Shown: piece by piece, positions 1 through 33,695 of the stretch
How positions within the stretch are numbered: the first letter of the stretch is position 1
How the letters are laid out: each line of letters opens with the position of its first letter
From: a virus
Lineage: Duplodnaviria; Heunggongvirae; Uroviricota; Caudoviricetes
Direction: 5' to 3' (one strand)
Virus record (IMG/VR): IMGVR_UViG_2737471863_000001
Length of the DNA stretch: 33,695 nucleotides
Translations under genes and position numbers: made by a program
The notes under the pieces: generated by a model
What the model saw: the letters and a program-made list of their open reading frames with translations, nothing else
Database searches by the model: none
Told to the model about the DNA's origin: nothing

Positions 1-8905: not shown

Positions 8906-9966
8906 GTGGCCACCGCCTTTGTTTTCTTCGTCTTCGCTTTCATTTCCGGCATGTCCAGTGATTCTGGCGGAACCAGCGCCAGAACCGTCATCCGTCCCTG
9001 TGCGCCATCCGTCCAGGTCACCCCGGATATCAGCCAGGTGGTTTTCAGGTTCTGAATGCTGTCGTCGATATCGACAAGGCGGTTGGTCTGCCACAACGGG
9101 CCGCTGTCGCCCTGTTCGCGCCAGCCTGCCACCGTGATTTCCGTCGTGCGGGATTCCCCCAGCATCCGGGCTTTGTACCATTCCCCGCGAATGCTGGCCC
9201 CGCCCACGGTCAGGCTGTCTTCATTGACCAGAATGCGCGGGCGGTAACGGTTAATTTCCGGGTCTTCGGTGATGTACTGGCGACCGCCCACCATCGAGGC
9301 AGGCTGGCTGTCCCACAGTTTGCCACCGGCACTGGTGGTACCCTTGATGATGTACTGGCTGTTACGCTCCCGCCAGCTGAAGCGCCCACGGGCTGCGAGG
9401 ATATTTTTCCCCAGCACCAGTGACACACCCGCGCGAATGGAAGAGGCGCGGGTGATAATCAGGTTACCCGCCCCGTCAGACGTCAGCAGAACGCCGCGCT
9501 GTTTTGCCAGCCGGTCGAGCAGTTCAAAACCCGTTTCACCCTGTTCCAGAACGACGGACGCAAACGCCTCCCCGGTCGGGGTTTCCGTGATGACGGTTAT
9601 CCCGAACGGGCGGCAGACATCAGCCGCCACCTGTTCAAGCCGCACACCTTTCCATTTCCCGGACGAATGCACCACAGAGCAGTCAACCAGGTCGCCGGTT
9701 TTGTCGCGCCCCATGACGCGAATCTCCACGTTATCTGCGTCATAGCTGGGGATAAAATCATCGATATACCCCGTCAGCACGGTATCCGCGCCCAGCCTGA
9801 CCGTGCAGGGTTGCCCCTCACGAATTACGCGCGGTGCCGCTGCCGACCAGCGGGTTGTCACACTGAGATCAAACTCACCGGCAATCGCCTTCAGGGAACG
9901 ACTGACGGACATTTCCGTCCAGCCTTCCCACAGCTTGCCGTTAACGGTAAGAACAACAGATTCCAT
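8896..9966 (-). CDS. baseplate hub / tail protein (Mu Q/gp44-like, P2 gpD-like)
   Basis: 356 aa, ATG 9966 overlapping the P stop codon by one base. Confidence 0.7.
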   Translation of the reverse strand: MESVVLTVNGKLWEGWTEMSVSRSLKAIAGEFDLSVTTRWSAAAPRVIREGQPCTVRLGADTVLTGYIDDFIPSYDADNVEIRVMGRDKTGDLVDCSVVHSSGKWKGVRLEQVAADVCRPFGITVITETPTGEAFASVVLEQGETGFELLDRLAKQRGVLLTSDGAGNLIITRASSIRAGVSLVLGKNILAARGRFSWRERNSQYIIKGTTSAGGKLWDSQPASMVGGRQYITEDPEINRYRPRILVNEDSLTVGGASIRGEWYKARMLGESRTTEITVAGWREQGDSGPLWQTNRLVDIDDSIQNLKTTWLISGVTWTDGAQGRMTVLALVPPESLDMPEMKAKTKKTKAVATWD

Positions 9967-11240
9967 CAGTCGGTAATCTCCACAGGCTGCGTTGGCAGTA
10001 TGAATGACGGATGGCGCAGGCGGTTACGCTGCACGATTTCATCCCGTCGGCTGGTGTCACCATGTTCGCGCCATGCCAGCAATGCGGCAGATGTGGTTGT
10101 GGTCAGCATTACCTGTCGGGTTTCCGGCAGACGGGCGGCACGCTCGCGGGCATCCGTAATCACGGCCTGCCGTAAATCGCGCAGCGTTCGCCACAATGCC
10201 CGCTGGTTATTTTCCACCGCTGCCACCGCCTGCTCATGCAGTTCAGCTGCCAGCGTGTCACCGGCAGATAACGCCGCATCACTGGTATCGAACGTCATCG
10301 AGGCCACGGCATTTGCCTGTCCCAGCAGGGTTTCCAGCACAACCACCTGGCGGAAGTCGTCAATGTTCTTCTGCAGGCTGTCAGATACCGGCTGATAACC
10401 CGGTGACAGCCCGATAGCAAAGCCGGGTTTGCCGTCTGCCACGCTGCCGGGCTTCACGGTGATATCTTCCGGCAGTGCGCCGGTGGCAACCTGTCGGGCG
10501 CGTTCTCCGGCCCACTGATTGCGTAATGTCGTGTAAACCGCCAGTGCTTCGGGTGGTTCCGTCACCAGATCAACCACGCCGTCGATGAACGAGGACAACT
10601 CACTGACCAGACGTCCCGGCGTGGCAATAATGGTTCCGGCCATCTCCTTAAAATGGTTCAGCCTGTCCATCCACTGATTCAGTGCTGCCGGTAGCGTGGG
10701 CAGGTTAGCCACAAGGTTTTCCATATCAGCCAGAAAGCTGTCGGCCATCTCACCCAGCCCGTCAAGTGCGCCGAACCAGTCGCCATCGTCGATGGCAGCT
10801 TTTACCGCATCAATGCCCGTCAGCACTTCCTGCTGCGTGTTATCCGCCGCAGACGGGAACAGGCGCTCGCCTGCCTCAAACACTTCAAAGGTGACATACG
10901 CAATGCCGTCTTCCTCCGTGCTGAGGCGATGGGTGACCTTGCCAACCTGTACGGTCTGTATCCCGAACCACGGGTGGATAAGCTCGCCGGGGCCGGGAGT
11001 ATTAAGCGCGTCTAAAAGGGCGTTTAAATCATCCTGGAAGTTTTTACCTGGCAGCTTTGCGTTAATCTGCTGTTGCCCCGGAACAGCCCCGTTATCATCC
11101 GTCCAGGCGGTTTCGCGCCGGGGATACGCGCGGGGAATCGCTCTGCGGCCACCGGTGCCTTCTGTATCCACCAGAAAGAAGGGAACGCCGCGAAACGAGG
11201 CATCGCGCAGCCCGTCCCATTTGCCTTTGCTCGTTGTCAT
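9966..11240 (-). CDS. tail/DNA circularisation protein (Mu P/gp43-like)
   Basis: 424 aa, ATG 11240 overlapping the tape-measure stop (TAATG). Confidence 0.7.
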   Translation of the reverse strand: MTTSKGKWDGLRDASFRGVPFFLVDTEGTGGRRAIPRAYPRRETAWTDDNGAVPGQQQINAKLPGKNFQDDLNALLDALNTPGPGELIHPWFGIQTVQVGKVTHRLSTEEDGIAYVTFEVFEAGERLFPSAADNTQQEVLTGIDAVKAAIDDGDWFGALDGLGEMADSFLADMENLVANLPTLPAALNQWMDRLNHFKEMAGTIIATPGRLVSELSSFIDGVVDLVTEPPEALAVYTTLRNQWAGERARQVATGALPEDITVKPGSVADGKPGFAIGLSPGYQPVSDSLQKNIDDFRQVVVLETLLGQANAVASMTFDTSDAALSAGDTLAAELHEQAVAAVENNQRALWRTLRDLRQAVITDARERAARLPETRQVMLTTTTSAALLAWREHGDTSRRDEIVQRNRLRHPSFILPTQPVEITD

Positions 11241-13033
11241 TACCCTTGCTCCACGCTGGTGACGCCAGCCTGCGCACTGAGTCTGACGCCGGGTTGATCC
11301 ACTCTGACACTTTTCACGCGGGCGTCACCTTCCACCACCACACGGATTTCCCCCTGCAACTGCTGCGGCACGAATGGCGCATTCTGCGTGGATTGCAGAA
11401 CATCCCACGGAGACGGTGCGGCGATGTTCTTTTTCTCCAGAGAGTTAAACCAGTTCTTGATATCCGTCCATACCGTCGGGCGGTTGTTGTTTTCCTGAAC
11501 CCGTGCGATTAGCGCATCAGCTTCCTCTTTGTTCTTTGGGAAAGCCGAGAGCACCATGTCAAGGAGATTAAATCCTGATGCCGTTTGTGGTGTAACCAGC
11601 GCTGGCGTCTTTGGCCCACGTGGGTTGCGGGAGTTGCGGGGATTGCGCGATGAATCCGGCGCATCCGGCAGACCGCCGGTATTACCATTCATCCCGCCAC
11701 TGCCCATATTAACCACATAAACCGGCATCACACCGGAGCCGAAAACATCTGTAATGCCACCGGGTATTCCTTTGCCTTTCCCTTTGGGATTCATGATGTC
11801 GTGGATGGTTTTACCGAACCTGTACGTCTTACGCACGGCGATAATGCCACCCAGCGCAATTGCCATATATTTACCGACCTGTAACCAGTTCTGGACGGTG
11901 TTCTGGTCAACGCTGTTGAGTGCATCGGCCAGTTCCTGAACGGGTTTTGCCAGTTGCCCTTCAGCAAAACGTTGCCATTCGTTATTCAGTGACTGCATCG
12001 CGGCATTAAAGCCTTCAGCATTGGTTTGTGCGGCCTTTTGCGTGGAACCCAGTTCAATCGTGCCGTAAATCATTTGTTCCATCAGTTGCCGGTTTTCAGG
12101 GTTAAGCAGCGCCTTAATCCCCTGCATTCCGGTCAGATCAAACACATCCTGAAGTTTCAGCGGGTCGTTTTTGGCCCGTTTAAGGATTTCCATCATCAGT
12201 TCATAAGGCTTTTTGATGTTTTTTGTCCCTTTGACAAAAACATCAATGCCGTTTTTTTTCAGAAACTCGATGTTCTTTTTGTCCGACAGGGAGGCATACA
12301 TGGCCTGAATACTGGTTACCGTCTCATCAATGCTGCCTTTATTTTTGGCGAACACCTGAGCAAATGCCCCCATCTGGGCAATGGCTTCCGGTCCCTGATC
12401 CTGAATGATGGAAAACAGTTTCGGGGCAACGCGGGCAACATCAGCAACACTCACAGACCCCACAGCGAACTGCGCATACAACCTGTCCATTATGTTACTG
12501 ACCGCATCAGATCCCCGGATGTTTTTTTCCCAGAACTGCGCCATCAGCCCGGCAGCAACCTGTCCGTCAACACCGAACGCCTGCATCATCAGCCCCATGT
12601 TGCGGAGGTTGTCCACCACATACTGATAATCACCGGTTTTTCCCAGAAGTTCGCTGGCCCCCTGACCAAGCGCAGAGGCATCAATACGAATATCTTTCTG
12701 GTTCGACACATCCCTGATTTTGTCGTGAAGCGTCTTTACCTGTTCAGTGGTTAACTGGGCATCCGTCCCCATCCGGCGCATCTGCGCATCAAAATCGGCA
12801 ACCTGTTTGATGGTAATGCTACTGCCAAGCCCGGCTATCATTGCCGTGTAGCGGTTACCCAGCACGTCAAGACTGCGCCCGGCGGCCTCCGTTGTGGCTT
12901 TGACCAGGCGCATGGCCTTCTGATGGTTCCGGGCGAACTGCGACATGTTTGCGCCGTACTGCCGGGCTTTGGCGGTCAGGTTCCCGGCAAGGTTGATCAT
13001 GATTTCCGTGCTGAGACGGTTACCTGTTGCCAT
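11240..13033 (-). CDS. tail tape measure protein (Mu N-like)
   Basis: 597 aa, Ala/Gln/Gly-rich and largely alpha-helical in composition; lies between chaperone and baseplate genes. Confidence 0.8.
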   Translation of the reverse strand: MATGNRLSTEIMINLAGNLTAKARQYGANMSQFARNHQKAMRLVKATTEAAGRSLDVLGNRYTAMIAGLGSSITIKQVADFDAQMRRMGTDAQLTTEQVKTLHDKIRDVSNQKDIRIDASALGQGASELLGKTGDYQYVVDNLRNMGLMMQAFGVDGQVAAGLMAQFWEKNIRGSDAVSNIMDRLYAQFAVGSVSVADVARVAPKLFSIIQDQGPEAIAQMGAFAQVFAKNKGSIDETVTSIQAMYASLSDKKNIEFLKKNGIDVFVKGTKNIKKPYELMMEILKRAKNDPLKLQDVFDLTGMQGIKALLNPENRQLMEQMIYGTIELGSTQKAAQTNAEGFNAAMQSLNNEWQRFAEGQLAKPVQELADALNSVDQNTVQNWLQVGKYMAIALGGIIAVRKTYRFGKTIHDIMNPKGKGKGIPGGITDVFGSGVMPVYVVNMGSGGMNGNTGGLPDAPDSSRNPRNSRNPRGPKTPALVTPQTASGFNLLDMVLSAFPKNKEEADALIARVQENNNRPTVWTDIKNWFNSLEKKNIAAPSPWDVLQSTQNAPFVPQQLQGEIRVVVEGDARVKSVRVDQPGVRLSAQAGVTSVEQG

Positions 13034-13229
13034 GCTGTTTCTCCAGTTGCTTTATCAGGCGGAACAGCTGCCGCAGGGGCAGCTGTTCCAGGTACTGAAT
13101 GCTGAACCGCTGAGACAGGTTAACCAGCAGGTTCATCAGTGCCGCCGCCAGCGGCATCAGTTCGCCCCCGCGTTGCCACCTCCTCAAGCATTTCATCCAG
13201 CGCAGCAGCTTTGGTGCTGATAAGCTCAA
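13020..13229 (-). CDS. overlapping extension ORF of the tail assembly chaperone, reachable by a -2 (equivalently +1) ribosomal frameshift
   Basis: ORF in codon phase 2 overlaps the 3' end of the chaperone (phase 0) and ends 13 nt inside the tape-measure gene; G-run CGGGGGCGA at 13162-13170 allows tRNA-Gly to re-pair GGG to GGG two bases back. Confidence 0.45.
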   Translation of the reverse strand: MSLSAPKLLRWMKCLRRWQRGGELMPLAAALMNLLVNLSQRFSIQYLEQLPLRQLFRLIKQLEKQHGNR

Positions 13230-13515
13230 GGTCTGCCGGGTGGAGCATTCGCAGCTGTTTCATGTCCAGCGGACCGGGGATATTGCCGATGGCCGCAACC
13301 TGACGGCGCATCATCTCCAGCCCCATCAGCACTTCAGAGCAGTAGGCCACCGCCTTTCCGTTCCCGCCCATGACGACGCGTTCTGCGGCCAGTTGTGCAT
13401 CAATCACATCACTGGCGGTCAGTTCGCGCAGCTTCACGGTTTTATGCAGGGTTTCATCTGCCGTGCCTTTGCCGGTCAGAAGCCCGTGTTTCAGTTCAAA
13501 TTCCATTTCAGCCAT
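13120..13515 (-). CDS. tail assembly chaperone (short product)
   Basis: 131 aa, ATG 13515; sits between tube and tape measure genes, the conserved chaperone position. Confidence 0.6.
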   Translation of the reverse strand: MAEMEFELKHGLLTGKGTADETLHKTVKLRELTASDVIDAQLAAERVVMGGNGKAVAYCSEVLMGLEMMRRQVAAIGNIPGPLDMKQLRMLHPADLELISTKAAALDEMLEEVATRGRTDAAGGGTDEPAG

Positions 13516-13516
13516 G

Positions 13517-13873
13517 TCACACCTTCACGCATTTTTCACCGATAAAGTTCGCACTGATGGTGCCGGAATCCTCGTCCAGCTCCGCCGGGTTATCCGTGGC
13601 GGACCCCGTCATCATGTAGTTCAGGCCGTTGTCGCCGTAGAACATCACCGTGACGTCTTCCCAGCTGCTGATTTCAATCACGTCCATATCCGCTGCCGCT
13701 GCGATGGTCACCTTGATGGACGGCGAGGCCATCTTGCTGGAGATACCCCAGACCTTGCCGCCGCCCATATGCTGGGTGCGACTGAAGCCGCCCGGATTCA
13801 GCGTGGATTTCCCCTCGGTTTTAATTTCGCGGCCATTCACGCGAATGGTCGCCATGCCAAGAATTTTTGCCAT
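13517..13873 (-). CDS. tail tube protein (Mu M-like)
   Basis: 118 aa, ATG 13873 with AAGGGGG SD; directly follows the sheath gene. Confidence 0.75.
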   Translation of the reverse strand: MAKILGMATIRVNGREIKTEGKSTLNPGGFSRTQHMGGGKVWGISSKMASPSIKVTIAAAADMDVIEISSWEDVTVMFYGDNGLNYMMTGSATDNPAELDEDSGTISANFIGEKCVKV

Positions 13874-13882
13874 GCGGCCCCC

Positions 13883-15358
13883 TTAAAGTTTGAACTGAAT
13901 CAGGCCTGCCAGCACACGCAGCTGGTTCACCAGATTCGGGTGGCAGATAAAGTTCAGGCGGTTTTTATCACTGCTGTCGCGTGTCACCTGAAGCGTGTCC
14001 TTGTAATCGCTGAAGTTCTCCACAAGGCCCGCAGGAATAAGTTCGGTCTGGCAGATATCCAGCAGCTCTGCGGTGCACAGCTTCGGCGTCATCACCGGTT
14101 GCCCCGCATCCAGTGAGTCCAGCACGTCATCATCTGCCAGCTTGTGGCGCGGATAACGGTTCGTGAAACGGTTTTTGATGATGTAACGGATACGGCCCAG
14201 CGTGGCGGGGGACTGCACATCCAGGTACGACACATCCGCATCACCGTACTGGTTAACCCGGTACATGGTGATTTCACGCTCGATGCAGACGTTATCCCCG
14301 GCGTCCACCATGTGCGTGGCAATGCCGTCATGCAGCAGCAGGTTACGTTCCGGCATATCCCAGCGAACATTACGCGCAGGCGGCAGAATGCCGGTCAGGA
14401 CCAGCGTCTGAAGCGGACGCGCCGGGTCAATGGCAAGGTGATACGCTGCCGTTGCGCCGTATGACGCGGCCCACATCCACGCCGGGTGCGGTGACAGGTT
14501 GGTGCCGATACAGCTAATCAGCCAGTCATTGCGGGTTTCACCAAACGTGCCTGTCTCGCCGTGTGTGCCACGAAACGCCGTCCACAGCTGCGCCTCCATC
14601 ATTTTGAGCGGCCCCCAGCGGTTCAGCAGTTCATCACGCAGGGTGTTCAGGCTTTTCGTGTCGGTGAACGGGGCGATGATATCGGTAAACCACTCCGGGC
14701 CGATGGCCGCAACGGCCTCTGCCATTTCCGGTGTCCCGGTGCCGCCGGTAAACGCAGTTGCGGTCACCTTCACACCTGCCGGGAAGGCTTCACCGGTGTA
14801 GTAGTTCAGGCGAACGTCGGCACCGTTGCCGGTGACGCCGTGCCAGTTCACGGTCAGCTCCACGGTATCCGTGGCATCATCCTTCACCGCAGCGGCCACC
14901 TGCGTGGCAGGCTTTTTCGTCACCGCATCAGCAATGGCTTTTGCAATGTTTTCCTTCGTAGCCCCGGCGCTCACGCTCACCTGAACGGACACACCGTTAA
15001 TCAGCAGTGCCACCGTTCCGGCTTCAGTCGCTGTCCCCAGCACGGTCAGCGTGGCTTTTGCGGCCGCGCCTTCAGGCGCGGCAACCGGCATTGCCCAGGT
15101 TTCCGTATACGTGTTGGCACGACGCAGCATTTTGAGCATTTCAGCCAGCATCGACCCTTTGCCATAAAGCTGGTCTGCCTGGCTGTCACTGGTGATGCGG
15201 GTCAGTGACAGGGCGTCTGCGCTGCCGGACGATACCGCATGGCCCATGACCAGAATTTTTCGGCTTTGCGCGGATGCACCATCCAGCGCCTGTGAATTGT
15301 CGATATCGATCCAGACAAGCGGGACGCGGATATCATCAGGAATTGAACCCAGCGACAT
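13883..15358 (-). CDS. contractile tail sheath protein (Mu L-like)
   Basis: 491 aa, ATG 15358; size, composition and position typical of myovirus sheath. Confidence 0.85.
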   Translation of the reverse strand: MSLGSIPDDIRVPLVWIDIDNSQALDGASAQSRKILVMGHAVSSGSADALSLTRITSDSQADQLYGKGSMLAEMLKMLRRANTYTETWAMPVAAPEGAAAKATLTVLGTATEAGTVALLINGVSVQVSVSAGATKENIAKAIADAVTKKPATQVAAAVKDDATDTVELTVNWHGVTGNGADVRLNYYTGEAFPAGVKVTATAFTGGTGTPEMAEAVAAIGPEWFTDIIAPFTDTKSLNTLRDELLNRWGPLKMMEAQLWTAFRGTHGETGTFGETRNDWLISCIGTNLSPHPAWMWAASYGATAAYHLAIDPARPLQTLVLTGILPPARNVRWDMPERNLLLHDGIATHMVDAGDNVCIEREITMYRVNQYGDADVSYLDVQSPATLGRIRYIIKNRFTNRYPRHKLADDDVLDSLDAGQPVMTPKLCTAELLDICQTELIPAGLVENFSDYKDTLQVTRDSSDKNRLNFICHPNLVNQLRVLAGLIQFKL

Positions 15359-15543
15359 TATTTTTTCCCTCTGGTTTTGTTGTTATTTTTCGGAATTGTG
15401 GTTATTTCCACATCTCCCTCGGCTTCACGGCGCAGCCAGTAAGCGCAGACGTCGAGACGTTCCCCTTCCGGGGATAAATGCGCGCCATCCGGTTTACGGA
15501 CACGAACGCTTTCCCGCGCTGGCTTAATCAGTTTCTGTTCCAT
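15358..15543 (-). CDS. small virion-associated protein (Mu gp38-like)
   Basis: Start taken at ATG 15543 with GGGGTGA SD; alternative ATG at 15558. Stop overlaps the sheath start (TAATG). Confidence 0.4.
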   Translation of the reverse strand: MEQKLIKPARESVRVRKPDGAHLSPEGERLDVCAYWLRREAEGDVEITTIPKNNNKTRGKK

Positions 15544-16135
15544 CGTCACCCCGTACATGGATCACGTCGTTAATCTCAGTGTGTTCGCCGCTGCGCAGCG
15601 TTGCCCCGAGGCGCAGGAAGTCCGGGAGCGCGGCGAGATCAATCTCTTCATCCAGCCGGAATTCCTGCTCCCACGTTACCGCCCACATGGTGACACCCAG
15701 CCCGTCGAGGCTGACGGAGTAAATGTTGTCTGCCCGTACATCAGCAGCCATGCGTTCAGCCCCCATGCCCGCTGTGGCATCCGACGACAGCAGACGTTTG
15801 ATCACCTTTCCGGCCAGTACTTCACAGCGCACGTCGCGGGAATACCCCCACGAATCCGTCGCCATGATGTAAGCCACCCAGGTAACCAGACCGGACAGCC
15901 CACCGCGCGGGTTGATATCCCGGACACGCAGGGCAGCTACCCGGATACAGCCGGTGCGACCGGACATATAGCGTTTGACTTCCTCCGGGCTGTTAAACTG
16001 GCCGATGTGACGCTCCACCACATCAGCCCGGTCTGGGGTGTCCCCCTGAAGGACCGTTTGCAGCCAGGCCACAATGCGCTCTGCGGCCGCAACGGTGCTC
16101 CCCGGTGTGCGCAGTTCAGGGCGTTGTTCTGTCAT
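15524..16135 (-). CDS. Mu gp37-like virion protein
   Basis: 203 aa, ATG 16135 overlapping the upstream stop (ATGA). Confidence 0.5.
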   Translation of the reverse strand: MTEQRPELRTPGSTVAAAERIVAWLQTVLQGDTPDRADVVERHIGQFNSPEEVKRYMSGRTGCIRVAALRVRDINPRGGLSGLVTWVAYIMATDSWGYSRDVRCEVLAGKVIKRLLSSDATAGMGAERMAADVRADNIYSVSLDGLGVTMWAVTWEQEFRLDEEIDLAALPDFLRLGATLRSGEHTEINDVIHVRGDDGTETD

Positions 16136-16674
16136 GGCAGAACCTCCTTCCAGAAATGACTGATAACCTGTTGCAGCTCCTGCTGGTTGGCAGAAGACAG
16201 CCCCAGAAATTCACGTTGTGGAATGTTCATCATGCGGTTATGTGCGCCGACGGTCTGCCAGACCGGATATTTCAGCGCCCGCCCGAAACACTGCGAGATA
16301 AGCCGTTTGTGGGCGCTGACCGGCACACTGCCCGAAAAGCCGTCATTCATGATGCGGGCATAATCCAGCGGTGAACCGATACGCACCACGCGGTTTTCCA
16401 CGATGTACTGGATACTCTCCAGCAGATGGCCTTCACCGCGCAGCAGACTCTGGTTGCCGTGGCGGGTCTTTTTGTACCCGTCAGACCAGTCCGGCCAGCG
16501 TTCGCCACCCGGACTGGTTTTCTCATCGATGATGCGGCGGCGGGTCTGTGATTCCACCACCGCACCGATGCTTTCCAGCAGCTCTGCCTGCAATGAACCA
16601 TCTGCCAGTTTTTCAACGGCGCGGCGGATATCCTCCAGCCGCTGGTCACCGCTGACCTGTACAGAAATCCCCAT
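16132..16674 (-). CDS. virion morphogenesis / tail completion protein (Mu G-like, gpS family)
   Basis: Start at ATG 16674 (track opens at GTG 16677); overlaps the upstream stop. Confidence 0.5.
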   Translation of the reverse strand: MGISVQVSGDQRLEDIRRAVEKLADGSLQAELLESIGAVVESQTRRRIIDEKTSPGGERWPDWSDGYKKTRHGNQSLLRGEGHLLESIQYIVENRVVRIGSPLDYARIMNDGFSGSVPVSAHKRLISQCFGRALKYPVWQTVGAHNRMMNIPQREFLGLSSANQQELQQVISHFWKEVLP

Positions 16675-17111
16675 CACAGCACCCCTTTCAGGTTGTTACG
16701 GGTGAACAGCCGGGCATTGGCACCCACCACAATGATTTTCCCGTGGTCGGTTTCTGCCGGGGTGGCATACGTCGGCAGGCCCAGGTCACGGGTGCCGTTC
16801 GCCATCTCACGCAGGGTTTTAATGGCGTCGTCGTAGCGTTTCTGGATCAGCTCCGTGATTTGATTGTCACGCTCTGACAACCAGTAAAAAGCCAGCGATA
16901 CCGCCACGCGTTGCAGCGGGCGAGGGATTTCTGTCACCCCCAGCGGCAGCTGGTAGCGGCGGGACAGAAACGAATCAATTTCCGCTTCGGCATCACTGAT
17001 GGCCTGACAGATTTTGTCTTCATCCAGCCCGTTGGTTTCCCGGTTAATCGCCATGTTCCAGACAAGATTGCCGTCCGCGCGTAACAGGTCTTCCTGCGTG
17101 ATGTACCCCAT
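16674..17111 (-). CDS. Mu gp36-like head-tail joining protein
   Basis: 145 aa, ATG 17111 overlapping the upstream stop. Confidence 0.5.
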   Translation of the reverse strand: MGYITQEDLLRADGNLVWNMAINRETNGLDEDKICQAISDAEAEIDSFLSRRYQLPLGVTEIPRPLQRVAVSLAFYWLSERDNQITELIQKRYDDAIKTLREMANGTRDLGLPTYATPAETDHGKIIVVGANARLFTRNNLKGVL

Positions 17112-17422
17112 CAGCCTTTCTCCGCTTCCCGGACAATCAGATTCGGTTCAGCCATCAGGCGGGTGGCAACCGCAGCGGTCACCGCCACATCCTCACCGGC
17201 ATGTGACCAGAAACGACCACAGCGCCAGAACCCGTTTTCAGACACGGCCCTGACGTTCAGCCGGACAGTGGCGTCACCCTGTACAGTAACCGGGTCTTCA
17301 GCCGGACGTGGTTCATTCGCCTGACCGTCAGCCACAATAACGTCTGCCAGCGGTGCCGGGTTTTCCTGTGCTGCGCTGTTCTTTGCGGCTTTCGCGCCTT
17401 TGGTTCCTGCTTTTTCACTCAT
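17111..17422 (-). CDS. hypothetical protein between major capsid and gp36-like genes
   Basis: 103 aa, ATG 17422; Ala/Lys-rich N-terminus; no family recognised. Confidence 0.4.
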   Translation of the reverse strand: MSEKAGTKGAKAAKNSAAQENPAPLADVIVADGQANEPRPAEDPVTVQGDATVRLNVRAVSENGFWRCGRFWSHAGEDVAVTAAVATRLMAEPNLIVREAEKG

Positions 17423-17427
17423 GACTC

Positions 17428-17477
17428 TGCCTTTTAAAAGGCAGTTAAAAGGGCATTCACAGCACCTTTTAACTGCG
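17428..17477 (-). terminator. tandem hairpins immediately downstream of the major capsid gene (possible attenuator)
   Basis: Palindrome ctgccttttaaaaggcag (17428-17445) and 12-bp stem gcagttaaaagg / ccttttaactgc (17442-17453, 17466-17477) with 12-nt loop. Confidence 0.4.
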
Positions 17478-17493
17478 GTTTACGGATGACGGG

Positions 17494-18399
17494 TTATGCC
17501 GGGGTGGTGATGTACGGGCTGTCCACGATCTCCACATCCTTGTACCAGATGTTGGAATCGCCGCCGTTAACCAGCATGGCGTCAATAATGCGCTTCGCAG
17601 CCGCGCGGTTTTTCGGCCCCACCACAAGAGTGGTCGGGCGGATGCCCAGCGGCTCACCGTTGGTGCCCTTCATGCCCCGCAGCAACTCATTGGCTTTTTT
17701 GTAGTTCTCCACCGTCAGTGCTGCACGGGAACCGACGGCGGTCTGCCAGAAGCCGAAGCCCGCATTACAGCGACCGTCCACCCCGTACAGGAACTCGTGG
17801 TTCTTGAAGGTGTGCTCGCTGTTCAGATCGTCCAGGGCTTCAAATTTAAAGGCGCGTCGCGTCTGCCAGATGATGGGTTTCAGCACCTGCGACTCATCAA
17901 TCAGAAACCACGGTTCGCCCTGGTCCGTTCCTGGTGTACCGACAACGTTGCTGTAGGTGCCATCACCCAGCGGGTGGTCTTCATCAAAGAAGTTCTGGCC
18001 GTCAAAGCACAAAGTTTTGAATCCGGCACACAGCAGGGCGTAACACAGCTTGTCCGGGAACACGGCTGTCATACGTCCATAGCGTTCAGCAGTAATGCTG
18101 TACTGACCAATCTGGTCATCTTCAATGTGTTCGCGCTTAACGCGAATGGAACTTTCCCAGAGTTTGTTGGTGATGGTGTAACCATAACCGTCCAGCGTTG
18201 CCAGCTGACGCTCACCGACCCATTCTTTGATGTCCGGTAAATCTTTCATCCAGCCGTAGGTGTTGGAGGCTGACGAACTCGGCACCTCAGAAGCAATGCG
18301 ATTCCACTGCGGTTCGACACCACTCAGTCCACGGGTAAAGGCGGCGCTCAGGCAGGTGGTCAGTGCATGAAGGATTTCAGAACTGACAGTCTGTCCCAT
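17494..18399 (-). CDS. major capsid protein (Mu T-like)
   Basis: 301 aa, ATG 18399 overlapping the I stop (TAATG); position after protease/scaffold. Confidence 0.85.
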   Translation of the reverse strand: MGQTVSSEILHALTTCLSAAFTRGLSGVEPQWNRIASEVPSSSASNTYGWMKDLPDIKEWVGERQLATLDGYGYTITNKLWESSIRVKREHIEDDQIGQYSITAERYGRMTAVFPDKLCYALLCAGFKTLCFDGQNFFDEDHPLGDGTYSNVVGTPGTDQGEPWFLIDESQVLKPIIWQTRRAFKFEALDDLNSEHTFKNHEFLYGVDGRCNAGFGFWQTAVGSRAALTVENYKKANELLRGMKGTNGEPLGIRPTTLVVGPKNRAAAKRIIDAMLVNGGDSNIWYKDVEIVDSPYITTPA

Positions 18400-19361
18400 T
18401 AGTTGTTCTCCTGTTTTGGTTTAGCGGCGAGGAACTCTTCCCCGGTAATACCCATGCTGCGACACATCGCCAGTTCGGCGTCGGTCAGTGTCTGCGCGGG
18501 TTTATCCTTGCCCTGGCTGGGCTTGTCGTTGTTCACCAGCGGCTGTGTGCCTTTGGTGTATTCCGCAAACTGTTTGCGGCCTTCTTCCGTGCGGCAGGTG
18601 GCAAGGAACATGTCACGGTTTGCCGGGGCCACTTTTCCGGCTTCGATGGCCGCATCCACAAGCGCCCCGGCTTCCTTCTCTTCCAGTTGCTGAAGGCGTT
18701 TTTCTGCGGTTTCGGCACGGTTCAGTGCCAGATTGTGGGTTTCCACCGGCACAAACTTCGTCAGATCAGGTGTCTGTGCGCGGTTCAGCGCCACCTGTTC
18801 GTTCTCCTGAAGTTGTTTAATGGCAGCCACGGTATCGTCCACCGTAGCGGATTCAGCCAGCCCAAGCAGGCCGGTGATTTGCACAGGTACTGTCATCGGG
18901 TTTTTCTCCGTATTCAGTGCAGGAAAATCCAGGTTAGGTTTGTTGGTCAGCCCGACGCTGGACAGGCGCGTCACCACACCCTCCGCGTCATAGAAAAACG
19001 CCGGGCTGTAATAGCGGTAGCGACGCTCACTCAGCATCCAGCGGGCGTACTCGCTCCAGACAACACGGCCTTCAATGGTGCCGCCATCCGTCACCCGCAG
19101 TTCTTCCACCCAGCCATACGCCGGGGCTTCATCACCGCGTTGCCCTTTAATTTCGGTGGCATGTTCAATGTCCACCGGAATTTTGATGTCGGACGAACGG
19201 GCGATCACCTCATGCGGATTGCGGTTAATCCACGTCCGTCCATCGCGCCCGGTGAACTCACCCGCAGGGACGAGCTCAAGCCATTCCGGCAGTTGAGCAG
19301 GTGTCAGCTCAGGGATGGGTTCTGGCAGGGAAAAACACAGCGCCAGCAGTTCCGGTTGCAT
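18399..19361 (-). CDS. head maturation protease / scaffold protein (Mu I-like)
   Basis: 320 aa, ATG 19361; Glu/Ala-rich coiled-coil C-terminal half typical of scaffold. Confidence 0.75.
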   Translation of the reverse strand: MQPELLALCFSLPEPIPELTPAQLPEWLELVPAGEFTGRDGRTWINRNPHEVIARSSDIKIPVDIEHATEIKGQRGDEAPAYGWVEELRVTDGGTIEGRVVWSEYARWMLSERRYRYYSPAFFYDAEGVVTRLSSVGLTNKPNLDFPALNTEKNPMTVPVQITGLLGLAESATVDDTVAAIKQLQENEQVALNRAQTPDLTKFVPVETHNLALNRAETAEKRLQQLEEKEAGALVDAAIEAGKVAPANRDMFLATCRTEEGRKQFAEYTKGTQPLVNNDKPSQGKDKPAQTLTDAELAMCRSMGITGEEFLAAKPKQENN

Positions 19362-19410
19362 GTCAGTCTCCGTCGTTTGGGGTTACCGACGGTCAGTATG
19401 CGGAAGGCAG

Positions 19411-19436
19411 AAAAAAAGCCGGATTTACCGGCTTCA
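19411..19436 (-). terminator. rho-independent terminator (second of two after F)
   Basis: Minus strand reads AAGCCGG-TAAAT-CCGGCTT followed by TTTTTTT; identical to the copy at 27131-27156. Confidence 0.5.
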
Positions 19437-19523
19437 CTGAAAACAGGGAAATACCCCCTTCAAAACCCCTTCAAAAACGCCACAGCACCTTCAAAAAAGT
19501 CAGAATGCACATTCACGCCATCA

Positions 19524-19551
19524 GAATAAAAAACGCATTTCTGATGCGTTT
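19524..19551 (-). terminator. rho-independent terminator 24 nt after the F stop
   Basis: Stem aaacgcat / atgcgttt (19531-19538, 19544-19551), 5-nt loop, followed on the minus strand by UUUUUUAU. Confidence 0.45.
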
Positions 19552-19574
19552 CAGGGGGATTTACGGCGGGAGGG

Positions 19575-20339
19575 TTACTCACTGTCAAAACGGGCCTGTT
19601 TTGTCGCCAGCTGGCGCGCCAGCTCCTGCTCACGGTTTATGCCGGGATTGTAGTTCCAGCCCGGATCAATCCCTTCCGGTACATCTTCCTCTTCGCCCGT
19701 GCGTTTGTTCACCCAGCGGACAGTCCGGATTTCCGGCGCTTCGGTCTGAATGGTGCCCTGTGCCGCCAGTTGCGCATACTCACCACGGCTGACCTGACGG
19801 ATGGTGCATTTGCAGCCCCAGCCGTTAGGGGCAAAATGCGTCTGCCAGAACGGATGATCTACCGGCAGACACAGACGCGCCCATTTCACATGCTCCGCCC
19901 GGTGCTCGCGGGATGGCCCCAGCTCATAAATCAGATACGGCATGGCCCGCTTTGTCCGCTGAATGCGTTCCCACTGGCCCGCCGCGCGGGCGGTGCGCAT
20001 GTTGGTGTCAAAAATCGTGCGGAGGCGGCGGTCGCTGCCCAACTGTACGGTGCGCCTTTCACCCGTCAGCGGATCATCCATCTCCTGAACGCCCCACCAT
20101 CCGCGCTTTATCAGCAGCGGTTGCAGCGCCTCCCGGAACTCGCTGAACGTCTGCCCGCTTTGCAGGGCGTCTTCCACAAGGGCTTTCACATCCGACAACA
20201 AATCCAGTTGCAGCATTTTTGCCACGGTGAAGCTGTTCCGGTGCTCTTCCCGCCACACATCCCGGTAATCAAAACCGGGGCGCAGCTTCTTCGCCTTCAG
20301 CCACGCCAGCGCCTCTTTCGGGATGAGGGTTTCACGCAT
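19575..20339 (-). CDS. head morphogenesis protein (Mu F-like)
   Basis: Start taken at ATG 20339 (GGGGGA SD), overlapping the portal stop by 8 nt; track ORF opens at TTG 20396. Confidence 0.7.
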   Translation of the reverse strand: MRETLIPKEALAWLKAKKLRPGFDYRDVWREEHRNSFTVAKMLQLDLLSDVKALVEDALQSGQTFSEFREALQPLLIKRGWWGVQEMDDPLTGERRTVQLGSDRRLRTIFDTNMRTARAAGQWERIQRTKRAMPYLIYELGPSREHRAEHVKWARLCLPVDHPFWQTHFAPNGWGCKCTIRQVSRGEYAQLAAQGTIQTEAPEIRTVRWVNKRTGEEEDVPEGIDPGWNYNPGINREQELARQLATKQARFDSE

Positions 20340-21903
20340 GGCCGGTGTCCCCCAGCGCACGCGCCTTAAAGCACACCTCCGCCAGTTGCAGGGCAAAGTC
20401 GTCCGCGTTCAGCGTTTCCTGAAGCTCAGGCAGGCGTTTCAGAAAGTCATCAAAACTGTCGCATTCCTGCGCCAGTGTCAGCACCGGGTTCGTGAACGCT
20501 TCGCCGGTTTTCTGCCAGTCACGCAGGGCATCATCCACCATCTGTGCCAGTTCGTCGGGGTGTTCCCGGTTCAGGGCGACGCGCTCGCGGTTCATCGCCA
20601 CATCACCTGACATTCCGGCAGACACCGGATGCAGAACATCAGCCCCGTCGTCCGGTTCAGCCAGGCCGAACCGGTCCCGCAGCTCCGATTCCTGAACCCG
20701 CATCCCCCGGTCAATCAGCGGCACCAGAGCATCTGTCAGCGCCTTCAGATCTTCCGCTTCACTGATACGCAGAACAACACGAGGATAGTGCGCCTGTGGC
20801 CCGTAGTTGGCCTCGATGTAGGGACGCACCAGATATTCATTCAGCGTGTTAGCCAGTTGCCGTGCATCCCAGCGCACAATGTCCATGCGCACCTGATTGT
20901 GCACGTCCGCCTGTGAACGCGAACTGCCGTTATCCGTGGTCATGGTCTGCCCCAGCACAGCCTTACTGATTTGCGCATCACACCATTCCGCCATTTCACG
21001 GAACAGTGCGCCGCCGTTATTCCGGCTGGCGGTTTCCTTCATCTCCAGTTGCATGGACTGCGGAATGGCACACCCGGCATCCGAGGCAATGGAGGCAATC
21101 GCATCAATCAGCACGCGGATTTGCTCCTCCGTGGCGTTGGGACCGTATTTCCCCACCGTGACCGGAATGCCAAATTTTTCCGCGAATGCCCACCAGTCGC
21201 GCACGGTAAAGGATTTCAGCATGTACATCACCGCCACCAGACGGGCCAGACCGTTACGCAACGGCAGACCGGATTTCAGGCGAGGCTGGTGAACAATGAA
21301 TTTTCCCGGTGTCAGCAGTACGCCATCCACCGGTTCGTCATCCGTCAGCAGGCGGAACTGGCGCAGCGTGGGCTTTTCGGCTTTCAGAAAACGGGGATCA
21401 ACCCACTCATAATCACGGGGCATCCAGTGGTTGTTGCGGGTGTCCCACAGGATTTCACAGACCGCCACGCCTTTTCCCAGCCCGTCGAGCAAATCAAACA
21501 TCAGTTCGGGGATTTGCGGGGCTTCCATCAGTGCACGGATGGCGTCCGCCAGTTGCACGTCAGCATCGTCATCACTGGCGGCCACCACCACCGGTTCGAT
21601 ACCCGCCACCGTCAGCTTGCGGGTGCGCAGCACCGAGGCGTAATGCAAATCGCGTTCTTCCATCTCTTCGGCAAGGATAAAAAAATCACGTGTGATGCCG
21701 TCGGCGGCATTGCGCAGAATGCCTGCCAGCCTGCCGGGGTTCAGCCCGGAGGCGATGCTGATGCCCGGCGAGGCCGAACGCACGCCAGCCTGACGCGGAC
21801 GGGCCTGTGCTTCGTTGAGCGCCTCTTTTTTCAGCGTGTCTTCCTCACCGGTTGCCGGGTTCAGCAGACGGCGAACGGCCCCGGCCAGTTGTTTCAGGTT
21901 CAC
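20332..21903 (-). CDS. portal protein (Mu H/gp29-like)
   Basis: 523 aa; starts at GTG 21903 with GAGGGAGG SD, overlapping the terminase stop (GTGA); no in-frame ATG nearby. Confidence 0.85.
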   Translation of the reverse strand: MNLKQLAGAVRRLLNPATGEEDTLKKEALNEAQARPRQAGVRSASPGISIASGLNPGRLAGILRNAADGITRDFFILAEEMEERDLHYASVLRTRKLTVAGIEPVVVAASDDDADVQLADAIRALMEAPQIPELMFDLLDGLGKGVAVCEILWDTRNNHWMPRDYEWVDPRFLKAEKPTLRQFRLLTDDEPVDGVLLTPGKFIVHQPRLKSGLPLRNGLARLVAVMYMLKSFTVRDWWAFAEKFGIPVTVGKYGPNATEEQIRVLIDAIASIASDAGCAIPQSMQLEMKETASRNNGGALFREMAEWCDAQISKAVLGQTMTTDNGSSRSQADVHNQVRMDIVRWDARQLANTLNEYLVRPYIEANYGPQAHYPRVVLRISEAEDLKALTDALVPLIDRGMRVQESELRDRFGLAEPDDGADVLHPVSAGMSGDVAMNRERVALNREHPDELAQMVDDALRDWQKTGEAFTNPVLTLAQECDSFDDFLKRLPELQETLNADDFALQLAEVCFKARALGDTGHA

Positions 21904-23435
21904 AGTAAACCTCCCTCATTTTTCAGGCCGCGTGTCAGCTTCATCTGGCGGCGCGCGTTGCGTTCTTCCGGTTTCGCCGGGCGGTTCAGGCGGTGCAGCT
22001 CGTAACGGTGGCAGTCATCCTTGCTGGCAAGGAACCCCAGGAAAATGGCCACAGCGGCGTCGCCGTGACGCTTGCGGCCATCGCTGCCTTTAGTACGGGT
22101 ATCGTCAATGCCGGGAACGCCACGCAGTAACTGAATGGCCCCGAGGTCATTGATCACGTCTTCATGCTTCGGAAGGATCAGCTCATCATCTTCAAATGCT
22201 GCACGGAAACGGGGCATGTTTTCGCGGTAGAACGCCACGGACAGCATCACCTGTTCCACTTCGTCGCCGTACCGCTCCGCCGCCTGTTCTGCCAGATACT
22301 GACCATTCCCCCGCGCATCCATTTTGATACCGTCACGACGGGGTAGACGATCGCAAATCCAGAACAGCACCTGCTCCTGCTGTTTAAACGGCACATTGCC
22401 AAGCTCAACCAGGAACGGCACCTCGCGGGTGGTGTCATCGTTCACCGTCACCGGGGCCAGTACGGTCAGGTCACCCGAACGCGCAAAGTCTTCCCCCAGA
22501 CAGTGGCGCAGGTTCTTCGGGAGTTTTTCCAGCTCGGGGCGCACCACTGTTTCCAGCCATTCCCGGATATCTGCCCGGCGCTGGCTTTCCGTCAGTGCGT
22601 TAAATTCCGGTGTGCCGGTAAAGCGCAGCACTTTTCCGGTGCCACGGGCCGCACGTTCACGCAGTGAGCGGGGAATATACGTGCCGCCGCCGTTTTTCGG
22701 GACGCAGTAATATTCCTCCAGTGCGTCTTCGCGGGTGGCGGTATTTCGCAGCAGGCCTTCTTTCCATTCCGCCTCGGCTTCCGGTGACCACACCATGCCG
22801 CGCACCTGACAGATACGCCGGTACAGCCCGTCATTGCAGGCGTCATCCAGCGTGATGGTGTGAATGCTGTAATCTTTTTTGCCCGCACGGCTTTCCTGAA
22901 TCAGCTGGTTAAACAGGTTGTCCACGCCGTCATGGGTGGAAATAAGGCGAATTTTGCCGCCCCATGTTTTCAGCGGCAGCACGGCCTTCAGCAGTTCGTC
23001 CAGTTTTTCATGGAATGCGGCTTCGTCGATGGTGACATTCCCCTGCATCCCGCGAATGTTGCTCGGGTTGCTGGACAGTGCCTTGACCTTAAAACCGCTG
23101 GCGAAGTACACGACGAACGTCAGAATGTCCTTGTCTTCGTCGGTGATCACTTCCTCGCAGATTTCTTCCGCTGCCGCATTAAACGCTTTCGCCCACATCG
23201 CCACGGCGTCGATAAATTCGCGGGCCATCTCCTTATTCGAACCGATATAAAAGTGATCGCGCCCGCCGTCTTCCTTCTTCAGCGATGCCGTCAGTGCCGC
23301 ATCTGCCGCCTCCGCCCAGGTTAAACCGGTACGGCGGGATTTCTCGGCGATTTTCAGGTCGGCATCATCCGCCACCCAGCGTTTCTGATACGGCAGCAGA
23401 ACATCATATTCACTGAACGTGTCCATTTGTGTCAT
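21900..23435 (-). CDS. terminase large subunit (Mu E/gp28-like)
   Basis: 511 aa, ATG 23435 overlapping the upstream stop (ATGA); size and position typical. Confidence 0.85.
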   Translation of the reverse strand: MTQMDTFSEYDVLLPYQKRWVADDADLKIAEKSRRTGLTWAEAADAALTASLKKEDGGRDHFYIGSNKEMAREFIDAVAMWAKAFNAAAEEICEEVITDEDKDILTFVVYFASGFKVKALSSNPSNIRGMQGNVTIDEAAFHEKLDELLKAVLPLKTWGGKIRLISTHDGVDNLFNQLIQESRAGKKDYSIHTITLDDACNDGLYRRICQVRGMVWSPEAEAEWKEGLLRNTATREDALEEYYCVPKNGGGTYIPRSLRERAARGTGKVLRFTGTPEFNALTESQRRADIREWLETVVRPELEKLPKNLRHCLGEDFARSGDLTVLAPVTVNDDTTREVPFLVELGNVPFKQQEQVLFWICDRLPRRDGIKMDARGNGQYLAEQAAERYGDEVEQVMLSVAFYRENMPRFRAAFEDDELILPKHEDVINDLGAIQLLRGVPGIDDTRTKGSDGRKRHGDAAVAIFLGFLASKDDCHRYELHRLNRPAKPEERNARRQMKLTRGLKNEGGLL

Positions 23436-24013
23436 GCGCTAATCCCCAGAATTTCACGTTTGATGGTGTCAGCCGCACCGCCTGACAGACCGCCCGTTCT
23501 GACCAGTTCTTCGGTTTTCTCTGCCATCTCCTGCGCAAACGCATCGCGGATCGCTTTCTCGCGTTTATGGCTGGTCATGGCTGCCGCTTCCAGACGCTGG
23601 GCAACCAGCGCCAGTTGCCCCAGCGCTTTCGGTGCAACTGGCTTGTCGTCTTCTGCCATCGACATGGACGTTTCAAAGGCCAGCGTTTTTACAAACTCCA
23701 TCAGCAGCTTGCCGACGTCAGACGTCGGTGCAGAACCCAGCTTTGCCGCCCAGACTTCGGCCATTTCGCGGGAGGCGCGGATTTTGGCCCCGACTTTTTC
23801 CATGCGGATGGCATAGCGGTTTAAGCCCGTCCGGCTTAACTGCATCTCTTCCGGCAGGTTATGTTCGTCAATCAGGGCGTTGATGGCTTCGCGGATTTCT
23901 TCCTGCGTGTGCCGCTTTTCCCGCAGCATCTGATGCAACTGCTCCCGGATGCTGTCCGGGAGTAAATCCACTTTGGAAAGACGGCCACGGGTGGGGCGTT
24001 GTTCATTTTCCAT
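23432..24013 (-). CDS. Mu gp27/D-like protein (putative terminase small subunit)
   Basis: Track ORF opens at GTG 24034; the first ATG at 24013 has a strong AGGAGG SD 7 nt upstream, giving 193 aa. Confidence 0.55.
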   Translation of the reverse strand: MENEQRPTRGRLSKVDLLPDSIREQLHQMLREKRHTQEEIREAINALIDEHNLPEEMQLSRTGLNRYAIRMEKVGAKIRASREMAEVWAAKLGSAPTSDVGKLLMEFVKTLAFETSMSMAEDDKPVAPKALGQLALVAQRLEAAAMTSHKREKAIRDAFAQEMAEKTEELVRTGGLSGGAADTIKREILGISA

Positions 24014-24150
24014 GTGTGCCCTCCTGTTGCTCACTACGCTGTAAACTTTCGTATGCAGATTTCAGTGCGCCGCTCTGGATTTCCCGCCATGTCAGGTTGT
24101 GCGCCAGACGGCGGAGTTCATCACGGGACGCTTTACTTATCGGATTCTTT

Positions 24151-24450
24151 TTACGGTTCACGACGGCCCCCGTCTTCAGTTCCCGGTGTTTTCAGACCGG
24201 CGTATATTTCTTCGCGAACGGAGCGGATATCCTTACCCAGCAGCTTCCACAGCCGCGCACATGCCGGTGATGAACGCAGGGCACGTTTCATGGGGGTATC
24301 CGGTGCATCCGGGTTCCAGGGCTTTCCGGTCTGTTGTTCGTATGCACAGGCAATGGCCTTTTGCTCAATATCTGCCAGCACAAGGCAGTACGCCAGCTGC
24401 CGCACGACGGCCCGTTCTCCGCGACTTAACGGCTTCAGTTTTCGGGCCAT
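24151..24450 (-). CDS. hypothetical protein (lysis-head junction)
   Basis: 99 aa, ATG 24450 with GAGGGA SD; no family recognised. Confidence 0.4.
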   Translation of the reverse strand: MARKLKPLSRGERAVVRQLAYCLVLADIEQKAIACAYEQQTGKPWNPDAPDTPMKRALRSSPACARLWKLLGKDIRSVREEIYAGLKTPGTEDGGRREP

Positions 24451-24452
24451 GC

Positions 24453-24746
24453 TCAGTCCCTCGCACGGGGTTTTTTAACGCCCGGAACGCTGGACTGGCC
24501 GTTTGCCACATCCTCGCCGCTGCCGGTGATTTCAGCCACGTAACAGCCGCCCACATCAGACAGACGAACCAGCCCCTGCTCGCGAAGCCATGCAAGCTGG
24601 GTGCGCACCACATCACGGGATACCTTATGACCGTAAGCCTGAAGGCAGGTCTGCAACACGGATTCATTCGCGCTGTCGCCACAGTCCAGCAGGGAACGCA
24701 GCAACACCAGACGACGGTCTTCAGTGAGGATCTCTTTCATCGCCAT
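24453..24746 (-). CDS. hypothetical protein, possible winged-helix fold
   Basis: 97 aa, ATG 24746 overlapping the upstream stop (TAATG). Confidence 0.4.
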   Translation of the reverse strand: MAMKEILTEDRRLVLLRSLLDCGDSANESVLQTCLQAYGHKVSRDVVRTQLAWLREQGLVRLSDVGGCYVAEITGSGEDVANGQSSVPGVKKPRARD

Positions 24747-25051
24747 TAATTTTTTTCCTTTAACTCGTTCTCTAATAACAAATCACTGATGCGGGATACC
24801 TGGCGGATGGATGGCCCCAGCTCTTTGATTTCTCCCCGCAGGTTGCTGATATCCAGTTGCAGACGGTGGAACTCATCACGATCAGGTAGCTGATGTACCT
24901 GGCTTTCCATCACCGACACGCGGGAACGCAACAAATCAAACTCTTCGCGTTTGACGTACGTCTTCGCCAGAATCAACTGAAGCAGGTTTATTGCTGTCAT
25001 TAACAGCGCCCACAGAATGGGCCAGTTGGCTCTAATCATTTCCCAGGACAC
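24746..25051 (-). CDS. membrane-anchored coiled-coil protein, lysis accessory (spanin/releasin-like)
   Basis: Hydrophobic N-terminus WPILWALLMTAINLLQLILA then a charged helical region; start GTG 25051 (AGGAGG SD) or ATG 25039 (ATGA coupling). Confidence 0.45.
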   Translation of the reverse strand: MSWEMIRANWPILWALLMTAINLLQLILAKTYVKREEFDLLRSRVSVMESQVHQLPDRDEFHRLQLDISNLRGEIKELGPSIRQVSRISDLLLENELKEKN

Positions 25052-25263
25052 GTCTTCCTCCTGCGTTCCCGCATCTGCTGACAGTCAATACAGGTCACCA
25101 CATCCGGCAGCGCCGCAAGGCGCTGTACCGGAATAACGTTCCCGCAGTCATTGCAGAAGCCCCGACTGTGGGGCGCTTCTTTTGTCCGTATCTGCCAGGC
25201 TTTAACGACGCTCTGACGCTCGTTCAGAACCACTTCACTGATGCGGTCGATTTCGTCGGTCAT
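25036..25263 (-). CDS. TraR/DksA-family C4 zinc-finger protein
   Basis: 75 aa, ATG 25263 (ATGA overlap); CNDCGNVIP...VTCIDCQQ spacing matches the TraR/DksA zinc finger. Confidence 0.6.
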   Translation of the reverse strand: MTDEIDRISEVVLNERQSVVKAWQIRTKEAPHSRGFCNDCGNVIPVQRLAALPDVVTCIDCQQMRERRRKTCPGK

Positions 25264-25868
25264 TTCGGCCCCGCAGATATTTTGTGACGGCTTGATTTGC
25301 TGTAACGGGCAAAGCCGTCAAGGGTTCGCACGCCGAGATAGCCCAGCGCAGGGGTAAGCAACATCAGCGTGATATCCCAGTCCGGTGATGGCATATGCAG
25401 CGTGATACCTCTGGCACCGGCAATGGCTCCGGCAATCTGGCCGCAGGAAAGCAACAGCACATAGGCAAGACTGCTGTAACAGGACAGGCGGGCCAGCAAC
25501 GGGCGCGTCTGGCGCACATAGCTGTCCGTGGCGTTGTCACCATTGCGGATGGTTTCCTGCTGTTCGTGGTGTGCGGCCTGCTGATCAGCCAGCACCAGCT
25601 TCTGCCGTTCCACCTCCAGTTGTTGCAACTGAATTTTCAGGGTTTCCAGCTGCATCAGTTGCTCCGGTGACAGCATCACCAGTTTTTGTTCCAGAATGCG
25701 TTGCTGTTCAGCCACCGGCAGGCTTTCCCGGACACTTTCCACCATACCGGCCACCGAGTCAGCGGCGGCAGATGTGCTGCCACCAAACCAGCGCCCGACG
25801 GAACGAATCAGCCCCGGCCCGGCTTTCAGCAGAACAGAGGCGATGCCTGAAAGGGTTAACGGATCCAT
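25260..25868 (-). CDS. membrane protein with central coiled-coil and C-terminal hydrophobic segments (holin/lysis candidate)
   Basis: 202 aa, ATG 25868 with AGGGGGA SD; Gln/Leu-rich helix, then hydrophobic LAYVLLLSCGQIAGAIAGA and ITLMLLTPALGYLGV. Confidence 0.4.
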   Translation of the reverse strand: MDPLTLSGIASVLLKAGPGLIRSVGRWFGGSTSAAADSVAGMVESVRESLPVAEQQRILEQKLVMLSPEQLMQLETLKIQLQQLEVERQKLVLADQQAAHHEQQETIRNGDNATDSYVRQTRPLLARLSCYSSLAYVLLLSCGQIAGAIAGARGITLHMPSPDWDITLMLLTPALGYLGVRTLDGFARYSKSSRHKISAGPK

Positions 25869-26266
25869 GAATCCCCCTTATGAAAACGGCGCTGATGTTT
25901 ATAAAGTGCCGCGCAAAAAATACCGCCCAGCCAGAACGCCAGCTGATAAGGCTCCTTCAGATAAAGAATGCCGAATGTCAGCATGAAAAAACCAACGGCC
26001 CAGACCACCCATGACCACACGACAATTCGAAGGGAAGCGGCCCGGAAACGCCTTTTGGGTTGCAGGCGATAAGGTACGTTGCCCAGCTGGAAACTGTGAA
26101 TCAGACAGAGTGTCGCGCCGTATGCCAGCACCATGACCGCAAACGCCCGCCATCCGGCAAAACAGCTCGCCAGAAAAAGGACTGCCGACAGCCCCAGAAA
26201 CGACCACTGGCACAACATAAAGCGGGAGCAAATAACGCGAACAAAAAGACTATTCATTCTGTGCAT
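25856..26266 (-). CDS. small membrane protein with about four predicted TM helices (holin candidate)
   Basis: Start taken at internal ATG 26266 (AAGGAAA SD), about 136 aa; the 5' part of the track ORF overlaps the preceding gene and lacks an SD. Confidence 0.4.
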   Translation of the reverse strand: MHRMNSLFVRVICSRFMLCQWSFLGLSAVLFLASCFAGWRAFAVMVLAYGATLCLIHSFQLGNVPYRLQPKRRFRAASLRIVVWSWVVWAVGFFMLTFGILYLKEPYQLAFWLGGIFCAALYKHQRRFHKGDSWIR

Positions 26267-26477
26267 TGAGTTTTTCCTTGTACTTCTGGCACTGCCAGAA
26301 AATGTCCCGTGTATCCACGGCGTTCCAGCCACGCATGTAGTAGCTGGCGTGTGTGCCGTCATGGCCGGTATAGTCCAGCGGTTTCGGGGGCGGACCTCCG
26401 GCCATGCGGTGCAGAACCTCCTGACGCAGGCGGTCACGCCGCCCGGCTTTCAGTGAGGCATCCCAGCCTTTGCCCAT
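26250..26477 (-). CDS. hypothetical 75-aa protein directly after the endolysin
   Basis: ATG 26477 two nt after the lys stop, with GGGGGTGA SD; soluble, no family recognised. Confidence 0.35.
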   Translation of the reverse strand: MGKGWDASLKAGRRDRLRQEVLHRMAGGPPPKPLDYTGHDGTHASYYMRGWNAVDTRDIFWQCQKYKEKLNAQNE

Positions 26478-26478
26478 A

Positions 26479-27075
26479 TCACCCCCGCGTGGCGGACATG
26501 ATGCCCAGAGGGGTATCGATGATTTCCAGACAGGCGTCGGTCAGCTTTTCCATGCGGTTAAACCAGCCGTTCAGGTATTTGCCCTGGGCGGGTTTTGATT
26601 TGATGATGTCGGCATAAAAGCGGGAGCGACGGACAATACAGCGGGCCAGCAGCCAGTCAGGGGTGGACTGGCTCACGGCCTTGCGGGTACGCGGCCCGAT
26701 GATGCCGTCAGCATCCACATCAGCGGCTTCCTGCAAAAGTTTGATAGCCTTTTTAACGCCATGCTGAACCGCCGCATCAAACACAAAAAGCGCCACGCCA
26801 TCAGGCCACTGGTCACATCCGGCAGGCAGCCAGTAATCACGCAGGTAAATCTGTGCGGCCTGTTCGCGGGTTAAATCTTTGATGCGGGTATCCGGTTTAC
26901 CGTCACCGTTGACATCGGTTTTGCCGTCAATCACACCGTCGCGGCGGTCAGAAATGCCGTATTTGGTTTCGCCGCCACGGTCAGTGGAGTCATTGACATA
27001 GACGCCTTCGATATCGGGACGCAGAATGAAATTCAGCGCATGCTCAAAGGCCGGGGAGAATTTTTGATTTTCCAT
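26479..27075 (-). CDS. endolysin: GH108-type lysozyme domain with C-terminal peptidoglycan-binding domain, no N-terminal SAR/TM segment
   Basis: 198 aa, ATG 27075; hallmark IEGVYVNDSTDRGGETKYGIS of the GH108 family; no hydrophobic N-terminus. Confidence 0.8.
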   Translation of the reverse strand: MENQKFSPAFEHALNFILRPDIEGVYVNDSTDRGGETKYGISDRRDGVIDGKTDVNGDGKPDTRIKDLTREQAAQIYLRDYWLPAGCDQWPDGVALFVFDAAVQHGVKKAIKLLQEAADVDADGIIGPRTRKAVSQSTPDWLLARCIVRRSRFYADIIKSKPAQGKYLNGWFNRMEKLTDACLEIIDTPLGIMSATRG

Positions 27076-27130
27076 AAAAACACCTGTGAAGCAGAGTTAA
27101 ACGTGGTCTGCTTCATGGTGCCGGAGGCAT

Positions 27131-27156
27131 AAAAAAAGCCGGATTTACCGGCTTCA
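27131..27156 (-). terminator. rho-independent terminator between the Mor/C gene and lys
   Basis: Same 26-nt element as 19411-19436; begins 5 nt after the Mor/C stop (27161). Confidence 0.55.
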
Positions 27157-27160
27157 TTGA

Positions 27161-27610
27161 TTAAGGGCGTCGTGGCGGACGACGAACGGGGTGAGGCAGG
27201 TTCGGGGAGGGGTAAAACAAATCCGGCTGGTATTTATTGCGCTCCAGACGTCGCATCCGTTTGATGGCCTTGTAGACGGTTTTATACGTCACTCCGTAAC
27301 GCTGAACCAGTTCAGGAATATTATGGCCGTTAAAATCACGCCAGATACGCATATCCCGGACAAGATTCTCCAGAATATTCCCCCTCGGAACATAAACCTG
27401 CATCCCGCCGATATGGCGACAAATCGCCACAACCAGCTCAAGGGAATGAGCAGGGTCTGCGCCAATCCGGGCCAGCTCTTTACGCAGCAGTGCGTTCAGT
27501 TCAGAAAGTAACGCCGGATAAGCGGTGTTTTCCTGGTAATCATGAAGATATTCCAGAACGCTGTCGTCCCGGAGGTCTTCGAATAAATCCTGCTCTTTCA
27601 TCTGTTTCAT
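27161..27610 (-). CDS. Mor/C-family transcription activator (cannot say whether Mor or C orthologue)
   Basis: 149 aa, ATG 27610 overlapping the gemA stop (ATGA); N-terminal acidic region and C-terminal HTH VYKAIKRMRRLE; sits between gemA and lys. Confidence 0.7.
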   Translation of the reverse strand: MKQMKEQDLFEDLRDDSVLEYLHDYQENTAYPALLSELNALLRKELARIGADPAHSLELVVAICRHIGGMQVYVPRGNILENLVRDMRIWRDFNGHNIPELVQRYGVTYKTVYKAIKRMRRLERNKYQPDLFYPSPNLPHPVRRPPRRP

Positions 27611-28158
27611 ACAGCAATTCTCCCGCTGTTTCGTGCGCGGGCATACGCACTGGTCAGTGCATCATAGCCGCGCAGTTCCCGCCCGGATGGGCTTACAGGT
27701 AAAGGCACACCATGTCGGGCAAAGGCTTCACGGATGCAGCGCATGTGCCACTGTTTGAGCGTTTCGAGCACAACCTGCAACGATTCCCCGTGACACCATG
27801 CCAGCGTGGAAACACCCTGACCGCCATTACGTCTGGCCGTCAGGCGTTCAACGTATTTGTCCAGCGCGGCGTCGCTGATATCGGATACGAAACCATCAAG
27901 AAACATCTGCTGCCAGATTTTATAAATCTTCTCGCGCGGTGTGACATGCCCCTTAAAGCGACGGCGGGGATGTTTATTCTGCTTTTTAAAACCGCGCTCT
28001 TTCATGGCATCGAGCACTTGTTCCAGTTGTGCAACGGACAGCTCGCGGCAACTGGTTTTGCCCGTGCACTGCACCAGAAAGGCGCGGTAAGTGTCATCGT
28101 CGAGGTGCAACTCCCGGCGGGCAACATGAATTAATTTAATCAGGGATGTGCGACTCAT
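27607..28158 (-). CDS. gemA: GemA-like protein (Mu gp16 family)
   Basis: Start taken at ATG 28158 (AAGGAGA SD), 183 aa; N-terminus MSRTSLIKLIHVARRELHLDDDTYRAF is characteristic of the gp16/GemA family. Confidence 0.6.
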   Translation of the reverse strand: MSRTSLIKLIHVARRELHLDDDTYRAFLVQCTGKTSCRELSVAQLEQVLDAMKERGFKKQNKHPRRRFKGHVTPREKIYKIWQQMFLDGFVSDISDAALDKYVERLTARRNGGQGVSTLAWCHGESLQVVLETLKQWHMRCIREAFARHGVPLPVSPSGRELRGYDALTSAYARARNSGRIAV

Positions 28159-28525
28159 TTTGCCCCATCTCCTTAATGCAGTGTTTTTCGACCCATGCCA
28201 CACGAGCAGAATTCAGGTGGCATCTGTCATGCAGGCATTCATCATGGTAGTGCACGTTATCTACATTAAATGGCAGGGATTCATCCAGCCCACTCGCGAC
28301 AAAATCCGCATGTAATTGTTCTAGCGCAGCCTCGCTGTCTGCTCCGATTGATTCAAAATAGTCATAAACATTGGCGCATAATCCGACTCCCCGAATAAAC
28401 CCTTCCCCTTCCGTTTCTTGCGCTCCGTTTTTTAACCACTGGTTATAGGCGACATAAAAATCATAAAGATGTTTTCTGGTGCTGGCGGATGCGGATTTAA
28501 TTTCATTTTTCTCTGCGTTATTCAT
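28136..28525 (-). CDS. hypothetical early-region protein
   Basis: 129 aa, ATG 28525; acidic, Cys/His-containing C-terminus; no family recognised. Confidence 0.4.
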   Translation of the reverse strand: MNNAEKNEIKSASASTRKHLYDFYVAYNQWLKNGAQETEGEGFIRGVGLCANVYDYFESIGADSEAALEQLHADFVASGLDESLPFNVDNVHYHDECLHDRCHLNSARVAWVEKHCIKEMGQNESHIPD

Positions 28526-28700
28526 TTCTTAATACCTCTTCGCAATAAAAGATTTCATTGGGATAATGTTTTTGTATGCGCTCCATCACCTGCATACATG
28601 CCTGCTCGGTGGGCCAGATTTTTTCCGTTACAGGGATGGCATCACAGGCATCATTCCCGCAGGTGCCAACCAGCAGGACAAAGCCAATTGACTTAATCAT
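28518..28700 (-). CDS. small Cys-rich protein with hydrophobic N-terminus (possibly exported/lipoprotein-like)
   Basis: 60 aa from ATG 28700, coupled to the upstream stop (ATGATTAA); six Cys; track ORF opens at GTG 28796 inside the previous gene. Confidence 0.3.
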   Translation of the reverse strand: MIKSIGFVLLVGTCGNDACDAIPVTEKIWPTEQACMQVMERIQKHYPNEIFYCEEVLRNE

Positions 28701-29235
28701 GTTCACTGACTTCCTGTGTTGCGGCCGGAGCTGGTGAATAATCAAGAATGAGATAGCGCATGACGTGGTCGGTGATATTCCAGCCACTGGAACCACAAAT
28801 AAAGCGCCCCAGCCGGATATCGATATACGCCATCACAAAACGGGGCATTCCCTGTTTGCACATCTCGTCATCCACTTCAGCAACGATGTAAACCGACTCG
28901 CAGGTCAGTACGCCTGTCGCAAATTCTTTTGCCAGTGCCGGAATGGCATTGCCTTCCAGCCAGGGCAAAGAGCGGCGGAACGCGCACCATTGAGCATCAT
29001 CAACATCGGGGTGTTCCGTTGTTGCGTTTCGTCTTACAGGAGGCGTCGGACGAGGGCGCGGAACGTCATAAAATCCGTTGCATTCAGTGAGAACTCCGGC
29101 ATCAACCGCATCACGCAGGAAATACACCATTGAGGAAGGTGGCATCTTCATTTTTTCAGCCAGAACACCACAGGTCAGACGCCCGTAAGTCCGTAATAAT
29201 GTGCTGACACCGTTCAAAACTTTTGCATCAACCAT
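28693..29235 (-). CDS. hypothetical early-region protein (possible N-terminal winged-helix)
   Basis: 180 aa, ATG 29235 with AAGGAA SD; first gene after the 99-bp spacer downstream of gam. Confidence 0.45.
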   Translation of the reverse strand: MVDAKVLNGVSTLLRTYGRLTCGVLAEKMKMPPSSMVYFLRDAVDAGVLTECNGFYDVPRPRPTPPVRRNATTEHPDVDDAQWCAFRRSLPWLEGNAIPALAKEFATGVLTCESVYIVAEVDDEMCKQGMPRFVMAYIDIRLGRFICGSSGWNITDHVMRYLILDYSPAPAATQEVSEHD

Positions 29236-29334
29236 TTTTTTATTCCTTAGTAATCTGTTTCAGGCGCGAGCAATCCCCTGACGCATCGCGCCATAATTAA
29301 AAGAAAGTGAATTAATTAAATATTAATGGTGGTA

Positions 29335-29859
29335 TTAAATACCGGCTTCCTGTTCAAACGGAATAATGGAAAAATCTTCAATTCCAGACTTAACTGTAAT
29401 TCCGGCAACACCTGCGACCGCTTTCGGTTCCAGTAAAATCGCTTCCTTGTTGATTTCCTGTTTCGTGCGAATAAAGCGTTGCAGGCCAAGACGCTCCAGC
29501 GTTTCCATCACCGCATCCACACCGCGAATACTTACCGATGGTGGGCGCTGACGCCATGACACATCGCCGGTTACCAGGTTCGCCGTCTTCACCTTGCCGC
29601 CGTTCGTCAGTTCGTCGCGGTTCGCTTCACACCATCCCTGAACGCCTTTTGAAAGGGTTTCGATACTGGTTTTTAGCGGCGCAATCTGTGAGGCGTATTT
29701 CTCTGTAATTTCAGCGATAGCGTCATTCATTTCCGTTTCAAGTCGTGCCGCTTCGCGTTGCAGGTCACCAATCCGGCGGATATCACATACCACGGCATCG
29801 CGGGACTGTGGAACATAAGCCGCTGCGGCATTCTTGATTCGTTTTGCTGGTTTAGCCAT
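29335..29859 (-). CDS. gam: Gam host-nuclease inhibitor (DNA-end-binding, Ku-like)
   Basis: 174 aa, the Mu Gam length; ATG 29859 with AGGAG SD; sequence closely resembles recalled Mu Gam. Confidence 0.85.
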   Translation of the reverse strand: MAKPAKRIKNAAAAYVPQSRDAVVCDIRRIGDLQREAARLETEMNDAIAEITEKYASQIAPLKTSIETLSKGVQGWCEANRDELTNGGKVKTANLVTGDVSWRQRPPSVSIRGVDAVMETLERLGLQRFIRTKQEINKEAILLEPKAVAGVAGITVKSGIEDFSIIPFEQEAGI

Positions 29860-29879
29860 ATAAATAAAGCTCCTGTTAA

Positions 29880-30170
29880 TTAATATTCGCTGTATACAAT
29901 GCTGGATACAGCACGATTGCTTAATTCCATCTTTTGGGCAATGACATGAATAGCCAGCCCTTCTTTATAAAGTTCACGACACAAATATTTGTCGTGCTCA
30001 CTGACCCGGTATGCACACAACGATATTCCGTGCCTTCTGGCATGTGCCTGTAGGGCGGTTGGGGCAACGTTCAGTTTTTTCGCCATTTCCTCGACGGTCA
30101 TTTTCCCGACACTGGCTTCGATAAATTCCCGGTCTTCGCGTGACCATCTTTTGCGAGTGATTATCATCAT
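29880..30170 (-). CDS. small putative DNA-binding protein with helix-turn-helix-like segments
   Basis: 96 aa from ATG 30170 with AGGAGG SD; MTVEEMAKKLNVAPTALQAHARRHGI and LAIHVIAQKMELSNRAV resemble HTH motifs. Confidence 0.45.
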   Translation of the reverse strand: MMIITRKRWSREDREFIEASVGKMTVEEMAKKLNVAPTALQAHARRHGISLCAYRVSEHDKYLCRELYKEGLAIHVIAQKMELSNRAVSSIVYSEY

Positions 30171-30186
30171 GCCTCCTTCCCTGAAA

Positions 30187-30456
30187 TTAATGTTTGGCTG
30201 CATCCGGGTTATACCGGAATAACTCGCCTTCGGCTTCCAGCCCAAGTTCTCTGGCTGACTTCAACAACTCCTGGGTTGCTTTTTCAATAATTTCAGGAGC
30301 CATGCTCTTGATAATGCCTGCCATCACGTCATGCGGTCCGGTTTGCTCCTTAGGAGACTGTTCTTCCAGTTGCACACTCATTCCTACAAAGAAACCTCCT
30401 TTTTTCTGAAACTCAACATCTTCCATGCGGTTAAATTCAAAGATTACTTTTGCCAT
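30187..30456 (-). CDS. hypothetical early-region protein
   Basis: 89 aa from ATG 30456 with GAGGAA SD; track ORF opens at TTG 30510. Confidence 0.4.
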   Translation of the reverse strand: MAKVIFEFNRMEDVEFQKKGGFFVGMSVQLEEQSPKEQTGPHDVMAGIIKSMAPEIIEKATQELLKSARELGLEAEGELFRYNPDAAKH

Positions 30457-30488
30457 TTTGTTATTCCTCACAAATAAATAAGCCGTTA

Positions 30489-30716
30489 TTAACGCCAGAT
30501 AATCTGGCAACCATTAAGGCGGGCCGTCCATACGGAACGGGCAACCCCTGATTTATGCTCCATAATCCTGACAGCGTTTCTGACCAGCTCCGGTGGCGGG
30601 CAGGTAATTTCAAGCACCGGGCGGGCCACGCCCAGCCAGGATTCGTTGACGTGGCTGCCGCGCTCCTGTAACCAGCTCTTTACTTCCGTTGCCATTTTGA
30701 TATTCCGTGACATCAT
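30489..30716 (-). CDS. small protein in the position of Mu kil
   Basis: About 75 aa from ATG 30716 (AAGGAGA SD overlapping the B stop); assignment by position and size only. Confidence 0.35.
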
Positions 30717-30729
30717 GATTTCGCTCTCC

Positions 30730-31668
30730 TTACGTGCGCAGCAGGGTTGAAATATCAACGTCGAGGTCTAATTCACGGAAAGCCTGACGCAGATAATCTT
30801 CATTAACACGTTCACCTTTGCCGTGGGCGGTCATGGCCGCAAGGCGCAGCGAGTGGTTCAGGATGCGAAGTGCACCTGGTTTTTGCGCAATCTGCTGTAA
30901 TAATTCCCGCTCGTTTTCGCCGGTAATTTGCCAGGCATCCGCAATGGCCTTTACATCATCAATTTTGGTTTTATTGATTGCCGTCCGTTTGGCAATACGG
31001 GAAAACAGTCGGGCAAATTCAACCGTTCTGTTACCACCGGTCATGTTTGAATAAACGCGGTGATTCCCCATCAGAACAAGGCCAATACGGGCGGATTCCT
31101 GCAACAGGCGGAGTTCTTCCAGAACTTCAGCGCCAAGATGATCAGCTTCGTCGATAATGACCAGCCCCTGCGTACCTTCAAGGCGGCGTCGCAAAGCGCG
31201 GGAGAGCGGCCCTTTGCGGCGCGGTGCGTCATTCATTCCCAGTTCATACGCCAGTTCAGTGAGACATTCCAGAACACTGGCGCAGGATGGGGTAATGGTG
31301 ATCATCCAGACATTGTTATTGGTGCGACGAAATTCGCGGGCTGCTTCAGTTTTTCCCACACCTGGATTACCGCAGATAACAGAAATACTTTCAGTCAGAC
31401 TGGCAAAACGCATACTCGTCCAGATTTGGCGTGCTGTTCTGGTTTCCACAAAACGCGGTGGTTCTGGCAGCTCTGCGGCACGGTGATAGTTCTCCAGCCA
31501 GCGTTCCAGCGTCTGCGCAACACGTTCATTGTCGCCGTTGTACTTGTTATTCACGAATGCGCTTAACGTTCCTGCGGCCACGCCGGACTCGCGGGCAATT
31601 TGTGCATAAGTAGCTTTTTCACTTTCTACAAGCGTGCGCAGTCCTGCGCGAATATCGGAAATATTCAT
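30730..31668 (-). CDS. B: MuB-type ATP-dependent target DNA activator
   Basis: 312 aa, the Mu B length; Walker A motif [11 protein letters not shown] 31668 with GAGG SD; immediately downstream of A. Confidence 0.9.
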
Positions 31669-31706
31669 CTGAATAACCTCGTAATTAAATTTAGTTTAAA
31701 CGTTAA

Positions 31707-33695
31707 TTAAATGGCTTTTTTACGTCTGTTCTGTTCCAGAATATCCAGCGAATGATTCAGATATTCATCACGATCAGTTTCATATTCCTCATCGGGTTCC
31801 TGGTATTTCACCTGCACCGTGTTACCGGAAGGCCGGAAAATACCAACAACTCTTGATTCTGGTGCTGCTGGTTCGGCTATCTGCGGCAGCAGTTCAGCAA
31901 CTTCCAGCGCGTCCATTTGTTTCTGCGCCTTAATGGCTGCTTTAGTTGCAGATTTCAGTTGTTTCTGGCGGCGGCGATATTCACGGCCTGCCGCAGCATC
32001 ATTAAACGCAACAGGTGCCAGACATTCCGCTTCACAGATAAACCGACCGTCCAGGGTGTAGCAATAAACCGTGCTGTGTAGCTGCTGCGGATCAAATCTG
32101 ACCACAACTTTTTTCACGCCGGCATTCATTAACGCCATGTTGTAATAAACGTTTTTTGCACCTTTAAGGGAGCCGCCAACTTTAAGCGTAAACTCGCCTT
32201 TGCGTGAAACGTTCACCGCCTCGGCAGGCAGCAACAGCATCCGTTTTTGTTCTTCGGTCGGCTTACGCACAATCGTTCTGGCGTATTCACGCTCAAAAAC
32301 GTCATCAAACGAAAGTTTGCCTCCGCACATTTCTGTTTCACGACCTGTTCTGGCATTGAACATCGCAACACCTTCAGCAAGGGTTTTCAGAAACAGCTCT
32401 GCATCAACAGCACGGTCGCCATAGTTATCAGGTTTTGCCTGCGGATTTGGCCCCGTATATGCGCCAGCCAGTGCCGGATGCTTATCAACGTATTCCTCAA
32501 GCCCACCAACACCGAAAGCACGTTCAACAGGTTTTGCCTGGCCCCAGCCTTTACCGGCAACAACGCTTGTCCAGTGCATTTTCGCGCCCATCAGTAAAAA
32601 CAGCCCCTTTGGATCGTCCTCTTTCACCTTAAAGCGGTAACGATTGGGCGCGCCCCCCGTCAGCCATTTATTCGCTGCACCACGGGTGTTATCGATGGTG
32701 ATGTGAAAATCCTCCGGGATGCCGTAGCGTGTCACCACATCCATGAACGAGAGGCGAATTGAATCGATGTTCTCGCTTACATCGCAGCGCCAGCCCAGAA
32801 TTTTTCGTGTTTTCACATCCTGCCAGAACCATGTTTTCGGGCGGATCACATCACCGTTAAACCAGCGTACAAAAACGTTATGCAGATAACCGTCGCCGTT
32901 GATCCACTGCATGGCGTCCAGGTGTTCCACAGTTCGCTGTTGTGCCGGTATCAGATGCATCAGTGCATGTTCACCTTCACGGCAGGCAACAACCATTGCC
33001 TCGTCCAGTTGCTGAATCCGGCGAAAGGCCGTGGCACGGGAGGGAATACTCCAGCCATGCTCGCGGGCTGCCAGTTCCAGACGCTCATAACATTTGCGGA
33101 AGGCGGGTTTTTCTGGTCGCAGATAATCTGCAATCAGAAACTGCCAGGCATCCTCGTCAAATTCACTTTTGTGAACGTTGCGACGGGATGCACCACGTCC
33201 ATCAACAAGCGCAGCCGCCCAGTCAGGCTTCGCAAACTTCTGTACCTGGTAATATTTGTCTCGCAAAGTGGATGCGCTGACCTGGTAATGTCCTGCAACG
33301 GTCGCAAATGCCGTTTTCGTTGAAACCCCCTGGTTCAGCATTTCGTCTGCAGCCTGAACCGCAGGCAACCATTTTTCAGCAAGTCTGCGCTGGGAATCGC
33401 TGGCGTTATCCCATTTGCTCCACAGTGCCTCACGATCATAATCATGGGCTTCCAGCGTGGGGCGGGCGATTTCAAAACGGCCCTGGCTTGTTTCAATACC
33501 TCCTTGTTGCAATAAAATTTCAGCACGTAATGCAACAGGAAATGATTTGATATTGAATTCAAATGATACACCTTTAGTACCTGTAACTTGCCTAAACACC
33601 CAGCCTTCTCTTTGTGCCTTACGTGTAATGTTAGTTGCTTGCTTTGGCAAACCAGCAAAACCAAGCAATTCTTTCGCTGTATACCACTCTTTCAT
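31707..33695 (-). CDS. A: MuA-type DDE transposase
   Basis: 662 aa; ATG is the last 3 nt of the window (cat 33693-33695); most of the protein matches recalled Mu A, N-terminal about 70 aa differ. Confidence 0.9.

Follow-up and report, generated by a model that had tools for sequence, protein, structure and literature searches.

Phage lambda encodes two tail assembly products, gpG and gpGT, immediately before its tape-measure gene. The two share a common N-terminus and their ratio is fixed by a low-efficiency frameshift; both act as chaperones and are not found in virions (PMC5009743). In this siphovirus, the shift is in the -1 direction and takes place at G GGA AAG, a heptamer of the X XXY YYZ type. 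The contractile-tailed phage P2 also has a chaperone pair upstream of its tape-measure gene, gpE and gpE+E', and makes it by means of a -1 shift on a T-run. A cellular example is provided by the E. coli dnaX gene, where a 5′ Shine–Dalgarno (SD)-like element, a slippery site (A AAA AAG) and a 3′ hairpin together make up a -1 signal with an efficiency of ~50%.

Phage Mu belongs to the known natural cases of -2 frameshifting (PMC5009743; PMC2628397). Production of the FS-gp41 fusion from the Mu gp41 gene occurs with an efficiency of ~2.2% (PMC3498833) and the Mu 10-mer alone gives 14% in a purified in vitro system (2025 preprint, bioRxiv 10.1101/2025.10.02.679949). An earlier note on the DNA described here had named Xu, Hendrix and Duda (2004) as the source for the Mu -2 shift, a citation that secondary papers show to be correct. 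The joined Mu_56 coding sequence in GenBank entry AF083977.1 carries the remark 'verified -2 translational frameshift in PMID 15469818', and the conceptual -2 product (..QERG-GEWL.., 188 aa) is identical both to Swiss-Prot P0DJY4, entitled 'Probable tail assembly protein FS-gp41', and to UIW09302.1. No record of a +1 version of the Mu product is present in the protein databases.

The locus analysed here lies in a viral sequence of 33,695 nucleotides (IMG/VR record IMGVR_UViG_2737471863_000001), the whole of which is referred to below as the window. We consider it very probable that the locus is the gp41-type chaperone gene of a Mu-like prophage in which a -2 shift on a GGG codon yields a 165-aa fusion protein. 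Such an arrangement would resemble that of lambda in its two products with a common N-terminus, its low-efficiency shift fixing their ratio and its position just before the tape-measure gene, but there is no detectable sequence similarity between the two and the lambda shift is of the -1 heptamer type. P2 is a contractile-tailed phage with its chaperone pair upstream of the tape-measure gene, and the window protein scores on the Pfam family PF10109, but the sequence relationship is distant.

A Mu-like tail module in Escherichia

The window represents an Escherichia prophage of the transposable, Mu-like kind, encoding elsewhere MuA- and MuB-like proteins, a terminase, portal, major head, baseplate and tail fibre proteins, and a Mom-like protein. 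Of 5426 complete E. coli genomes, 46 contain near-identical copies of the prophage (95–99%), and the family is found in Shigella and Salmonella too. A DNA-level search of phages identified Klebsiella phage Kp4866-3 as sole relative (74% identity), with no similarity to Mu, whilst a single-protein search of genome contigs returned zero confirmed loci.

The contractile-tail module is encoded on the minus strand in the order sheath, tube, chaperone, tape measure. The 491 aa tail sheath gene (13883..15358; PF04984 and PF17482, phrog_165) is followed by that of the 118 aa tail tube protein (13517..13873; PF10618 Tail_tube, E=4e-38), which lies directly upstream of the chaperone. The tape measure protein (597 aa; phrog_973 tail length tape measure, E=1e-127) is encoded from an ATG at 13033-13031 (gene 11240..13033). 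Between tube and tape measure lies the frame-0 chaperone ORF (13120..13515), which encodes a 131-aa homologue of Mu gp41. This ORF starts with the ATG at 13515 and ends with a TAA at 13122-13120, and the C-terminus of its product reads ..EEVATRGRTDAAGGGTDEPAG before the stop. The protein matches the Pfam family PF23746 ('Gp41_Mu, tail assembly protein gp41') with an E-value of 3.2e-37 and a score of 127 bits against a cutoff of 27. A weaker match is to PF10109 (Phage_TAC_7, E=1.6e-7) and the protein is assigned to phrog_508, tail assembly chaperone; the exact 131-aa protein has been recorded from E. coli and Salmonella. The earlier note had proposed a tail assembly chaperone ending at 13120: the Gp41_Mu match and the position between tube and tape-measure genes bear out the identity, and rechecking the minus strand places the TAA at 13122-13120.

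When translated DNA is compared with Mu (tblastn), identity to gp41 is 50% across residues 6-100. The two genes belong to the same Gp41_Mu family and occupy the same slot between tube and tape-measure genes, but they differ in that overall protein identity is ~39%, with no match at the DNA level, and in size: the window chaperone is 131 aa long and that of Mu 144, with fusion products of 165 aa (predicted) and 188 aa respectively.

The slip site and the shifted reading frame

[quoted passage not shown] The same 9-mer is found in the same phase in Mu, where the 3′ end of the gene reads ..CAA GAA CGG GGG CGA GTG GCT GCG GTG CCG GAA TGA. At this site, tRNA-Gly on the GGG at 13167-13165 can re-pair with the GGG at 13169-13167. 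The site and codons given in the earlier note for a re-pairing from GGG to GGG two bases upstream are confirmed.

An overlapping ORF (13229-13020, minus strand) is offset from 13515 by 286 nucleotides, or 1 modulo 3, and so lies in the +1/-2 frame. This frame is open from the G-run through 13020 and, read from the G-run onwards, gives GGELMPLAAALMNLLVNLSQRFSIQYLEQLPLRQLFRLIKQLEKQHGNR followed by a stop. After a -2 shift the extension would run from GGC GAA CTG to TAA (13020..13166; GELMPLAAALMNLLVNLSQRFSIQYLEQLPLRQLFRLIKQLEKQHGNR), comprising 48 residues plus the stop and matching phrog_38797 with an E-value of 1e-42. Its TAA (13022-13020) falls within the tape-measure ORF, giving an overlap of 14 nt with the stop codon included; the coordinates and frames that had been given for an ORF of the other phase running into the tape-measure gene are therefore right. 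The predicted fusion, join(13515..13165, 13166..13020) on the minus strand, is 117 + 48 = 165 aa long, as against 164 aa for a +1 product. Two estimates in the earlier note need correction here: the fusion had been put at ~163 aa, and it had been described as ~48 residues longer than the unshifted product, whereas 48 is the number of residues in the new frame and the gain over the 131-aa protein is 34 aa. The predicted 165-aa protein is absent from public protein sets.

A -1 frameshift of the lambda G/GT type, with a heptamer and an open -1 frame, is rejected because the -1 frame is closed two codons past the G-run. The first -1-frame TGA lies at 13157..13159 on the minus strand and the product of a -1 slip would be a dead end of 119 aa (..TRGAN). 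The earlier note had likewise held the -1 frame to be closed and had attributed this to TGATGA at 13138-13133; that sequence is present in the -1 frame, but lies further on than the TGA at 13159-13157 that closes it.

Similarity to Mu extends into the shifted frame. BLASTP aligns residues 6-157 of the predicted window fusion with residues 26-179 of Mu FS-gp41 (E=4e-25), through the RGGE junction, and both this alignment and a multiple alignment reach into the extension and include an LPL(R/S)..F motif. The two loci share the CGG GGG CGA site and its phase, a closed -1 frame and, in the +1/-2 frame, an extension of ~50 codons that carries the LPL(R/S) motif. Despite similar length and the shared motif, a profile built from the extensions of other family members gives the Mu extension a statistically weak score of 7 bits, and the endpoints differ, with the window extension overlapping the tape-measure start by 14 nt and that of Mu ending 14 nt short of it. 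Since the -2 rule reproduces P0DJY4 exactly, the junction model transfers directly from Mu. Judged by sequence, the window pair is orthologous to that of Mu, whose gp41/FS-gp41 -2 frameshift is a known recoding event cited in textbooks, but it has so far escaped annotation. The earlier note's proposal of a Mu-type -2 shift at the G-run is supported by the shared site, phase and family, with the -2 direction here taken over from Mu.

By analogy with Mu, we infer production of the fusion by the window prophage, a shift by -2 and not by +1, and what its efficiency would be. On this model, the majority of ribosomes would continue to the TAA at 13122-13120 and produce the 131-aa protein, whilst a small fraction (~2% in Mu) would slip with peptidyl-tRNA-Gly on the GGG at 13167-13165. 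With this codon in the P site and a slow CGA in the A site, the tRNA would detach and re-pair perfectly on the GGG at 13169-13167; CGA is poorly decoded, through an I:A wobble pair, and is rare in E. coli. Decoding would then restart at the GGC at 13166-13164 and proceed to the TAA at 13022-13020, yielding the 165-aa fusion (..ATRG-GELMPL..). The 48-residue C-terminal extension would be the counterpart of the lambda T domain and of the extension of Mu FS-gp41. If the analogy with lambda G/GT holds (PMC5009743), the tape-measure protein would be coated or bound by both products, with recruitment of tube subunits falling to the less abundant fusion.

The conservation of the site can be followed well beyond Mu. 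In 11 out of 11 phage or prophage loci, each of 2-4 kb, the 8-mer GGGGGCGA is present a single time, in the same phase and at the homologous codon. These loci are the window, two E. coli prophages, Klebsiella Kp4866-3, Mu, a Mu-like element borne by an Stx phage, Shewanella MuM16-2, Vibrio martha, Vibrio 1.028.O, Alteromonadaceae B23 and Pasteurella Pmp9. Further loci were retrieved from IMG/VR with an N-terminal peptide pattern, [IFL]DA[QE][LAW][AE][AS]E[KR], in which the slip site plays no part, and GGGGGCGA was in phase at all 80 of them (76 unique), down to 47% identity. Across 87 unique relatives, reaching ~40% protein identity, the sequence (C/A)GGGGGCGA, i.e. (C/A)GG GGG CGA, is in phase without exception. 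The occurrence of the site at a homologous codon and phase is far above chance. A +1/-2 extension of 45-55 codons is present in 85 of the 87 unique loci, the exceptions being L059 (21 codons, cut short by its contig end) and L084 (33 codons); apart from these two, the IMG/VR loci have 45-51 open codons in this frame. Past the slip site, the relatives have frame-0 tails of 2 to 14 residues, and their -1 frame stays open for 2 to 36 codons. Searching the literature for GGGGGCGA returned only an unrelated listing of ribosome-binding sites.

The pattern of nucleotide variability was measured on a 44-sequence alignment of the enterobacterial clade. On the 3′ side of the site, position 3 of the +1 frame is the most variable (0.23-0.27) and position 2 the least variable of the +1-frame positions (0.05-0.08), a periodicity that is seen both within the overlap and beyond the gp41 stop; the lowest variability within the overlap (0.047) is that of the frame-0 third position. 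Codon-position variability therefore follows the +1 frame 3′ of the site, indicating that selection switches frame at the G-run, and the new frame is under purifying selection. A pseudogene or a sequencing error is ruled out by this coding periodicity, together with the presence of the same arrangement in all relatives. In the CGA codon, a change from C to A would be synonymous in both frames (AGA for Arg, GGA for Gly), yet it was never observed, which hints at selection on the nucleotides themselves; as the sequences are related, this is suggestive only.

These observations bear on annotation. RefSeq calls a separate 45-aa hypothetical protein in place of the fusion. In current annotation of the prophage family, a stand-alone 'hypothetical protein' or a gap stands where the coding sequence of the 165-aa frameshift product ought to appear as a join. 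Because the 8-mer is invariant within a wide family whose members reach beyond enterobacteria to Vibrio, Shewanella and Pasteurella, it provides a simple annotation rule. Whilst current understanding is not overturned by what is seen in the window, three things are added to it: the family-wide invariance of the 8-mer, a widespread GGAG element with no counterpart in Mu, and the systematic mis-annotation of the extension.

Other routes to the shifted frame

The separate 45-aa call raises the question of whether the downstream ORF is translated on its own, from the ATG at 13157-13155 with the G-run as SD sequence and with no frameshift at all. The PGAP annotation contains precisely this ORF, labelled a hypothetical protein, and records of it exist for at least 1000 contigs; moreover, the ATG lies 7 nt 3′ of GGGGG, a workable SD spacing, and an ATG or GTG is found at the same codon in 46 of 80 unique loci. 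In 17 of the 80, however, no start-like codon lies within 12 codons of the site, and elsewhere it is found at codon 3, 6 or 11. Mu lacks such a start codon yet makes the fusion, the shifted frame shows conserved residues, G-G-(D/E)-(L/W), ahead of the ATG, and the invariance of the 8-mer goes well beyond what an SD sequence requires. Independent initiation is in our view improbable as an explanation of the locus, compared with the -2 shift.

Ribosomes could also enter the same frame by a +1 slip, or by occlusion of C13164, which would give a 164-aa fusion with one glycine fewer. With a rare CGA as the A-site codon, +1 events would be favoured too, as in hungry-codon shifts, and reporter assays cannot tell +1 from -2. 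The pairing argues otherwise: tRNA-Gly(CCC) on GGC would be mismatched at the wobble base, where the -2 slip offers three perfect pairs. The two Gs 5′ of GGG, which a -2 shift requires and a +1 shift does not, are kept in all 87 loci as (C/A)GG, and curators list the Mu product as -2, extra Gly included. A +1 event is thus very unlikely to be the route taken. The two products differ by one glycine, the predicted junction peptide being GGELMPLAAALMNLLVNLSQR for -2 and GELMPLAAALMNLLVNLSQR for +1, and the +1 junction tryptic peptide (GELMPL...) would be 57.02 Da lighter than its -2 equivalent (GGELMPL...). The frame might instead be changed in the transcript, if RNA polymerase were to stutter on the G5 run so that one G was lost or two were gained, with normal translation to follow. 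G5 is a homopolymer run and transcriptional slippage is a known alternative route to fusions of this type (PMC5009743). Against it, five Gs are fewer than in known slippage runs, and both the CGA that invariably follows the run and the SD-like element ahead of it are features of the ribosome level. Productive transcriptional slippage in bacteria is known from A or T runs of ~7-9 or more. In addition, the Mu 10-mer shifted frame in a purified translation system, albeit one coupled to transcription, and we regard polymerase stuttering as a highly improbable origin of the fusion.

Candidate stimulatory elements around the slip site

Returning to a -2 shift on the ribosome, pairing on the G5 run would permit a -1 slip equally, and the upstream GGAG sequence and the CGA codon are candidate determinants of the rare -2 direction. 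The dnaX layout may apply to the window, where putative elements flank the slip site on both sides, although dnaX differs in being a cellular gene with a -1 shift on A AAA AAG. The candidate 5′ stimulator is an SD-like sequence, GAGGAGGT (13178..13185, minus strand), with a GGAG core at 13183-13180, 12 nt 5′ of the GGG codon; this spacing resembles that of the dnaX 5′ stimulator. At this position, ~96% of 80 unique loci are predicted to form an anti-SD duplex of -4 kcal/mol or stronger, as against 9% gene-wide, and 42 of 46 distinct upstream sequences have a GGAG or GAGG core at a distance of 11-13 nt on the 5′ side of the GGG codon. The core is kept through G-ending codons for varied residues (TCG, ACG, GCG, CAG, AAG or GAG) followed by GAG or, by an alternative codon route, through GAG followed by GCN. 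Part of the signal could be caused instead by a conserved Glu. The upstream GGAG element is missing in Mu and in the Mu-like element of the Stx phage.

On the 3′ side, a small GC hairpin (TGCCG...CGGCA; 13140..13156, minus strand) begins 5 nt after the CGA and is a possible clade-specific stimulator. It has 7 bp in the window's own fold, and its stem is invariant in 44 enterobacterial relatives, with zero covariation, but is not conserved family-wide. The window differs here from Mu, which has neither the GGAGG found 12 nt upstream nor the GC hairpin that starts 5 nt downstream. Applied to 17 diverse loci in search of a family-wide 3′ RNA structure, RNAalifold predicted zero pairs. The best local hairpins of distant relatives were rejected as stimulators, lying at inconsistent distances of +7 to +99 nt. 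With Rfam, nothing in the window reached the gathering score and the sole match in 12950-13300 was at chance level (E=0.11).

We infer roles in the shift for the slow A-site CGA, the upstream GGAG element and the small 3′ hairpin. It is conceivable, if rather doubtful, that most phages of the Gp41_Mu family carry a composite, dnaX-like -2 signal made up of GGAG or GAGG 11-13 nt 5′ of the slip codon, CGA in the A site and, in enterobacteria, the 3′ GC hairpin. Were this so, Mu, the sole case studied, would be an atypical, minimal version, and the prophage clade might shift more efficiently than the ~2% of Mu. The clade would then offer a natural system for examining how tension from the 5′ SD element, together with a hungry codon in the A site, selects -2 over -1 on G5.

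A second, longer hairpin lies within the extension (13060..13090, minus strand) and ends 27 nt before the tape-measure ATG, with a 13-bp stem formed by GGAACAGCTGCC and GGCAGCTGTTCC around a CCTGC loop. The slip site is 72 nt away, too great a distance for the hairpin to stimulate it. The region has a z-score of -4.96 and, in the 44 sequences, 98% of cells are paired and compensatory changes are seen in three pairs.

Conserved elements on either side of the slip site

At 13178-13185 on the minus strand is an SD-like element whose GGAG/GAGG core sits 11-13 nt 5' of the shift codon, with counterparts in the related loci L005-L091. Of the family's 46 distinct upstream sequences, 42 retain the core, via G-ending codons; Mu itself is without it.

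On the 3' side, a small GC-rich hairpin (13140-13156, minus strand) begins 5 nt past the CGA codon of the slip site. Its stem is invariant across the enterobacterial clade, within which no covariation was seen, and this hairpin was not found in distant relatives. Hairpins of 10-12 bp, starting 12-37 nt past the slip site, are predicted in several of these (Shewanella, Vibrio and Alteromonadaceae phages and uncultivated IMG/VR contigs; loci L006, L008, L009, L070, L079 and L080), where they span about +12 to +73 nt. Among these six loci, hairpin position 3' of the slip site varies by lineage.

A second hairpin within the extension

Inside the frameshift extension itself, at 13060-13090 on the minus strand, lies a perfect 12-13 bp hairpin (GGAACAGCTGCC/CCTGC/GGCAGCTGTTCC), with the tape-measure ATG 27 nt further downstream. 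In the 44 enterobacterial relatives pairing is 98%, with compensatory changes at three pairs; at the protein level these same changes bring two substitutions, E to Q together with F to L.

The extension in public records

The extension (13020-13157, minus strand; 2244-2381 in the related locus L003) appears in RefSeq/PGAP as a separate 45-aa 'hypothetical protein' or is unannotated, and the predicted 165-aa fusion has no entry in public protein sets. In E. coli RM11911 the 45-aa protein is WP_001127483.1, the exact sequence of which is present on at least 1000 contigs.

The prophage as a whole

The entire window (1-33695) is a near-complete Mu-like transposable prophage, read from the minus strand; its first and last ORFs reach right up to the ends of the window. 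Minus-strand genes include those for MuA-like (33695-31707) and MuB-like (31668-30730) proteins, terminase (23435-21900), portal (21903-20332), major head (18399-17494), an 874-aa tail fibre (4781-2157) and a Mom-like protein (1369-623). In the baseplate region, two long minus-strand ORFs (8369-9181 and 8896-9966) have a listed overlap of 286 nt, which probably reflects nothing more than an upstream alternative start reported for the downstream gene.

Follow-up and report, generated by a model that had tools for sequence, protein, structure and literature searches.

[quoted passage not shown] In the Mu GenBank record the gyrase cut site (17879/17880) is placed in the spacer between genes G and I, 176 nt upstream of I, and is followed by a predicted terminator (17908-17953), the late promoter PI (17977-18043) and the I start codon (18056); measured along the whole genome, the gyrase site stands at 48.7%. 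To the right of the cut, Mu reads CAGCCGCACAGA-TTTTTTAAAACG-CGCCACGGGA-TTTTTAAACCGG-TATTTAACGG, where the units TTTTTTAAAACG and TTTTTAAACCGG are separated by N10 and TATTTAACGG comes next. [quoted passage not shown] Genome-wide, the Topo-Seq motif of E. coli gyrase extends over 130 bp, with a central core, two arms and a 10.75-bp periodicity of GC% (PMC6379681). The activator Mor binds a 16-bp element composed of 5-bp inverted repeats around a G/C-rich hexamer, centred at -43.5 and spanning -51 to -36 (PMC4390567, PMC4287176).

The DNA analyzed here, called the window throughout, is a stretch of 33,695 bp that represents a Mu-like transposable prophage. All of its genes lie on the minus strand, and the repeat element described below is therefore to be read on the minus strand. 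ORFs for a transposase and a MuB-like protein are present, and Pfam identified GemA, Mor, a GH108 endolysin, F, I and T (Table 1). A search of 5,426 complete E. coli genomes found the F–I spacer at 95-99% identity in 49, mostly at two matching places per genome, and the prophage lineage is thus present in about 1% of complete E. coli genomes; a blastn search with the spacer against 50,697 deposited phage records gave no match at blastn sensitivity.

The F–I spacer is 213 bp long (19362-19574) and runs, on the minus strand, from the F stop codon (19575-19577) to the I start codon (19359-19361). The original prediction that it holds three copies of CCTTCAAAA was exact: on the plus strand they occupy 19457-19465, 19468-19476 and 19488-19496, all three fall within 40 nt of the spacer, and there is no other copy in the window. 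The chance expectation is 0.28 matches per window, and three were reached in none of 100 dinucleotide-preserving shuffles. In the sense of the genes the units are TTTTTTGAAGG, TTTTTGAAGG and TTTTGAAGG; the first two start 20 nt apart and the last two 11 nt apart, and together with two further T-tracts in phase with them they make up a phased right arm of about 59 bp (19440-19499). The alternation of A/T and G/C was ranked by Fourier power at a period of 10.5-11, with the Mu right arm as control. By this measure 19437-19506 was among the top 0.02-0.2% of positions in the window, and the Mu right arm among the top 0.1-0.5% of Mu positions; at a period of exactly 10.75, in segments of 44-66 nt, the rank of the window block was the top 0.02-0.16%.

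Table 1. Positions of genes and of observed or predicted spacer features in the window
Feature	Position	Strand	Basis or remark
GemA	27607-28203	-	Pfam
Mor-family activator	27161-27610	-	PF08765, E=3.6e-30
Second promoter-module copy (candidate Plys), 90% identical	27119-27160	-	repeat family D8
GH108 endolysin	26479-27075	-	Pfam
F	19575-20396	-	Pfam
Intrinsic terminator 1 (GAAACGCAUCAGAAAUGCGUUUUUU), predicted	19524-19552	-	terminator scan; stem 19552-19530
Putative gyrase core (G-segment)	19499-19523		Mu cut site aligns opposite
R1 (CTTTTTTGAAGG)	19488-19499	-	distal phased unit, right arm; Mu homologue TTTTTTAAAACG
R2 (GTTTTTGAAGG)	19468-19478	-	homologues: Mu TTTTTAAACCG, relatives TTTTTAAACG
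R3 (GTTTTGAAGG)	19457-19466	-	homologues: Mu TATTTAACGG, relatives GTTTAAACG
Two further in-phase T-tracts (GGGGGTATTTCCCTGTTTT)	19440-19456	-	A-tract centres at multiples of ~10.75 bp
Mor-type activator element AGTGA-AGCCGG-TAAAT, 16 bp, predicted	19423-19438	-	-51 to -36 by Mu Pm register
Predicted PI -10 hexamer CATACT	19395-19400	-	register from CGGTWAATCC
Inverted repeat CCGTCG-N11-CGACGG, then Shine-Dalgarno GGAG (19368-19371)	19368-19392	-	fold
Protease/scaffold I	18399-19361	-	Pfam
Capsid T	17494-18399	-	Pfam

Alignment of the spacers with MAFFT brought the three window repeats into register, column for column, with Mu 17891–17935, a stretch that begins 11 nt to the right of the Mu cut site, and the same columns held the TTAAACG/TTTAAACG/TTTGAACG units of 10 relatives. 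An nhmmer profile was built from 13 relatives only, with both Mu and the window left out. Searched against the whole 36.7-kb Mu genome, this profile gave its best match at 17888-17937 (E=1.9e-5), beginning 8 nt to the right of the cut, and its top match in the window was syntenic (19455-19481, minus strand) but weak (E=0.053), because the units there have drifted to GAAGG. In a strong/weak (S/W) match to the published 133-bp gyrase consensus, whose score is GC-dominated, the Mu SGS itself, which served as positive control, did not come near the top, so that this score speaks neither for nor against the window site. The position within the prophage was taken from copies with known extent. The copy in E. 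coli STEC346 is a prophage of about 35.2 kb that interrupts an alanine racemase-like gene, and its repeats lie 16.4 kb from the left end, that is, at 46.7% of the length; in the complete Klebsiella phage Kp4866-3 (33,090 bp), whose genome ends bear transposase-site-like repeats, the block lies at 48.1%. [quoted passage not shown] Oram and Pato are said to have found in 2004 that the central sites of some Mu-like prophages are cut by gyrase and yet do not support Mu replication; homology alone is thus no guarantee of full SGS function.

The breadth of the block was examined in I-homologue loci taken from species-representative genomes. A conserved block was found upstream of I in Raoultella, Klebsiella, Kluyvera, Brenneria, Serratia, Pluralibacter and Trabulsiella, and also in Moraxellaceae and Pseudomonadales MAGs, where the I proteins are 41-43% identical. 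In the relatives it has the form GCG-TTTTTAAACG-nGG-TTTAAACG-nGGTT and is preceded, at a distance of about 20 nt, by a third unit (TTGTTAAACG); judged from the alignment the window unit TTTTGAAGG is a lineage variant of TTTAAACG. Within each lineage the units alter in concert (alignment columns 104-147): the window has TTTGAAGG in all three, the Klebsiella lineage TTTGAACG in R2 as well as R3, and most others TTTAAACG, a pattern that points either to conversion among the units or to selection that keeps them identical. The pattern TTTTRAACGNGGTTTRAACG was matched in 83 IMG/VR contigs, 80 of which were analyzed. In 64 of these it was oriented like the genes and lay downstream of an F/G-like gene, no more than 500 nt ahead of an I-like gene, or both; five carried it reversed, beside F/G-like genes, and eight were without a detectable head gene in the stored stretch. 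The I proteins of these contigs are 25-77% identical to the query, so the marker covers many Mu-like lineages, and several of these lineages have three to four tandem 11-nt units. Five loci (L012, L013, L019, L023 and L024) showed no block upstream of I and gave weak profile matches elsewhere (E=0.005-0.5). In one of these, the Enterovibrio norvegicus prophage L012, a phased TTTAA block is located 7.5 kb upstream of the I promoter (9914-9960; 2519-2557) with a profile E=0.02, and is possibly a relocated gyrase site. What the analysis shows for this element is its right-arm homology to the Mu SGS, its phasing, its place close to the genome centre, and its presence at the F/G-I junction of a wide range of lineages.

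The same conservation bears on whether another protein might read the units. Under this explanation the 11-bp-spaced direct repeats would be sites for a phage protein or for a host winged-helix response regulator, and it would account for the base-by-base conservation of TTTAAACG across distant hosts and for the way in which the units change together in a lineage (all GAAGG in the window, GAACG in R2/R3 of Klebsiella). The arrangement TTGAAG-N5-TTGAAG also has what we take to be the geometry of OmpR/PhoB-family sites (hexamer-N5-hexamer). We nevertheless consider a separate reader of this kind very unlikely: no candidate protein was identified, conservation over Enterobacterales, Moraxellaceae and Pseudomonadales speaks against a host-specific regulator, and in Mu the homologous sequence has been characterized by experiment as a gyrase site, with a structure that shows it wrapped around GyrA (PMC11626157, PMC10052514). 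The base-level conservation of TTTAAACG is greater than generic bendability requires, and this, along with the concerted change, means that the unit may be read sequence-specifically. A speculative version, which we hold to be unlikely, is that the 11-bp unit GGTTTAAACGn is recognized by the GyrA beta-pinwheel, with one unit per blade contact, or by a phage or nucleoid factor that cooperates with gyrase in establishing the prophage domain. The placement of the units between the terminator and PI might, in addition, couple late transcription to gyrase loading.

On the preferred reading, that of a gyrase-wrapping right arm, the cleaved core would lie just upstream of R1, where the Mu cut site aligns. 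The putative core of the window contains the palindrome GAATGTGCATTC (19503-19514), and by the Mu register cleavage would fall near 19507-19511, a guess with an uncertainty of several nt. The core sequence is unlike that of Mu and unlike that of the relatives, which have TGTGRTACGATG in common. A transfer of the Mu cut site by homology was ruled out, as the cores are not alike and the lineages are set apart by indels of 4-7 nt; for the same reason only an approximate core region is given. In the relatives L003-L010 and L025, TGTGRTACGATG stands about 25 nt upstream of R1, and the window, which is without it, has terminator 1 and the palindrome GAATGTGCATTC. The shared TGTGRTACGATG of the relatives could be a gyrase core, and it also reads as an extended -10-like TGnTACGAT. 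Terminator 1 folds with -8.8 kcal/mol (z = -4.8) and is absent from the relatives, which have other sequence in its place; it is predicted to close the lys-to-F late transcript, and it lies where the left arm of the gyrase site would be expected. Just past the F stop codon of the window (19557-19566, minus strand), CCGTAAATCC is a degenerate third copy of the activator-site core, in the place where Klebsiella-type relatives carry a perfect hairpin, GAGGCGGTAATCCGCCTC. In the window as a whole, CGGTWAATCC occurs 14 times at one mismatch or fewer, with 3.0 expected.

Downstream of the arm, a second hairpin precedes I (terminator 2; minus strand, stem 19435-19415, T7 run 19411-19417, fold -12.8 kcal/mol). 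The predicted 16-bp Mor-type element overlaps the left half and loop of this stem-loop (19415-19435) and is near-identical to Mu Pm in the same register (AGTAAAGCCGGTTAAT). The Mor-dependent middle promoter Pm of Mu, located directly after mor, reads AGTAAAGCCGGTTAATCCGGCTTTTTTTACGTCCTCAATATCCT and is nearly the same as the window module; in our reading, its AGTAA-AGCCGG-TTAAT fits the Mor element if TATCCT is the -10 hexamer. The window holds a second copy of the module between the stop codon of the Mor-family gene, which it adjoins, and the endolysin gene. From its sequence and place this copy is taken as Plys, the equivalent of Mu Pm; the I-proximal module (19399-19440, 42 nt) and this copy share the exact 25-mer GAAGCCGGTAAATCCGGCTTTTTTT. 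Mu Pm reads AAAGCCGGTTAATCCGGCTTTTTTT, and in Pm as in both window modules the register between CGGTWAATCC and the -10 hexamer is 30 nt; one window copy likewise sits right after mor, and the Mu record, too, annotates a terminator inside Pm. Given the match to Pm and the recurrence upstream of lys, the I-proximal hairpin is most likely the activator site of the late promoter PI, and it may also terminate upstream transcription.

The register of this predicted promoter was followed in the relatives. In the window copies ahead of I (CATACT) and lys (CACCAT), CGGTWAATCC is followed 20 nt on by a hexamer whose second base is A and whose sixth is T; this is also seen in two copies in each of 10 enterobacterial relatives, with a 1-nt shift in some I-proximal copies, and the loop variant (TAAAT or TTAAT) is always identical in the two copies of one genome. 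The I-proximal hairpin and its T-run are degenerate in the Klebsiella, Serratia and Brenneria salicis lineages, where the repeats are kept; even where the I-proximal hairpin is decayed or absent, CGGTWAATC is still present as the core, at an unchanged distance from the hexamer. The window hexamer CATACT aligns with CAAACT within the annotated PI region of Mu, and the register would put the PI start site at about 19387. In L012 the I promoter has CGGTAAATC at the same register to TATTCT, and hairpin, T-run and repeat block are all missing. The window encodes a Mor-family activator, the dyad stands at a fixed distance from the -10, there is no -35, and more than one late operon carries the module, as for Pm-type promoters. 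A sigma-70 promoter scan of 19000-20000 found no site, which fits activator-dependent promoters, as these have no -35. In Mu, Mor drives Pm whereas C, with a different site, drives Plys and PI; in the window the ORF scan identified a single Mor/C homologue, which appears to serve the lys operon and the I operon alike through a Pm-type site.

Several further observations concern the late promoters. At 8490-8543 (minus strand), within a baseplate V-like gene and about 150 nt upstream of a gp46-like start (8372), CAGGGAAAACGGTAAATCTCACC is followed by TATTAT at the promoter register; this site could be a third late promoter of the Mor type, comparable to Mu PP, which is also intragenic. Inverted repeats come right after the -10 hexamer in the window (19368-19392 and 27080-27108) and at Plys/PI of Mu (10443-10485 and 18025-18050), end at or near the ribosome-binding site or start codon, and might act in stabilization of the mRNA 5′ end or in translation control. 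The one ahead of the I start codon recurs in the relatives, and RNAalifold counted no compensatory change there. Kp4866-3 (L002) carries an AT-rich ORF of 110 aa (7958-8290), inserted between its mor-family gene and the lys-promoter module, apparently a membrane protein and with the look of a moron; the extra ORF that the STEC346 copy has here is a different one.

The original prediction had proposed that the repeats, as a UP-like element or a target of Mor/C, serve the promoter of the I unit. Such an upstream promoter element, whether UP-like, a set of extra activator sites or a bend that assists Mor, could coexist with a gyrase site, and several features speak for it: the repeats are upstream of I with phased A/T-tracts, a Mor-family activator is encoded in the window, and in Mu, too, PI is found just downstream of the SGS. 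We judge it improbable on the following grounds. A UP element, the site of alpha-CTD, is A/T-rich and located at about -40 to -60 of the promoter that it serves. The repeats lie at about -70 to -109 (in the register shared with Mu Pm, from the predicted start site), and this is too far upstream for a UP element; the Mor-type site and -10 are instead accounted for by the I-proximal hairpin and the sequence just downstream of it. Moreover, the identical lys module abuts the mor coding sequence with no repeats. When the spacer was compared across relatives the repeat block was kept upstream of I, but the Vibrionaceae relative L012 keeps the activator site and the -10 upstream of I with no repeat block. 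Finally, Mu Pm activity is unaffected by mutations upstream of -57 (PMC4390567), and Mor/C proteins bind a 16-bp dyad rather than direct repeats (PMC4390567, PMC2582627). The repeats had also been described as flanked by tandem terminators, which is borne out in that a hairpin with a T-run is present on each side and is revised in that the second is most likely a promoter element, possibly with a terminating role as well.

Because both flanking hairpins resemble intrinsic terminators, the repeats might alternatively act as RNA, either as part of the lys-to-F terminator or an attenuator, or within a small RNA made from a spacer promoter to the second hairpin. The Mu TransTermHP terminator (17908-17953) encloses units 2-3, relatives have the extended -10-like TGnTACGAT upstream of the block, and a weak, terminator-driven match to sroD was obtained, all of which would agree with an RNA role. 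However, no Rfam 15 family came near its threshold, sroD being the best with 20.8 bits against 50 and deriving its score from the terminator stem; a known RNA family in the spacer was rejected, as all Rfam matches were sub-threshold. The RNAalifold covariation term was -0.42 in total, with at most one compensatory change in the repeat block, and the stem that RNAalifold pairs there comes from palindromic TTTAAA. The window spacer is without a sigma-70 promoter, and the lineages of Klebsiella, Serratia and Brenneria salicis that keep the repeats have a second hairpin that is degenerate and lacks a T-run. A small RNA from the TGnTACGAT box to the second hairpin was rejected as a candidate too, since the window is without the box, several lineages have only a degenerate form of the hairpin, and covariation is absent. 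Taken as a whole, an RNA function for the repeats seems highly improbable to us.

The function of the element therefore probably concerns prophage topology rather than transcription of I, with DNA gyrase as the proposed partner, and the element would be of the SGS type in a new Mu-like prophage, which we favor over a promoter element for I. The notion of an iterated protein-binding site is retained in the phased contact and bending signals, with host DNA gyrase as the best-supported partner in place of a transcription factor. By analogy with Mu, we infer gyrase binding, cleavage, a cut position and a role in transposition for the window prophage. In the proposed mechanism the alternation of A/T-rich and G/C-rich sequence every ~10.75 bp would let the arm bend smoothly round the GyrA C-terminal beta-pinwheel, and gyrase would cleave the core a few turns upstream of the arm, roughly in the region listed in Table 1. 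As in Mu, processive supercoiling from the near-central site could then extrude the prophage as a plectonemic loop, so that the two prophage ends would meet for transpososome assembly and replicative transposition. The element would share its spacer with the upstream lys-to-F terminator and with the downstream, Mor-activated late promoter PI.

An unexplained repeat is thereby given a specific assignment, that of the predicted gyrase-wrapping arm of a central SGS in a Mu-like lineage, and the second "terminator" is re-annotated as a predicted Mor-type late promoter. As a diverged natural right arm, with GAAGG for AAACG units and another core, the element would offer a variant for finding out what features underlie wrapping and processivity. 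The pattern TTTTRAACGNGGTTTRAACG is a practical marker for candidate gyrase sites in uncharacterized transposable phages, given its placement at the F/G-I junction in most of the contigs analyzed.

Compared with known gyrase sites, the window element shares with the Topo-Seq motif the arm-type alternation, and the consensus arm (...CCTTTGGGGGCCTTTAAGGGGGCCTTTTGG...) resembles TTTTGAAGGGGTTTTGAAGGGGG, whereas the window has one evident arm only (PMC6379681). From the Mu SGS it differs in its units, which are TTTTGAAGG in the window and TTTAAAAC(G/C) in the Mu type, and in the core around the cut site, whose sequence is unrelated. The upstream gene is F in the window and G in Mu, a G-like gene being found downstream of T in the window, and the window terminator lies in the left arm whereas the predicted terminator of Mu overlaps the right arm. 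In both phages, the site is located near the genome centre in the spacer upstream of the protease/scaffold gene I, the features follow in the order gyrase site, terminator, late promoter PI and I, and three alignable A/T-rich units are spaced by 20-22 nt and then 11-13 nt with a phasing of ~10.75 bp.

Follow-up and report, generated by a model that had tools for sequence, protein, structure and literature searches.

A probable holin–endolysin operon with a soluble GH108 muramidase in a Mu-like prophage of Escherichia coli

Based on gene content, gene order and predicted structures, we identified a cassette that is probably the holin–endolysin lysis operon of a Mu-like (transposable) Escherichia coli prophage and would correspond in type to the endolysin and holin of the Rhodobacter gene transfer agent (RcGTA). 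It combines a soluble GH108 muramidase with a 202-aa membrane protein that is the best holin candidate. The cassette lies in the IMG/VR virus record IMGVR_UViG_2737471863_000001, of which the whole 33,695-nt stretch that was analyzed is hereafter called the window.

Cassette layout and closest known systems

The cassette spans positions 27075..24746 on the minus strand and contains six genes without gaps, the first of which encodes the 198-aa muramidase (GH108 + PG_binding_3). Neighboring genes adjoin or overlap (1–17 nt) and therefore form a single operon, which, like its Mu equivalent, lies between mor and the terminase genes. The features, in order of transcription, are as follows.

27114..27158, minus strand: hairpin/dyad element between mor and the endolysin gene; probable Mor-dependent promoter
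26479..27075, minus strand: GH108 endolysin, 198 aa (PF05838 + PF09374)
26250..26477, minus strand: gp18-like soluble protein, 75 aa; Mu gp18 homologue
25856..26266, minus strand: four-TM inner-membrane protein, 136 aa; in the position of Mu gp19
25260..25868, minus strand: PF11351 (GTA_holin_3TM)-like protein, 202 aa; best holin candidate
25036..25263, minus strand: TraR/DksA-type C4 zinc-finger protein, 75 aa (PF01258)
24746..25051, minus strand: DUF2730 protein, 101 aa (PF10805); N-terminal TM segment and coiled coil

An earlier note on this DNA had placed the ORFs correctly, all on the minus strand, and the five genes that it listed are present as described, but it left out the TraR/DksA zinc-finger gene (25263..25036). 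Its statement that no gene downstream of the endolysin had a functional assignment does not hold for three of them (DUF2730, PF11351-like and the Mu gp18 homologue). Across E. coli and Klebsiella relatives, dN/dS was 0.05–0.20 for the lysin, gp18-like, 202-aa and DUF2730 genes (lysin: 0.12–0.16; 202-aa gene: 0.11–0.20), 0.38 for the TraR gene and 0.41–0.57 for the four-TM gene. This purifying selection argues that all six ORFs are real genes.

The prophage is intact and is carried by 49 of 5426 complete E. coli genomes. Strain PSS-15 carries it as a near-complete 34-kb Mu-like element, from repressor to mom, that splits aaeB and is flanked by both aaeB halves. The window encodes homologues of Mu GemA (82% identity), Mor (63%), gp18 (68%), gp26 (61%) and gp27 (47%). 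A megablast search of the region against the phage collection returned no match, and relatives came only from protein searches. Like Mu, the window has GemA, Mor, gp26 and gp27 as flanks, a gp18 homologue, DUF2730, a small zinc-ribbon protein before DUF2730 and a Pm-type dyad after mor. Unlike Mu, it lacks the SAR lysozyme, the gp23/23.1 spanin, gp20 and the C activator; whereas Mu uses the gp22 SAR endolysin, gp23/gp23.1 spanins and gp25 releasin, the window combines a soluble GH108 muramidase with a PF11351-type holin candidate. Mu has been reported to be holin-less (PMC9239132).

The note had implied that this arrangement is unusual or undescribed, which is not supported: nine Vibrio Mu-like myophages with PF05838 and PF09374 endolysins, pairing a soluble GH108 enzyme with DUF2730, are already tabulated (Chamblee et al. 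2022, Table S1), and one of these nine lysins shares 42% identity with that of the window. Vibrio Mu-like myophages (e.g., 1.028.O._10N.286.45.B6, MG592412), Shewanella phage MuM16-2 and Pseudoalteromonas phage HS6 share a gene order with the window (Mor, GH108 + PG_binding_3 lysin, gp18-like, PF11351-type, TraR zinc finger, DUF2730, gp26, gp27). Between the window and the Vibrio phage, the lysins share 42% identity, the DUF2730 proteins 39%, and the 202-aa protein and its counterpart about 39%. The window differs from these phages in its E. coli host, in an extra four-TM gene that separates the gp18-like gene from that of the holin candidate, in a 12-residue insert in the lysin (DGKTDVNGDGKPD), and in lacking the signal-peptide ORF that they carry between mor and the lysin gene. 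A matching cassette is also found in the Klebsiella Mu-like phage record Kp4866-3. The arrangement is thus already known from marine Mu-like phages, and the E. coli cassette is a further example of it.

The muramidase and the holin candidate

The endolysin matches PF05838 (Glyco_hydro_108; E = 1.2e-23, 83.9 bits, cutoff 21.2), PF09374 (PG_binding_3; E = 1.7e-17, 63.8 bits, cutoff 24.6) and the endolysin family phrog_315 (E = 8e-55), as well as the NCBIfam 'holin-associated N-acetylmuramidase' (E = 5.8e-21), in the last case below the family cutoff. Its catalytic motif is IEGVYVNDSTDRGGETKYGI, and the catalytic Glu of the E-G-G-Y-type motif is present near the N-terminus as E23, within IEGVYVND, which aligns to HEGGYANH of PDB 2IKB with V instead of G at the third position of the motif. 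NMB1012 (PDB 2IKB) is a soluble, crystallized GH108 protein, and the endolysin aligns with it from residue 10 onward (residue 5 onward in NMB1012; E = 2.9e-19). No hydrophobic or SAR segment was found at the N-terminus, where the maximum Kyte-Doolittle mean over 19 residues is 0.48. A SAR domain is an N-terminal, weakly hydrophobic, uncharged and Gly/Ala-rich TMD of about 15–20 residues; residues 1–23 of the endolysin include seven charged or His residues (E2, K5, E11, H12, R19, D21 and E23), and its alignment with the catalytic domain already begins at residue 10. The Pfam matches, hydropathy and 2IKB alignment confirm the note's description of a GH108 endolysin with a peptidoglycan-binding domain and no N-terminal anchor. 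The contrast that it drew with the Mu SAR enzyme also holds, with a soluble GH108 enzyme and no Mu gp22 or gp23 homologue in the window. These comparisons show the endolysin to be a predicted soluble GH108 N-acetylmuramidase without an export signal.

The 202-aa protein consists of a Gly/Ala-rich N-terminal helix, long cytoplasmic helices, a TM hairpin (about residues 126–152 and 164–183) and a basic C-terminal tail. Hydropathy shows two clear C-terminal hydrophobic segments, and residues 3–21, which include K15, reach a 19-residue Kyte-Doolittle mean of only 1.33. Its match to PF11351 (E = 7e-4, 20.5 bits) is below the Pfam gathering cutoff of 24.8 bits; the family is matched by 43 of 97 diverse homologues (best E = 1.7e-9), and in Pseudoalteromonas phage HS6 the corresponding slot is filled by a true PF11351 protein with the annotation 'holin' (E = 5.3e-11, 43.5 bits). 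An AF2 model (pLDDT 91.7) had as its top BFVD match A0A6J5PC24, 'Holin of 3TMs, for gene-transfer release' (E = 8.7e-8, probability 1.00, 195 aligned columns). In unrelated phages, homologues are encoded directly 3' of endolysins of four domain types (GH108, M15-type LD-endopeptidase, Amidase_2 and DUF5675). Next to the soluble GH108 lysin of the Vibrio and Shewanella Mu-like cassettes, no membrane proteins are encoded other than the 202-like and DUF2730 proteins. By the homologue scan, the predicted-structure match and synteny, we judge that the 202-aa protein belongs to PF11351 as a divergent member. The note had described a coiled-coil protein with C-terminal TM segments; a helical protein with two such segments stands, but not its lack of a functional assignment, nor the view that the holin role could not be assigned. 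We predict holin activity for this protein, as the best candidate in the cassette.

The PF11351 family includes the RcGTA holin rcc00556 and, on its authors' remote-homology assignment, ICP1 TeaA. The former is needed for RcGTA release (PMC5026251), and the latter causes PMF collapse and can be triggered with DNP (PMC7182436); within the family, published holin activity is known only for these two. RcGTA, like the window, pairs a GH108/PG_binding_3-type muramidase (rcc00555, endolysin) with a PF11351-type membrane protein (rcc00556, holin), and TeaA shares the architecture of the 202-aa protein (an FGG-containing N-terminal helix, then a helical region, a pair of TM segments and a basic tail). 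The relatedness to RcGTA and TeaA is remote, with the window proteins below family cutoffs; a local Pfam scan of TeaA gave no PF11351 match, and a profile comparison of the 202-aa family with TeaA gave a weak match (70% probability) over 50 N-terminal columns only. RcGTA has no DUF2730, gp18-like or TraR partners, and ICP1 pairs TeaA with the antiholin ArrA. Janthinobacterium phage Donnerlittchen encodes a homologue of the 202-aa protein alongside a LydA-type holin, so members of the family are not necessarily the only or main holin of a phage. Several homologues contain acidic residues inside their 'TM' segments, which fall below a hydropathy threshold.

Other cassette components

The 136-aa protein (starting at 26266, the start chosen by PGAP in relatives) has four hydrophobic segments and matches phrog_12596. 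It resembles Mu gp19 in position, size and four-TM topology, with a weak 17-residue motif match (pairwise E = 0.04); tblastn found no Mu gp19 match in the window. Only 13 homologues were found, and those named are from E. coli. It is unlikely that this protein is the holin, or a co-holin or antiholin of the 202-aa protein, which would then merely act as a regulator. The protein is small and polytopic, is encoded in the same operon no more than two genes from the endolysin, and its gene overlaps its neighbors by 13–17 nt, which suggests translational coupling; in addition, the Mu counterparts gp19/gp20 were earlier proposed as holin/antiholin by Samanta et al. (as cited in PMC9239132). However, Mu gp19/gp20 are dispensable and show no holin properties (PMC9239132), and the gene is missing from the Vibrio and Shewanella cassettes and replaced by an unrelated soluble 93-aa ORF in HS6, yet all of these phages keep the soluble GH108 lysin. 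The family is also tiny and weakly constrained, with the high dN/dS given above and 32% identity to the Klebsiella counterpart. We regard it as an accessory, fast-evolving protein and a minor holin/antiholin candidate beside the 202-aa protein.

The DUF2730 protein matches PF10805 over its full length (E = 1.1e-30, 106.2 bits, profile positions 1–102 of 102) and has an N-terminal TM segment (about residues 9–29) followed by a cytoplasmic coiled coil. It is 28% identical to the Mu releasin gp25 (E = 3e-11) and 39% identical to DUF2730 of Vibrio phage 1.028.O (E = 1e-23), and its gene is the fifth downstream of the lysin in a phage with Mu-like hallmarks (GemA, Mor, transposase and portal). Although a member of the releasin family, it cannot act as a SAR releasin here because its cognate endolysin has no SAR domain, and the defining releasin activity, the freeing of a SAR endolysin with basic residues in its cytoplasmic N-terminus, would have no substrate in the cassette. 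We find it very unlikely that this protein itself permeabilizes the membrane for the soluble endolysin, so that the releasin family would be a general rather than SAR-specific endolysin-export device. Such a role would fit the presence of DUF2730 no more than five genes downstream of the endolysin gene in 34 of 34 Mu-like phages regardless of endolysin type, a published gp25 model that involves a hydrophilic channel (both PMC9239132), and its strong conservation here (dN/dS 0.05–0.20). Against it, Mu gp25 alone has no holin properties and causes no holin-like lethality (PMC9239132), the protein has only one TMD, and the operon already contains a family-level holin candidate, the 202-aa protein.

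The gp18-like protein is soluble and homologous to Mu gp18 (E18; 68% identity, E = 6e-31). Its homologues carry PF26867 (precomputed), and its AF2 model has three helices (pLDDT 85), for which Foldseek found no match below E = 1 in the PDB. In Shewanella and Pseudoalteromonas Mu-like phages, a homologue is encoded directly 3' of the GH108 lysin; in Vibrio, an 87-aa protein fills this slot and shares, by eye, only an MG(K/R)xW N-terminal motif. The 284-position profile phrog_2121 matches both the gp18-like and the 202-aa proteins, and no fusion of the two was found among 134 representatives and 18 gp18 homologues; we regard this overlap in the profile as a clustering artefact. Separately, P0282 may represent one fusion of gp18-like and four-TM proteins. 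The TraR-like protein (four Cys, motif CNDC...CIDC) matches PF01258 (E = 7.5e-11, 42.3 bits, cutoff 24.9) and TIGR02419 (60.4 bits, cutoff 59.7), and its gene has the same place in the Vibrio, Shewanella, Pseudoalteromonas and Klebsiella Mu-like cassettes. It is probably an RNA-polymerase-binding modulator, and not a lysis protein.

No credible lipobox ORF exists in any frame of the cassette or of the 33.7-kb window, tblastn found no Mu gp23 match in the window, and the annotation of the entire PSS-15 prophage lists no spanin. A literature search on spanins of Mu-like phages yielded nothing further to Chamblee et al. (2022). A canonical o-spanin or u-spanin is an outer-membrane lipoprotein with a lipobox Cys; without a lipoprotein ORF in the window, a canonical spanin is therefore absent, and the spanin role is unassignable, as the earlier note had said. 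Two potential lipoprotein signals were rejected. An internal GTG start in the 202-aa gene would expose 'LLSC', which departs from the canonical motif and falls within the first C-terminal TM segment, and LASC at Cys35 of the four-TM protein is followed by three TM segments and is absent in Kp4866-3 and Mu gp19.

Upstream of the operon, a dyad (AGCCGGTAAATCCGGCTT) followed by T7 and then a conserved stretch occupies 27114..27158, with a terminator-like match at 27155–27135. The dyad is conserved with the Mu mor–gp18 intergenic region and is also found upstream of the lysin gene in Klebsiella phage Kp4866-3 and E. coli TD225; an exact second copy lies at 19433–19416, upstream of the protease gene I. 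In Mu, Mor binds the dyad at -51 to -36 of Pm (PMC4287176). This element is probably a Mor-dependent, Mu Pm-like promoter that overlaps a terminator-like hairpin.

Proposed lysis pathway and its meaning

Lysis may proceed as follows. A single Mor/C-family activator would turn on the Pm-like promoter directly upstream of the endolysin gene. The GH108 muramidase would fold and, because it has no export signal, build up in the cytoplasm, while the 202-aa protein would accumulate in the inner membrane via its C-terminal TM hairpin. Family membership, synteny, and the precedents of rcc00556 and TeaA suggest that the latter permeabilizes the membrane at a set time, so that the muramidase reaches the murein. 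DUF2730, kept from a Mu-type cassette, would most likely tune this membrane step, i.e., holin timing or efficiency, which is speculative. The gp18-like and four-TM proteins correspond to the products of the Mu middle-operon genes 18 and 19 and probably have no core part in lysis, and the TraR-like protein would modulate transcription. With no canonical spanin, outer-membrane rupture would be spanin-independent or due to an unrecognized component.

The least probable reading is that the cassette is a dead remnant of a cryptic prophage or that its GH108 enzyme is non-lytic, e.g., used in TtsA-like local murein remodeling: solved structures of GH108/PG_binding_3 proteins also include 'secretion activator' proteins, and no DNA-level match was found among isolated phage records, but the six ORFs are intact and under purifying selection, the cassette keeps its Mu-like place between mor and the terminase genes, the PSS-15 prophage that interrupts aaeB is near complete, and the related Klebsiella phage record Kp4866-3 has a matching cassette.

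For the most part, the region is an ordinary phage lysis operon, in which homology alone can improve the annotation. The need for DUF2730 in lysis with non-SAR endolysins was explicitly left open by Chamblee et al. (2022), who also speculated that transposable phages may do without holins. We tentatively raise the rather doubtful possibility that DUF2730 works here with a soluble endolysin and a PF11351 holin, and no spanin; its role would then be a general one in the membrane step (holin partner or antiholin), with the outer membrane disrupted by an unrecognized factor (possibly the gp18-like or four-TM protein) or by none. This E. coli Mu-like lineage places a family-level holin candidate beside DUF2730 and a soluble endolysin, and with E. 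coli as the host, the assays used for Mu (pBAD and lysogen) could be applied to it directly. They would address the role of DUF2730 without a SAR endolysin, the holin status of PF11351-type proteins, and lysis without a spanin.

Gene organization and a soluble endolysin

All genes in the 23.4–28.2 kb part of the window are carried on the minus strand (see the list below). The interval 24746–27075, described as a lysis cassette in the earlier note, exactly frames a six-gene block from the endolysin to the DUF2730 gene; the genes listed there were correct, although a TraR-like gene had been left out. Neighboring cassette genes abut or overlap by 1–17 nt, therefore they form a single operon.

Genes in and around the lysis cassette
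28203..27607, minus strand, GemA/gp16-like, 198 aa
27610..27161, minus strand, Mor-family activator, 149 aa
27160..27076, intergenic region, 86 nt
27075..26479, minus strand, GH108 endolysin, 198 aa
26477..26250, minus strand, soluble protein (gp18-like), 75 aa
26266..25856, minus strand, four-TM protein, 136 aa
25868..25260, minus strand, helical protein with C-terminal TM segments, 202 aa
25263..25036, minus strand, TraR/DksA zinc-finger protein, 75 aa
25051..24746, minus strand, DUF2730 protein, 101 aa
24746..24453, minus strand, gp26-like, 97 aa
24034..23432, minus strand, gp27 (small terminase), 200 aa

Beyond the cassette, a 52-aa ORF (24003–24161, minus strand) corresponds to a truncated paralogue of the neighboring 99-aa ORF (24151–24450, minus strand), covering its N-terminus, and phrog_8988 matches both.

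The endolysin comprises Glyco_hydro_108 (E = 1.2e-23) and PG_binding_3 (E = 1.7e-17) Pfam domains and matches a PHROGs endolysin (E = 8e-55). That it is soluble and not of the SAR type, as previously proposed, was borne out by its N-terminus: residues 1–23 (MENQKFSPAFEHALNFILRPDIE) include seven charged or His residues, and the top Kyte-Doolittle mean over 19 residues is 0.48. The alignment to the soluble crystallized GH108 protein NMB1012 (PDB 2IKB) starts by pairing endolysin residue 10 with residue 5, thus the N-terminus belongs to the catalytic domain and leaves no space for a signal-anchor. In this respect the enzyme differs from N4 gp61, which shows that SAR endolysins exist among GH108 enzymes (bioRxiv 10.1101/2025.11.12.688109). 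Around residues 50–62 (window 26890–26928), a 12-residue insert (DGKTDVNGDGKPD) that is missing from 2IKB and the Vibrio orthologue, and kept in Klebsiella phage Kp4866-3, looks like a DxDxDG calcium-binding loop.

Table S1 of Chamblee et al. (2022) includes nine Vibrio myophages with PF05838 and PF09374 endolysins, one of which is 42% identical to the window lysin; the central observation of the earlier note had therefore already been published. Overall, this observation was confirmed and its interpretation upheld only in part.

A holin candidate

The holin role, previously considered unassigned, can be given a candidate, the 202-aa protein. By itself, this protein matches GTA_holin_3TM (PF11351) at E = 7e-4, under the gathering cutoff. 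An exhaustive phmmer search yielded 134 representative homologues, and among the 97 that were full-length and aligned, 43 matched PF11351 at E ≤ 0.01 (best 1.7e-9), with no other family recurring. The AlphaFold model made from this alignment (pLDDT 91.7) has as its top BFVD match a protein annotated 'Holin of 3TMs, for gene-transfer release' (E = 8.7e-8, probability 1.00). Furthermore, the orthologous cassette of the Pseudoalteromonas Mu-like phage HS6 (GH108 lysin, gp18-like, small ORF, X, TraR, DUF2730) contains a bona fide PF11351 protein annotated 'holin' in slot X (43.5 bits, E = 5.3e-11). Based on the homologue scan, the BFVD match, and the HS6 slot, we regard the 202-aa protein as a PF11351-type holin candidate. 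HS6 encodes a 93-aa protein in its lysis cassette, flanked by the gp18-like and holin genes, that by eye resembles the 24003–24161 and 24151–24450 ORFs.

Homologues of the 202-aa protein sit directly 3' of endolysins with four different domain types: GH108 (Mu-like phages and Vibrio phage LP.1), M15 LD-endopeptidase (Janthinobacterium phage Donnerlittchen), Amidase_2 (Vibrio phage 431E45.1), and DUF5675 (Vibrio phage Martha). Experimental support exists for two proteins assigned to PF11351: rcc00556 is needed for RcGTA release (PMC5026251), and ICP1 TeaA, which DNP can trigger, collapses the PMF (PMC7182436). TeaA shares its architecture with the window protein, whereas its direct profile similarity to the 202-aa family is weak, and a scan of TeaA against local Pfam did not detect PF11351. 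For the window protein, the positive-inside rule predicts that the N-terminal ~125 residues form a helical region in the cytoplasm, followed by a TM hairpin and a basic tail that is again cytoplasmic. The likeliest mechanism, which we consider probable, is that a holin releases the cytoplasmic muramidase in the canonical way.

Donnerlittchen, a non-Mu siphophage, encodes a LydA-type class III holin, the M15 endopeptidase, and then the 202-aa-family protein (L007 2208–3462), showing that a PF11351-like protein can coexist with another holin. In this phage, the PF11351-like protein occupies the usual spanin position, and no spanin is annotated nearby.

Other cassette proteins and the spanin question

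The DUF2730 protein matches its Pfam family over the full length (E = 1.1e-30) and is 28% identical to Mu gp25 (E = 3e-11, direct pairwise BLASTP) and 39% identical to a Vibrio phage 1.028.O protein. Mu gp25 releases the SAR endolysin gp22, and of the nine endolysin families that occur alongside DUF2730, just two contain SAR domains (Chamblee et al. 2022). The gp18-like protein is a Mu gp18 homologue with a confidently modeled three-helix fold, for which no PDB fold match was found. The 136-aa protein, with four TM segments, takes the position of Mu gp19 (120 aa, four TM), their likeness being confined to a short motif (E = 0.04). Its gene is the fastest-evolving of the operon (dN/dS 0.41–0.57), with 32% protein identity to the Klebsiella counterpart, only 13 detectable homologues, and none in the marine cassettes; Mu gp19/gp20 did not show holin activity (PMC9239132). 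The second 75-aa protein is a TraR/DksA zinc finger in an identical position in all related cassettes, where Mu gp24 likewise has CxxC...CxxC. The gp18-like and four-TM genes overlap by 17 nt, and one database protein (P0282, 176 aa) apparently fuses a gp18-like domain (PF26867) to a four-TM protein; it may result from a frameshift artefact or represent a true fusion hinting at a functional link.

Strict and relaxed six-frame scans of the whole window found no lipobox except in known genes or antisense frames, the window has no Mu gp23 homologue, and the apparently complete prophage of E. coli PSS-15 has no annotated spanin or lipoprotein; a canonical o-spanin/u-spanin is therefore absent. In the Vibrio and Shewanella cassettes, no annotated protein has a lipobox either. 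A LASC motif in the four-TM protein was ruled out as a lipobox, as three TM segments follow it and it is not conserved.

Expression and relationship to Mu

The post-mor intergenic region contains a dyad (AGCCGGTAAATCCGGCTT) followed by a T7 tract, almost identical to one in the Mu mor-gp18 intergenic region, where Pm is located; Mor binds a dyad at −51..−36 of Pm (PMC4287176, PMC4390567).

Copies of the conserved element
27158–27114, minus strand, ~45 nt, CA(A/G)TGAAGCCGGTAAATCCGGCTTTTTTT(A/C)TGCCT..., upstream of the endolysin
19438–19394, minus strand, second copy (dyad exact), upstream of the Mu-I-like protease gene I, at the Mu P_I position
10420–10437, degenerate third copy, three mismatches

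Because the window has a single Mor/C-family gene, this activator probably drives the lysis operon directly; the lone gene also suggests a putative two-tier cascade with one activator, in place of the Mor-then-C cascade of Mu. The dyad remains directly 5' of the lysin despite extra post-mor ORFs in E. coli TD225 and Kp4866-3. These lie between mor and the promoter-like hairpin, encode a 159-aa signal-peptide protein (TD225-C4, L002 4276–4755) and a 110-aa multi-TM protein (Kp4866-3, L005 1378–1710), and look like moron-type insertions; at this site, the gene in the Vibrio and Shewanella phages codes for a 150-aa signal-peptide protein.

In tblastn searches, Mu GemA (82% identity), Mor (63%), gp18 (68%), gp26 (61%), and gp27 (47%) matched the window, Mu C matched only the single mor-like gene (32%), and gp19, gp20, lys (gp22), gp23, gp24, and gp25 had no match. 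The mor-to-gp26 segment is thus a mosaic replacement of Mu 18-19-20-C-lys-23/23.1-24-25. The region was found in 49 of 5426 complete E. coli genomes, mostly at 90–99% DNA identity. The closest prophage copy, in PSS-15 (NZ_AP027709.1 496146–530468), is about 34 kb, extends from repressor to com/mom, and appears complete. It lies inside aaeB (FUSC family efflux protein), the halves of which are annotated as pseudogene fragments on both sides, a typical Mu-type transpositional insertion.

The cassette is a further, E. coli-hosted example of a known Mu-like type, one that combines a PF11351-type holin candidate and DUF2730 with a soluble GH108 endolysin. Its DUF2730 protein lacks a SAR substrate, and the cassette encodes no canonical spanin.

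Follow-up and report, generated by a model that had tools for sequence, protein, structure and literature searches.

A TraR-family zinc-finger protein encoded between the lysis and packaging genes of a Mu-like prophage

The window, the whole 33,695-nucleotide stretch of viral DNA that was analysed, is a Mu-like prophage, approximately 97% identical to prophages in Escherichia coli chromosomes. The region around the gene studied here, which encodes a 75-aa zinc-finger protein, shares 97.7% identity with a Mu-like prophage in the chromosome of E. coli PSS-15 and is matched in 49 of 5,426 complete E. coli genomes. The PSS-15 prophage is complete, extending from repressor and transposase genes through to com and mom. 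Located at about 496.4–530.4 kb of NZ_AP027709, it splits a FUSC-family gene into two annotated partial pieces, an interruption consistent with insertion into a chromosomal gene by Mu-type transposition.

From 21900 to 28203 every gene is on the minus strand, and the gene order is that of a Mu-like lysis–packaging block preceded by a Mor/C activator and an endolysin. Starting from the upstream end, a gp16/GemA-like gene (27607–28203) leads into a Mor/C-family transcription activator (27161–27610; Pfam Mor, E = 3.6e-30), with a terminator-like hairpin and T-run directly on its 3′ side (27135–27155). The endolysin (26479–27075) has GH108 and PG_binding_3 domains by Pfam and is soluble by hydropathy, with no hydrophobic window that would indicate a transmembrane or SAR segment. 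It is followed by a 75-aa protein that iterated search connects with Mu gp18 (E18) (26250–26477), a 136-aa multi-pass membrane protein of PHROG 12596 (25856–26266) and a 202-aa membrane protein of PHROG 1544 with C-terminal hydrophobic segments (25260–25868; E = 8e-59), possibly holin-like. Then comes the zinc-finger gene (25036–25263), and after it a 101-aa DUF2730 gene (24746–25051; PF10805, E = 1.1e-30), whose product has, by hydropathy, a transmembrane segment at its N terminus and a coiled part in the cytoplasm. The block closes with a Mu gp26-like gene of the VpaChn25_0724 family (24453–24746), a Mu gp27-type small terminase (23432–24034; PF11985, E = 1.8e-54) and a Mu gp28-type large terminase (21900–23435). 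The gp26-like gene and the small terminase are separated by two small genes (24003–24450), one of 99 aa (PHROG 8988) and one of 52 aa; only some of the related loci have the 99-aa gene.

An earlier note on this DNA, made from sequence alone, had placed the zinc-finger gene between membrane lysis proteins, a description that holds better on one side than on the other. Both flanking proteins have hydrophobic, transmembrane-like segments, and iterated search ties the DUF2730 gene to Mu gp25, the releasin, which is a lysis protein (PMC9239132). On the upstream side, four of the six members of the uncharacterised 202-aa family weakly match Pfam GTA_holin_3TM, all of them under the cutoff. The gp18 relative and the 202-aa protein match the N-terminal and C-terminal parts, respectively, of PHROG 2121 (284 aa), and may thus be a single protein in some phages; in the window they are separated by the 136-aa gene, whose product has a lipobox-like LASC at residues 32–35. 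Mu gp18 itself is a middle-operon gene in Mu. No Rz/Rz1-type spanin pair was recognised in the cassette at 25856–27075. The endolysin is soluble, with neither a membrane nor a SAR segment, yet is paired with a gene of the DUF2730 ‘releasin’ family.

The translational coupling proposed by the same note is visible in the sequence at both ends of the zinc-finger gene. At its 5′ end, an ATGA (25260–25263) combines the TGA stop of the 202-aa gene with the ATG start of the zinc-finger gene. At its 3′ end, the region shared with DUF2730 (25036–25062) contains an AGGAGG Shine–Dalgarno sequence (25057–25062) and the DUF2730 GTG start (25049–25051), giving a 16-nt coding overlap; PGAP picks the same GTG start.

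The endolysin-to-terminase genes overlap or abut, and no sigma-70-like promoter was found on the coding strand from the endolysin to the terminase. Between the hairpin with its T-run and the endolysin lies a gap of 60 nt, in the same layout as is found 3′ of gene C in Mu, and this gap presumably holds the candidate promoter of the lysis–packaging operon. Mu has two activators, Mor and C; the window prophage has one, located between the gp16/GemA-like gene and the endolysin. A single Mor-family gene is matched in the window and a single one is annotated in the PSS-15 prophage, so the lysis–packaging operon is probably switched on directly by that activator. The presence of just one activator suggests a two-step instead of a three-step transcription cascade. 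From the gene order and by analogy with Mu Plys (PMC9239132), we infer that the operon containing the zinc-finger gene is expressed late. A search of both strands for RNA elements returned a sole match, a sub-threshold sroD on the terminator hairpin. A GC-rich hairpin with a perfect 6-bp stem, GCCCCG-ACTG-TGGGGC on the plus strand (25159–25174), falls in zinc-finger linker codons 31–36; it is probably there by chance, since the linker residues differ between alleles. We took this terminator-like hairpin, together with weak ones within the membrane-protein genes, as chance matches.

The zinc-finger open reading frame starts with ATG, stops with TGA and encodes 75 aa beginning MTDEIDRISE, with cysteines in CNDCG and CIDCQ. 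The ATG is the earliest usable start 3′ of an in-frame stop, which makes an N-terminal extension impossible. The cysteines are spaced C37xxC40-x17-C58xxC61, in the numbering of F TraR, bearing out the paired CxxC pattern first noticed in this protein. An AlphaFold2 model (mean pLDDT 79), built from an alignment of 78 homologues from which the TraR and Orf73 rows were left out, predicts two helices, at residues 4–27 and 59–71, with a zinc ribbon between them. The predicted N-terminal helix (25183–25254) is the counterpart of the TraR helix that occupies the RNA polymerase secondary channel, and at its tip is D3-x-x-D6-x-I8, with D3 (25255–25257) just beyond the helix. The zinc-binding globular part (25081–25155) runs from C37xxC40 through R48 to C58xxC61. 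The predicted C-terminal helix (25051–25089), bearing Q62 and E66, is the counterpart of the TraR helix that contacts the beta lobe–Si1. This arrangement resembles that of TraR, with its N-helix at residues 2–27, globule at 28–57 and C-helix at 58–73 (PMC6970531), and the single N-terminal helix of the 75-aa protein leaves no DksA-style coiled coil.

By profile, sequence and fold searches, the protein is a true member of the TraR family, of the short TraR type. It matches PF01258 (zf-dksA_traR) at 42.3 bits against a cutoff of 24.9 (E = 7.5e-11; Pfam) and PHROG 54, ‘DksA-like zinc-finger protein’, at E = 1.2e-19, and it passes the NCBIfam TraR-family model TIGR02419 narrowly, by 0.7 bits (60.4 against a cutoff of 59.7). 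It scores 30.5 against a cutoff of 108 for the F TraR equivalog model, and the DksA equivalog cutoff is also far from reached; it is therefore a family member that is orthologous to neither. The best sequence relative in the PDB is TraR (5w1s_M; E = 1.5e-6, residues 2–70), with DksA next, and alignment with F TraR gives 36% identity over 72 residues, end to end, with D3, D6, the four cysteines and R48 in the same numbering. In a Foldseek search of the model against the PDB, TraR in RNA polymerase complexes ranks first with probability 1.00; the TraR/DksA family accounts for all of ranks 1–11 (E ≤ 0.05) and also for the weaker match at rank 12 (E of about 1). The TraR/DksA assignment in the earlier note is thus upheld by the profile search that it called for. 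The rival assignment to an unrelated zinc-ribbon family was also looked at: Pfam DZR reaches 20.1 bits, below its cutoff, and was rejected. The identification is already known, as the gene is named in RefSeq (PGAP calls it ‘TraR/DksA C4-type zinc finger protein’ at the E. coli PSS-15 locus) and in PHROGs, and the gene arrangement is visible in published Mu-like genomes.

The residues that matter in TraR are kept in part. The 78 homologues come from an exhaustive representative search, an ordinary homologue search having reached no further than close relatives in E. coli and Shigella. Among them, C37, C40, R48, C58 and C61 are invariant; in TraR, R48 contacts the beta′ rim helices. D3 is found in 75 of the 78 and D6 in 77, and the window protein keeps both (MTDEIDRI). 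It also has Q62 and E66, present in 71 and 76 of the 78, respectively, and the near-invariant I44. The Ala of the DxxDxA motif is not kept. Position 8 is Ile in the window protein, as opposed to Ala in 65 homologues, with Ile or Val in 9. Mu-like loci yielded 59 distinct zinc fingers; the motif is perfect in 38 of these and most of the others retain D6-x-A8, the Ile being restricted to the E. coli clade. P43 of TraR, whose substitution by Ala weakens binding to RNA polymerase (PMC6970531), is Val in the window protein. The TraR triad E46/R49/K50, which lies at the beta′Si3 interface and contributes to activation (PMC6970531), is replaced by V46/L49/A50; position 49 is Leu in 44 and Arg in 20 of the 78 homologues. 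Ala substitutions at the TraR–Si3 interface give IC50 values of 30–115 nM, compared with about 50 nM for wild type, and lower activation about two-fold (PMC6970531).

The gene is under purifying selection. Over codons 1–70, the pooled pN/pS is 0.29 for 12 distinct alleles from IMG/VR prophages, with no frameshifts or stop codons seen among them. Residues 1–4, residues 6–12 and every zinc ligand are unchanged across the 12 alleles, D3 and D6 being invariant, and the bulk of the substitutions fall in the linker that joins the N-helix to the zinc ribbon.

The position of the gene within a lysis operon, which the earlier note had called unexpected, is not peculiar to this locus. We gathered 80 related IMG/VR loci by large-terminase alignment, 66 of which have sufficient upstream sequence. 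The order zinc finger, DUF2730, gp26-like gene, small terminase, large terminase is found in 54 of these 66; 7 have DUF2730 without the zinc finger, those inspected bearing spanin-like genes instead, and 5 have neither. A megablast search of the 3.7-kb region against isolated phages gave no match, and relatives were reached only by tblastn. In all 14 records of isolated phages whose DUF2730 is similar, namely those of Klebsiella phage Kp4866-3, the Vibrio martha group, Shewanella MuM16-2 and Vibrio ZX4290, the zinc finger lies directly upstream of DUF2730. A scan of species-representative genomes with a narrower zinc-finger alignment turned up the block in several prophages of gamma- and betaproteobacteria; the hosts are Ferrimonas, Rheinheimera, Arsukibacterium, Azonexus, Accumulibacter and an unclassified proteobacterial metagenome-assembled genome. 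The gene table of Burkholderia phage KS10, published in 2008, lists a holin, an endolysin, a hypothetical gene, a dksA/traR zinc finger, a hypothetical gene, and the small and large terminases (PMC2628397); the flanks of the zinc finger are listed only as hypothetical, and no DUF2730 was identified there.

The association is strict in one direction. At all 62 Mu-like loci that have the zinc finger, it stands directly before DUF2730, with −26 to +11 nt between the two genes (−4 or −1 in most cases), and DUF2730 is found without the zinc finger at 9 of 71 related loci. In three further prophages of betaproteobacterial type, a protein that is not detectably DUF2730 but is of similar build, with an N-terminal membrane segment and a charged coiled region, takes its place (L034 5620–6280, L047 5210–5550 and L069 5210–5560); L034 has a lipoprotein-like gene inserted before it. 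No C4 open reading frame was found in the corresponding region of D3112, B3 or BcepMu, and in B3 and BcepMu a membrane protein or lipoprotein occupies the DUF2730 position. A zinc finger between the lysis and packaging genes is the usual arrangement in this Mu-like group and is not universal in transposable phages.

Taken with what is known of TraR, these features make it likely that the product of the window gene is a TraR-type factor, one that binds RNA polymerase but not DNA and inhibits host promoters late in infection. That phage homologues of TraR can reprogram host transcription, as the earlier note stated, is supported by published work (PMC9239242). The single Mor/C-type activator would turn on the operon, so that production of the zinc-finger protein coincides with that of the lysis and packaging proteins. 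The N-terminal helix of the zinc-finger protein would enter the secondary channel of the host sigma-70 RNA polymerase and, as for TraR and lambda Orf73, the protein would inhibit promoters with short-lived open complexes, those of rRNA and ribosomal proteins, with no need for ppGpp. Such inhibition would free polymerase and other resources for late phage transcription and raise phage yield. Considering A8I, V46/L49/A50, the activity of P2 Orf82 and the Ala-substitution data, we expect from the residues present that inhibition is retained, probably at somewhat lower potency, and that Si3-dependent activation is weaker than in F TraR. What the phage would gain from late expression is a conjecture, as the characterised homologues of known context are early or regulatory genes. 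Also weighing against this account are the Ile at position 8, the Val in place of P43, the replaced Si3 triad and the 0.7-bit margin at TIGR02419. A role directed purely at RNA polymerase leaves the strict coupling to DUF2730 unexplained.

That coupling is the starting point for a different account, in which the protein is mainly a partner of the DUF2730 protein, of the holin-like 202-aa protein or of both, and controls lysis timing or endolysin release, its binding to RNA polymerase being secondary or lost. The 62 of 62 pairing, usually with overlap, the lysis function of Mu gp25 (PMC9239132) and the three prophages that put an unrelated protein of similar build in the DUF2730 place all speak for it, as does the VP882 TraR, which forms a complex with QisA, the product of the adjacent gene (bioRxiv 10.64898/2026.07.27.740977). 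The VP882 complex itself, however, works via binding to RNA polymerase (same source), and the acidic tip at the extreme N terminus and R48 make sense only for the RNA polymerase secondary channel. DUF2730 does not need the zinc finger, given the 9 of 71 loci without it; B3 and BcepMu have a membrane protein or lipoprotein there, yet no zinc finger; and in phage late regions, conservation of gene order alone does not mean that the products interact physically. We regard this partner role as improbable. A role aimed mainly at phage promoters, in which the protein boosts or balances the Mor/C-dependent late promoters of head, tail and mom genes in a feed-forward manner, as TraR does for F transfer promoters, is unlikely. 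The zinc finger is the first regulatory-type gene of an operon under a single Mor/C activator, the KS10 authors speculate that their zinc finger controls the transcription of head genes (PMC2628397), and TraR raises transcription from F promoters in vitro (PMC9239242), but E46, R49 and K50, the residues for activation through beta′Si3, are not kept in the window protein.

That the gene is a remnant in decay or without function, or that it encodes an unrelated zinc ribbon with no more than a resemblance to TraR, is very hard to reconcile with the data. The replacement of A8 would fit decay, and in Mu the gene at the same position, gp24, keeps just the cysteine spacing, with D6, R48 and the C-terminal helix gone. 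Against this, the window gene has a pN/pS of 0.29 with its key residues invariant, its product matches TraR over the full length in sequence and in fold, and the curated cutoffs of both family models, PF01258 and TIGR02419, are exceeded. A further thought, prompted by the strict pairing of 62 of 62 zinc fingers with a following DUF2730, mostly through overlapping codons, is that the TraR-type protein has become a fixed part of the DUF2730/gp26/terminase block and, like VP882 TraR with QisA, works alongside a partner encoded next to it. It might then make the timing of endolysin release depend on the state of host RNA polymerase, or clear transcribing polymerase from integrated phage copies in the chromosome for headful packaging; we offer this as a speculation of low probability. 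Late inhibition of host promoters by a TraR-type factor is the reading that we prefer. Whichever role applies, the Mu-like loci define a large, conserved subgroup of TraR homologues in the lysis–packaging operon of transposable phages, translationally coupled to a releasin-family gene. If these homologues act like lambda Orf73, ppGpp-independent shutoff of the host would extend to late infection. The natural A8I and Si3-triad variants could separate the TraR contacts needed for inhibition from those needed for activation.

Among known proteins, DksA of E. coli (1TJL) is similar to the window protein in its zinc globule and C-terminal helix, which align at E = 8e-6, and in the ‘RL’ after the conserved Arg. 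As opposed to the single TraR-type N-terminal helix of the window protein, DksA, at 151 aa, has a coiled coil with a DxxDxA tip and needs ppGpp. F TraR (5W1S, 6N57) is closer in size, with 73 aa compared with 75. The two proteins have D3, D6, C37, C40, R48, C58, C61, Q62 and E66 at the same positions and, according to the model, the same helix–zinc globule–helix build. Unlike F TraR, the window protein has I8, V43 and V/L/A in place of E46/R49/K50, and whereas the F TraR gene belongs to a conjugation operon, the window gene belongs to a phage lysis–packaging operon.

The Mu-like relatives share the placement of the window gene. In martha 12B12 (VPCG_00028), MuM16-2 (p23) and ZX4290 the order is as in the window, with a membrane protein, the zinc finger, DUF2730, a gp26-like gene, and the small and large terminases, and KS10 gp7 also lies between endolysin and terminase genes. 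These zinc fingers have 33–47% identity to the window protein. In the Vibrio and Shewanella proteins the tail after the last cysteine is 6–9 residues long, compared with 14 in the window protein, and DxxDxA is perfect or near-perfect. Mu itself has gp24 (Mup24), a 64-aa protein encoded directly before gp25 (DUF2730) and with the same CxxC-x17-CxxC spacing; it lacks the D6, R48 and C-terminal helix of the window protein. Its gene (L001 3025–3219, corresponding to NC_000929 11524–11718) is annotated as hypothetical, encodes the N terminus MNEDQNRA and is not mentioned in the Mu lysis paper (PMC9239132). Mu gp24 matches the family weakly, at 10.6 bits by hmmsearch and 57% probability by hhalign, values at which we rejected a clear TraR homology as unproven; as a lead from sequence, it is probably a degenerate TraR relative. 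In the searchable literature we found no experiment on any Mu-like TraR homologue.

The phage homologues shown to bind RNA polymerase are lambda Orf73, P2 Orf82, VP882 Orf61, VHML Orf8 and Xenorhabdus bovienii Gp34 (PMC9239242). All five and the window protein are of the short TraR type and come from temperate phages of gammaproteobacteria. Departures from the DxxDxA motif similar to those at Mu-like loci are present among them: P2 Orf82 is without A8, as is the window protein, and Gp34 is without D3, as are some Mu-context relatives. P2 Orf82 nevertheless binds RNA polymerase, inhibits rrnB P1 with a five-fold higher IC50 (250 nM compared with 50 nM) and complements a dksA-null strain, and lambda Orf73 raises phage yield 3- to 4-fold (PMC9239242). 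All six tested family members inhibit host rRNA and ribosomal-protein promoters (PMC9239242), and none of them comes from a late operon. Placement, although ordinary among Mu-like loci, thus does set the window gene apart from the five biochemically tested phage homologues: where their context is known, they lie in early, regulatory or lysis–lysogeny regions (PMC9239242), whereas the window gene follows the endolysin, overlaps DUF2730 and precedes the terminase.

Follow-up and report, generated by a model that had tools for sequence, protein, structure and literature searches.

Predicted fold-back RNA structures at the putative Mor-type late promoters of lys and I in a Mu-like prophage of Escherichia coli

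Two dyad elements stand immediately upstream of the lys and I genes of a Mu-like prophage. On balance, they are probably the apical stems of a fold-back RNA wrapped around Mor-dependent, Pm-type late promoters, which would insulate the translation of lys and I. This reading is drawn from homology to the phage Mu promoter Pm, from predicted folds and from arms that co-vary across related prophages.

Results

The prophage carries a single Mor-family activator

The window, that is, the whole stretch of 33,695 nucleotides that was analysed, is a Mu-like prophage of E. coli with all phage genes on the minus strand. It matches strain XJ34 with 100% identity over the query and has relatives in about 50 E. 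coli genomes. Along the minus strand, gemA is followed by a Mor-family gene, lys, about 7 kb of lysis, terminase and portal genes, an F-like minor head gene, the I protease gene and the major head gene T. The gene names lys and I given in the initial annotation were upheld by Pfam, which identified a GH108 endolysin and a Mu-like I protease (Table 1). The Mor-family protein shares 63% identity with Mu Mor and 32% with Mu C, and judged by this comparison the gene is a Mor orthologue. A phmmer search revealed no further Mor/C-like ORFs in the window. The prophage has a single Mor orthologue and no C gene, with Pm-type promoters directly before lys and I; this arrangement suggests a two-tier cascade from early to late transcription, as against the early, middle and late tiers of Mu.

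Relatives with about 88% identity were found in E. coli STEC346 (L002, 9591-10597) and RIVM_C019217 (L003, 9591-10577). Their Mor is shorter (136 aa as against 149 aa), and mor is separated from the promoter cassette described below by an inserted hypothetical ORF, about 160 aa in length; the cassette and dyad still adjoin lys.

Other elements were also seen in the window. In the mom position there is a 248-aa ORF with a com-like zinc-finger ORF upstream of it (623-1490, minus strand), and the region is preceded by a GATC-containing palindrome, gaCGATCGATaacatcATATCGATCGtc (1537-1564). A Pm-type cassette is absent from this com/mom-like operon. In the gap between F and I, three direct repeats of TTTTGAAGG (19457-19496, minus strand) are flanked by terminator-like hairpins at 19552-19530 and 19435-19415. 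A second terminator-like hairpin lies directly after the F gene, so that I has two terminators ahead of it; the annotated gyrase cut site of Mu sits in the equivalent G-I gap. Just past T (17441-17476, minus strand) there is a perfect 11-bp stem, CAGTTAAAAGG...CCTTTTAACTG, followed by a second small palindrome; attenuation or RNA stability downstream of the capsid gene is a possible role. The only sizeable non-coding gap within the early region is a 99-nt AT-rich stretch after the gam-like gene (29235-29335, minus strand), with a GC-rich hairpin GGCGCGA...TCGCGCC.

Table 1. Features at the lys and I loci of the window (all on the minus strand).
Feature	Position	Strand	Details
Mor-family activator gene	27161-27610	-	149 aa; Pfam Mor PF08765, E 3.6e-30
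Pm-like cassette upstream of lys	27119-27160	-	Repeat D8; aligns with Mu Pm
Predicted Mor box, lys	27143-27158	-	AATGA-AGCCGG-TAAAT; homologous to Mu AGTAA-AGCCGG-TTAAT, -51 to -36
Terminator-like hairpin + T7, overlapping lys Mor box	27131-27155	-	GAAGCCGG-TAAAT-CCGGCTT; 8 pairs, 5-nt loop (terminator scan)
Predicted -10, lys	27115-27120	-	CACCAT; register of Mu Pm TATCCT; offsets 33-38
Helix P1, lys	27071-27125	-	UCCG (27125-27122) with UGGA (27074-27071); covers UG of lys AUG (27075-27073)
Helix P2, lys	27080-27121	-	GCACC (27121-27117) with GGUGU (27084-27080); covers Shine-Dalgarno AGGTG (27085-27081); MFE and centroid
Lys dyad, apical helix P3 of the predicted fold-back	27087-27115	-	9 bp, 11-nt loop
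Predicted lys operon +1	27107	-	A; homology transfer from Mu Pm
lys	26479-27075	-	GH108 endolysin with PG_binding_3 domain; Pfam PF05838, PF09374
Pm-like cassette upstream of I	19399-19440	-	Repeat D8
Predicted Mor box, I	19438-19423	-	AGTGA-AGCCGG-TAAAT; homology to Mu Pm
Terminator-like hairpin + T7 of I cassette	19435-19411	-	8-bp stem, 5-nt loop (terminator scan)
Predicted -10, I	19400-19395	-	CATACT; register of Mu Pm
Possible outer helices, I	19350-19405	-	GCAU (19401-19398) with AUGC (19361-19358, start codon); UUCC (19405-19402) with GGAA (19353-19350); centroid
I dyad	19370-19392	-	6 bp, 11-nt loop; 3′ arm overlaps Shine-Dalgarno GGAG (19371-19368)
Predicted I operon +1	19387	-	G; homology transfer from Mu Pm
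I	18399-19361	-	Mu-like head protease/scaffold gene; Pfam PF10123, E 3.4e-44

The two dyads share a register

The dyads described in the initial annotation were confirmed. At lys, perfect 9-bp arms TGAAGCAGA (27115-27107) and TCTGCTTCA (27095-27087) enclose an 11-nt spacer and, as had been claimed, the lys ATG (A at 27075) is 12 nt away from the last base. At I, the perfect 6-bp arms CCGTCG (19392-19387) and CGACGG (19375-19370) enclose 11 nt as well, and the last base was correctly placed 9 nt from the I ATG (19361). A terminator had been said to precede each dyad, and a terminator-like hairpin with T7 is present there. The like geometry with unlike sequences also holds, and it recurs in some 20 families whose arms co-vary.

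The window has four perfect 9-bp/N11 inverted repeats where 0.1 would be expected, and the lys hairpin folded in isolation has an energy of -10.6 kcal/mol (z -4.6). For perfect 6-bp/N11 repeats the count is 14 and the expectation 7.7; taken alone, the I dyad (isolated hairpin, z -2.2) is therefore unremarkable. Both dyads nevertheless occupy the same register. When counted from the A of AGCCGG in the 42-nt repeat shared by the two loci, the 5′ arms end at offset 46 and the 3′ arms start at offset 58. The odds of six fixed Watson-Crick pairs at an identical register are about 1 in 4,000, which raises the I dyad above chance.

Pm-type promoter cassettes precede lys and I

A 42-nt direct repeat (D8) lies ahead of both dyads, its two copies being 90% identical; the repeat pattern was not found elsewhere in the window. 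By alignment, D8 is homologous to the Mu middle promoter Pm, with the Mor box, the hairpin with its T-run and the -10 all in register. The sequence of Mu Pm is cAGTAAAGCCGGTTAATCCGGCTTTTTTTacgtcctcaaTATCCTg and the consensus of the window copies is cA(A/G)TGAAGCCGGTAAATCCGGCTTTTTTT(a/c)TGCCT.C.GCA(CCAT/TACT)g. Pm has been located at the corresponding hairpin by primer annotation (PMC9239132). According to the literature, Pm is without a -35 hexamer, and the Mor element is 16 bp long, with two 5-bp inverted repeats around a G/C-rich hexanucleotide, and extends from -51 to -36. The promoter scan likewise detected no sigma-70 -35/-10 pair at the cassettes of the window. The symmetry of the half-sites in the Mor box is only 3/5, the element being of the 5-6-5 kind with a G/C-rich spacer centred at -43.5. 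Positions A2 and T6 of the -10 hexamer are invariant in 20/20 families.

The hairpin ahead of the dyads had been annotated as a terminator only. This description is too narrow, as the homologous Mor box also lies in that hairpin. The equivalent hairpin at Mu Pm is presumably the terminator of early transcripts, in agreement with the consensus scan. The cassettes are best read as Mor-dependent, Pm-type promoters that would drive the late operons directly and overlap terminators for incoming transcription. This reading follows from the presence of a single Mor orthologue and from the position of the cassette, which remains beside lys in the relatives with an extra ORF between mor and lys. With looser Mor-box patterns and T-run/box/hexamer patterns, these two remained the only Pm-type promoters of the window; a box-like match at 8522-8537 was weak and was rejected, as it is inside a coding sequence and is without T-run or hexamer.

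The cassette hairpin was scanned in genome and viral contig collections. In Mu-like prophages of Enterobacterales the hairpin comes with the Mor half-site, the box and the hexamer. The exact 22-nt hairpin AGCCGGTTAATCCGGCTTTTTT is also common in unrelated bacteria (Bacteroidota and others; L012, L032, L058) as a terminator between an A-run and a T-run. The 5′ half-site of the Mor box is kept in the Mu-like contexts, with A-runs in its place in the unrelated terminators that have the same hairpin. Since the hairpin recurs as a generic terminator, it cannot by itself identify a Mor promoter, for which the half-site, box and hexamer are required as well. All copies were retrieved with one exact hairpin pattern as query, and thus the sample spans one clade of promoters.

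Predicted transcription starts fall on the last base of the 5′ arm

The permanganate-reactive bottom-strand T residues published for Mu Pm are at -12, -4, -1, +1, +3 and +4. The Mu sequence has A residues at these positions only when +1 is set 46 nt downstream of the A of AGCCGG; with this placement AGTAA-AGCCGG-TTAAT becomes the -51 to -36 element of Mu. On transfer by homology to the window, +1 is predicted to coincide with the final base of the 5′ arm at both dyads, which would then extend from about -8 to +21 at lys and from about -5 to +18 at I. An mRNA initiated there would contain the loop and the 3′ arm and be without the 5′ arm, so that only RNA coming from upstream would be able to form the hairpin.

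The starts so predicted bear on several proposals of the initial annotation. Of the suggestion that the dyads are RNA hairpins affecting translation, the kind of explanation stands; the hairpin is probably not part of the late 5′ UTRs, as +1 lies inside the 5′ arm. For the same reason, a 5′-terminal stabilising stem-loop was rejected. Starts downstream of the dyads had been named as evidence against the proposal; the predicted starts go halfway, falling inside them. The other suggestion, that the dyads bind the activator, found no support: Mor and C of Mu bind at about -56 to -33, and the two dyads share no sequence, with one Mor-family protein to serve both.

Folding of the lys and I leaders

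Leader RNAs were compared as read-through transcripts and as transcripts initiated at the predicted +1. The lys read-through leader has a predicted energy of -20.8 kcal/mol (z -3.63, 0/200 shuffles), with both the Shine-Dalgarno sequence (SD) and the AUG paired in the MFE and centroid structures. The +1-initiated lys leader has next to no structure (-5.2 kcal/mol, z -0.26). The outcome is robust to up to 190 nt of added upstream context. The 9-bp dyad itself leaves the SD uncovered, and sequestration hangs on the flanking helices of 4-5 bp (P1 and P2, Table 1). The differential in opening cost between the two forms of the lys leader is 5.4, 4.2 or 1.8 kcal/mol, depending on the 3′ context. One natural variant, L210, loses one pair of the lys stem.

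At I, the whole read-through leader is no more stable than its shuffles (z -0.79), and the +1-initiated leader is unusually unstructured (z +1.81). The opening differential is 4.5, 0.5 or 2.1 kcal/mol by 3′ context and vanishes with 32 nt of coding sequence; shuffled 5′ halves matched the native leader in 11/100 cases. The stem is broken in natural variants by a T-to-G change (L093) or at the innermost pair (L003). Prophages of Raoultella (L021) and Kluyvera (L081) have orthologous I stems of 8-9 bp in the corresponding position, with differentials of 8-11 kcal/mol. The I dyad was ruled out on energy grounds as an independently significant structure. The case at lys is strong; the I dyad of the window appears weak alone and is propped mainly by its register and by the stronger stems of its orthologues. 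Compared with the other families described below, both leaders of the window rank with the weaker examples. A search of the whole window with Rfam 15 gave no match at gathering score, the only sub-threshold matches being on the terminator hairpin.

Complementarity of the arms is kept across families

About 20 families of cassettes were collected; they precede GH108 lys orthologues with diverged N-termini, three variants of I, and gene 18 of Mu. The sequence from the hexamer to the SD is unrelated among families, and yet a hairpin is present there in almost every one, with a loop of 4 to about 30 nt. The predicted cost of opening the SD-AUG region is 10-21 kcal/mol in read-through RNA versus 2-7 kcal/mol in +1-initiated RNA. 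In most families the native 5′ half is matched by only 0-1/100 shuffled halves; the exceptions include the window-type I leaders, where 8-77/100 shuffled halves match or exceed it. The mean differential is 7.3, 5.9 and 5.2 kcal/mol with 15, 32 and 59 nt of coding context, and the families that exceed 2 kcal/mol number 20, 18 and 17 out of 20, respectively. Positions -7 to -1, at each of which any of the four bases may be found, pair with a probability of 0.77-0.99, which drops steeply beyond +2. Searching for further I-type promoters with box and hexamer (GCCTTCCNCATACTG) yielded nothing but chance matches outside the three variants already collected.

A plain MAFFT alignment of 23 leaders placed the length variation beside the SD and not in the loop, which made it useless for counting pairs. 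A swap test and a covariance-model alignment were therefore used instead. In the swap test, cognate arms gave -9.07 kcal/mol versus -4.19 kcal/mol for non-cognate arms, and 0/20,000 permutations reached the cognate mean. In the covariance-model alignment, which is fitted to the structure and thus counts as support for the swap test and not as independent evidence, 89% of cells are paired versus 74.5% in shuffles and 36-51% in slid controls, and the covariation score is 0.286 versus 0.123. Pairs changed on both sides number 12/18 overall, with 7/9 in P3 and 4/4 in P1, with 88.7% of cells paired; in P2, GCAC/GUGC is conserved across the lys-type families. G-U pairs are present on the mRNA-sense strand, an observation that speaks for RNA more than for a cruciform or a protein site on double-stranded DNA; the cruciform reading was set aside for this reason.

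Similar folds are predicted at Pm and PI of Mu

In Mu itself (L007, NC_000929), Pm (1212-1251) and PI (10027-10059) have a like predicted fold-back over the starts of gene 18 and gene I. The published start of Pm is anchored by permanganate footprints and that of PI was placed from S1 mapping. For gene 18 at Pm, the opening cost is 11.9 kcal/mol in read-through RNA versus 2.5 kcal/mol from the published start, a difference reached by 0/300 shuffles; for gene I at PI, it is 14.3 versus 2.2 kcal/mol, and 4/300 shuffles reach it. The PI dyad, CTGCTCA-N10-TGAGCAG, spans the published start, which, as inferred from the published oligonucleotide design, falls within the CTGCTCA arm. At Plys a GCCATCA/TGATGGC helix lies over the AUGs. 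The shuffle test at Mu Plys was not significant (41/300), and a fold-back is not claimed there.

Discussion

A model for conditional translation of lys and I

We infer Mor binding, the transcription starts, the read-through RNA and the effect on translation from the sequences, the Pm homology, the predicted folds and the covariation presented above. The proposed elements follow one another in the DNA as a Mor box overlapping the terminator hairpin and T-run, a short conserved box, the -10, the 5′ arm with +1 at its end, the loop, the 3′ arm, the Shine-Dalgarno sequence and the AUG. Read-through RNA, whether from early transcripts or from host transcripts entering the prophage, would carry both halves of the structure; its -10 region and box would base-pair to the SD and AUG, leaving lys and I poorly translated. 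Once Mor accumulates, RNA polymerase would start at the last base of the 5′ arm, and the resulting mRNA, being without the inhibitory half, would have an open ribosome-binding site. In the lys family of the window, the same helix followed by U5 could double as a second terminator for read-through RNA.

Weighing of alternative explanations

Termination might instead be the main role of the long lys helix (P2+P3) and the UUUUU that follows it (27080-27076), with the second terminator disarmed by the internal start. The window does have a GC-closed stem directly followed by U5, and L093 has a perfect 16-bp stem followed by UUUUAU (-30.8 kcal/mol). However, by inspection a U-run is found between the SD and AUG in only about 3 of some 17 lys-type families, so termination is not a general function; the I leader is without a U-run, an 11-nt loop is atypical and the terminator scan made no call. 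As the main role, termination is thus quite unlikely; a terminator role is compatible with sequestration of the ribosome-binding site and does not exclude it. Little probability is given to hairpins at or near the 5′ end of late mRNAs that start upstream of the dyads, tuning stability or translation. Stem-loops near the 5′ end are known stabilisers of mRNA, and the hairpins here are stable and conserved. Against this, the sole conserved -10-like hexamer stands 0-3 nt ahead of the 5′ arms, in register with Mu Pm, nothing -10-like occurs between the T-run and the hexamer, the pairing probability drops exactly at +1/+2, and the published Mu PI start is likewise inside the 5′ arm. The probability is slim that the long helix is a site for RNase III or another nuclease that cuts the lys and I messages free of upstream RNA. 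Phages often have RNase III sites between cistrons, and the composite lys helix is about 18 bp long; but the helices are interrupted and shorter than typical substrates, the I stem has only 6 bp, and a 5′ arm ending exactly at the predicted +1 would be left unexplained.

Perfect palindromic arms and a spacer fixed at 11 bp at both sites could also suggest double-stranded DNA sites for a dimeric protein such as Mor, a late repressor or a host factor. The two sites, however, have no sequence in common, and about 20 families with unrelated arms keep the complementarity, which points to a folded strand and not to a recognition site. The G-U pairs occur on one strand only, the loops range from 4 to about 30 nt, the footprints of Mor and C are at about -56 to -33, and the Mu reporters with Pm from -62 to +10 and Plys from -60 to +8 work without the downstream arm. 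Protein sites are therefore barely probable at all. A different question is whether the window I dyad is a chance or decaying feature of little function, with only the lys structure being functional; this is unlikely, though its chance is large enough to carry weight. Repeats of 6 bp/N11 are common (14 vs 7.7 expected), the leader z is -0.79, the differential vanishes with 32 nt of coding context, and the stem is disrupted in variants L093 and L003. On the other side stand the register identical to that of the lys dyad, the overlap of the 3′ arm with the SD, the orthologues from Raoultella and Kluyvera with 8-9 bp stems and differentials of 8-11 kcal/mol, and the unusually unstructured +1-initiated I leader (z +1.81). 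Finally, there is a faint chance that the co-varying dyads act as sense-strand DNA hairpins, instead of or besides RNA hairpins. During replication of the transposing phage DNA, the region from -8 to +21 would fold on the single strand and help to open or mark the Mor-dependent promoter. Middle and late transcription of Mu depend on DNA replication, and a link to the sliding clamp has recently been reported; if true, the DNA hairpin would give this dependence a structural basis.

Implications of the fold-back

Fold-back at the Mor-type promoters of Mu-like phages, apparently including Pm and PI of Mu, is undescribed in the literature searched, older subscription papers lying outside that search. 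If translational insulation by fold-back is correct, the late operons of a large group of Enterobacterales Mu-like prophages would be guarded by a compact insulator of three layers, namely a terminator that is at once the activator site, a promoter dependent on the activator, and a fold-back that ties translation to initiation at that promoter. It would explain how a transposable phage inserted in random host operons escapes premature endolysin synthesis from early or host read-through, and it would provide promoter and start predictions at base resolution for many unannotated prophages. The cassette may also be a natural template for insulated synthetic promoters.

Comparison with known systems

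Fold-back control is a mechanism of a known kind. Translational control by a sequestering helix is established for T4 gene e (lysozyme) and also for soc, 49 and I-TevI (McPheeters et al. 1986; reviewed in PMC3014915). As proposed here, the SD and AUG of the T4 endolysin gene are locked in a helix on transcripts from upstream (PMC3014915). The proposed likeness extends to a late promoter within the DNA of the 5′ strand, which yields late transcripts that are without that strand and are translated, and to the conservation of the structure among relatives. T4 differs in that its late promoters use gp55/gp33 and TATAAATA, whereas here the promoter is of the sigma-70 type with a Mor-family box and is immediately preceded by a terminator overlapping the activator site. 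Control of T4 gene e was shown experimentally, whereas the present Mu-like case is purely computational.

In IS10, the ribosome-binding site pairs with sequence upstream of the start of its own promoter, blocking read-through translation. This fold-back inhibition of external transcripts in IS10/Tn10 was reportedly described by Davis, Simons and Kleckner in 1985. IS10 differs in being an insertion sequence with a transposase gene, without an activator or terminator overlap. The 5′ stabilising stem-loop of the ompA type is alike in being a stable hairpin near the 5′ region of an mRNA; it needs, however, the hairpin in the first nucleotides of the transcript, whereas here the predicted start is inside the hairpin.

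The closest parallels are in Mu itself. Plys and PI of Mu lie at matching genomic locations, one behind the activator gene and one ahead of I, and follow terminators, but they differ in their activator (C) and in its binding sequence. Mu Pm has nearly the same hairpin with T7, a homologue of the Mor box, an identical -10 register and an orthologous activator. It differs in that it drives the middle (C) operon, the late genes of Mu using C-dependent promoters with a different box, whereas the present prophage has no C gene and two Pm-type promoters directly before lys and I. As Pm and PI of Mu, with their published starts, show the same predicted logic, fold-back insulation is directly testable in the best-studied member of the group.

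Follow-up and report, generated by a model that had tools for sequence, protein, structure and literature searches.

An identical 26-nt hairpin element as the probable core of two Mor-dependent late promoters in a Mu-like Escherichia coli prophage

The window, by which we mean the whole 33,695-nt stretch of DNA analysed here, is a Mu-like Escherichia coli prophage carried by about 49 out of 5426 complete genomes of this species. All of its genes lie on the minus strand. Their identities were taken from Pfam and PHROG scans, and those that bear on the present argument are collected in Table 1 together with the features predicted between them. An identical element of 26 nt lies once after the Mor-family gene (copy A) and once between F and protease I (copy B), and the gene context obtained from the two scans agrees with the original prediction, which had placed it after a Mor/C gene and between F and I. 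The operon that we predict to be driven from copy A also contains, at 25036-25263 on the minus strand, a gene for a DksA/TraR-like zinc-finger protein.

Table 1. Genes and predicted features of the prophage that are discussed in the text, in the direction of transcription
Feature	Position	Strand	Remarks
GemA	27607-28203	-	
Mor-family activator	27161-27610	-	Pfam Mor 3.6e-30; PHROG 'late transcriptional activator'
Copy A of the 26-mer	27131-27156	-	Pm-type promoter of the lysis/packaging operon, probably its part from about -49 to -24
Predicted -10 hexamer CACCAT, copy A	27115-27120	-	dyad spacing as for TATCCT (-13..-8) of Mu Pm
Two-tier stem-loop	27079-27122	-	5' half over the -10 region and the predicted start; 3' half over the endolysin Shine-Dalgarno sequence (AGGUG)
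GH108 endolysin	26479-27075	-	first gene of the operon predicted to be served by copy A
Small ORFs, small terminase, large terminase, portal	after endolysin, before Mu-F	-	
Mu-F	19575-20396	-	
Terminator-like hairpin GAAACGCATCAGAAATGCGTTTTTTATT	19530-19552	-	directly after F; scan and folding
Three phased TTTTGAAGG repeats	19455-19500	-	upstream of copy B
Copy B of the 26-mer	19411-19436	-	probable promoter core ahead of protease/scaffold I and the major head protein T
Predicted -10 hexamer CATACT, copy B	19395-19400	-	predicted start near 19387
Hairpin CCGUCG...CGACGG	19370-19392	-	5' arm ends at the predicted start; 3' arm adjoins the ribosome-binding site of I (GGAG)
Mu-like protease/scaffold I	18399-19361	-	first gene predicted to be served by copy B
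Capsid T, then tail and baseplate genes	after protease I	-	
Candidate degenerate Mor box AGGGAAAACGGTAAATCT	8493-8537, centre 8524	-	PWM; TATTAT 26-31 nt downstream

The element reads AAAAAAAGCCGGATTTACCGGCTTCA on the plus strand and TGAAGCCGGTAAATCCGGCTTTTTTT on the gene strand, and both copies are exact at the coordinates originally given for them; no further copy with up to 3 mismatches exists in the window, where none is expected by chance, and none of 100 dinucleotide-preserving shuffles contained a match. Copy A begins 4 nt past the Mor stop codon and lies 55 nt ahead of the endolysin start codon, and copy B lies 49 nt from the start codon of I. The minus-strand hairpin with a U-tract that had been read from the letters is recovered both by a consensus terminator scan and by folding: each copy combines a stem of 8 pairs (5 G-C and 3 A-U) with a 5-nt loop and a run of seven T (U7 in the RNA), and the predicted folding energies are -13.9 kcal/mol (z -2.9) for copy A and -12.8 kcal/mol (z -2.5) for copy B. 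Both therefore have the GC-rich stem-loop followed by a U-tract on the transcribed strand that characterises generic Rho-independent terminators, and in copy A this hairpin stands at the end of the early (Mor) operon. In DNA terms copy A consists of the 3' part of a Mor box, a GCCGG-TAAAT-CCGGC dyad and a T7 tract. The similarity between the copies extends, more weakly, 3' of the 26-mer on the minus strand, with ATGCCTCCGGCACCAT for copy A and CTGCCTTCCGCATACT for copy B.

The same arrangement is found in phage Mu itself. Directly after mor, Mu carries TAAAGCCGGTTAATCCGGCTTTTTTTAC, which in AF083977.1 falls inside the feature 'middle promoter, activated by Mor' (9163-9233), and this Pm feature also holds a TransTermHP-predicted terminator at 9179-9200, so that the Mu record, too, has a terminator prediction for the combination of hairpin and T-run. 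Copy A is orthologous to Mu 9176-9203. From -48 to -24 of Mu Pm, a stretch that comprises most of the Mor box, the GC segment and the T-tract, both copies agree with Mu in 24 of 25 letters; of the 16 positions of the Mor box AGTAAAGCCGGTTAAT, copy A shares 13 and copy B 14. The hexamers CACCAT and CATACT lie at offsets 25-30 from the dyad centre, as TATCCT does in Mu, and this spacing is kept in 52 distinct sequences from the copy-A site (site 1) and 36 distinct sequences from the copy-B site (site 2) of related loci. Both hexamers are weak, agreeing with the -10 consensus at 3 of 6 (CACCAT) and 4 of 6 (CATACT) positions, and a consensus scan of the minus strand upstream of lys or I found no sigma-70 consensus promoter. 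Our Mu numbering uses the one register that fits both the KMnO4-reactive positions and the -57G/-54A mutations (PMC4287176, PMC4390567). In these sources the bottom-strand T residues of Mu Pm that react with KMnO4 are at -12, -4, -1, +1, +3 and +4; published Mu Pm has a Mor dyad at -51..-36, a Mor footprint at -56..-33 and no -35 element, and a preprint describes Mor as bound in the form of a tetramer.

The activator encoded in the window is likewise close to that of Mu. The window Mor shares 63% identity with Mu Mor, as against 32% with Mu C, and its recognition helix TVYKAIKRMRR is near-identical to that of Mu Mor. [quoted passage not shown] The C-terminus of the window Mor (...YQPDLFYPSPNLPHPVRRPPRRP) carries QPDLF, the clamp-binding motif reported for MuC, at the place where Mu Mor has QPSLL, and the protein further bears a proline/arginine-rich tail that is missing from Mu Mor.

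The likeness to Mu Pm thus covers the position directly after mor, the weak -10 hexamer at equal spacing without a -35 element, the related activator and the embedded hairpin, whereas the use made of the element differs. Mu has one copy, which drives a middle operon that ends with C; the window has two exact copies and a candidate third, which stand directly ahead of late operons (lysis/packaging, and head protease/capsid), and it has no C gene. A further difference is the loop, TAAAT in the window and TTAAT in Mu, of which both variants occur among relatives.

In their map positions the copies resemble another set of Mu promoters, the C-dependent Plys, PI, PP and Pmom, which precede lys and I or lie in the baseplate region and in which, too, an activator dyad takes the place of the -35 element and the -10 is weak. 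The Mu promoters before lys and I are C-dependent, and on account of the positions ahead of lys and I a C-type promoter was considered for the window as well; it was rejected, since the recognition sequence in the window is Mor-type rather than the C-type TTAT-N5-6-ATAA (PMC12867686), and the activator is a Mor orthologue, a homologue of C being absent from the window. The parallel with Mu PI reaches further upstream, for PI is also preceded by a gyrase site and a predicted terminator. The repeats at 19455-19500 are positional homologues of the right arm in the strong gyrase site of Mu: relatives show TTAAACG/TTGAACG in three copies, with TGTGGTACGATG ahead of them, and Mu has TTAAAACG..TTTAAACCG..TTTAACGG just right of the annotated gyrase cut site (17879/80). 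They are likely to be the counterpart of that site.

Because a close sequenced phage is absent at the DNA level (megablast against phage records gave no match for the F-I region, and for the Mor region matched Mu and D108 in gemA only), conservation was studied in loci found by a protein-seeded scan, which yielded 60 viral contigs (L001-L060) with a Mor 61-100% identical to that of the window. The original prediction had named the presence of the element at both sites in related phages as a check, and the element is indeed there. Site 1, at the early/lysis boundary before the lysis genes, is occupied in all 58 loci that are long enough, sometimes with one additional small gene between Mor and the element, and site 2, before protease I, was found in 49 loci. 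At site 1 all 58 copies retain the complete hairpin (-12.1 kcal/mol) together with 6 or more T in 8. At site 2 the element is terminator-like in 26 of 49 loci; in 16 of the 49 the 8-nt tail contains no more than 4 T, and the right arm of the hairpin is missing from many (for example GGAAAGCGGTTAATCCACTTTCTTCTCC), yet all 49 keep the left arm and loop, that is the Mor-box half GGAA(A/G)(G/C)CGGT(A/T)AAT, and all keep an ACACTG/ATACTG hexamer at a fixed distance from it. Exact 26-mers stand at both sites even in loci whose Mor is about 68-71% identical (L024, L034, L044).

Information content is highest across the 26-mer and falls away steeply on either side of it. Each site nevertheless has flanks of its own, CAATG...ATGCCTG at site 1 and CAGTG...GCCTTCC.CATACT at site 2, which are conserved across lineages with a Mor only 65-70% identical, and sites 1 and 2 are therefore old paralogues held by purifying selection. 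The exact identity of the copies had been ascribed to duplication or to strong constraint. Constraint is what the relatives support, with a 26-mer that is invariant across related loci while its surroundings have diverged; recent copying is contradicted by flanks that are specific to each site and conserved between lineages. Nor does termination account for the identity, given that site 2 so often loses the right arm and the T-run and retains the Mor-box half and the hexamer. The identity is best read as reflecting recognition by one activator.

Taken together, the computed identity to Mu Pm, the geometry, the pattern of conservation and the single activator argue that a promoter of the Mu Pm type, dependent on an activator, has its conserved core in the 26-mer, a reading to which we give a probability of about 80%. 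The pair is then best seen as two Mor-dependent late promoters, positional analogues of Mu Plys and PI, for which Mor binding, start sites and termination are here inferred by homology. Mor produced from the early operon would bind the Mor box A(A/G)TGA-AGCCGG-TAAAT (-51..-36 in Mu), made up of the bases just 5' of the dyad, its left arm and the loop. The G+C segment (CCGGC) and the rigid T7 tract would form a spacer that replaces the -35 element, and host sigma-70 RNA polymerase would be drawn to the weak -10 hexamer 25-30 nt past the dyad centre. In Mu Pm, activation is known to distort the junction at which the G+C segment meets the T-tract. Transcription on the minus strand would start near 27107 for lysis, the small and large terminase, portal and F, near the position listed for copy B in Table 1 (19387) for protease I, capsid T and the genes downstream, and perhaps near 8485 for the baseplate genes. 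As the window has no C gene, Mor would be the direct late activator, in a cascade of two steps as against the three of Mu, and the identity of the copies would follow from the need for both to be read by a single protein together with RNA polymerase. The comparative data further suggest a Mor dyad centre about 5.5 bp downstream of the literature centre (-43.5), with the exact contacts uncertain.

How far the element also terminates transcription has to be weighed separately for the two copies. Transcription that enters it from upstream would yield the GC hairpin and U7. Copy A, which follows the last early gene so closely, is invariant in 58 of 58 relatives and contains a 22-mer that recurs at terminator-like positions in unrelated phyla, probably does terminate the early operon, although the T-tract at site 1 could instead owe its strict conservation to the promoter role known for this tract in Mu. 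The early terminator of Mu is known as t9.2. For copy B a terminator role would be redundant, at most a back-up, since the hairpin at 19530-19552 is likely to be the main terminator of the lys-F operon. The original suggestion that the elements mark operon boundaries of the lys and I transcription units accordingly stands as far as their association with lys and I goes, but not in the sense of ends only: they would mark activator-dependent starts at least equally.

That both copies are plain Rho-independent terminators, closing the Mor and lys-F operons and identical through recent copying, would explain the hairpin and U7 flagged by the scan, the stable folding, the TransTermHP prediction for the Mu homologue and the occurrence of a 22-mer from the element at terminator-like positions in unrelated genomes. 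A terminator has no need of a fixed sequence, however, and here the sequence is conserved besides the structure, unchanged where Mor is only 65-70% identical, with one site at which relatives tolerate the loss of U-tract and right arm and hold on to the left half and the -10 hexamer. A separate terminator-like hairpin already lies 3' of F, the site-specific flanks speak against recent copying, and the head genes would go unexpressed if all that stood 49 nt before I were a terminator, there being no sigma-70 consensus promoter upstream of I. We consider this explanation improbable. It is still harder to see the hairpins as leader terminators that stand downstream of more distant promoters and are governed by antitermination, as with lambda Q. 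Both do lie in 5' leaders near the first late genes, and there is conserved sequence upstream of copy B; that conserved block, however, is the counterpart of the Mu strong gyrase site, no sigma-70 promoter-like site was found upstream on the minus strand, and copy A, 4 nt from the Mor stop codon, leaves no room for a promoter. The homologous element in Mu is, moreover, a proven activator-dependent promoter, and no antiterminator-like family was found among the proteins scanned in a scan that was not exhaustive. We regard antitermination control as very unlikely.

The least credible of the alternatives, in our view, is that the 26-mer belongs to a dispersed host or mobile repeat (REP/MITE-like), or is a chance repeat, and has nothing to do with phage regulation. 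Such a view could appeal to the 22-mer core in many unrelated genomes and to an 88% match in 731 E. coli chromosomes. Matches of at least 95% in E. coli, by contrast, are confined to 52 records, apparently those of the prophage carriers, with two places per record among the E. coli records listed; Enterobacterales genomes with Mor have the element beside homologues of Mor/Lys or F/I, the non-phage occurrences share no flanks, and chance would produce no repeat in a window of this size. Rather than many copies at variable loci, what was found are fixed positions on the phage map across related loci. The wider occurrences are observations in their own right. The 22-mer AAGCCGGTWAATCCGGCTTTTT is found about 70 times, against about 0.5 expected by chance, among unrelated phyla, Bacteroidota and Spirochaetota included, and in chromosomes of Pantoea, without a Mor gene close by (L098-L188). 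It typically follows an A-run and often comes right after a stop codon, and it looks like a generic bidirectional terminator hairpin that has been reused convergently. The 33-nt match of 88% identity in 731 E. coli records lies at an unannotated site (for example NC_004431.1 198977-199009) and is probably an unrelated host terminator.

A third site may lie in the baseplate region. A PWM of the Mor-box half gave one additional strong match on the gene strand, with a score of 20.2 compared with a shuffle maximum of 14.1. The candidate falls within a coding region, about 150 nt upstream of a baseplate-wedge gene (7920-8372), and in this it is like Mu PP, an internal promoter in the baseplate region. 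Comparison was made with close relatives and the isolated Klebsiella phage Kp4866-3, nearly all other baseplate-wedge relatives being very distant: the site is kept in the close relatives, and Kp4866-3, which has all three sites at equal positions, keeps it (27161 in L064) with a diverged spacer. Its conservation could also stem from constraint on the encoded protein (GKTVN...IIGK).

The leaders downstream of the promoters have a further feature in common. At both sites and at Mu Pm a helix can be drawn whose 5' strand lies at about -22..+1 and whose 3' strand covers the ribosome-binding site and the AUG. In Mu (AF083977.1 9206-9250), CCUGUGAUGA at -10..-1 pairs with UCAUCAUGGG over the E18 AUG, and the known +1 comes directly after the 5' arm. 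RNAalifold on a MAFFT alignment of site-1 leaders, which is not structure-aware, gave no structure; alignment-free tests were used instead, comparing duplex energies of cognate and non-cognate strands and tabulating pair types by fixed offset. In 32 distinct site-1 leaders the 5' arm keeps to fixed offsets, and several kinds of pair occur at each position (for offset 35, AT 13, CG 9, TA 6 and GT 3), and the mean duplex energy is -15.7 kcal/mol for cognate and -10.9 kcal/mol for non-cognate strands, with a median z of -3.4 against shuffles. Site-2 leaders behave similarly, the pattern being present in most of them. In the window the outer stem is weak (z -1.9), and an Rfam scan of 19000-27700 returned only sroD (E=0.16), far below the gathering score and taken as chance. 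Loci L049-L051 carry, about 45 nt past site 1, an inverted second Mor-box-like palindrome, ACCGGATTAACCGGTTT, in a 5' UTR leader hairpin.

The stem-loop at 27079-27122 could form in read-through RNA only, where its 5' strand would pair over the Shine-Dalgarno sequence or AUG and block translation of the first gene; transcripts started by Mor would be without that strand and would be translated. It is possible, though somewhat doubtful, that each Mor promoter is insulated in three layers, with the U-tract hairpin terminating transcripts, the DNA recruiting Mor and polymerase, and the helix silencing the translation of what leaks through; for the window the idea depends on the predicted start sites. 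To our knowledge such a fold-back helix has not been described before at Mu Pm. Fold-back inhibition of read-through transcripts is known from IS10/IS50, where likewise the ribosome-binding site is sequestered in a helix that takes its 5' strand from sequence ahead of the start proper to the element, so that only external transcripts are silenced. The difference is that lysis and head genes would here be protected from early-operon read-through, as judged from covariation and a predicted start. If true, fold-back adds a mechanism by which the lysis genes are kept silent until Mor acts.

The element is best taken as a recognisable relative of the well-studied Mu Pm promoter with its embedded hairpin, and not as a new kind of signal; judging from its sequence and position, it serves here as a late promoter in two places or more. 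What had seemed odd, a pair of identical "terminators", thereby yields a map of the regulon in a widespread group of Mu-like prophages whose hosts include E. coli, Klebsiella, Raoultella, Serratia, Brenneria and other Enterobacterales. The 58 site-1 and 49 site-2 copies amount to a natural mutational series for Mor recognition, in which invariant and tolerant positions can be told apart, and this natural variation hints at a functional dyad centre a few bp off the textbook assignment. The element itself is a compact part that would unite a terminator and an inducible promoter in one. In this group one Mor apparently fires two or three late operons directly, a scheme simpler than the early-middle-late order of Mu.

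Follow-up and report, generated by a model that had tools for sequence, protein, structure and literature searches.

Bacteriophage Mu controls its late genes with two paralogous activators, Mor and C, which were 37% identical in a pairwise comparison. Mor acts at the middle promoter Pm, Pm drives gp18–gp19–gp20–C, and C then activates four late promoters. Mu Mor does not activate the Mu late promoters (PMC4287176). In proteins of the Mor/C family, which are small (about 100-150 aa), the N-terminal half is acidic and the C-terminal half basic, with a helix-turn-helix at the C-terminus, and an invariant β-strand linker (GG..Y.P.G) joins the dimerisation domain to the helix-turn-helix domain (PMC2582627). 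QPDLF is a C-terminal clamp-binding motif that is required for MuC-dependent late transcription (PMC12867686).

The Mor site of Mu Pm, AGTAA-AGCCGG-TTAAT, lies at -51..-36 and the -10 hexamer, TATCCT, at -13..-8, with +1 at Mu 9224. This numbering was reconstructed from the primer coordinates in Table 1 of PMC4390567 plus the Mu sequence. The GC core of the Mor site, together with CCGGCTT and T7, also forms a terminator hairpin after mor.

Other transposable phages have one activator gene. B3, BcepMu, KS10, phiE255, Vibrio martha 12B12 and the Pseudomonas D3112-like phages carry one Mor/C gene by gemA, followed by late genes. In KS10, gemA and mor are followed directly by head genes (PMC2628397), and a 'late regulator Mor/C' has been treated as one core gene of transposable phages (PMC8705779). 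The locus described here belongs to a viral DNA of 33,695 nucleotides (IMG/VR record IMGVR_UViG_2737471863_000001), the whole of which was analysed and is called the window below. Like the phages just named, it has one Mor/C gene adjoining gemA, and then late genes (lysis). They differ from it in their activators (30-39% identical), in genomes that are less collinear with Mu, and in promoters that have so far not been linked to Mu Pm.

The Mor-type gene and its surroundings

Read on the minus strand, the window is a Mu-like prophage whose genes run from A, B, kil, gam, a gp11 homologue and gemA to the head, tail and com–mom genes (Table 1). Aligned over its whole length with a prophage in E. 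coli XJ34, it showed 98.07% identity, rising to 100% around the Mor-type gene. The XJ34 prophage is inserted in the efflux pump gene mdtO and has Mu-type ends and a 5-bp target duplication, AACGC. Beyond the window, the XJ34 copy contains only ner and the repressor gene on one side and about 190 bp without an ORF on the other. Its tail-fibre region (2157-6281 in the window) is annotated partly as pseudogenes.

The gemA homologue is annotated as 'gp16 family protein' in the XJ34 copy. Its stop overlaps the start of the Mor-type gene, and the gap between the Mor-type gene and lys is 85 bp. The homologue of Mu gp18, the first gene of the Mu middle operon, is downstream of lys in the same gene array. 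Mu gp19, gp20, C, Plys and the Mu-type lys are all absent from the prophage. A TraR/DksA-type C4 zinc-finger gene, with no match among Mu proteins, is also found in the lys operon.

Table 1. Features of the locus, with their counterparts in the XJ34 prophage, the relatives and Mu (positions are in the window unless a sequence handle is given)
Feature	Position	Strand	Remarks
Transposase gene A	31707-33695	minus	
gemA homologue (GemA family)	27607..28158	minus	Pfam GemA PF06252, E 1.4e-32; 82% identical to Mu GemA
Mor-type activator gene	27161..27610	minus	ATG start, 149 aa; Pfam Mor PF08765
C-terminal QPDLF and Pro/Arg-rich tail	27161-27229 (residues 127-149)	minus	
Predicted Mor-binding site AATGA-AGCCGG-TAAAT	27143..27158	minus	Positional homologue of Mu Pm site
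Hairpin/terminator of early (gemA–mor) transcript	27131..27155	minus	Overlaps Mor site, as in Mu
Candidate -10 hexamer CACCAT, lys promoter	27115..27120	minus	Mu-equivalent positions -13..-8; spacing identical to that of Mu TATCCT
Inverted repeat CACC-A-TGAAGCAGA ... TCTGCTTCA-CA-GGTG	27081..27120	minus	Left arm from -10 hexamer to +1
Endolysin gene lys (GH108 and PG_binding_3)	26479..27075	minus	Pfam; same position in 11/11 relatives
Mu gp18 homologue	26250..26477	minus	blastp 68% identity, E 3e-35; order kept in 11/11 relatives
TraR/DksA-type C4 zinc-finger gene	25036-25263	minus	Inside lys operon
Separate intrinsic terminator, end of lys-to-F operon	19530..19552	minus	Terminator scan; upstream of second module
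Second Mor-site/hairpin module AGTGA-AGCCGG-TAAAT and T7	19411..19438	minus	Between minor head protein gene F and I
Candidate -10 hexamer CATACT, I promoter	19395..19400	minus	Same distance from core; predicted start near 19387
Inverted repeat CCGTCG / CGACGG	19392-19387 / 19375-19370	minus	Overlaps gene I Shine-Dalgarno sequence
Head protease/scaffold gene I	18399..19361	minus	XJ34 annotation; proposed first gene of second late operon
com–mom genes	623..1463 (com 1278-1463, mom 623-1357)	minus	88.9% nucleotide identity to Mu com–mom
XJ34 prophage boundaries	L002 6313 and 41464		Mu-type ends, AACGC duplication
Small gene between mor and module, relatives	L004 2278-2775; L007 7768-8283; L008 10387-10872; L014 10417-10728; L016 8004-8492		
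Mu counterparts of inverted repeat	L001 9217-9250 and 10436-10486		Mu Plys judged by eye

The 149-aa protein matched the Pfam Mor profile with E 3.6e-30 and 104.6 bits (cut-off 24.9), covering profile positions 3-107 of 107. Its N-terminal half has a net charge of -6 and its C-terminal half one of +11, and helix-turn-helix profiles matched residues 94-121. An alignment with Mor, C and the relatives showed that the linker is present, with G68, G69, Y73, P75 and G77 invariant. The protein was 63% identical to Mu Mor and 32% to Mu C, which places it on the Mor side. Its recognition helix, TYKTVYKAIKRMRRL, resembles that of Mor (TFNTVYKAIRRMRRL) and is unlike that of C (SQPQIYQIIARQRKL). By these sequence comparisons and its position right after gemA, the protein is a Mor orthologue with a C-like QPDLF. 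This motif occupies residues 128-132, in a C-terminus that reads YQPDLF; Mu Mor has QPSLL. After QPDLF the protein ends in a 17-aa Pro/Arg-rich tail, which is lacking in Mu Mor and in the aligned relatives. An EQDLF is present in the N-terminus.

A second Mor/C locus was searched for with two methods. When Mu Mor, Mu C and the window protein were used as tblastn queries (E up to 100), the window returned one locus only, the next best match having E 0.4, and tblastn of the full XJ34 prophage found no second locus either. A profile HMM was then built from Mor, C and the relatives and run without filters, at maximum sensitivity, on six-frame segments of the 46-kb XJ34 stretch. It gave a single match with E 6.8e-72; the next had E 0.89. 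The region outside the window was judged on the 98%-identical XJ34 copy, not on the window's own source genome. The prophage thus has one Mor/C locus, in place of the two paralogous activators of Mu.

These results agreed with the initial annotation in most respects. It had described a single 149-aa Mor/C-type gene between gemA and lys with no second paralogue in the window, and the ORF, the Pfam match, the neighbours and the tblastn search confirmed this. Its suggestion that a second paralogue lies in the unseen left region was rejected, as only ner and the repressor gene lie outside in the XJ34 copy and no further homologue was detectable. It had also described Mu mor and C as consecutive; in Mu, gp18, gp19 and gp20 lie between them.

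Mor-type modules before lys and gene I

A terminator scan detected an intrinsic-terminator-like hairpin in the mor–lys gap, GAAGCCGG-taaat-CCGGCTT followed by a T run (T7), at 27155-27131, so that the Mor-type gene is followed by a terminator and then directly by lys, as had been noted at first. The full element, AATGA-AGCCGG-TAAAT-CCGGCTT-T7 (27158-27131), shares with Mu Pm the AGCCGG core, the TWAAT half-site, and CCGGCTT plus the T run, with the hairpin overlapping the site in both. Counted from the first A of AAGCCGG, a hexamer whose second base is A and whose sixth is T follows at 34 nt in both. In Mu, the matching element is the footprinted Mor site of Pm (PMC4390567, PMC4287176). The left half-site differs, being AATGA or AGTGA in the window and AGTAA in Mu. 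No sigma-70 consensus promoter was found in the mor–lys gap or in the F–I gap. Judged from sequence, the 'terminator' after mor is the homologue of the Mu middle promoter Pm. From this homology and the matching geometry, dyad binding near -43.5, a promoter without a -35 element and sigma-70 activation are predicted. The Mu-equivalent columns place the predicted lys transcript start near 27107, with a 32-nt leader.

The 26-nt core of this element, TGAAGCCGGTAAATCCGGCTTTTTTT, has exactly two copies in the window, one before lys and one before I (0 expected by chance). The second copy, at 19411-19436, lies in the 213-bp F–I gap, and the two modules were also found as a 42-nt repeat (D7) with 90% identity. 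A weight matrix was built from Mu and the relatives only, with the window's own sites excluded. It scored the lys module at 67.8 and the I module at 66.8, whereas the best other position on either strand scored -2.4 and the best of 20 shuffles -3.0. Neither mismatch patterns nor the weight matrix found further Mor-type promoters before the tail genes or com–mom. Extra matches in the 10438 region (minus strand) and at 5996-6041 (plus strand) were at shuffle level and had no -10 hexamer at the right distance. The latter, a weak match to the Mor-type element (ACCGGTTAATCCGG), lies opposite the tail-fibre region. The loose 11-mer AGCCGGTAAAT, with up to 2 mismatches, matched 26 times in the whole window, against 7.1 expected from dinucleotide shuffles; this excess may be a composition effect.

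In Mu, gene I is preceded by a C-dependent promoter with a C-type site, whereas the I promoter of the window carries a Mor-type site. No C-type site (TTAT-N5-6-ATAA) was found upstream of lys, I or com; lys and I carry the Mor-type element instead. Across 1-19400, the terminator scan gave no more matches than shuffled sequence, and no strong terminator from I to about 1580. Three direct repeats, TTTTGAAGG(G/T)G, are located at 19445-19500 (minus strand), just upstream of the second module. In the relatives and Mu, periodic TTTTTAAAC-like repeats are found at the matching place, beside the annotated strong gyrase site of Mu.

Relatives of the prophage were collected as ten loci from a one-genome-per-species scan, plus Klebsiella phage Kp4866-3 (11 in total). 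The ten loci are in Pluralibacter, Raoultella (2), Klebsiella (2), Serratia (2), Kluyvera and Brenneria (2). All 11 kept the first module, with -10 hexamers CAAAAT, CACTAT, CACAAT or CAATAT in the same columns. In eight relatives, a second module was present 7.7-9 kb downstream, with hexamers CATACT or CACACT, again in the same columns. Four of these eight second modules had no T run, yet kept the core, the spacing and the -10 hexamer, indicating that they are not simple terminators. Some of the stems in relatives also showed compensatory changes (AAACCGG/CCGGTTT, AAGGCGG/CCGCCTT), so the hairpin itself also seems to be selected.

The two elements might instead be terminators only, with late transcription coming from early read-through or from an activator outside the Mor/C family. 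Both copies were indeed called terminator-like, and the compensatory stem changes indicate selection on the hairpin. We regard this explanation as unlikely. The equivalent element in Mu is the footprinted Mor site cited above; the second-copy modules without a T run kept everything else; the I copy is dispensable for termination, given a separate terminator about 100 nt upstream of it; and neither gap offers a sigma-70 consensus promoter. Activation by Mor at both modules is the reading that we prefer. For annotation, a 'terminator' after mor would then mark a late promoter, and a lone Mor/C gene would not be a defect.

An inverted repeat lies at or just after the -10 hexamer of each module. 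Before lys, its right arm ends in the Shine-Dalgarno sequence of the gene, AGGTG. Of 19 modules, counting Mu Pm, 13 had an inverted repeat of at least 6 bp that begins immediately behind the -10 hexamer, and shuffles averaged 0.24. The right arm falls on the ribosome-binding site or beside it, and the sequence of the arms varies from promoter to promoter. The mapped +1 of Mu Pm is just past the left arm, so the left arm would be missing from RNA initiated at the promoter, and the hairpin would form in read-through RNA. The predicted accessibility of the ribosome-binding site was higher in promoter-initiated RNA for 18 of the 19 modules (mean 0.52 vs 0.35), a comparison that RNA length confounds; I-type promoters showed the effect clearly, lys-type promoters weakly. 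The repeat may mask translation on read-through transcripts only. T4 gene e (lysozyme) offers an analogy: it is masked translationally in early transcripts, by an inverted repeat that pairs the ribosome-binding site with sequence upstream of an activator-dependent start (PMC3014915). The T4 promoter type and activator are unrelated to those of the window.

Distribution of the single-activator layout

A single Mor-type gene was present in all 11 relatives, with no C within 10 kb on either side. Their gene order was the same throughout: gemA, mor, a gene for a small secreted or membrane protein (not in every relative), the module, the GH108 lys, gp18 and so on to gp25 and gp26. This C-less layout recurs in 11/11 relatives, in seven enterobacterial genera. 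The TraR/DksA-type gene is conserved in the lys operon of all of them. The gene between mor and the module, which is found in most relatives and absent from the window, is variable and moron-like. These small genes were considered as diverged activators and rejected, as they showed no Mor/C similarity and encode signal-peptide or membrane proteins. In the window, the mor frame stays open up to a stop codon 6 nt short of the hairpin.

Matches to the protein were present in 72 records of the phage collection, 14 with two Mor/C loci and 58 with one. All 14 two-locus records (Mu, D108, SfMu, PhiR68_1, Mu_3F6 and Yersinia Mu-like phages) belong to Mu's own genus only, Muvirus. The initial annotation had implied that a single activator is unusual. 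With 58 of 72 records having one, and the literature already treating Mor/C as a single gene, this did not hold. The single activator is the common state and Mu the exception; the case in the window is real but ordinary. What is added here is probably a concrete link, namely a close Mu relative that, from its sequence, has Pm-type promoters at its late genes.

C was at most 40% identical to its best matches outside the Mu-group records, and its distance from Mor was about the same (38-40%); the gain or loss of C would therefore not be resolved by a tree on 130 residues. The Mu C gene was present in 41 of 5426 complete E. coli genomes and the mor-plus-promoter segment in 46.

A proposed two-step cascade

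We consider it likely that a single Mor switches on the late operons directly, in a two-step cascade with no middle tier. Mor would come from the last gene of the early transcript, after gemA. The hairpin after mor would have two roles, as terminator of the early transcript and as DNA carrying the Mor site of an activator-dependent promoter without a -35 element. Mor would bind at about -43.5 and recruit sigma-70 RNA polymerase, as Mu Mor does at Pm. From two such promoters, the lysis/packaging operon (lys to F) and the head–tail operon (I onwards) would start, and the cascade would run from early genes to Mor to late genes without a C tier or C-type promoters. We infer binding and activation at the two modules, as well as the transcript starts and the extent of both operons.

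Two further features fit such a cascade: gp18, a Mu middle gene, sits inside the lys operon, and com–mom have lost the upstream C-binding site. It had been proposed at first that one activator serves both steps. The single activator stands, whereas a separate middle step is probably absent because a Mor-type module is directly before both lys and I. Compared with Mu, the promoter after mor does not lead into an operon that encodes C, as the prophage has no C gene; it leads into lys. With C, the window protein would share a presumed role as direct activator of the lysis and head operons, in addition to the family and the C-terminal QPDLF. It differs from C in identity and recognition helix, in the absence of TTAT-N5-6-ATAA sites from the window, and in having two promoters, none before the tail genes or com–mom, where C has four.

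Several observations count against the two-step cascade. In Mu itself, the late promoters do not respond to Mor. The proposed -10 hexamers are weak, especially CACCAT, and there are two modules versus four late promoters in Mu. The I promoter would have to read the tail genes over about 18 kb, and com–mom have no recognisable activator site. Because the repeated element makes a good terminator as well, termination may explain some of its conservation, and the compensatory changes favour selection on the hairpin over base-specific protein contacts at those positions. The left half-site also departs from that of Mu.

TraR/DksA-type proteins act on RNA polymerase. Mor might thus activate the lys operon only, in a 'middle-like' way, and a product of that operon, for example the TraR/DksA-type protein, might turn on the head–tail operon. 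The conservation of the TraR/DksA-family gene in the lys operon of all relatives speaks for this sequence of events. The I promoter has a Mor site and geometry of the lys type, which make a different activator unnecessary, and we consider this alternative quite improbable.

A defective Mu derivative, in which C and its neighbours were deleted and late genes are no longer properly expressed, would also be without C. It would account for the missing Mu gp19, gp20, C, Plys and Mu-type lys and for the partly pseudogenic tail-fibre region of XJ34. It is very hard to reconcile with a C-less layout and coherent modules in 11/11 relatives from seven genera, among them Kp4866-3, a genome submitted as that of a phage. 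Both ends are intact in the XJ34 copy, which has the 5-bp target duplication, and in E. coli the lineage is about as common (46/5426) as the Mu C gene (41/5426). The least probable alternative, a second Mor/C paralogue that is outside the window or too diverged to detect, draws on the window stopping at the transposase gene and on a flank examined only in the 98%-identical copy, and has against it that only ner and the repressor gene follow there and no ORF is found at the other end, that the profile HMM gave nothing better than E 0.89, and that lys, I and com have no C-type site upstream.

With direct activation by one Mor as the preferred reading, a close Mu relative appears to manage with one protein and Pm-type promoters, where Mu employs two proteins and two promoter types. 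It is a natural comparison for the best-studied phage activator cascade, as to what the C tier buys Mu in timing, and bears on whether Mor-type proteins can be full late activators and on how the Mor/C specificity split arose. More tentatively, and with doubts of our own, the Mu 'middle' promoter type may be the ancestral late promoter, and C may be an add-on of Mu's genus that split a Mor-driven lysis operon. C with its own terminator and C-type promoters would then be confined to Mu's genus. The Mor promoter could likewise be a four-in-one insulator, consisting of a terminator, an activator site, a weak -10 and a repeat that masks the ribosome-binding site on read-through RNA, and the QPDLF clamp motif could let a single activator couple late transcription to replication.

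The com–mom genes are C-dependent in Mu. In the window, their homology to Mu ends at the com start, and the C-binding site of Pmom has been replaced upstream. Neither a Mor-type nor a C-type site was found there; the only candidate for the latter, TTAT-N8-ATAA, had the wrong spacing. A GATC cluster is kept upstream of com (1464-1600, minus strand). An extended -10-like sequence, TGATTAAAT, at 1521-1513 is a candidate com–mom promoter element. The sequence GTGATTAAAT occurs twice upstream of com, at about 1595-1586 and at 1522-1513.

Follow-up and report, generated by a model that had tools for sequence, protein, structure and literature searches.

Gene organization of the gam–gemA interval

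The window analyzed here is a 33,695-nucleotide stretch of Caudoviricetes DNA (IMG/VR record IMGVR_UViG_2737471863_000001). It carries a Mu-like E. coli prophage, whose A, B, kil, gam, gemA and mor genes are recognized by Pfam/PHROG. In the gam–gemA interval, positions 28136–29235 of the minus strand hold three translationally coupled ORFs, encoding proteins of 180, 60 and 129 aa; the latter two are hereafter called “w60” and “w129”. The features of the interval, in the 5′ to 3′ direction of the minus strand, are as follows.

29335–29859, minus strand: gam (host-nuclease inhibitor), the upstream neighbour that anchors the block; Pfam Phage_Mu_Gam, 148 bits; phrog_491
29236–29334, minus strand: gam–gp11 intergenic spacer, in which AAGGA serves as the Shine-Dalgarno sequence of the 180-aa ORF and a GC-rich hairpin is present
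28693–29235, minus strand: 180-aa gene, assigned as the gp11 orthologue by identity to Mu Mup11, PF25754 and phrog_1949
28518–28700, minus strand: w60, 60-aa accessory gene, encoding a predicted β-β-α-β mini-protein; phrog_16556
28136–28525, minus strand: w129, 129-aa accessory gene, encoding a single ~100-aa phage-specific helical domain
27607–28158, minus strand: gemA (gp16 family), the downstream neighbour; Pfam GemA, 113 bits; RefSeq coordinates

The gp11/w60 and w60/w129 stop/start overlaps are 8 nt each (..CATGATTAA.. and ..AAATGAATAA..), the w129 ORF overlaps the gemA start by 23 nt, and a purine-rich, Shine-Dalgarno-like stretch lies 8–10 nt 5′ of each ORF start in the block. The preliminary description had listed three coupled ORFs of these sizes, and RefSeq agrees: E. 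coli XJ34 carries the 27600–29900 stretch at 100% identity, and there the same three CDSs are called and gam is labelled “host-nuclease inhibitor Gam family protein”. The w60 ATG is nested in a longer, 92-aa ORF that opens with GTG. As for the downstream gene, the alignment of its product with Mu gp16 (82% identity) opens at MSRTSL, and Mu DNA homology picks up again exactly at 28158. We assign the true gemA start to this ATG (28158), as opposed to the GTG at 28203 in the mechanical ORF list.

The three ORFs are real genes, more than chance ORFs, because their dN/dS values against diverged homologues are 0.08–0.25, each has a PHROG family match (E 1e-27 to 1e-102), and the AlphaFold2 models of w60 and w129 are confident, with a mean pLDDT of ~90.

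On the minus strand, we found no sigma-70-like promoter and no intrinsic terminator between or within the three ORFs. The sole promoter-like match on this strand (27945–27917) lies inside gemA, downstream of the three ORFs, and promoter-like matches are fewer than in shuffled sequences. The hairpin in the gam–gp11 spacer (RNA fold −19.7 kcal/mol, z −1.8) has no U-tract, and the terminator scan gave it no terminator score. This lack of a promoter and a terminator of their own fits the membership of the three ORFs in a long early transcript. They also differ in this respect from a phage “moron” with its own flanking promoter and terminator, and are coupled to their neighbours.

The 180-aa protein and Mu gp11

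The 180-aa protein is 87.6% identical to Mu Mup11 over 177 aa. It contains the Gp11_C domain (PF25754; 132.2 bits, cutoff 27; profile positions 1–78/78; residues 91–168) and matches phrog_1949 over its full length (E 1.4e-102). Judged by these matches, it is the orthologue of Mu gp11, a known conserved early protein that is functionally uncharacterized in Mu too. Mu gp11 (Mup11, formerly E10/E11/E12) occupies the same slot after gam and shares the two-part architecture; the 180-aa protein differs from it by few residue changes and a slightly longer C-terminal tail. The gene directly after gam is gp11 in Mu, D108, SfMu and Yersinia Mu-like phages as well. The earlier view that none of the three ORFs belongs to a recognizable family is thus overturned for the 180-aa ORF by Mu gp11 and PF25754, while it stands in Pfam and NCBIfam for w60 and w129.

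The gp11 protein consists of a near-invariant N-terminal region of ~60 aa, a variable Pro/Arg-rich linker, and the C-terminal Gp11_C domain. The N-terminal 60 aa are almost unchanged even in homologues with 61% overall identity. This region may form a winged helix, with weak matches to HTH_20, HTH_10 and PCI at E 0.07–0.35, far under the threshold (gathering scores 22–27 bits). PDB sequence and profile searches with gp11 returned noise (MIF) and no relative.

Cassette exchange between gp11 and gemA

How is the space between gp11 and gemA filled in related phages? The gene order is gp11-w60-w129-gemA in the window, gp11-gp12-gp13-gp14-gp15-gemA in Mu, gp11-w60-gp14-gp15-gemA in PSS-15, and gp11-w129-gemA in E300082. 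Among 63 related IMG/VR prophage loci, gp11 and gemA are 78 to 2658 bp apart, and ~30 arrangements appear in a catalogue that includes some spurious antisense ORFs of <60 aa; at one locus, the slot is empty. The DNA homology breakpoints (28158/28159, 28495, 28561 and 28721–28725) coincide with the gene junctions, and the GC content is 0.44–0.45 in the w60 and w129 cassettes, as compared to 0.51–0.55 in the flanks. By gene order and DNA homology, w60 and w129 take the place of Mu gp12–gp15, as independent cassettes in a hypervariable slot. The block is therefore an ordinary variable phage region, in which only w60 and w129 are accessory and gp11 belongs to the core.

The preliminary description had placed all three ORFs in the early region that is variable and semi-essential in Mu-like phages. 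The location is correct, and a variable stretch is what one would expect here in an early operon of the Mu type, but the variability applies to w60 and w129 and not to gp11. The genes of the Mu semi-essential early region are mostly uncharacterized (PMC3820752, PMC8705779).

The Mu gp12–gp15 genes share with w60 and w129 the gp11–gemA location, the early operon and the small size, without sequence similarity. Homology of w60 to Mu gp13, and of w129 to Mu gp14 or gp12, was rejected on this account. Mu gp13 is also a Cys-rich protein of 60 aa; however, it is a double zinc ribbon with eight Cys, while w60 is modelled as β-β-α-β with four. An obligate pairing of w60 and w129 was likewise rejected, as each is found without the other. 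Since enterobacterial Mu-like prophages swap single small genes at this hot spot, the slot offers a catalogue of host-interaction candidates to screen. The low GC content of the cassettes is a moron-like trait.

Family and fold of w60

The w60 protein matches phrog_16556 (E 1.8e-27, profile positions 2–55/55). In this family, C14, C19, C35 and C53 are invariant, as is the CGxDACDAxPV motif, and “Cys-rich” was a fair term for a protein whose four Cys are all retained. The AlphaFold2 model, computed from a 9-sequence alignment, has the topology β-β-α-β (pLDDT 90.5).

In size and shape, this compact predicted fold resembles small inhibitor proteins of phages. The top match in the fold search is the anti-CRISPR protein AcrIC8 (PDB 8g9s; 8% identity), and the matches also include T7 Gp2, an RNAP inhibitor; the fold is a simple and recurrent one. 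PDB sequence and profile searches detected no sequence homology between w60 and AcrIC8 and otherwise returned noise (SAR1). The four invariant Cys and the CGxDACDA loop mark w60 as a separate sequence family. The Lar models did not match w60, and neither w60 nor w129 has a match in Pfam (also at E<=10), NCBIfam or PADLOC. In other temperate phages, the w60 homologues sit among early recombination, methylase and int/xis genes.

The w129 domain family

The w129 protein matches phrog_6418 (1.9e-49) and phrog_2510 (3.1e-29). It comprises one copy of a ~100-aa helical domain (residues ~18–117), carrying the family motifs F..Y..W, GLC, PFN and N..R..W, with all of the invariant residues present. A word-index homologue search recovered few relatives, and the family is visible by an exhaustive search of representatives, which yields 516 representative clusters. 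The domain matches 219–239 phage records, as compared to 1 of 72,556 plasmids. By these searches, the family is large, phage-restricted and absent from Pfam. A general mobile-element anti-restriction gene of the ArdA kind was rejected for w129, given the single plasmid match. PDB sequence and profile searches with w129 returned noise and no relative, and the structure search found no solved structural relative.

The conservation within the domain is strict. C50, P85 and F86 never vary (171/171 domains), nor does R108 (169/169), and N105 is present in 168/170; at position 103, His is exchanged solely for Tyr or Trp (33 cases). The relatives occur in phages of alpha-, beta-, gamma- and epsilon-proteobacteria with the same conserved residues. 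This strictness suggests one conserved ligand or host target for the Cys/Pro-Phe/Asn/Arg set. Against an inhibitor mode, the pattern is unlike that of fast-evolving inhibitors, and it could instead be the sign of an enzyme or of a role in phage DNA metabolism.

The domain recurs in early regions and in varied company. The phage phAPEC8 encodes seven w129 paralogs in an early small-gene array, a lambdoid prophage has another homologue in its nin region, and a further one sits between N4 gp1/gp2 and the RNAP II genes of an N4-like early region. In some prophages, the domain is fused to the Mu gp13 zinc ribbon (231-aa ORF), and in the family member P0036 its partner is a restriction-alleviation zinc ribbon of the Lar family (TIGR03655, 41 bits, cutoff 39.6). 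Lar/Ral proteins are small early prophage proteins like w129; this one fusion forms the link, and w129 itself has no Lar domain.

Further fusions join the w129 domain to Eaa-like modules and, in one family member, to a dATP/dGTP pyrophosphohydrolase and DUF551. In multi-domain prophage proteins, the w129 domain is an internal module, and the other segments match “EaA protein” genes. Eaa/Ea22-type mosaic early proteins are encoded by non-essential early genes in the exo–xis and nin regions of lambdoid and P22-like phages. Similar mosaic features, as judged by eye, are also present in proteins of the gp11–gemA slot in some Mu-like prophages. In contrast to the multi-module Eaa/Ea22 layout (an N-terminal segment, an ALASLEAEP-type coiled coil and a C-terminal ..WNACRAAML.. 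segment), w129 is a bare domain, and the Eaa/Ea22-type modules are present in its longer relatives only. Lambda Ea22 reportedly acts in favour of lysogeny (PMC7093339, PMC10834534).

Proposed role of the block

What could the block do for the phage? By sequence, a homologue with tested activity was found for none of the three proteins in Pfam, NCBIfam, PADLOC or PDB, and literature searches yielded nothing on the function of gp11, w60 or w129. PADLOC gave no match for them at E<=1; its library consists of defence systems, so this result is silent on counter-defence. On balance, we lean toward reading the block as the distal portion of a semi-essential early operon, composed of one core gene and two accessory cassettes, with a putative role in host interaction or counter-defence.

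We propose that the block shares the early promoter, and the transcript made from it, with A, B, kil and gam, and is translated by stop/start coupling. The w60 and w129 cassettes are gained, lost or swapped separately at the gene boundaries of the gp11–gemA recombination hot spot. Early after induction or infection, their products, presumably soluble cytoplasmic proteins, may bind and modulate host components, probably in a binding or inhibitor mode. Host takeover, counter-defence or a tuning of the lytic/lysogenic decision could be the outcome. An essential phage function for w60 and w129 is unlikely, while an anti-defence or host-takeover role of the block is plausible.

Other readings concern the individual proteins. 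The earlier suggestion that w60 is exported or membrane-targeted would make it a lipoprotein or a membrane-anchored factor, such as a superinfection exclusion protein of the T5 Llp/Cor kind, with its first 13 residues cleaved before Cys14. The hydrophobic N-terminus is indeed present (MIKSIGFVLLVGTC, with one Lys, followed by the invariant Cys-Gly), small phage lipoproteins are similar in size to w60, and many homologues read LLVSSC or LLVSAC, which is compatible with a lipobox. However, this segment is modelled as part of the core: residues 3–14 form the paired strand β1 of the three-stranded sheet with high confidence (block pLDDT 86–87), whereas the N-terminal segment of a lipoprotein is separate from the folded domain. 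The N-terminal residues G6, F7, L9, L10 and V11 are conserved as strongly as the core, unlike those of signal peptides. Nor does the segment follow the SPase II lipobox rule (PROSITE PS51257), which combines [LVI][ASTVI][GAS]-C with a basic n-region and a hydrophobic core. Only 11–13 residues precede the Cys, and most homologues open with MLIGFVLLVSSCG, in which the basic residue is absent and the Cys is at position 12. The window protein reads V-G-T-C, with the Cys at position 14; among the homologues, the Cys directly follows T, P, S or A, so that the lipobox is not a conserved feature, and neither the T of the window protein nor the P of a large subfamily fits it. Moreover, lipidated w60 would keep three Cys, an odd number for disulfides. 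We regard a lipoprotein as improbable and set the export hypothesis aside: export or membrane targeting is probably absent, and from the structure predicted on the 9-sequence alignment we infer a soluble cytoplasmic protein. Still less credible, and largely refuted, is the notion that w60 and w129 merely fill the space between gp11 and gemA, as genes in decay or without a function. It could appeal to the empty slot and to the frameshifts that truncate w60 in several prophages, but both genes are under purifying selection, encode confident compact folds, belong to large conserved families and preserve the coupling.

A possible but unlikely reading, though less so than these two, is that the block, chiefly gp11, serves Mu DNA transactions and does not act on the host. 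In this case, gp11 would be a DNA-binding accessory factor in replicative transposition or early-to-middle regulation, equivalent to the classical “arm” (amplified replication of Mu) function, which maps between gam and gem. In the 80 nearest gp11-encoding prophage loci retrieved, the gp11 gene is always kept and never exchanged; its dN/dS against Mu is 0.13, and the near-invariant N-terminal region has its weak matches solely to winged-helix families. Such conservation resembles that of a housekeeping gene and may point to a role internal to Mu replication. Against this, the HTH matches fall short of significance, no PDB relative was found, and the region is classed as semi-essential. A Mu-DNA role also leaves out w60 and w129. 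Both genes are dispensable, as some loci are missing one or the two of them, and w60 is frameshifted in several prophages. More doubtful again is the idea that w129 is an enzyme or a nucleotide/signal “sponge”, and not a protein-binding inhibitor. Its pocket, proposed from sequence conservation and with putative spatial clustering, would comprise Cys50, Arg108, Asn105, the aromatic residue 103 (H/Y/W), Tyr93, Glu96 and the Pro85-Phe86 loop. The (near-)invariant residues and the His-to-Tyr/Trp pattern of a stacking residue are consistent with this idea, and their retention among phages whose hosts are only remotely related suggests that the ligand is universal. The dATP/dGTP pyrophosphohydrolase fusion fits as well, two- and three-domain tandem proteins exist, and in the N4-like early region a Tad2-like gene is found on the other strand, at a distance of ~4.8 kb from the w129 homologue. 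However, the enzyme fusion is a single protein, no likeness to known sponges or enzymes was found in the structure search, and the invariant aromatic and Pro residues may merely stabilize the fold.

For w129, we tentatively consider, at similarly long odds, a wider reading. The protein would represent a large, phage-restricted and undescribed domain family with a fold unlike the solved structures, using an absolutely conserved Cys-Arg-Asn(-aromatic) site on a universal bacterial ligand or target. It could form a new class of module for early counter-defence or host takeover, as an enzyme or a signal sponge, with small zinc-ribbon or Cys-rich proteins such as Mu gp13, Lar or w60 as its partners. 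A function for one member would annotate hundreds of phage genes, including the many paralogs in large virulent phages.

Early region of the prophage

A Mu-type early region occupies the final 9 kb of the window; all of its genes lie on the minus strand, in the following order.

31707-33695, minus strand, transposase A
30730-31668, minus strand, B
between B and gam, minus strand, kil plus one gp7-like and one gp9-like gene
29335-29859, minus strand, gam
28693-29235, minus strand, 180-aa ORF
28518-28700, minus strand, 60-aa ORF, hereafter called w60
28136-28525, minus strand, 129-aa ORF, hereafter called w129
after these three ORFs, minus strand, gemA, then mor, then the endolysin

Positions 27600-29900 recur with 100% identity in a prophage on the chromosome of E. 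coli XJ34, and three RM strains carry this stretch at 99.9% identity; a related segment is present in about 90 of the 5426 complete genomes of E. coli.

The gene order downstream of mor (26250-27075, minus strand) is unlike that of Mu. The endolysin of glycoside hydrolase family 108 (26479-27075, minus strand) directly adjoins mor and is followed by a homologue of Mu gp18 (26250-26477, minus strand), whereas the comparable stretch of Mu runs gp18, gp19, gp20, C and then lysozyme.

Are the three ORFs between gam and gemA genuine genes? Their positions in the preliminary description are correct. Successive ORFs overlap by 8 nt at ATGA-like junctions, purine-rich ribosome-binding stretches lie upstream of them, and RefSeq contains the same three CDSs, each labelled "hypothetical protein". 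No promoter-like or terminator-like sites were found on the coding strand within or between them; the single minus-strand promoter-like match lies downstream, inside gemA. The pairwise dN/dS values against diverged homologues are low (0.13 against Mu for the 180-aa protein, 0.08-0.20 for w60 and 0.25 for w129), as expected under purifying selection. Together, these sequence features show that the three are genuine, translated genes, coupled inside the early operon. The w129 ORF in turn overlaps the true start of gemA (ATG 28158, MSRTSL..., 183 aa) by 23 nt. A GTG start at 28203, from a mechanical ORF list (27607-28203, 198 aa), was rejected on the basis of Mu gp16 homology and the RefSeq annotation, which both lead to ATG 28158.

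The 180-aa protein

By sequence comparison, the 180-aa protein is identified as Mu gp11. It shares 87.6% identity with Mup11 over 177 residues, matches the Pfam family PF25754 "Phage Mu Gp11 C-terminal domain" at residues 91-168 (132 bits; cutoff 27), and aligns with phrog_1949 over its whole length. At the DNA level, identity to Mu is 88% over the stretch that runs from the 3′ end of gp11 through gam. The gam-gp11 spacer within this stretch (29236-29334, minus strand) contains a GC-rich hairpin, GGCGCGA...UCGCGCC, which is not followed by a U-tract and has a folding z-score of only -1.8.

Among homologues from 80 IMG/VR prophage loci (61-97% identical), conservation of gp11 falls into three parts: almost no change in the first ~60 residues (GRLTCGVLAEKM.MPPSSMVYFLRDAVDAGVLTECNGFYD.PRPR), a variable Pro/Arg-rich linker, and a C-terminal domain with moderate conservation. 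PDB sequence searches found no relative of gp11. The sub-threshold matches of its N-terminal part are all of the winged-helix type (HTH_20, E 0.065; HTH_10; PCI), and DNA binding by this domain is therefore a reasonable guess. Such binding may serve the phage itself, in replication or regulation, and this role is about as likely as one directed at the host.

Single-gene cassettes between gp11 and gemA

The interval between gp11 and gemA, hereafter called the slot, holds different genes in different prophages. In Mu it carries gp12, gp13, gp14 and, in the opposite orientation, gp15, and no resemblance of w60 or w129 to these four was found. Among E. coli prophages, w60 and w129 assort independently.

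Gene order from gam to mor in four phages and prophages
Window / XJ34: gp11-w60-w129-gemA
PSS-15: gp11-w60-gp14-gp15-gemA
E300082: gp11-w129-gemA
Mu: gp11-gp12-gp13-gp14-gp15-gemA

The breaks in DNA homology coincide exactly with gene junctions (28158/28159, 28495, 28561 and 28721-28725), and the GC contents of the w60 and w129 genes are 0.437 and 0.449, as compared to 0.51-0.55 in gp11 and gemA. Across the 63 IMG/VR loci containing both gp11 and gemA, the two genes are 78-2658 bp apart, with about 30 arrangements and more than 12 small gene families in the slot. The 78-bp distance is that of an empty slot, in L117 (IMGVR_UViG_3300045988_125570). The tested cassette families lack a Pfam assignment, except for weak zinc-ribbon matches of gp13. 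Moreover, several prophages (L031, L032, L047 and L106) have a frameshift in w60 at about residue 27, after which the reading frame is lost, yielding products of 48-55 aa, and 48-aa w60-like fragments also occur in protein databases (P0017/P0019). The varied or empty slot and the frameshifted w60 genes indicate that the slot is an exchange point for accessory genes, with dispensable contents. This agrees with the literature, in which the "semi-essential" region counts as uncharacterised and little conserved (PMC8705779, PMC3820752).

Some slot proteins (L164 4368-5186; L166 4382-5017; L171 4335-4940 and 4937-5689) resemble by eye the Eaa/Ea22 type, mosaic early proteins of lambdoid and P22-like phages, with coiled-coil segments and ..CRA.IL.GG endings. 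If this resemblance is true, Mu-like and lambdoid phages would share one pool of accessory modules.

The w60 protein

The w60 protein matches phrog_16556. Temperate Yersinia, Hafnia and Aeromonas phages have homologues in their early recombination, methylase or int-xis regions, and at least 149 IMG/VR stretches encode one. The w60 family does not depend on w129: in the non-Mu loci examined, the two never occur together.

Is w60, a Cys-rich protein with a hydrophobic N-terminus, exported, as the preliminary description considered? The segment before the first Cys is only 11-13 residues long, and most homologues, which start MLIGFVLLVSSCG, lack a basic residue there. The lipobox is not conserved, the residue before the Cys being S, A, P or T (T in the window), and the N-terminal residues are conserved as strongly as the core. 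Invariant in the family are four Cys (14, 19, 35 and 53) and the loop CGxDACDAxPV. In the AlphaFold2 model (9-sequence alignment; pLDDT 90.5), β1 (3-14), β2 (19-29) and β3 (50-59) accompany a helix (32-45), and the hydrophobic N-terminus thus belongs to the sheet as its first strand. On all these counts, the export idea fails. All that we take from the predicted structure is "a small inhibitor-like fold". The anti-CRISPR AcrIC8, its top fold match, itself acts on type I-C Cascade by binding Cas8 and Cas7, and E. coli is not known to have this system.

The w129 family

The w129 protein has no match in Pfam, NCBIfam or PADLOC, even at permissive thresholds, and belongs to phrog_6418 and phrog_2510, PHROG families without an assigned function. 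When 1.84 billion representative proteins were searched exhaustively, 516 clusters matched (E<=1e-3), mostly stand-alone proteins of ~105 aa, some with two or three tandem copies and some inside longer proteins. The distribution is strongly phage-biased: by tblastn, the domain occurs in 219-239 phage records (among them Phapecoctavirus, N4-like Achromobacter and Escherichia, Rhizobium, Burkholderia jumbo, Campylobacter, Erwinia and Salmonella phages), and only 1 of 72,556 plasmids has it. In phAPEC8 (L172, NC_020079.1 2776-27081), seven paralogs lie inside 12 kb of a long array in which small early hypothetical genes share one strand.

Paralogs of w129 in L172
4235-4588
4551-4946
8001-8312
11230-11553
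11983-12312
14893-15294
16189-16572

In the N4-like metagenomic phage L173, a homologue lies in the early array between N4 gp1/gp2-like genes and the gene for RNAP II, and the opposite strand carries a Tad2-like (PF11195) gene at a distance of about 4.8 kb (features 1-225 and 5001-5318). In a lambdoid prophage, a homologue occupies the nin region, between P and Q.

Conservation over 173 aligned domains, with denominators differing by residue, is unusually strict. Cys50, Pro85 and Phe86 are invariant (171/171 each), as is Arg108 (169/169), followed by Asn105 (168/170); Phe23, Trp30, Gly48, Leu49 and Trp111 each exceed 90%, and the only replacements of His103 are Tyr and Trp.

Possible roles of w60 and w129

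The sole functional hints for w129 are its domain fusions. In four IMG/VR Mu-like prophages, a 231-aa ORF joins an N-terminal extension, a w129-type domain and the double zinc ribbon of Mu gp13 (L163 3530-4225; also L109, L110 and L116), which explains the 231-position length of the phrog_6418 profile. This fusion suggests that the helical domain works together with small Cys-rich proteins. Single proteins combine the w129 domain with a Lar-family restriction-alleviation ribbon (TIGR03655, 41.2 bits; cutoff 39.6), with a dATP/dGTP pyrophosphohydrolase and DUF7415, or with DUF551, and several mosaic proteins embed it among parts matching "EaA protein" genes.

Both w60 and w129 have confident, compact predicted folds and are restricted to phages, and in four phage types that are unrelated to each other the location is among early genes. 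They would be cytoplasmic, early-acting proteins that bind a host component or ligand. For w129, a few polar residues strictly conserved across phages of distant hosts point to a universal target or a small molecule; with the same pattern, an enzyme or a sponge remains a serious rival to such host binding. A new counter-defence or takeover activity hidden in w129 is a real but rather unlikely prospect.

The block as a whole is of a known kind, the semi-essential early region of Mu-like phages; one of its three genes is already catalogued, and the other two fall into existing PHROG families lacking a functional assignment. In Pfam, NCBIfam, PHROG and RefSeq as queried, we found neither the extent and invariant residues of the w129 family, nor its zinc-ribbon fusions and lack of a solved structural relative, nor the single-gene cassettes at the gp11-gemA junction, and we found no paper on them. 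None of these results would surprise a phage specialist.

A clear w129 homologue (family HMM E 8e-32) lies unannotated in Escherichia phage SusanneMuster_Bas79 (PQ850629.1; L007 3893-4294, plus strand), where the CDS annotated antisense to it, Bas79_0090, is probably a mis-call.

What the first reader, a model, noticed from the sequence alone, without database searches (positions are those of the whole stretch)
29880..30716. Three small early ORFs between B and gam, including an HTH-like protein
A kil-position 75-aa ORF, an 89-aa ORF and a 96-aa protein with two HTH-like segments each have a strong SD. The HTH protein could be an additional early regulator not present in the classical Mu description.
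Basis: inference. Interest (0 to 1): 0.4.

Follow-up and report, generated by a model that had tools for sequence, protein, structure and literature searches.

The report
Mu early genes kil, gp7, gp9
The three small genes between B and gam are real and are the already catalogued Mu/D108 early genes kil, gp7 (D108-type allele) and gp9/E8; gp9 does have a two-domain helix-turn-helix fold but is also present in classical Mu, so the finding is mostly ordinary.

Summary
On the minus strand, between B (30730-31668) and gam (29335-29859), lie three tightly packed ORFs, each with a Shine-Dalgarno sequence and each under purifying selection. They are:

- **Kil**, 75 aa, 85% identical to Mu Kil.
- **An 89-aa protein**, 77.5% identical to D108 gp7.
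- **A 95/96-aa protein**, 86% identical to Mu gp9 (E8, Mup09).

Three points go beyond the existing annotation:

- This prophage lacks Mu gp6 and gp8.
- Among about 160 overlapping Mu-like loci fetched through gp9 or Kil, Kil and gp9 form a usually conserved frame around a variable slot holding gp6, gp7 and gp8.
- The 89-aa protein links through an intermediate subfamily to Mu gp7, which is "Gnarl2", a small protein reported to alter O-antigen.

The functions of gp9 and of the 89-aa allele remain untested. Interest is low to moderate.

The parts
30489..30716 (-). kil: 75-aa basic protein (pI 10.3), orthologue of Mu/D108 Kil
   Evidence: 85% identity to Mu and D108 Kil. phrog_2743 E 1.8e-39 over the full length. 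dN/dS 0.09 against D108. Sits directly after B in every Kil-bearing locus examined that reaches B. Conserved LEITCPPxEL...GCxIIWR motif down to 43% identity.
30726..30731 (-). Shine-Dalgarno AAGGAG of kil, overlapping the B stop codon
   Evidence: Read from the sequence. 9-nt spacing to the ATG.
30187..30456 (-). 89-aa acidic protein (pI 5.0): D108-type allele of gene 7, a divergent member of the Mu gp7/Gnarl2 family
   Evidence: 77.5% identity to D108 gp7. phrog_2230 E 1.7e-37. dN/dS 0.27. Linked to the Mu gp7 (gnarl2) family through an intermediate subfamily by hhalign, probability 96-97%, or 86-87% after removing the shared N-terminal 13 residues. AF2 model is low confidence: beta-hairpin plus a long helix.
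30465..30469 (-). Shine-Dalgarno GAGGA of the 89-aa ORF
   Evidence: Read from the sequence. 8-nt spacing to the ATG.
29880..30170 (-). gp9/E8 orthologue: 96 aa from the first ATG, or 95 aa from the ATG at 30167. Basic (pI 9.2) protein with two tri-helical HTH domains
30172..30178 (-). Shine-Dalgarno AAGGAGG of the gp9 orthologue
   Evidence: Read from the sequence. 1 nt before the first ATG and 4 nt before the second, which favours the second ATG as the start.
30730..31668 (-). Context: transposition ATPase B, upstream flank
   Evidence: 312-aa ORF. RefSeq calls it 'AAA family ATPase' in the identical prophage.
29335..29859 (-). Context: gam (host nuclease inhibitor), downstream flank
   Evidence: 174 aa, aligns to Mu/D108 Gam. 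dN/dS 0.10.

Best explanation
The interval is the start of the 'semi-essential' part of the early (Pe) operon of a Mu/D108/SfMu-like E. coli prophage. It carries three real genes that are already catalogued in this phage group.

(1) Kil is a small basic host-killing protein. In Mu it is reported to make cells spherical.

(2) The second gene is the D108-type allele of gene 7. It encodes a small acidic cytoplasmic protein of the same fast-evolving family as Mu gp7 (Gnarl2). I infer that it acts on a host envelope or O-antigen pathway by binding a host protein, as reported for Gnarl2. This is not shown for this allele.

(3) The third gene is gp9/E8, made of two three-helix HTH domains joined by a linker of about 10 residues. 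The N-terminal module is Myb/GcrA-like and variable. The C-terminal module is resolvase/Hin-like and strongly conserved. I infer that it binds DNA as a bipartite reader, in the manner of the Tc3/paired domains or Cbp1, and acts as a non-essential early accessory regulator.

Shown here: gene identity, coding status, fold and synteny. Inferred: DNA binding, its target, and the O-antigen role.

Compared with Mu and D108, this prophage lacks gp6 and gp8. Kil and gp9 are the usually conserved ends of a variable cassette slot.
For: Identity:
- BLASTP gives 85%, 77.5% and 86% identity to Mu/D108 Kil, D108 gp7 and Mu gp9, with the same gene order as the annotated Mu and D108 records.
- The region is 100% identical to prophages in E. 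coli RM11911, RM13745 and XJ34, where RefSeq calls the same three CDSs.

Coding status:
- dN/dS is 0.09-0.27.
- Each ORF has an SD sequence.
- No internal promoter or terminator on the coding strand.

gp9 fold:
- AF2 model pLDDT 79 with two 3-helix bundles.
- The top Foldseek PDB hit is the Tc3 bipartite DBD, probability 0.97.
- The family profile hits Cbp1 and the gamma-delta resolvase HTH in PDB sequences.
- An exhaustive HMMER search finds 873 representative proteins at E <= 1e-3. Many carry 4-10 tandem copies of the unit, and sampled relatives pass Pfam thresholds for HTH_23 and Sigma70_r4_2.

Frame and slot:
- In the 80 gp9-fetched IMG/VR loci plus 5 of 6 genome loci, the order is B-kil-[gp6]-[gp7 allele]-[gp8]-gp9. 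One Vibrio locus is a non-Mu context.
- The minimal kil-gp9 layout, with an 11-17 nt gap, occurs in about 25 loci.
- 69 of 79 untruncated Kil-fetched loci carry gp9.

Gene 7 family:
- hhalign of intermediate subfamily A7 against the Mu gp7 family gives probability 96.3%, and against the window family 97.0%.
- Mu gp7 (NP_050611) is gnarl2, which down-shifts O-antigen bands and sensitises ECOR strains to T5 (PMC12373910).
Against: - No experiment exists for gp9 or for the D108-type gene 7 allele.
- The window gp9 itself stays just below every Pfam HTH threshold.
- In the gp9 family the best-conserved residues lie in helices 1-2 of the C-terminal module, not in its recognition helix. That would also fit a protein-binding surface.
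- A direct profile comparison of the window gene 7 family with the Mu gp7 family aligns only residues 1-13, and nothing once those residues are trimmed. The homology therefore rests on one five-sequence intermediate subfamily.
- The AF2 model of the 89-aa protein is low confidence (pLDDT 62).
- Ten Kil-bearing phages lack gp9, so the Kil-gp9 pairing is not obligatory.
Confidence: 0.75

Rival explanations
1. gp9 uses its HTH folds for protein-protein contacts rather than sequence-specific DNA binding. It could bind RNA polymerase or sigma in the way sigma region 4 or GcrA do. Alternatively it could modulate or neutralise Kil, making kil-gp9 a toxin/modulator-like pair.
For: The most conserved surface is helices 1-2 of the C-terminal module (mean column identity 0.78-0.80), against 0.63 for its recognition helix and 0.44-0.49 for the N-terminal module. 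There are structural matches to sigma region 4 and to GcrA, which binds sigma70. In about 25 loci kil and gp9 are directly adjacent with an 11-17 nt gap, and they co-occur in 69 of 79 Kil loci.
Against: The protein is basic (pI 9.2). The best structural matches are bona fide DNA-binding domains: IstA, Tc3, resolvase, Myb and Cbp1. Ten Kil-bearing phages do without gp9. No toxin-antitoxin or defence model matches.
Confidence: 0.2
2. The 89-aa gene is an unrelated cassette that merely occupies the gene 7 slot. Recombination would have occurred at the shared SD and first 8 codons, so its function would have nothing to do with Gnarl2 or O-antigen.
For: At the DNA level Mu and the window share only 32 nt, covering the SD and the first codons of gene 7. 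Direct hhalign aligns only residues 1-13, probability 42%. With the N-terminus trimmed the direct comparison gives 0.5%. There is a weak sub-threshold Pfam hit to RraB (E 0.051).
Against: An intermediate 85-aa subfamily in the same slot matches both families over nearly their full length (probabilities 96.3% and 97.0%). It still matches at 86-87% after the shared N-terminus is removed, while unrelated controls score 0.1%. BLASTP from subfamily D gives E 2.7e-9 to Mu gp7 and 2.9e-10 to the window type. The proteins have the same length class (85-89 aa), and all families end in His.
Confidence: 0.2
3. One reading: the HTH protein is a novel extra early regulator that classical Mu lacks.
For: No function or regulator name has ever been attached to it. 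RefSeq genomes call it 'hypothetical protein'.
Against: It is 86% identical to Mu gp9/E8, which is annotated in AF083977, M64097 and NC_000929, and also occurs in D108 and SfMu.
Confidence: 0.02
4. One or more of the ORFs is a chance reading frame and not a gene.
For: The ORFs are small (75-96 aa) and carry no curated Pfam or NCBIfam family.
Against: dN/dS is 0.09-0.27. Each has an SD sequence. Homologues conserved down to 30-50% identity sit in the same position in other genera. PGAP calls the same genes independently.
Confidence: 0.02

Closest known systems
Bacteriophage Mu Kil (gp5; phrog_2743)
   Same: 85% identical, same length, same position directly after B, same conserved C-terminal GCxIIWR motif.
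   Different: Eleven substitutions relative to Mu Kil. Its phenotype is untested. The database label 'septation inhibition' appears borrowed from lambda Kil, which is unrelated. Mu kil is reported to give spherical cells (PMC3961180).
Mu gp9 / protein E8 (Mup09); PHROGs phrog_323 'transcriptional regulator, D5-like'
   Same: 86% identical, same position immediately upstream of gam, same two-HTH layout.
   Different: The first ~8 residues differ because the upstream gene 8 is missing here. No member of this clade has a demonstrated function. I did not test whether phage T5 D5 really belongs to the same family; that label is PHROGs' own.
Bipartite or tandem HTH DNA binders: Tc3/mariner transposase DBD (1u78), Cbp1 CRISPR-repeat binding protein (2lvs), R2R3 Myb, GcrA DBD (5yiu), resolvase/Hin HTH
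   Different: Sequence identity is only 9-20%. There is no catalytic or other domain attached. The relative orientation of the two modules is not predicted (pTM 0.47). The DNA target is unknown.
Gnarl2 = Mu gp7 (E6/Mup07, NP_050611), Silas et al., Nat Commun 2025 (PMC12373910)
   Same: Same slot in the operon, same size class (87 vs 89 aa), acidic, shared N-terminus MAKVI.E. Homology through an intermediate subfamily.
   Different: No direct detectable similarity beyond residue 13. The O-antigen and T5-sensitisation phenotype was shown only for the Mu allele, and its direct target is unknown even there.
D108 gp7 (YP_003335755; phrog_2230)
   Same: 77.5% identical over all 89 residues, same position.
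   Different: In D108 it is flanked by gp6 and gp8, both absent here.

Membership tests
Mu Kil family (phrog_2743) | Full-length sequence similarity to Mu Kil | tested here: met
   85% identity. phrog_2743 E 1.8e-39, residues 1-75 of 75.
Mu Kil family (phrog_2743) | First gene after transposition gene B in the early operon | tested here: met
   13-nt spacer after B. Same position in every Kil-bearing locus examined that reaches B.
Mu Kil family (phrog_2743) | Expression kills the host and rounds the cells | not testable with these tools
   Known only from the literature on Mu (PMC3961180, citing Waggoner 1989).
Lambda Kil / Rac KilR FtsZ-inhibiting peptides | Sequence relatedness to lambda or Rac Kil | not tested
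   The literature states there is no significant similarity between the Mu, lambda and Rac kil products (PMC3961180). I did not run the comparison myself.
Mu gp9/E8 family | Sequence similarity and position directly upstream of gam | tested here: met
   86% identity over 95 residues. 20-nt spacer to gam. Conserved order in the gp9-fetched Mu-like loci.
Helix-turn-helix DNA-binding domains (Pfam HTH clan: HTH_23, Sigma70_r4_2, HTH_Tnp_1, GcrA) | Score above a curated Pfam HTH threshold | tested here: inconclusive
   The window protein's best hit is HTH_Tnp_1 at 22.5 bits, below the 24.1 cut-off. Remote relatives pass: P0068 scores 29.2 on HTH_23 (cut-off 24.6) and 26.0 on Sigma70_r4_2 (cut-off 25.7).
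Helix-turn-helix DNA-binding domains (Pfam HTH clan: HTH_23, Sigma70_r4_2, HTH_Tnp_1, GcrA) | Tri-helical HTH fold, present twice | tested here: met
Helix-turn-helix DNA-binding domains (Pfam HTH clan: HTH_23, Sigma70_r4_2, HTH_Tnp_1, GcrA) | Binds DNA | not testable with these tools
   Inferred from the fold and the basic pI of 9.2. No experiment is known.
Mu gp7 / Gnarl2 family | Detectable homology to Mu gp7 (NP_050611) | tested here: inconclusive
   The direct profile-profile comparison aligns only residues 1-13 (probability 42%). Via intermediate subfamily A7 the probabilities are 96.3% and 97.0%. With the N-terminus trimmed they are 86.4% and 87.0%, and controls score 0.1%.
Mu gp7 / Gnarl2 family | Same operon slot, between kil (or gp6) and gp8 or gp9 | tested here: met
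   Architecture survey. The Mu-type and D108-type alleles occupy this slot as alternatives; none of the tabulated layouts carries both.
Mu gp7 / Gnarl2 family | Expression shifts O-antigen bands and sensitises hosts to T5 | not testable with these tools
   Shown only for Mu gp7 (PMC12373910). D108-type alleles were not found in that paper's supplements.
RraB (regulator of RNase E activity B, PF06877) | Score above the Pfam gathering threshold | tested here: not met
   14.6 bits against a cut-off of 23.3, E 0.051. The AF2 model is too uncertain to test the fold.
Known anti-phage defence or toxin-antitoxin components (PADLOC) | Match to any PADLOC model | tested here: not met
   No hits for Kil or the 89-aa protein. 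Only noise-level hits for gp9 (E 0.004-0.02).

The most novel reading that the evidence does not exclude
Kil and gp9 are the conserved frame of an accessory-gene hotspot in enterobacterial Mu-like phages. The 89-aa protein is a re-targeted allele of the Gnarl2 family that remodels the O-antigen or envelope of a different set of hosts. gp9 is a monomeric bipartite HTH reader, with a conserved C-terminal anchor module and a variable N-terminal specificity module. It would control host or phage genes during early lytic growth, which would give a function to a Mu gene left unassigned since it was sequenced.
Probability: 0.25. Interest if true: 0.5.

Novelty: already known. Interest (0 to 1): 0.25.

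Why it matters
Mu is a textbook transposable phage, yet most of its semi-essential early genes still have no function. This analysis does not reveal a new system. It also gives three testable leads:

- gp9 is a two-HTH protein with a strongly conserved C-terminal module.
- Kil and gp9 bracket a variable cassette slot.
- The D108-type gene 7 product belongs to the same family as Gnarl2, the recently described O-antigen-modifying small protein. Allelic variation at this slot may therefore track host surface diversity.

It also flags that the database label 'septation inhibition' for Mu-type Kil is probably a misnomer.

Tried and rejected
- **RraB lead for the 89-aa protein.** The Pfam hit is E 0.051, well below threshold, and the AF2 model is too poor (pLDDT 62) to test by fold search. 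Dropped.
- **Direct homology of the 89-aa family to Mu gp7.** hhalign aligns only 13 residues. The link was rescued only through an intermediate subfamily.
- **Internal duplication in gp9.** Local alignment of the two halves scores 21, and 159 of 500 shuffles reach that score. There is no sequence evidence that the two HTH modules are recent duplicates.
- **Word-indexed protein search for gp9.** It found only Escherichia and Salmonella clusters. The wider family needed the exhaustive HMMER search.
- **First search for related loci attempt.** An 11-sequence alignment was too diverse and the call failed. It was repeated with 6 sequences.
- **Negative scans.** Rfam on the whole window gave nothing. 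The promoter/terminator scan found nothing on the coding strand. PADLOC gave nothing meaningful. NCBIfam gave only sub-threshold hits.
- **Literature searches.** Searches for the arm and cim functions and for transposable-phage annotation papers gave nothing usable on gp9. One call failed on term length.
- **Kil-gp9 as an obligatory pair.** Rejected, because 10 of 79 Kil loci lack gp9.
- **gp6 or gp8 elsewhere in the window.** tblastn finds nothing better than E 0.056.

Full report
**Observation**

The window is a Mu-like prophage read on the minus strand. Transposase A lies at 31707-33695, B at 30730-31668 and gam at 29335-29859. Three ORFs lie between B and gam.

| ORF | Coordinates (minus strand) | Length | Shine-Dalgarno | Spacing to ATG |
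|---|---|---|---|---|
| Kil | 30489-30716 | 75 aa | AAGGAG | 9 nt |
| 89-aa ORF | 30187-30456 | 89 aa | GAGGA | 8 nt |
| gp9 | 29880-30170 | 96 aa | AAGGAGG | 1 nt (first ATG), 4 nt (second ATG at 30167) |

- The spacers between genes are 13, 32, 16 and 20 nt.
- The second ATG of the third ORF is the likelier start. PGAP uses it in the 100%-identical E. coli RM11911 prophage, and most homologues are 95 aa.
- No sigma-70-type promoter or intrinsic terminator is predicted on the coding strand, as expected inside the long early transcript.
- dN/dS against D108 is 0.09 for kil, 0.27 for the 89-aa ORF and 0.25 for the third ORF, with gam at 0.10. All three are under purifying selection.

**Identity**

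- Megablast against phage genomes hits D108, SfMu, Mu and Yersinia Mu-like phages, but the 1.5-kb query corresponds to about 2.1 kb in those records.
- The annotated Mu and D108 records carry kil, 6, 7, 8, 9 and gam in this interval.
- BLASTP shows that ORF1 is Kil (85% identity). ORF2 is D108 gp7 (77.5%), with no hit to Mu gp7. ORF3 is Mu/D108 gp9, formerly E8 (86%).
- DNA alignment shows that gp6 and gp8 are missing. Spacers of 29 and 38 nt stand in for 241 and 471 nt of D108. With Mu, only 32 nt covering the SD and the first codons of gene 7 are shared.
- tblastn finds no gp6 or gp8 anywhere in the window.

The HTH protein is therefore not an addition to classical Mu. It is Mu gene 9.

**The HTH protein (gp9)**

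- Pfam gives about twenty sub-threshold HTH hits falling in two segments, residues 5-49 and 66-91. The best is HTH_Tnp_1 at 22.5 bits against a cut-off of 24.1.
- PHROGs gives phrog_323 'transcriptional regulator, D5-like', E 1e-26.
- The AlphaFold2 model (pLDDT 79) has two three-helix bundles joined by a linker. Its pTM of 0.47 reflects an undefined orientation between the two domains.
- Foldseek against the PDB ranks the Tc3 bipartite DNA-binding domain first (probability 0.97). Cbp1, AraC-type and mariner domains follow.
- A family profile weakly matches Cbp1 and the gamma-delta resolvase HTH among PDB sequences.
- The word-indexed search found only Escherichia and Salmonella clusters.
- The exhaustive HMMER search found 873 representative proteins at E <= 1e-3. 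These include 91-112-aa relatives sharing the motif HDxWLCRELYxEGLxxxVIAEKMELS, and many long proteins with 4-10 tandem copies of the unit. Sampled relatives pass Pfam thresholds for HTH_23 and Sigma70_r4_2 and approach or pass GcrA.
- BFVD contains many small two-HTH phage proteins, nearly all unnamed.
- Weaker homologues occur in Pantoea, Xanthomonas and Vibrio phages.
- Across 18 diverse family members the C-terminal module is much better conserved (mean column identity 0.78, 0.80 and 0.63 for its three helices) than the N-terminal module (0.44-0.49).

I conclude that the HTH assignment is sound. DNA binding is inferred and no target is known.

**Synteny**

- I fetched 6 genome loci and 80 IMG/VR loci through gp9. 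The order in the Mu-like loci is B-kil-[gp6]-[gp7, Mu type or D108 type]-[gp8]-gp9, with gam usually next. One Vibrio locus is a different, non-Mu context.
- The window's layout, B-kil-ORF2-gp9-gam, occurs in 5 of these loci and in dozens of E. coli genomes.
- In Klebsiella-, Raoultella- and Pluralibacter-type phages, kil and gp9 (43-52% identical to the window proteins) are often directly adjacent, with an 11-17 nt gap.
- Of 79 untruncated loci fetched through Kil, 69 carry gp9 and 10 do not. The two fetched sets overlap in the contigs they sample.

Kil and gp9 are thus a usually conserved frame around a variable slot.

**The 89-aa protein**

- It belongs to phrog_2230, of unknown function. 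Its homologues are all from E. coli or Salmonella. The AF2 model is of low confidence.
- The occupant of the same slot in Mu, gp7 (E6/Mup07, NP_050611), is 'gnarl2' in Silas et al. (PMC12373910). Its expression down-shifts O-antigen bands and sensitises ECOR strains to T5. Its direct target is unknown. I did not find the D108-type allele in that paper's supplements.
- Direct hhalign of the two families aligns only residues 1-13.
- Among the slot occupants collected from the loci is an 85-aa subfamily, MAKVVFEFKSDF.... By BLASTP it matches both families, E 2.7e-9 and 2.9e-10. By hhalign it matches both with probabilities of 96.3% over 82 columns and 97.0% over 85 columns.
- After the shared N-terminal 13 residues are removed, the links remain at 86.4% and 87.0%. 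The direct comparison stays negative, and unrelated controls score 0.1%.

I take the 89-aa protein to be a divergent allele of the gp7/Gnarl2 family. I put homology at about 0.8. Whether it shares the function is open.

**Kil**

The PHROGs and RefSeq label 'septation inhibition' matches the lambda Kil story. The literature states that the Mu, lambda and Rac kil products are unrelated, and that Mu kil produces spherical cells (PMC3961180, citing Waggoner et al. 1989). The semi-essential region is described as largely uncharacterised (PMC3820752; PMC4553209).

**Verdict**

These are real genes, correctly spotted and already catalogued. The claim of novelty is refuted. What remains of interest is the two-HTH architecture of an unassigned Mu gene, the frame-and-slot organisation, and the link between D108-type gp7 and Gnarl2.

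Noticed in passing
window 1-25000: The late (structural) region has almost no megablast similarity to Mu or D108. Only com/mom (about 603-1453, 88.7% to D108) matches, plus 13% coverage at 72% identity to Klebsiella phage Kp4866-3. The early region is 83-90% Mu/D108-like, so the prophage is a mosaic.
   Followed up: partly
window 33396-33695 (-): The first 100 residues of transposase A are 99% identical to SfMu, 95% to D108 and only 56% to Mu. This prophage therefore has the SfMu/D108-type N-terminal (operator/enhancer-binding) domain.
   Followed up: partly
window 30457-30488 and 30171-30186 (-): Mu gp6 (Cys-rich, 76 aa) and gp8 (139 aa) are absent. Only short spacers remain where D108 has 241 and 471 nt, and neither gene is found elsewhere in the window.
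   Followed up: yes
window 29880-30170 (-), residues 58-94: In the gp9 family the C-terminal HTH module is far better conserved than the N-terminal one. The most invariant residues sit in its helices 1-2 (LCRELYKEGL, IAxKME), not in the recognition helix, which may indicate a conserved protein contact.
   Followed up: partly
L133, L135, L143, L145, L148, L150 (about 4200-5400): Kil-bearing Mu-like phages without gp9 carry other small genes after kil. One is an unrelated 84-aa MAKITAYAWASGLIEFG... family. Some have a 205-aa protein where Gam would be.
   Followed up: no
L008 5575-6186 (Vibrio plantisponsor): A 203-aa protein carries a Cys-rich N-terminal region followed by gp9-like HTH modules. 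It sits in a non-Mu prophage-like region just upstream of a 692-aa ORF of unidentified function, so the module also occurs outside transposable phages.
   Followed up: no
window 1 and 33695: The window ends exactly on the ATG of gene A and begins exactly on the stop codon of a 167-aa minus-strand ORF (1-504) lying beyond mom. That ORF was not identified.
   Followed up: no

Follow-up and report, generated by a model that had tools for sequence, protein, structure and literature searches.

The window analysed here, the whole 33,695-nt stretch of DNA of IMG/VR virus record IMGVR_UViG_2737471863_000001 (Caudoviricetes), is a Mu-like prophage that runs from right to left, with the transposition, regulatory, and morphogenesis genes that were compared all on the minus strand. 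The gene for transposase A lies at 31707-33695 (minus strand) as an intact open reading frame of 662 aa, as compared with 663 aa for Mu A. Its ATG start codon is formed by the final 3 bases of the window, and c, ner, and the operators therefore lie beyond it. By alignment and phmmer, codons 1-73 (33477..33695, minus strand) are assigned to a winged helix-turn-helix domain, I-alpha, of the D108/SfMu allele; by Pfam and alignment, aa 74-662 (31707..33476, minus strand) comprise I-beta/I-gamma, the DDE core, and domain III with its MuB/ClpX-interacting tail. The partner of A, transposition protein B of 312 aa, is encoded at 30730..31668 (minus strand) and was recognised by the Pfam families Phage-MuB_C and AAA_22. 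Overlapping open reading frames in other frames or on the plus strand (33308-33664) were rejected as frame shadows of A; their similarity to Mu just tracks nucleotide conservation.

Four Pfam families follow one another along A in the order of the Mu transposase, namely HTH_Tnp_Mu_1 (aa 8-141), HTH_Tnp_Mu_2 (aa 148-255), DDE_2 (aa 256-472, E=2e-136), and Mu-transpos_C (aa 485-555), and all four far exceed their gathering cut-offs. Residues D268, D335, and E391 are invariant columns in the alignment with the A proteins of Mu, D108, and SfMu, and we take them to be the catalytic D-D-E triad of MuA (D269, D336, and E392 in Mu). In phmmer searches, aa 1-75 match the structure of MuA 1-76 (PDB codes: 1TNS and 1TNT) with E=1.1e-13, and the N-terminus also matches, more weakly (E=1.2e-4), the DNA-binding domain of the Mu repressor (PDB codes: 1G4D and 1QPM). 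A single-sequence AlphaFold model of aa 1-85 contains strands at 4-6 and 33-37, helices at 7-11, 18-30, and 54-62, and a disordered segment at 40-49; its mean pLDDT is only 60, and as a rough placement only, the order of strands and helices fits a winged helix-turn-helix topology. Because of the match to 1TNS, the four Pfam domains in order, and the invariant DDE columns, aa 1-73 can be assigned to subdomain I-alpha of an intact Mu-type transposase. The gene encodes a full-length transposase, which is probably active.

The references for A were Mu (NC_000929, NP_050607.1), D108 (GQ357916, ACV50262.1), the classical heteroimmune relative of Mu, and SfMu (KP010268, AIY32302.1). The A protein of the window has its family, domain order, DDE triad, and the fold family of aa 1-75 in common with that of Mu. 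A preliminary description of this DNA, made from its letters alone, held that the first 70 or so residues differ from Mu A and that the remainder is near-identical, and pairwise alignment bears out both statements. The N-terminus is clearly not identical to that of Mu: over aa 1-73, identity is 30/73 with Mu (41%, with one 1-residue gap), 68/73 with D108 (93%), and 73/73 with SfMu (100%). Over aa 74-608, it is 534/535 with Mu (99.8%) and 533/535 with both D108 and SfMu. As many as 43 of the 51 differences between Mu and the window A fall within the first 73 of the 662 residues (hypergeometric P = 1.5e-39). The 16-residue motif with which the near-identical part was said to open begins at aa 74, and the limit given for the divergent region, 33485, agrees within 8 nt with the boundary set here at 33477 (aa 73).

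The same discontinuity is seen in the nucleotide sequence. In blastn, the first 188 nt of the A gene could not be aligned to Mu, and the alignment starts at nt 189 (window position 33507, running downwards). When the left end of the prophage, as found in related copies, was compared in 100-nt bins, identity to Mu was 27-74% from c through the operators and ner into the 5' end of A; past nt ~1500 of the left end, which corresponds to A codon ~75, Mu, D108, and SfMu are all at least 94% identical, dropping again near the 3' end of A. Against SfMu, the bins are 96-100% identical through the first 1.6 kb, and beyond about nt 1600 mostly 94-100% through A, 83-88% near the 3' end of A, and 71-80% early in B. 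Against D108, the bins of the left end range from 46 to 93%.

SfMu is thus the nearest in the N-terminal region, where aa 1-73 are the same, the 5' 396 nt of A are 99.0% identical, and the 219 nt of I-alpha are 99-100% identical. However, its A differs from that of the window by 12 substitutions past aa 73, ten of them in aa 609-661, and at the level of megablast the two elements match only within 28736-33695. D108 has in common with the window both the type of N-terminus and the junction to a Mu-identical body, but its I-alpha differs from that of the window and SfMu by five substitutions (F13L, V33E, T38A, G66R, and R73Y), and the centre of its operator region has diverged. That the A of D108 departs from that of Mu at the N-terminus, as the preliminary description stated, has been known since 1986.

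The type of the flank upstream of A was read from other chromosomal copies, in which A is identical at the protein level, rather than from the window itself. The identical protein occurs in 144 index blocks of the public collection, in independent assemblies, and on contigs at at least ten different chromosomal sites; in five complete E. coli genomes the A gene is 100% identical over 1,996 nt. In all of the ten copies inspected (10/10), two genes were called upstream of A at unchanged positions, namely c (174 aa, PF02316), directly upstream and divergently transcribed, and ner (73 aa, HTH_35). The left end of 1,266 bp, from the prophage terminus to the start of A, is identical in nine of the ten and carries 2 SNPs in the tenth. 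The copy in GCA_040347615.1 (L012) has 1 mismatch to the window in 11,989 nt, and the next-closest contig (L016) has 2; since the matched stretch covers part of a region that is only about 96% identical in the other copies, these two contigs can be placed in the same lineage as the window. We infer that the flank of this window matches the one seen in these near-identical copies.

The proteins of this flank are of the D108/SfMu type. The c protein of the RM11911 copy, the sequence of which is the same in GCA_040347615.1, is 99% identical to that of SfMu, 90% to that of D108, and 32% to that of Mu, although any identity to Mu c depends on the start chosen, i.e. on whether the 174-aa or the 196-aa form is used. 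Ner is 100, 99, and 52% identical to its counterparts in SfMu, D108, and Mu, respectively. Within the DNA-binding domain of the repressor, the window type differs from D108 by two substitutions. As for the start of Mu c, RefSeq (NC_000929 Mup01, 339-863) gives 174 aa from MAADGMPG; the frame extends upstream to 929, which yields the 196-aa form, and this form includes the WCSPQEIMAADG segment present in PDB 1G4D.

The non-coding part of the flank also resembles D108. A palindrome, CCGTGAGCTAC-N8-GTAGCTCACGG, which is presumably the Ner binding site of D108, is found at 9718-9747 of the GCA_040347615.1 contig and at 996-1025 of D108, with an identical 11-bp inverted repeat, and a search for it in Mu found none. 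Between c and ner, a TGATTTCA-like repeat is present in five copies in the window type, six in D108, and none in Mu, the operator region of which carries CTTTTCAGTAAT repeats of its own. Both repeats are motifs derived here from the sequences, and TGATTTCA is not an established operator consensus; the counts therefore indicate only that D108 and the window type appear to share repeats absent from Mu. One TGAAATCA copy of D108 is missing from the c-ner intergenic region of the window type, and the centre of this region is only 74-84% identical to D108. A scan of the c-ner intergenic region with the IHF consensus returned only sites with one mismatch in the window type and in D108, and a perfect site in Mu. 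Examination of c, ner, and the operators for a match to the type of A had been proposed in the preliminary description; in the ten copies, c proved to be of the D108/SfMu type and Ner of the D108 type, and the Ner palindrome of D108 was present. Its suggestion of either a D108-type or a novel specificity is accordingly supported in the first part, with an I-alpha that is 93% identical to D108 and 100% to SfMu, and is not supported in the second, since the N-terminus is already present in the published SfMu.

A third allele of I-alpha and repressor was found in E. coli E148 (NZ_AP024518.1, 4109248-4114312), where A starts with MQPQCNDWFSAKKLEG; its I-alpha is identical to that of phage PhiR68_1 (PV340575), a 2025 isolate. 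The A of PhiR68_1/E148 has the same architecture as the window A, a switch point at about aa 63-73, and an N-terminus that resembles its own repressor. It differs in that aa 1-73 are only about 53% identical, a 4-residue N-terminal extension is present, and c is 41% identical. A survey of 5,426 complete E. coli genomes found a D108/SfMu-type 5' end of A in 45 (five identical, 35 at 90-95%, and five at 80-90%) and a Mu-type 5' end in 25. In about 12 of the 5,426, the alignment to Mu starts only near nt 154 of A; E148 was the one examined among these, and it has the PhiR68_1-type allele.

A second divergent patch lies at aa 609-641 of A, in domain III-beta (31773..31871, minus strand). Seven substitutions fall in aa 616-641, where Mu, D108, and SfMu are mutually identical, and their clustering has P ~6e-7 after allowing for the choice of window. 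The terminal RRKKAI is conserved. In the DNA, this patch is contiguous with the divergent 5' part of B, a protein that is 88-89% identical to its counterparts in SfMu (88%) and Mu; its substitutions are mostly in aa 16-98, with about 24 of them in this N-terminal domain (about 31375-31623, minus strand). Nucleotide identity is 71-89% in the A-tail/B patch versus 94-100% over the rest of A. Judged from these sequences, the two patches may form a co-varying module at the A-B interface.

Over its whole length, the element is colinear with Mu and strongly mosaic, with window 1-27600 set apart from 27600-33695. At the protein level, identity to Mu is 82-93% for the homologues of A, B, Kil, Gam, gp11, and GemA, 96% for Mom, and 63% for Mor, whereas the terminase, portal, head, sheath, tube, baseplate, and tail proteins are only 27-50% identical. 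A megablast search of the late region against isolated phages returned none except a 72% match to Klebsiella phage Kp4866-3. Window 1-9 kb together with 27-33.7 kb differs from the XJ34 prophage by 1 mismatch and from the RM11911 prophage by about 36, mostly in kb 3-5; 9-27 kb, with the morphogenesis genes, is about 96% identical to both. No complete E. coli genome matched the window throughout, the central part reaching at most 96.8%. Such near-identical ends around a diverged centre suggest recombination between related prophages.

In related copies, the element ends in 5'-TG...CA-3', with TGTATTGATTCAC at the left and TGAGGCGGCGCACGAAAAAC at the right (reverse strand). The RM11911 copy occupies 4780-39932 of the extracted region, which gives an element of about 35.15 kb. 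Five-bp target duplications were seen in two copies, CGGGA in RM11911 and AACGC in XJ34. The copies with identical A occupy ten different insertion sites, at two of which an annotated host gene is split (gspE, mdtO). The presence of copies at at least ten sites, with an invariant left end and with 5-bp duplications in the two examined, indicates a recently active transposable phage. Two tandem fibre/chaperone pairs lie on one strand at the right end of the element, at 1583-6281 (minus strand): the first consists of a 331-aa fibre and a Caudo_TAP chaperone, and the second of an intact 874-aa open reading frame that carries a phage_tail_N domain, after which comes a DUF4376 protein. For the corresponding fibre genes, RefSeq gives incomplete pseudogenes in both RM11911 and XJ34, with about 2.2 kb left without annotation. 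No homologue of Mu gin and no invertible G segment were detected in the window.

The N-terminus of A is related to the repressor of the same phage. Residues 1-53 of A are identical to aa 5-57 of its own repressor at 32/53 positions (60%, E=7e-22), and 23% identical to Mu c. With the A N-terminus as query, tblastn finds two matches, A and c, in each of SfMu, D108, and PhiR68_1. In a matrix of similarities, the D108-type A N-terminus scores about equally against the E148-type repressor and against its own; a best match to the phage's own repressor therefore sets Mu apart from the others, and not D108 from E148. In Mu, repressor and transposase compete for the same DNA because the enhancer overlaps the operators; I-alpha must fit the operator set, and I-beta/gamma read the conserved ends. 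Operators O1-O3 are overlapped by the transpositional enhancer, in which an IHF site is flanked by two clusters of MuA sites, and separate regions of MuA domain I contact the ends and the enhancer (PMC3145075). Binding of the enhancer/operator by the N-terminal domain of A, as asserted in the preliminary description, is consistent with this work and with the match to 1TNS, the I-alpha of MuA. A relation between the A N-terminus and the repressor was reported for Mu and D108 by Harshey et al. 1985 and Mizuuchi et al. 1986, as these are listed in PMC3820752 (refs 51-52), and the title of the latter (Mizuuchi, Weisberg, and Mizuuchi 1986, NAR 14:3813; ref 52) names similar N-termini of transposase and repressor.

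A probable scheme for the function and exchange of this domain can be described as follows. I-alpha, a paralogue of the DNA-binding domain in the phage's own c repressor, would recognise a transpositional enhancer situated about 1 kb from the left end, where it overlaps the repressor operators O1-O2. If so, A and c would read, and compete for, the same sites, and I-alpha would have to match the c-operator-ner region. The attL-proximal DNA, c, the operators/enhancer, ner, and the first ~63-73 codons of A are then probably inherited together as an exchangeable left-end module. The remaining part of A, which would bind the conserved ends, catalyse strand transfer, and contact MuB/ClpX, hardly differs among Mu, D108, and SfMu. 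This immunity/enhancer module would have its right-hand edge at the I-alpha/I-beta junction, where the switch is sharp.

We regard it as highly probable, from the sequence comparisons, that the A N-terminus is I-alpha in the D108/SfMu allelic form, that it belongs to such an exchangeable module, and that the module here is the SfMu variant of the D108 type. This assignment predicts that the prophage is heteroimmune with Mu and that its enhancer is of the D108 type. The DNA-binding specificity of I-alpha itself is deduced from its sequence, and homoimmunity with D108 may be presumed on the same grounds. A specificity identical to that of D108 is likely rather than certain, because I-alpha differs at five positions and the DNA-binding domain of the repressor at two, and identity falls to 74-84% in the centre of the intergenic region.

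These same differences could be read another way, namely that the SfMu-type module has an immunity/enhancer specificity of its own, heteroimmune with both D108 and Mu, with substitutions that co-evolved with changed operators. [quoted passage not shown] However, I-alpha as a whole is 93% identical to D108, the DNA-binding region of the repressor differs at those two positions only, Ner is 99% identical with its palindromic site kept, and the TGATTTCA-like repeats on either side of the diverged centre are conserved. By analogy with Mu, the diverged centre would correspond to the IHF/spacer region and not to the operator repeats. A distinct specificity is therefore improbable. Equally doubtful is its stronger form, in which the SfMu-type left end would be a fourth specificity besides those of D108, Mu, and PhiR68_1, with V33E, T38A, and the two repressor changes retuned to the operator centre. 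A literature search for immunity tests of SfMu-type elements, including SfMu against D108, found none.

Much less credible is divergence in place, i.e. rapid point substitution under positive selection without module exchange. A DNA-binding domain that tracks an immunity region could in principle evolve fast, but the 219 nt of I-alpha are 99-100% identical in SfMu, a phage that differs elsewhere: its late region is close to Mu, being mostly conserved (PMC4406740), whereas the late proteins of the window, those of the head and tail among them, are only 27-50% identical to those of Mu. The boundary is, moreover, abrupt and common to three allele types, and this is the signature of recombination between old alleles. 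Finally, the N-terminal difference could be non-biological (a chimeric assembly, a pseudogene remnant, or a misremembered Mu A), as the coincidence of the window end with the start codon might suggest a contig or assembly edge, but this is refuted by the intact 662-aa frame with all four transposase domains, the 100%-identical gene in five complete E. coli genomes, the identical protein in 144 index blocks and at at least ten chromosomal sites in independent assemblies, the 5-bp target duplications that flank prophage copies, and the 41% identity in aa 1-73 to the Mu reference, and it has practically no probability left.

Taken as the SfMu variant of the D108-type module, the left end is nothing new in kind. 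The A N-terminal allele is already known, being in GenBank through the characterised phage SfMu. Jakhetia and Verma (2015, PMC4406740) reported identities of 89% to D108 and 24% to Mu for SfMu c, and of 98 and 47%, respectively, for SfMu Ner. The D108-type immunity/enhancer module was published in 1986 and 2015, and the sole residual novelty would be a functional distinctness of the SfMu subtype from D108, for which we see little chance, given the conservation of Ner and its site, of the DNA-binding domains, and of the flanking repeats. Should a fourth specificity nevertheless prove true, SfMu-type and D108 left ends would provide a natural minimal-change pair for mapping the co-evolution of transposase and repressor on shared sites. 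For annotation, the value of the finding is that the prophage can be labelled as having D108/SfMu-type immunity. For the biology of the Mu-like phages, it is a textbook case of phage modularity, in which the first domain of the transposase is a paralogue of the repressor DNA-binding domain and travels with c-operator-ner, so that immunity would act on both transcription and transpososome assembly.
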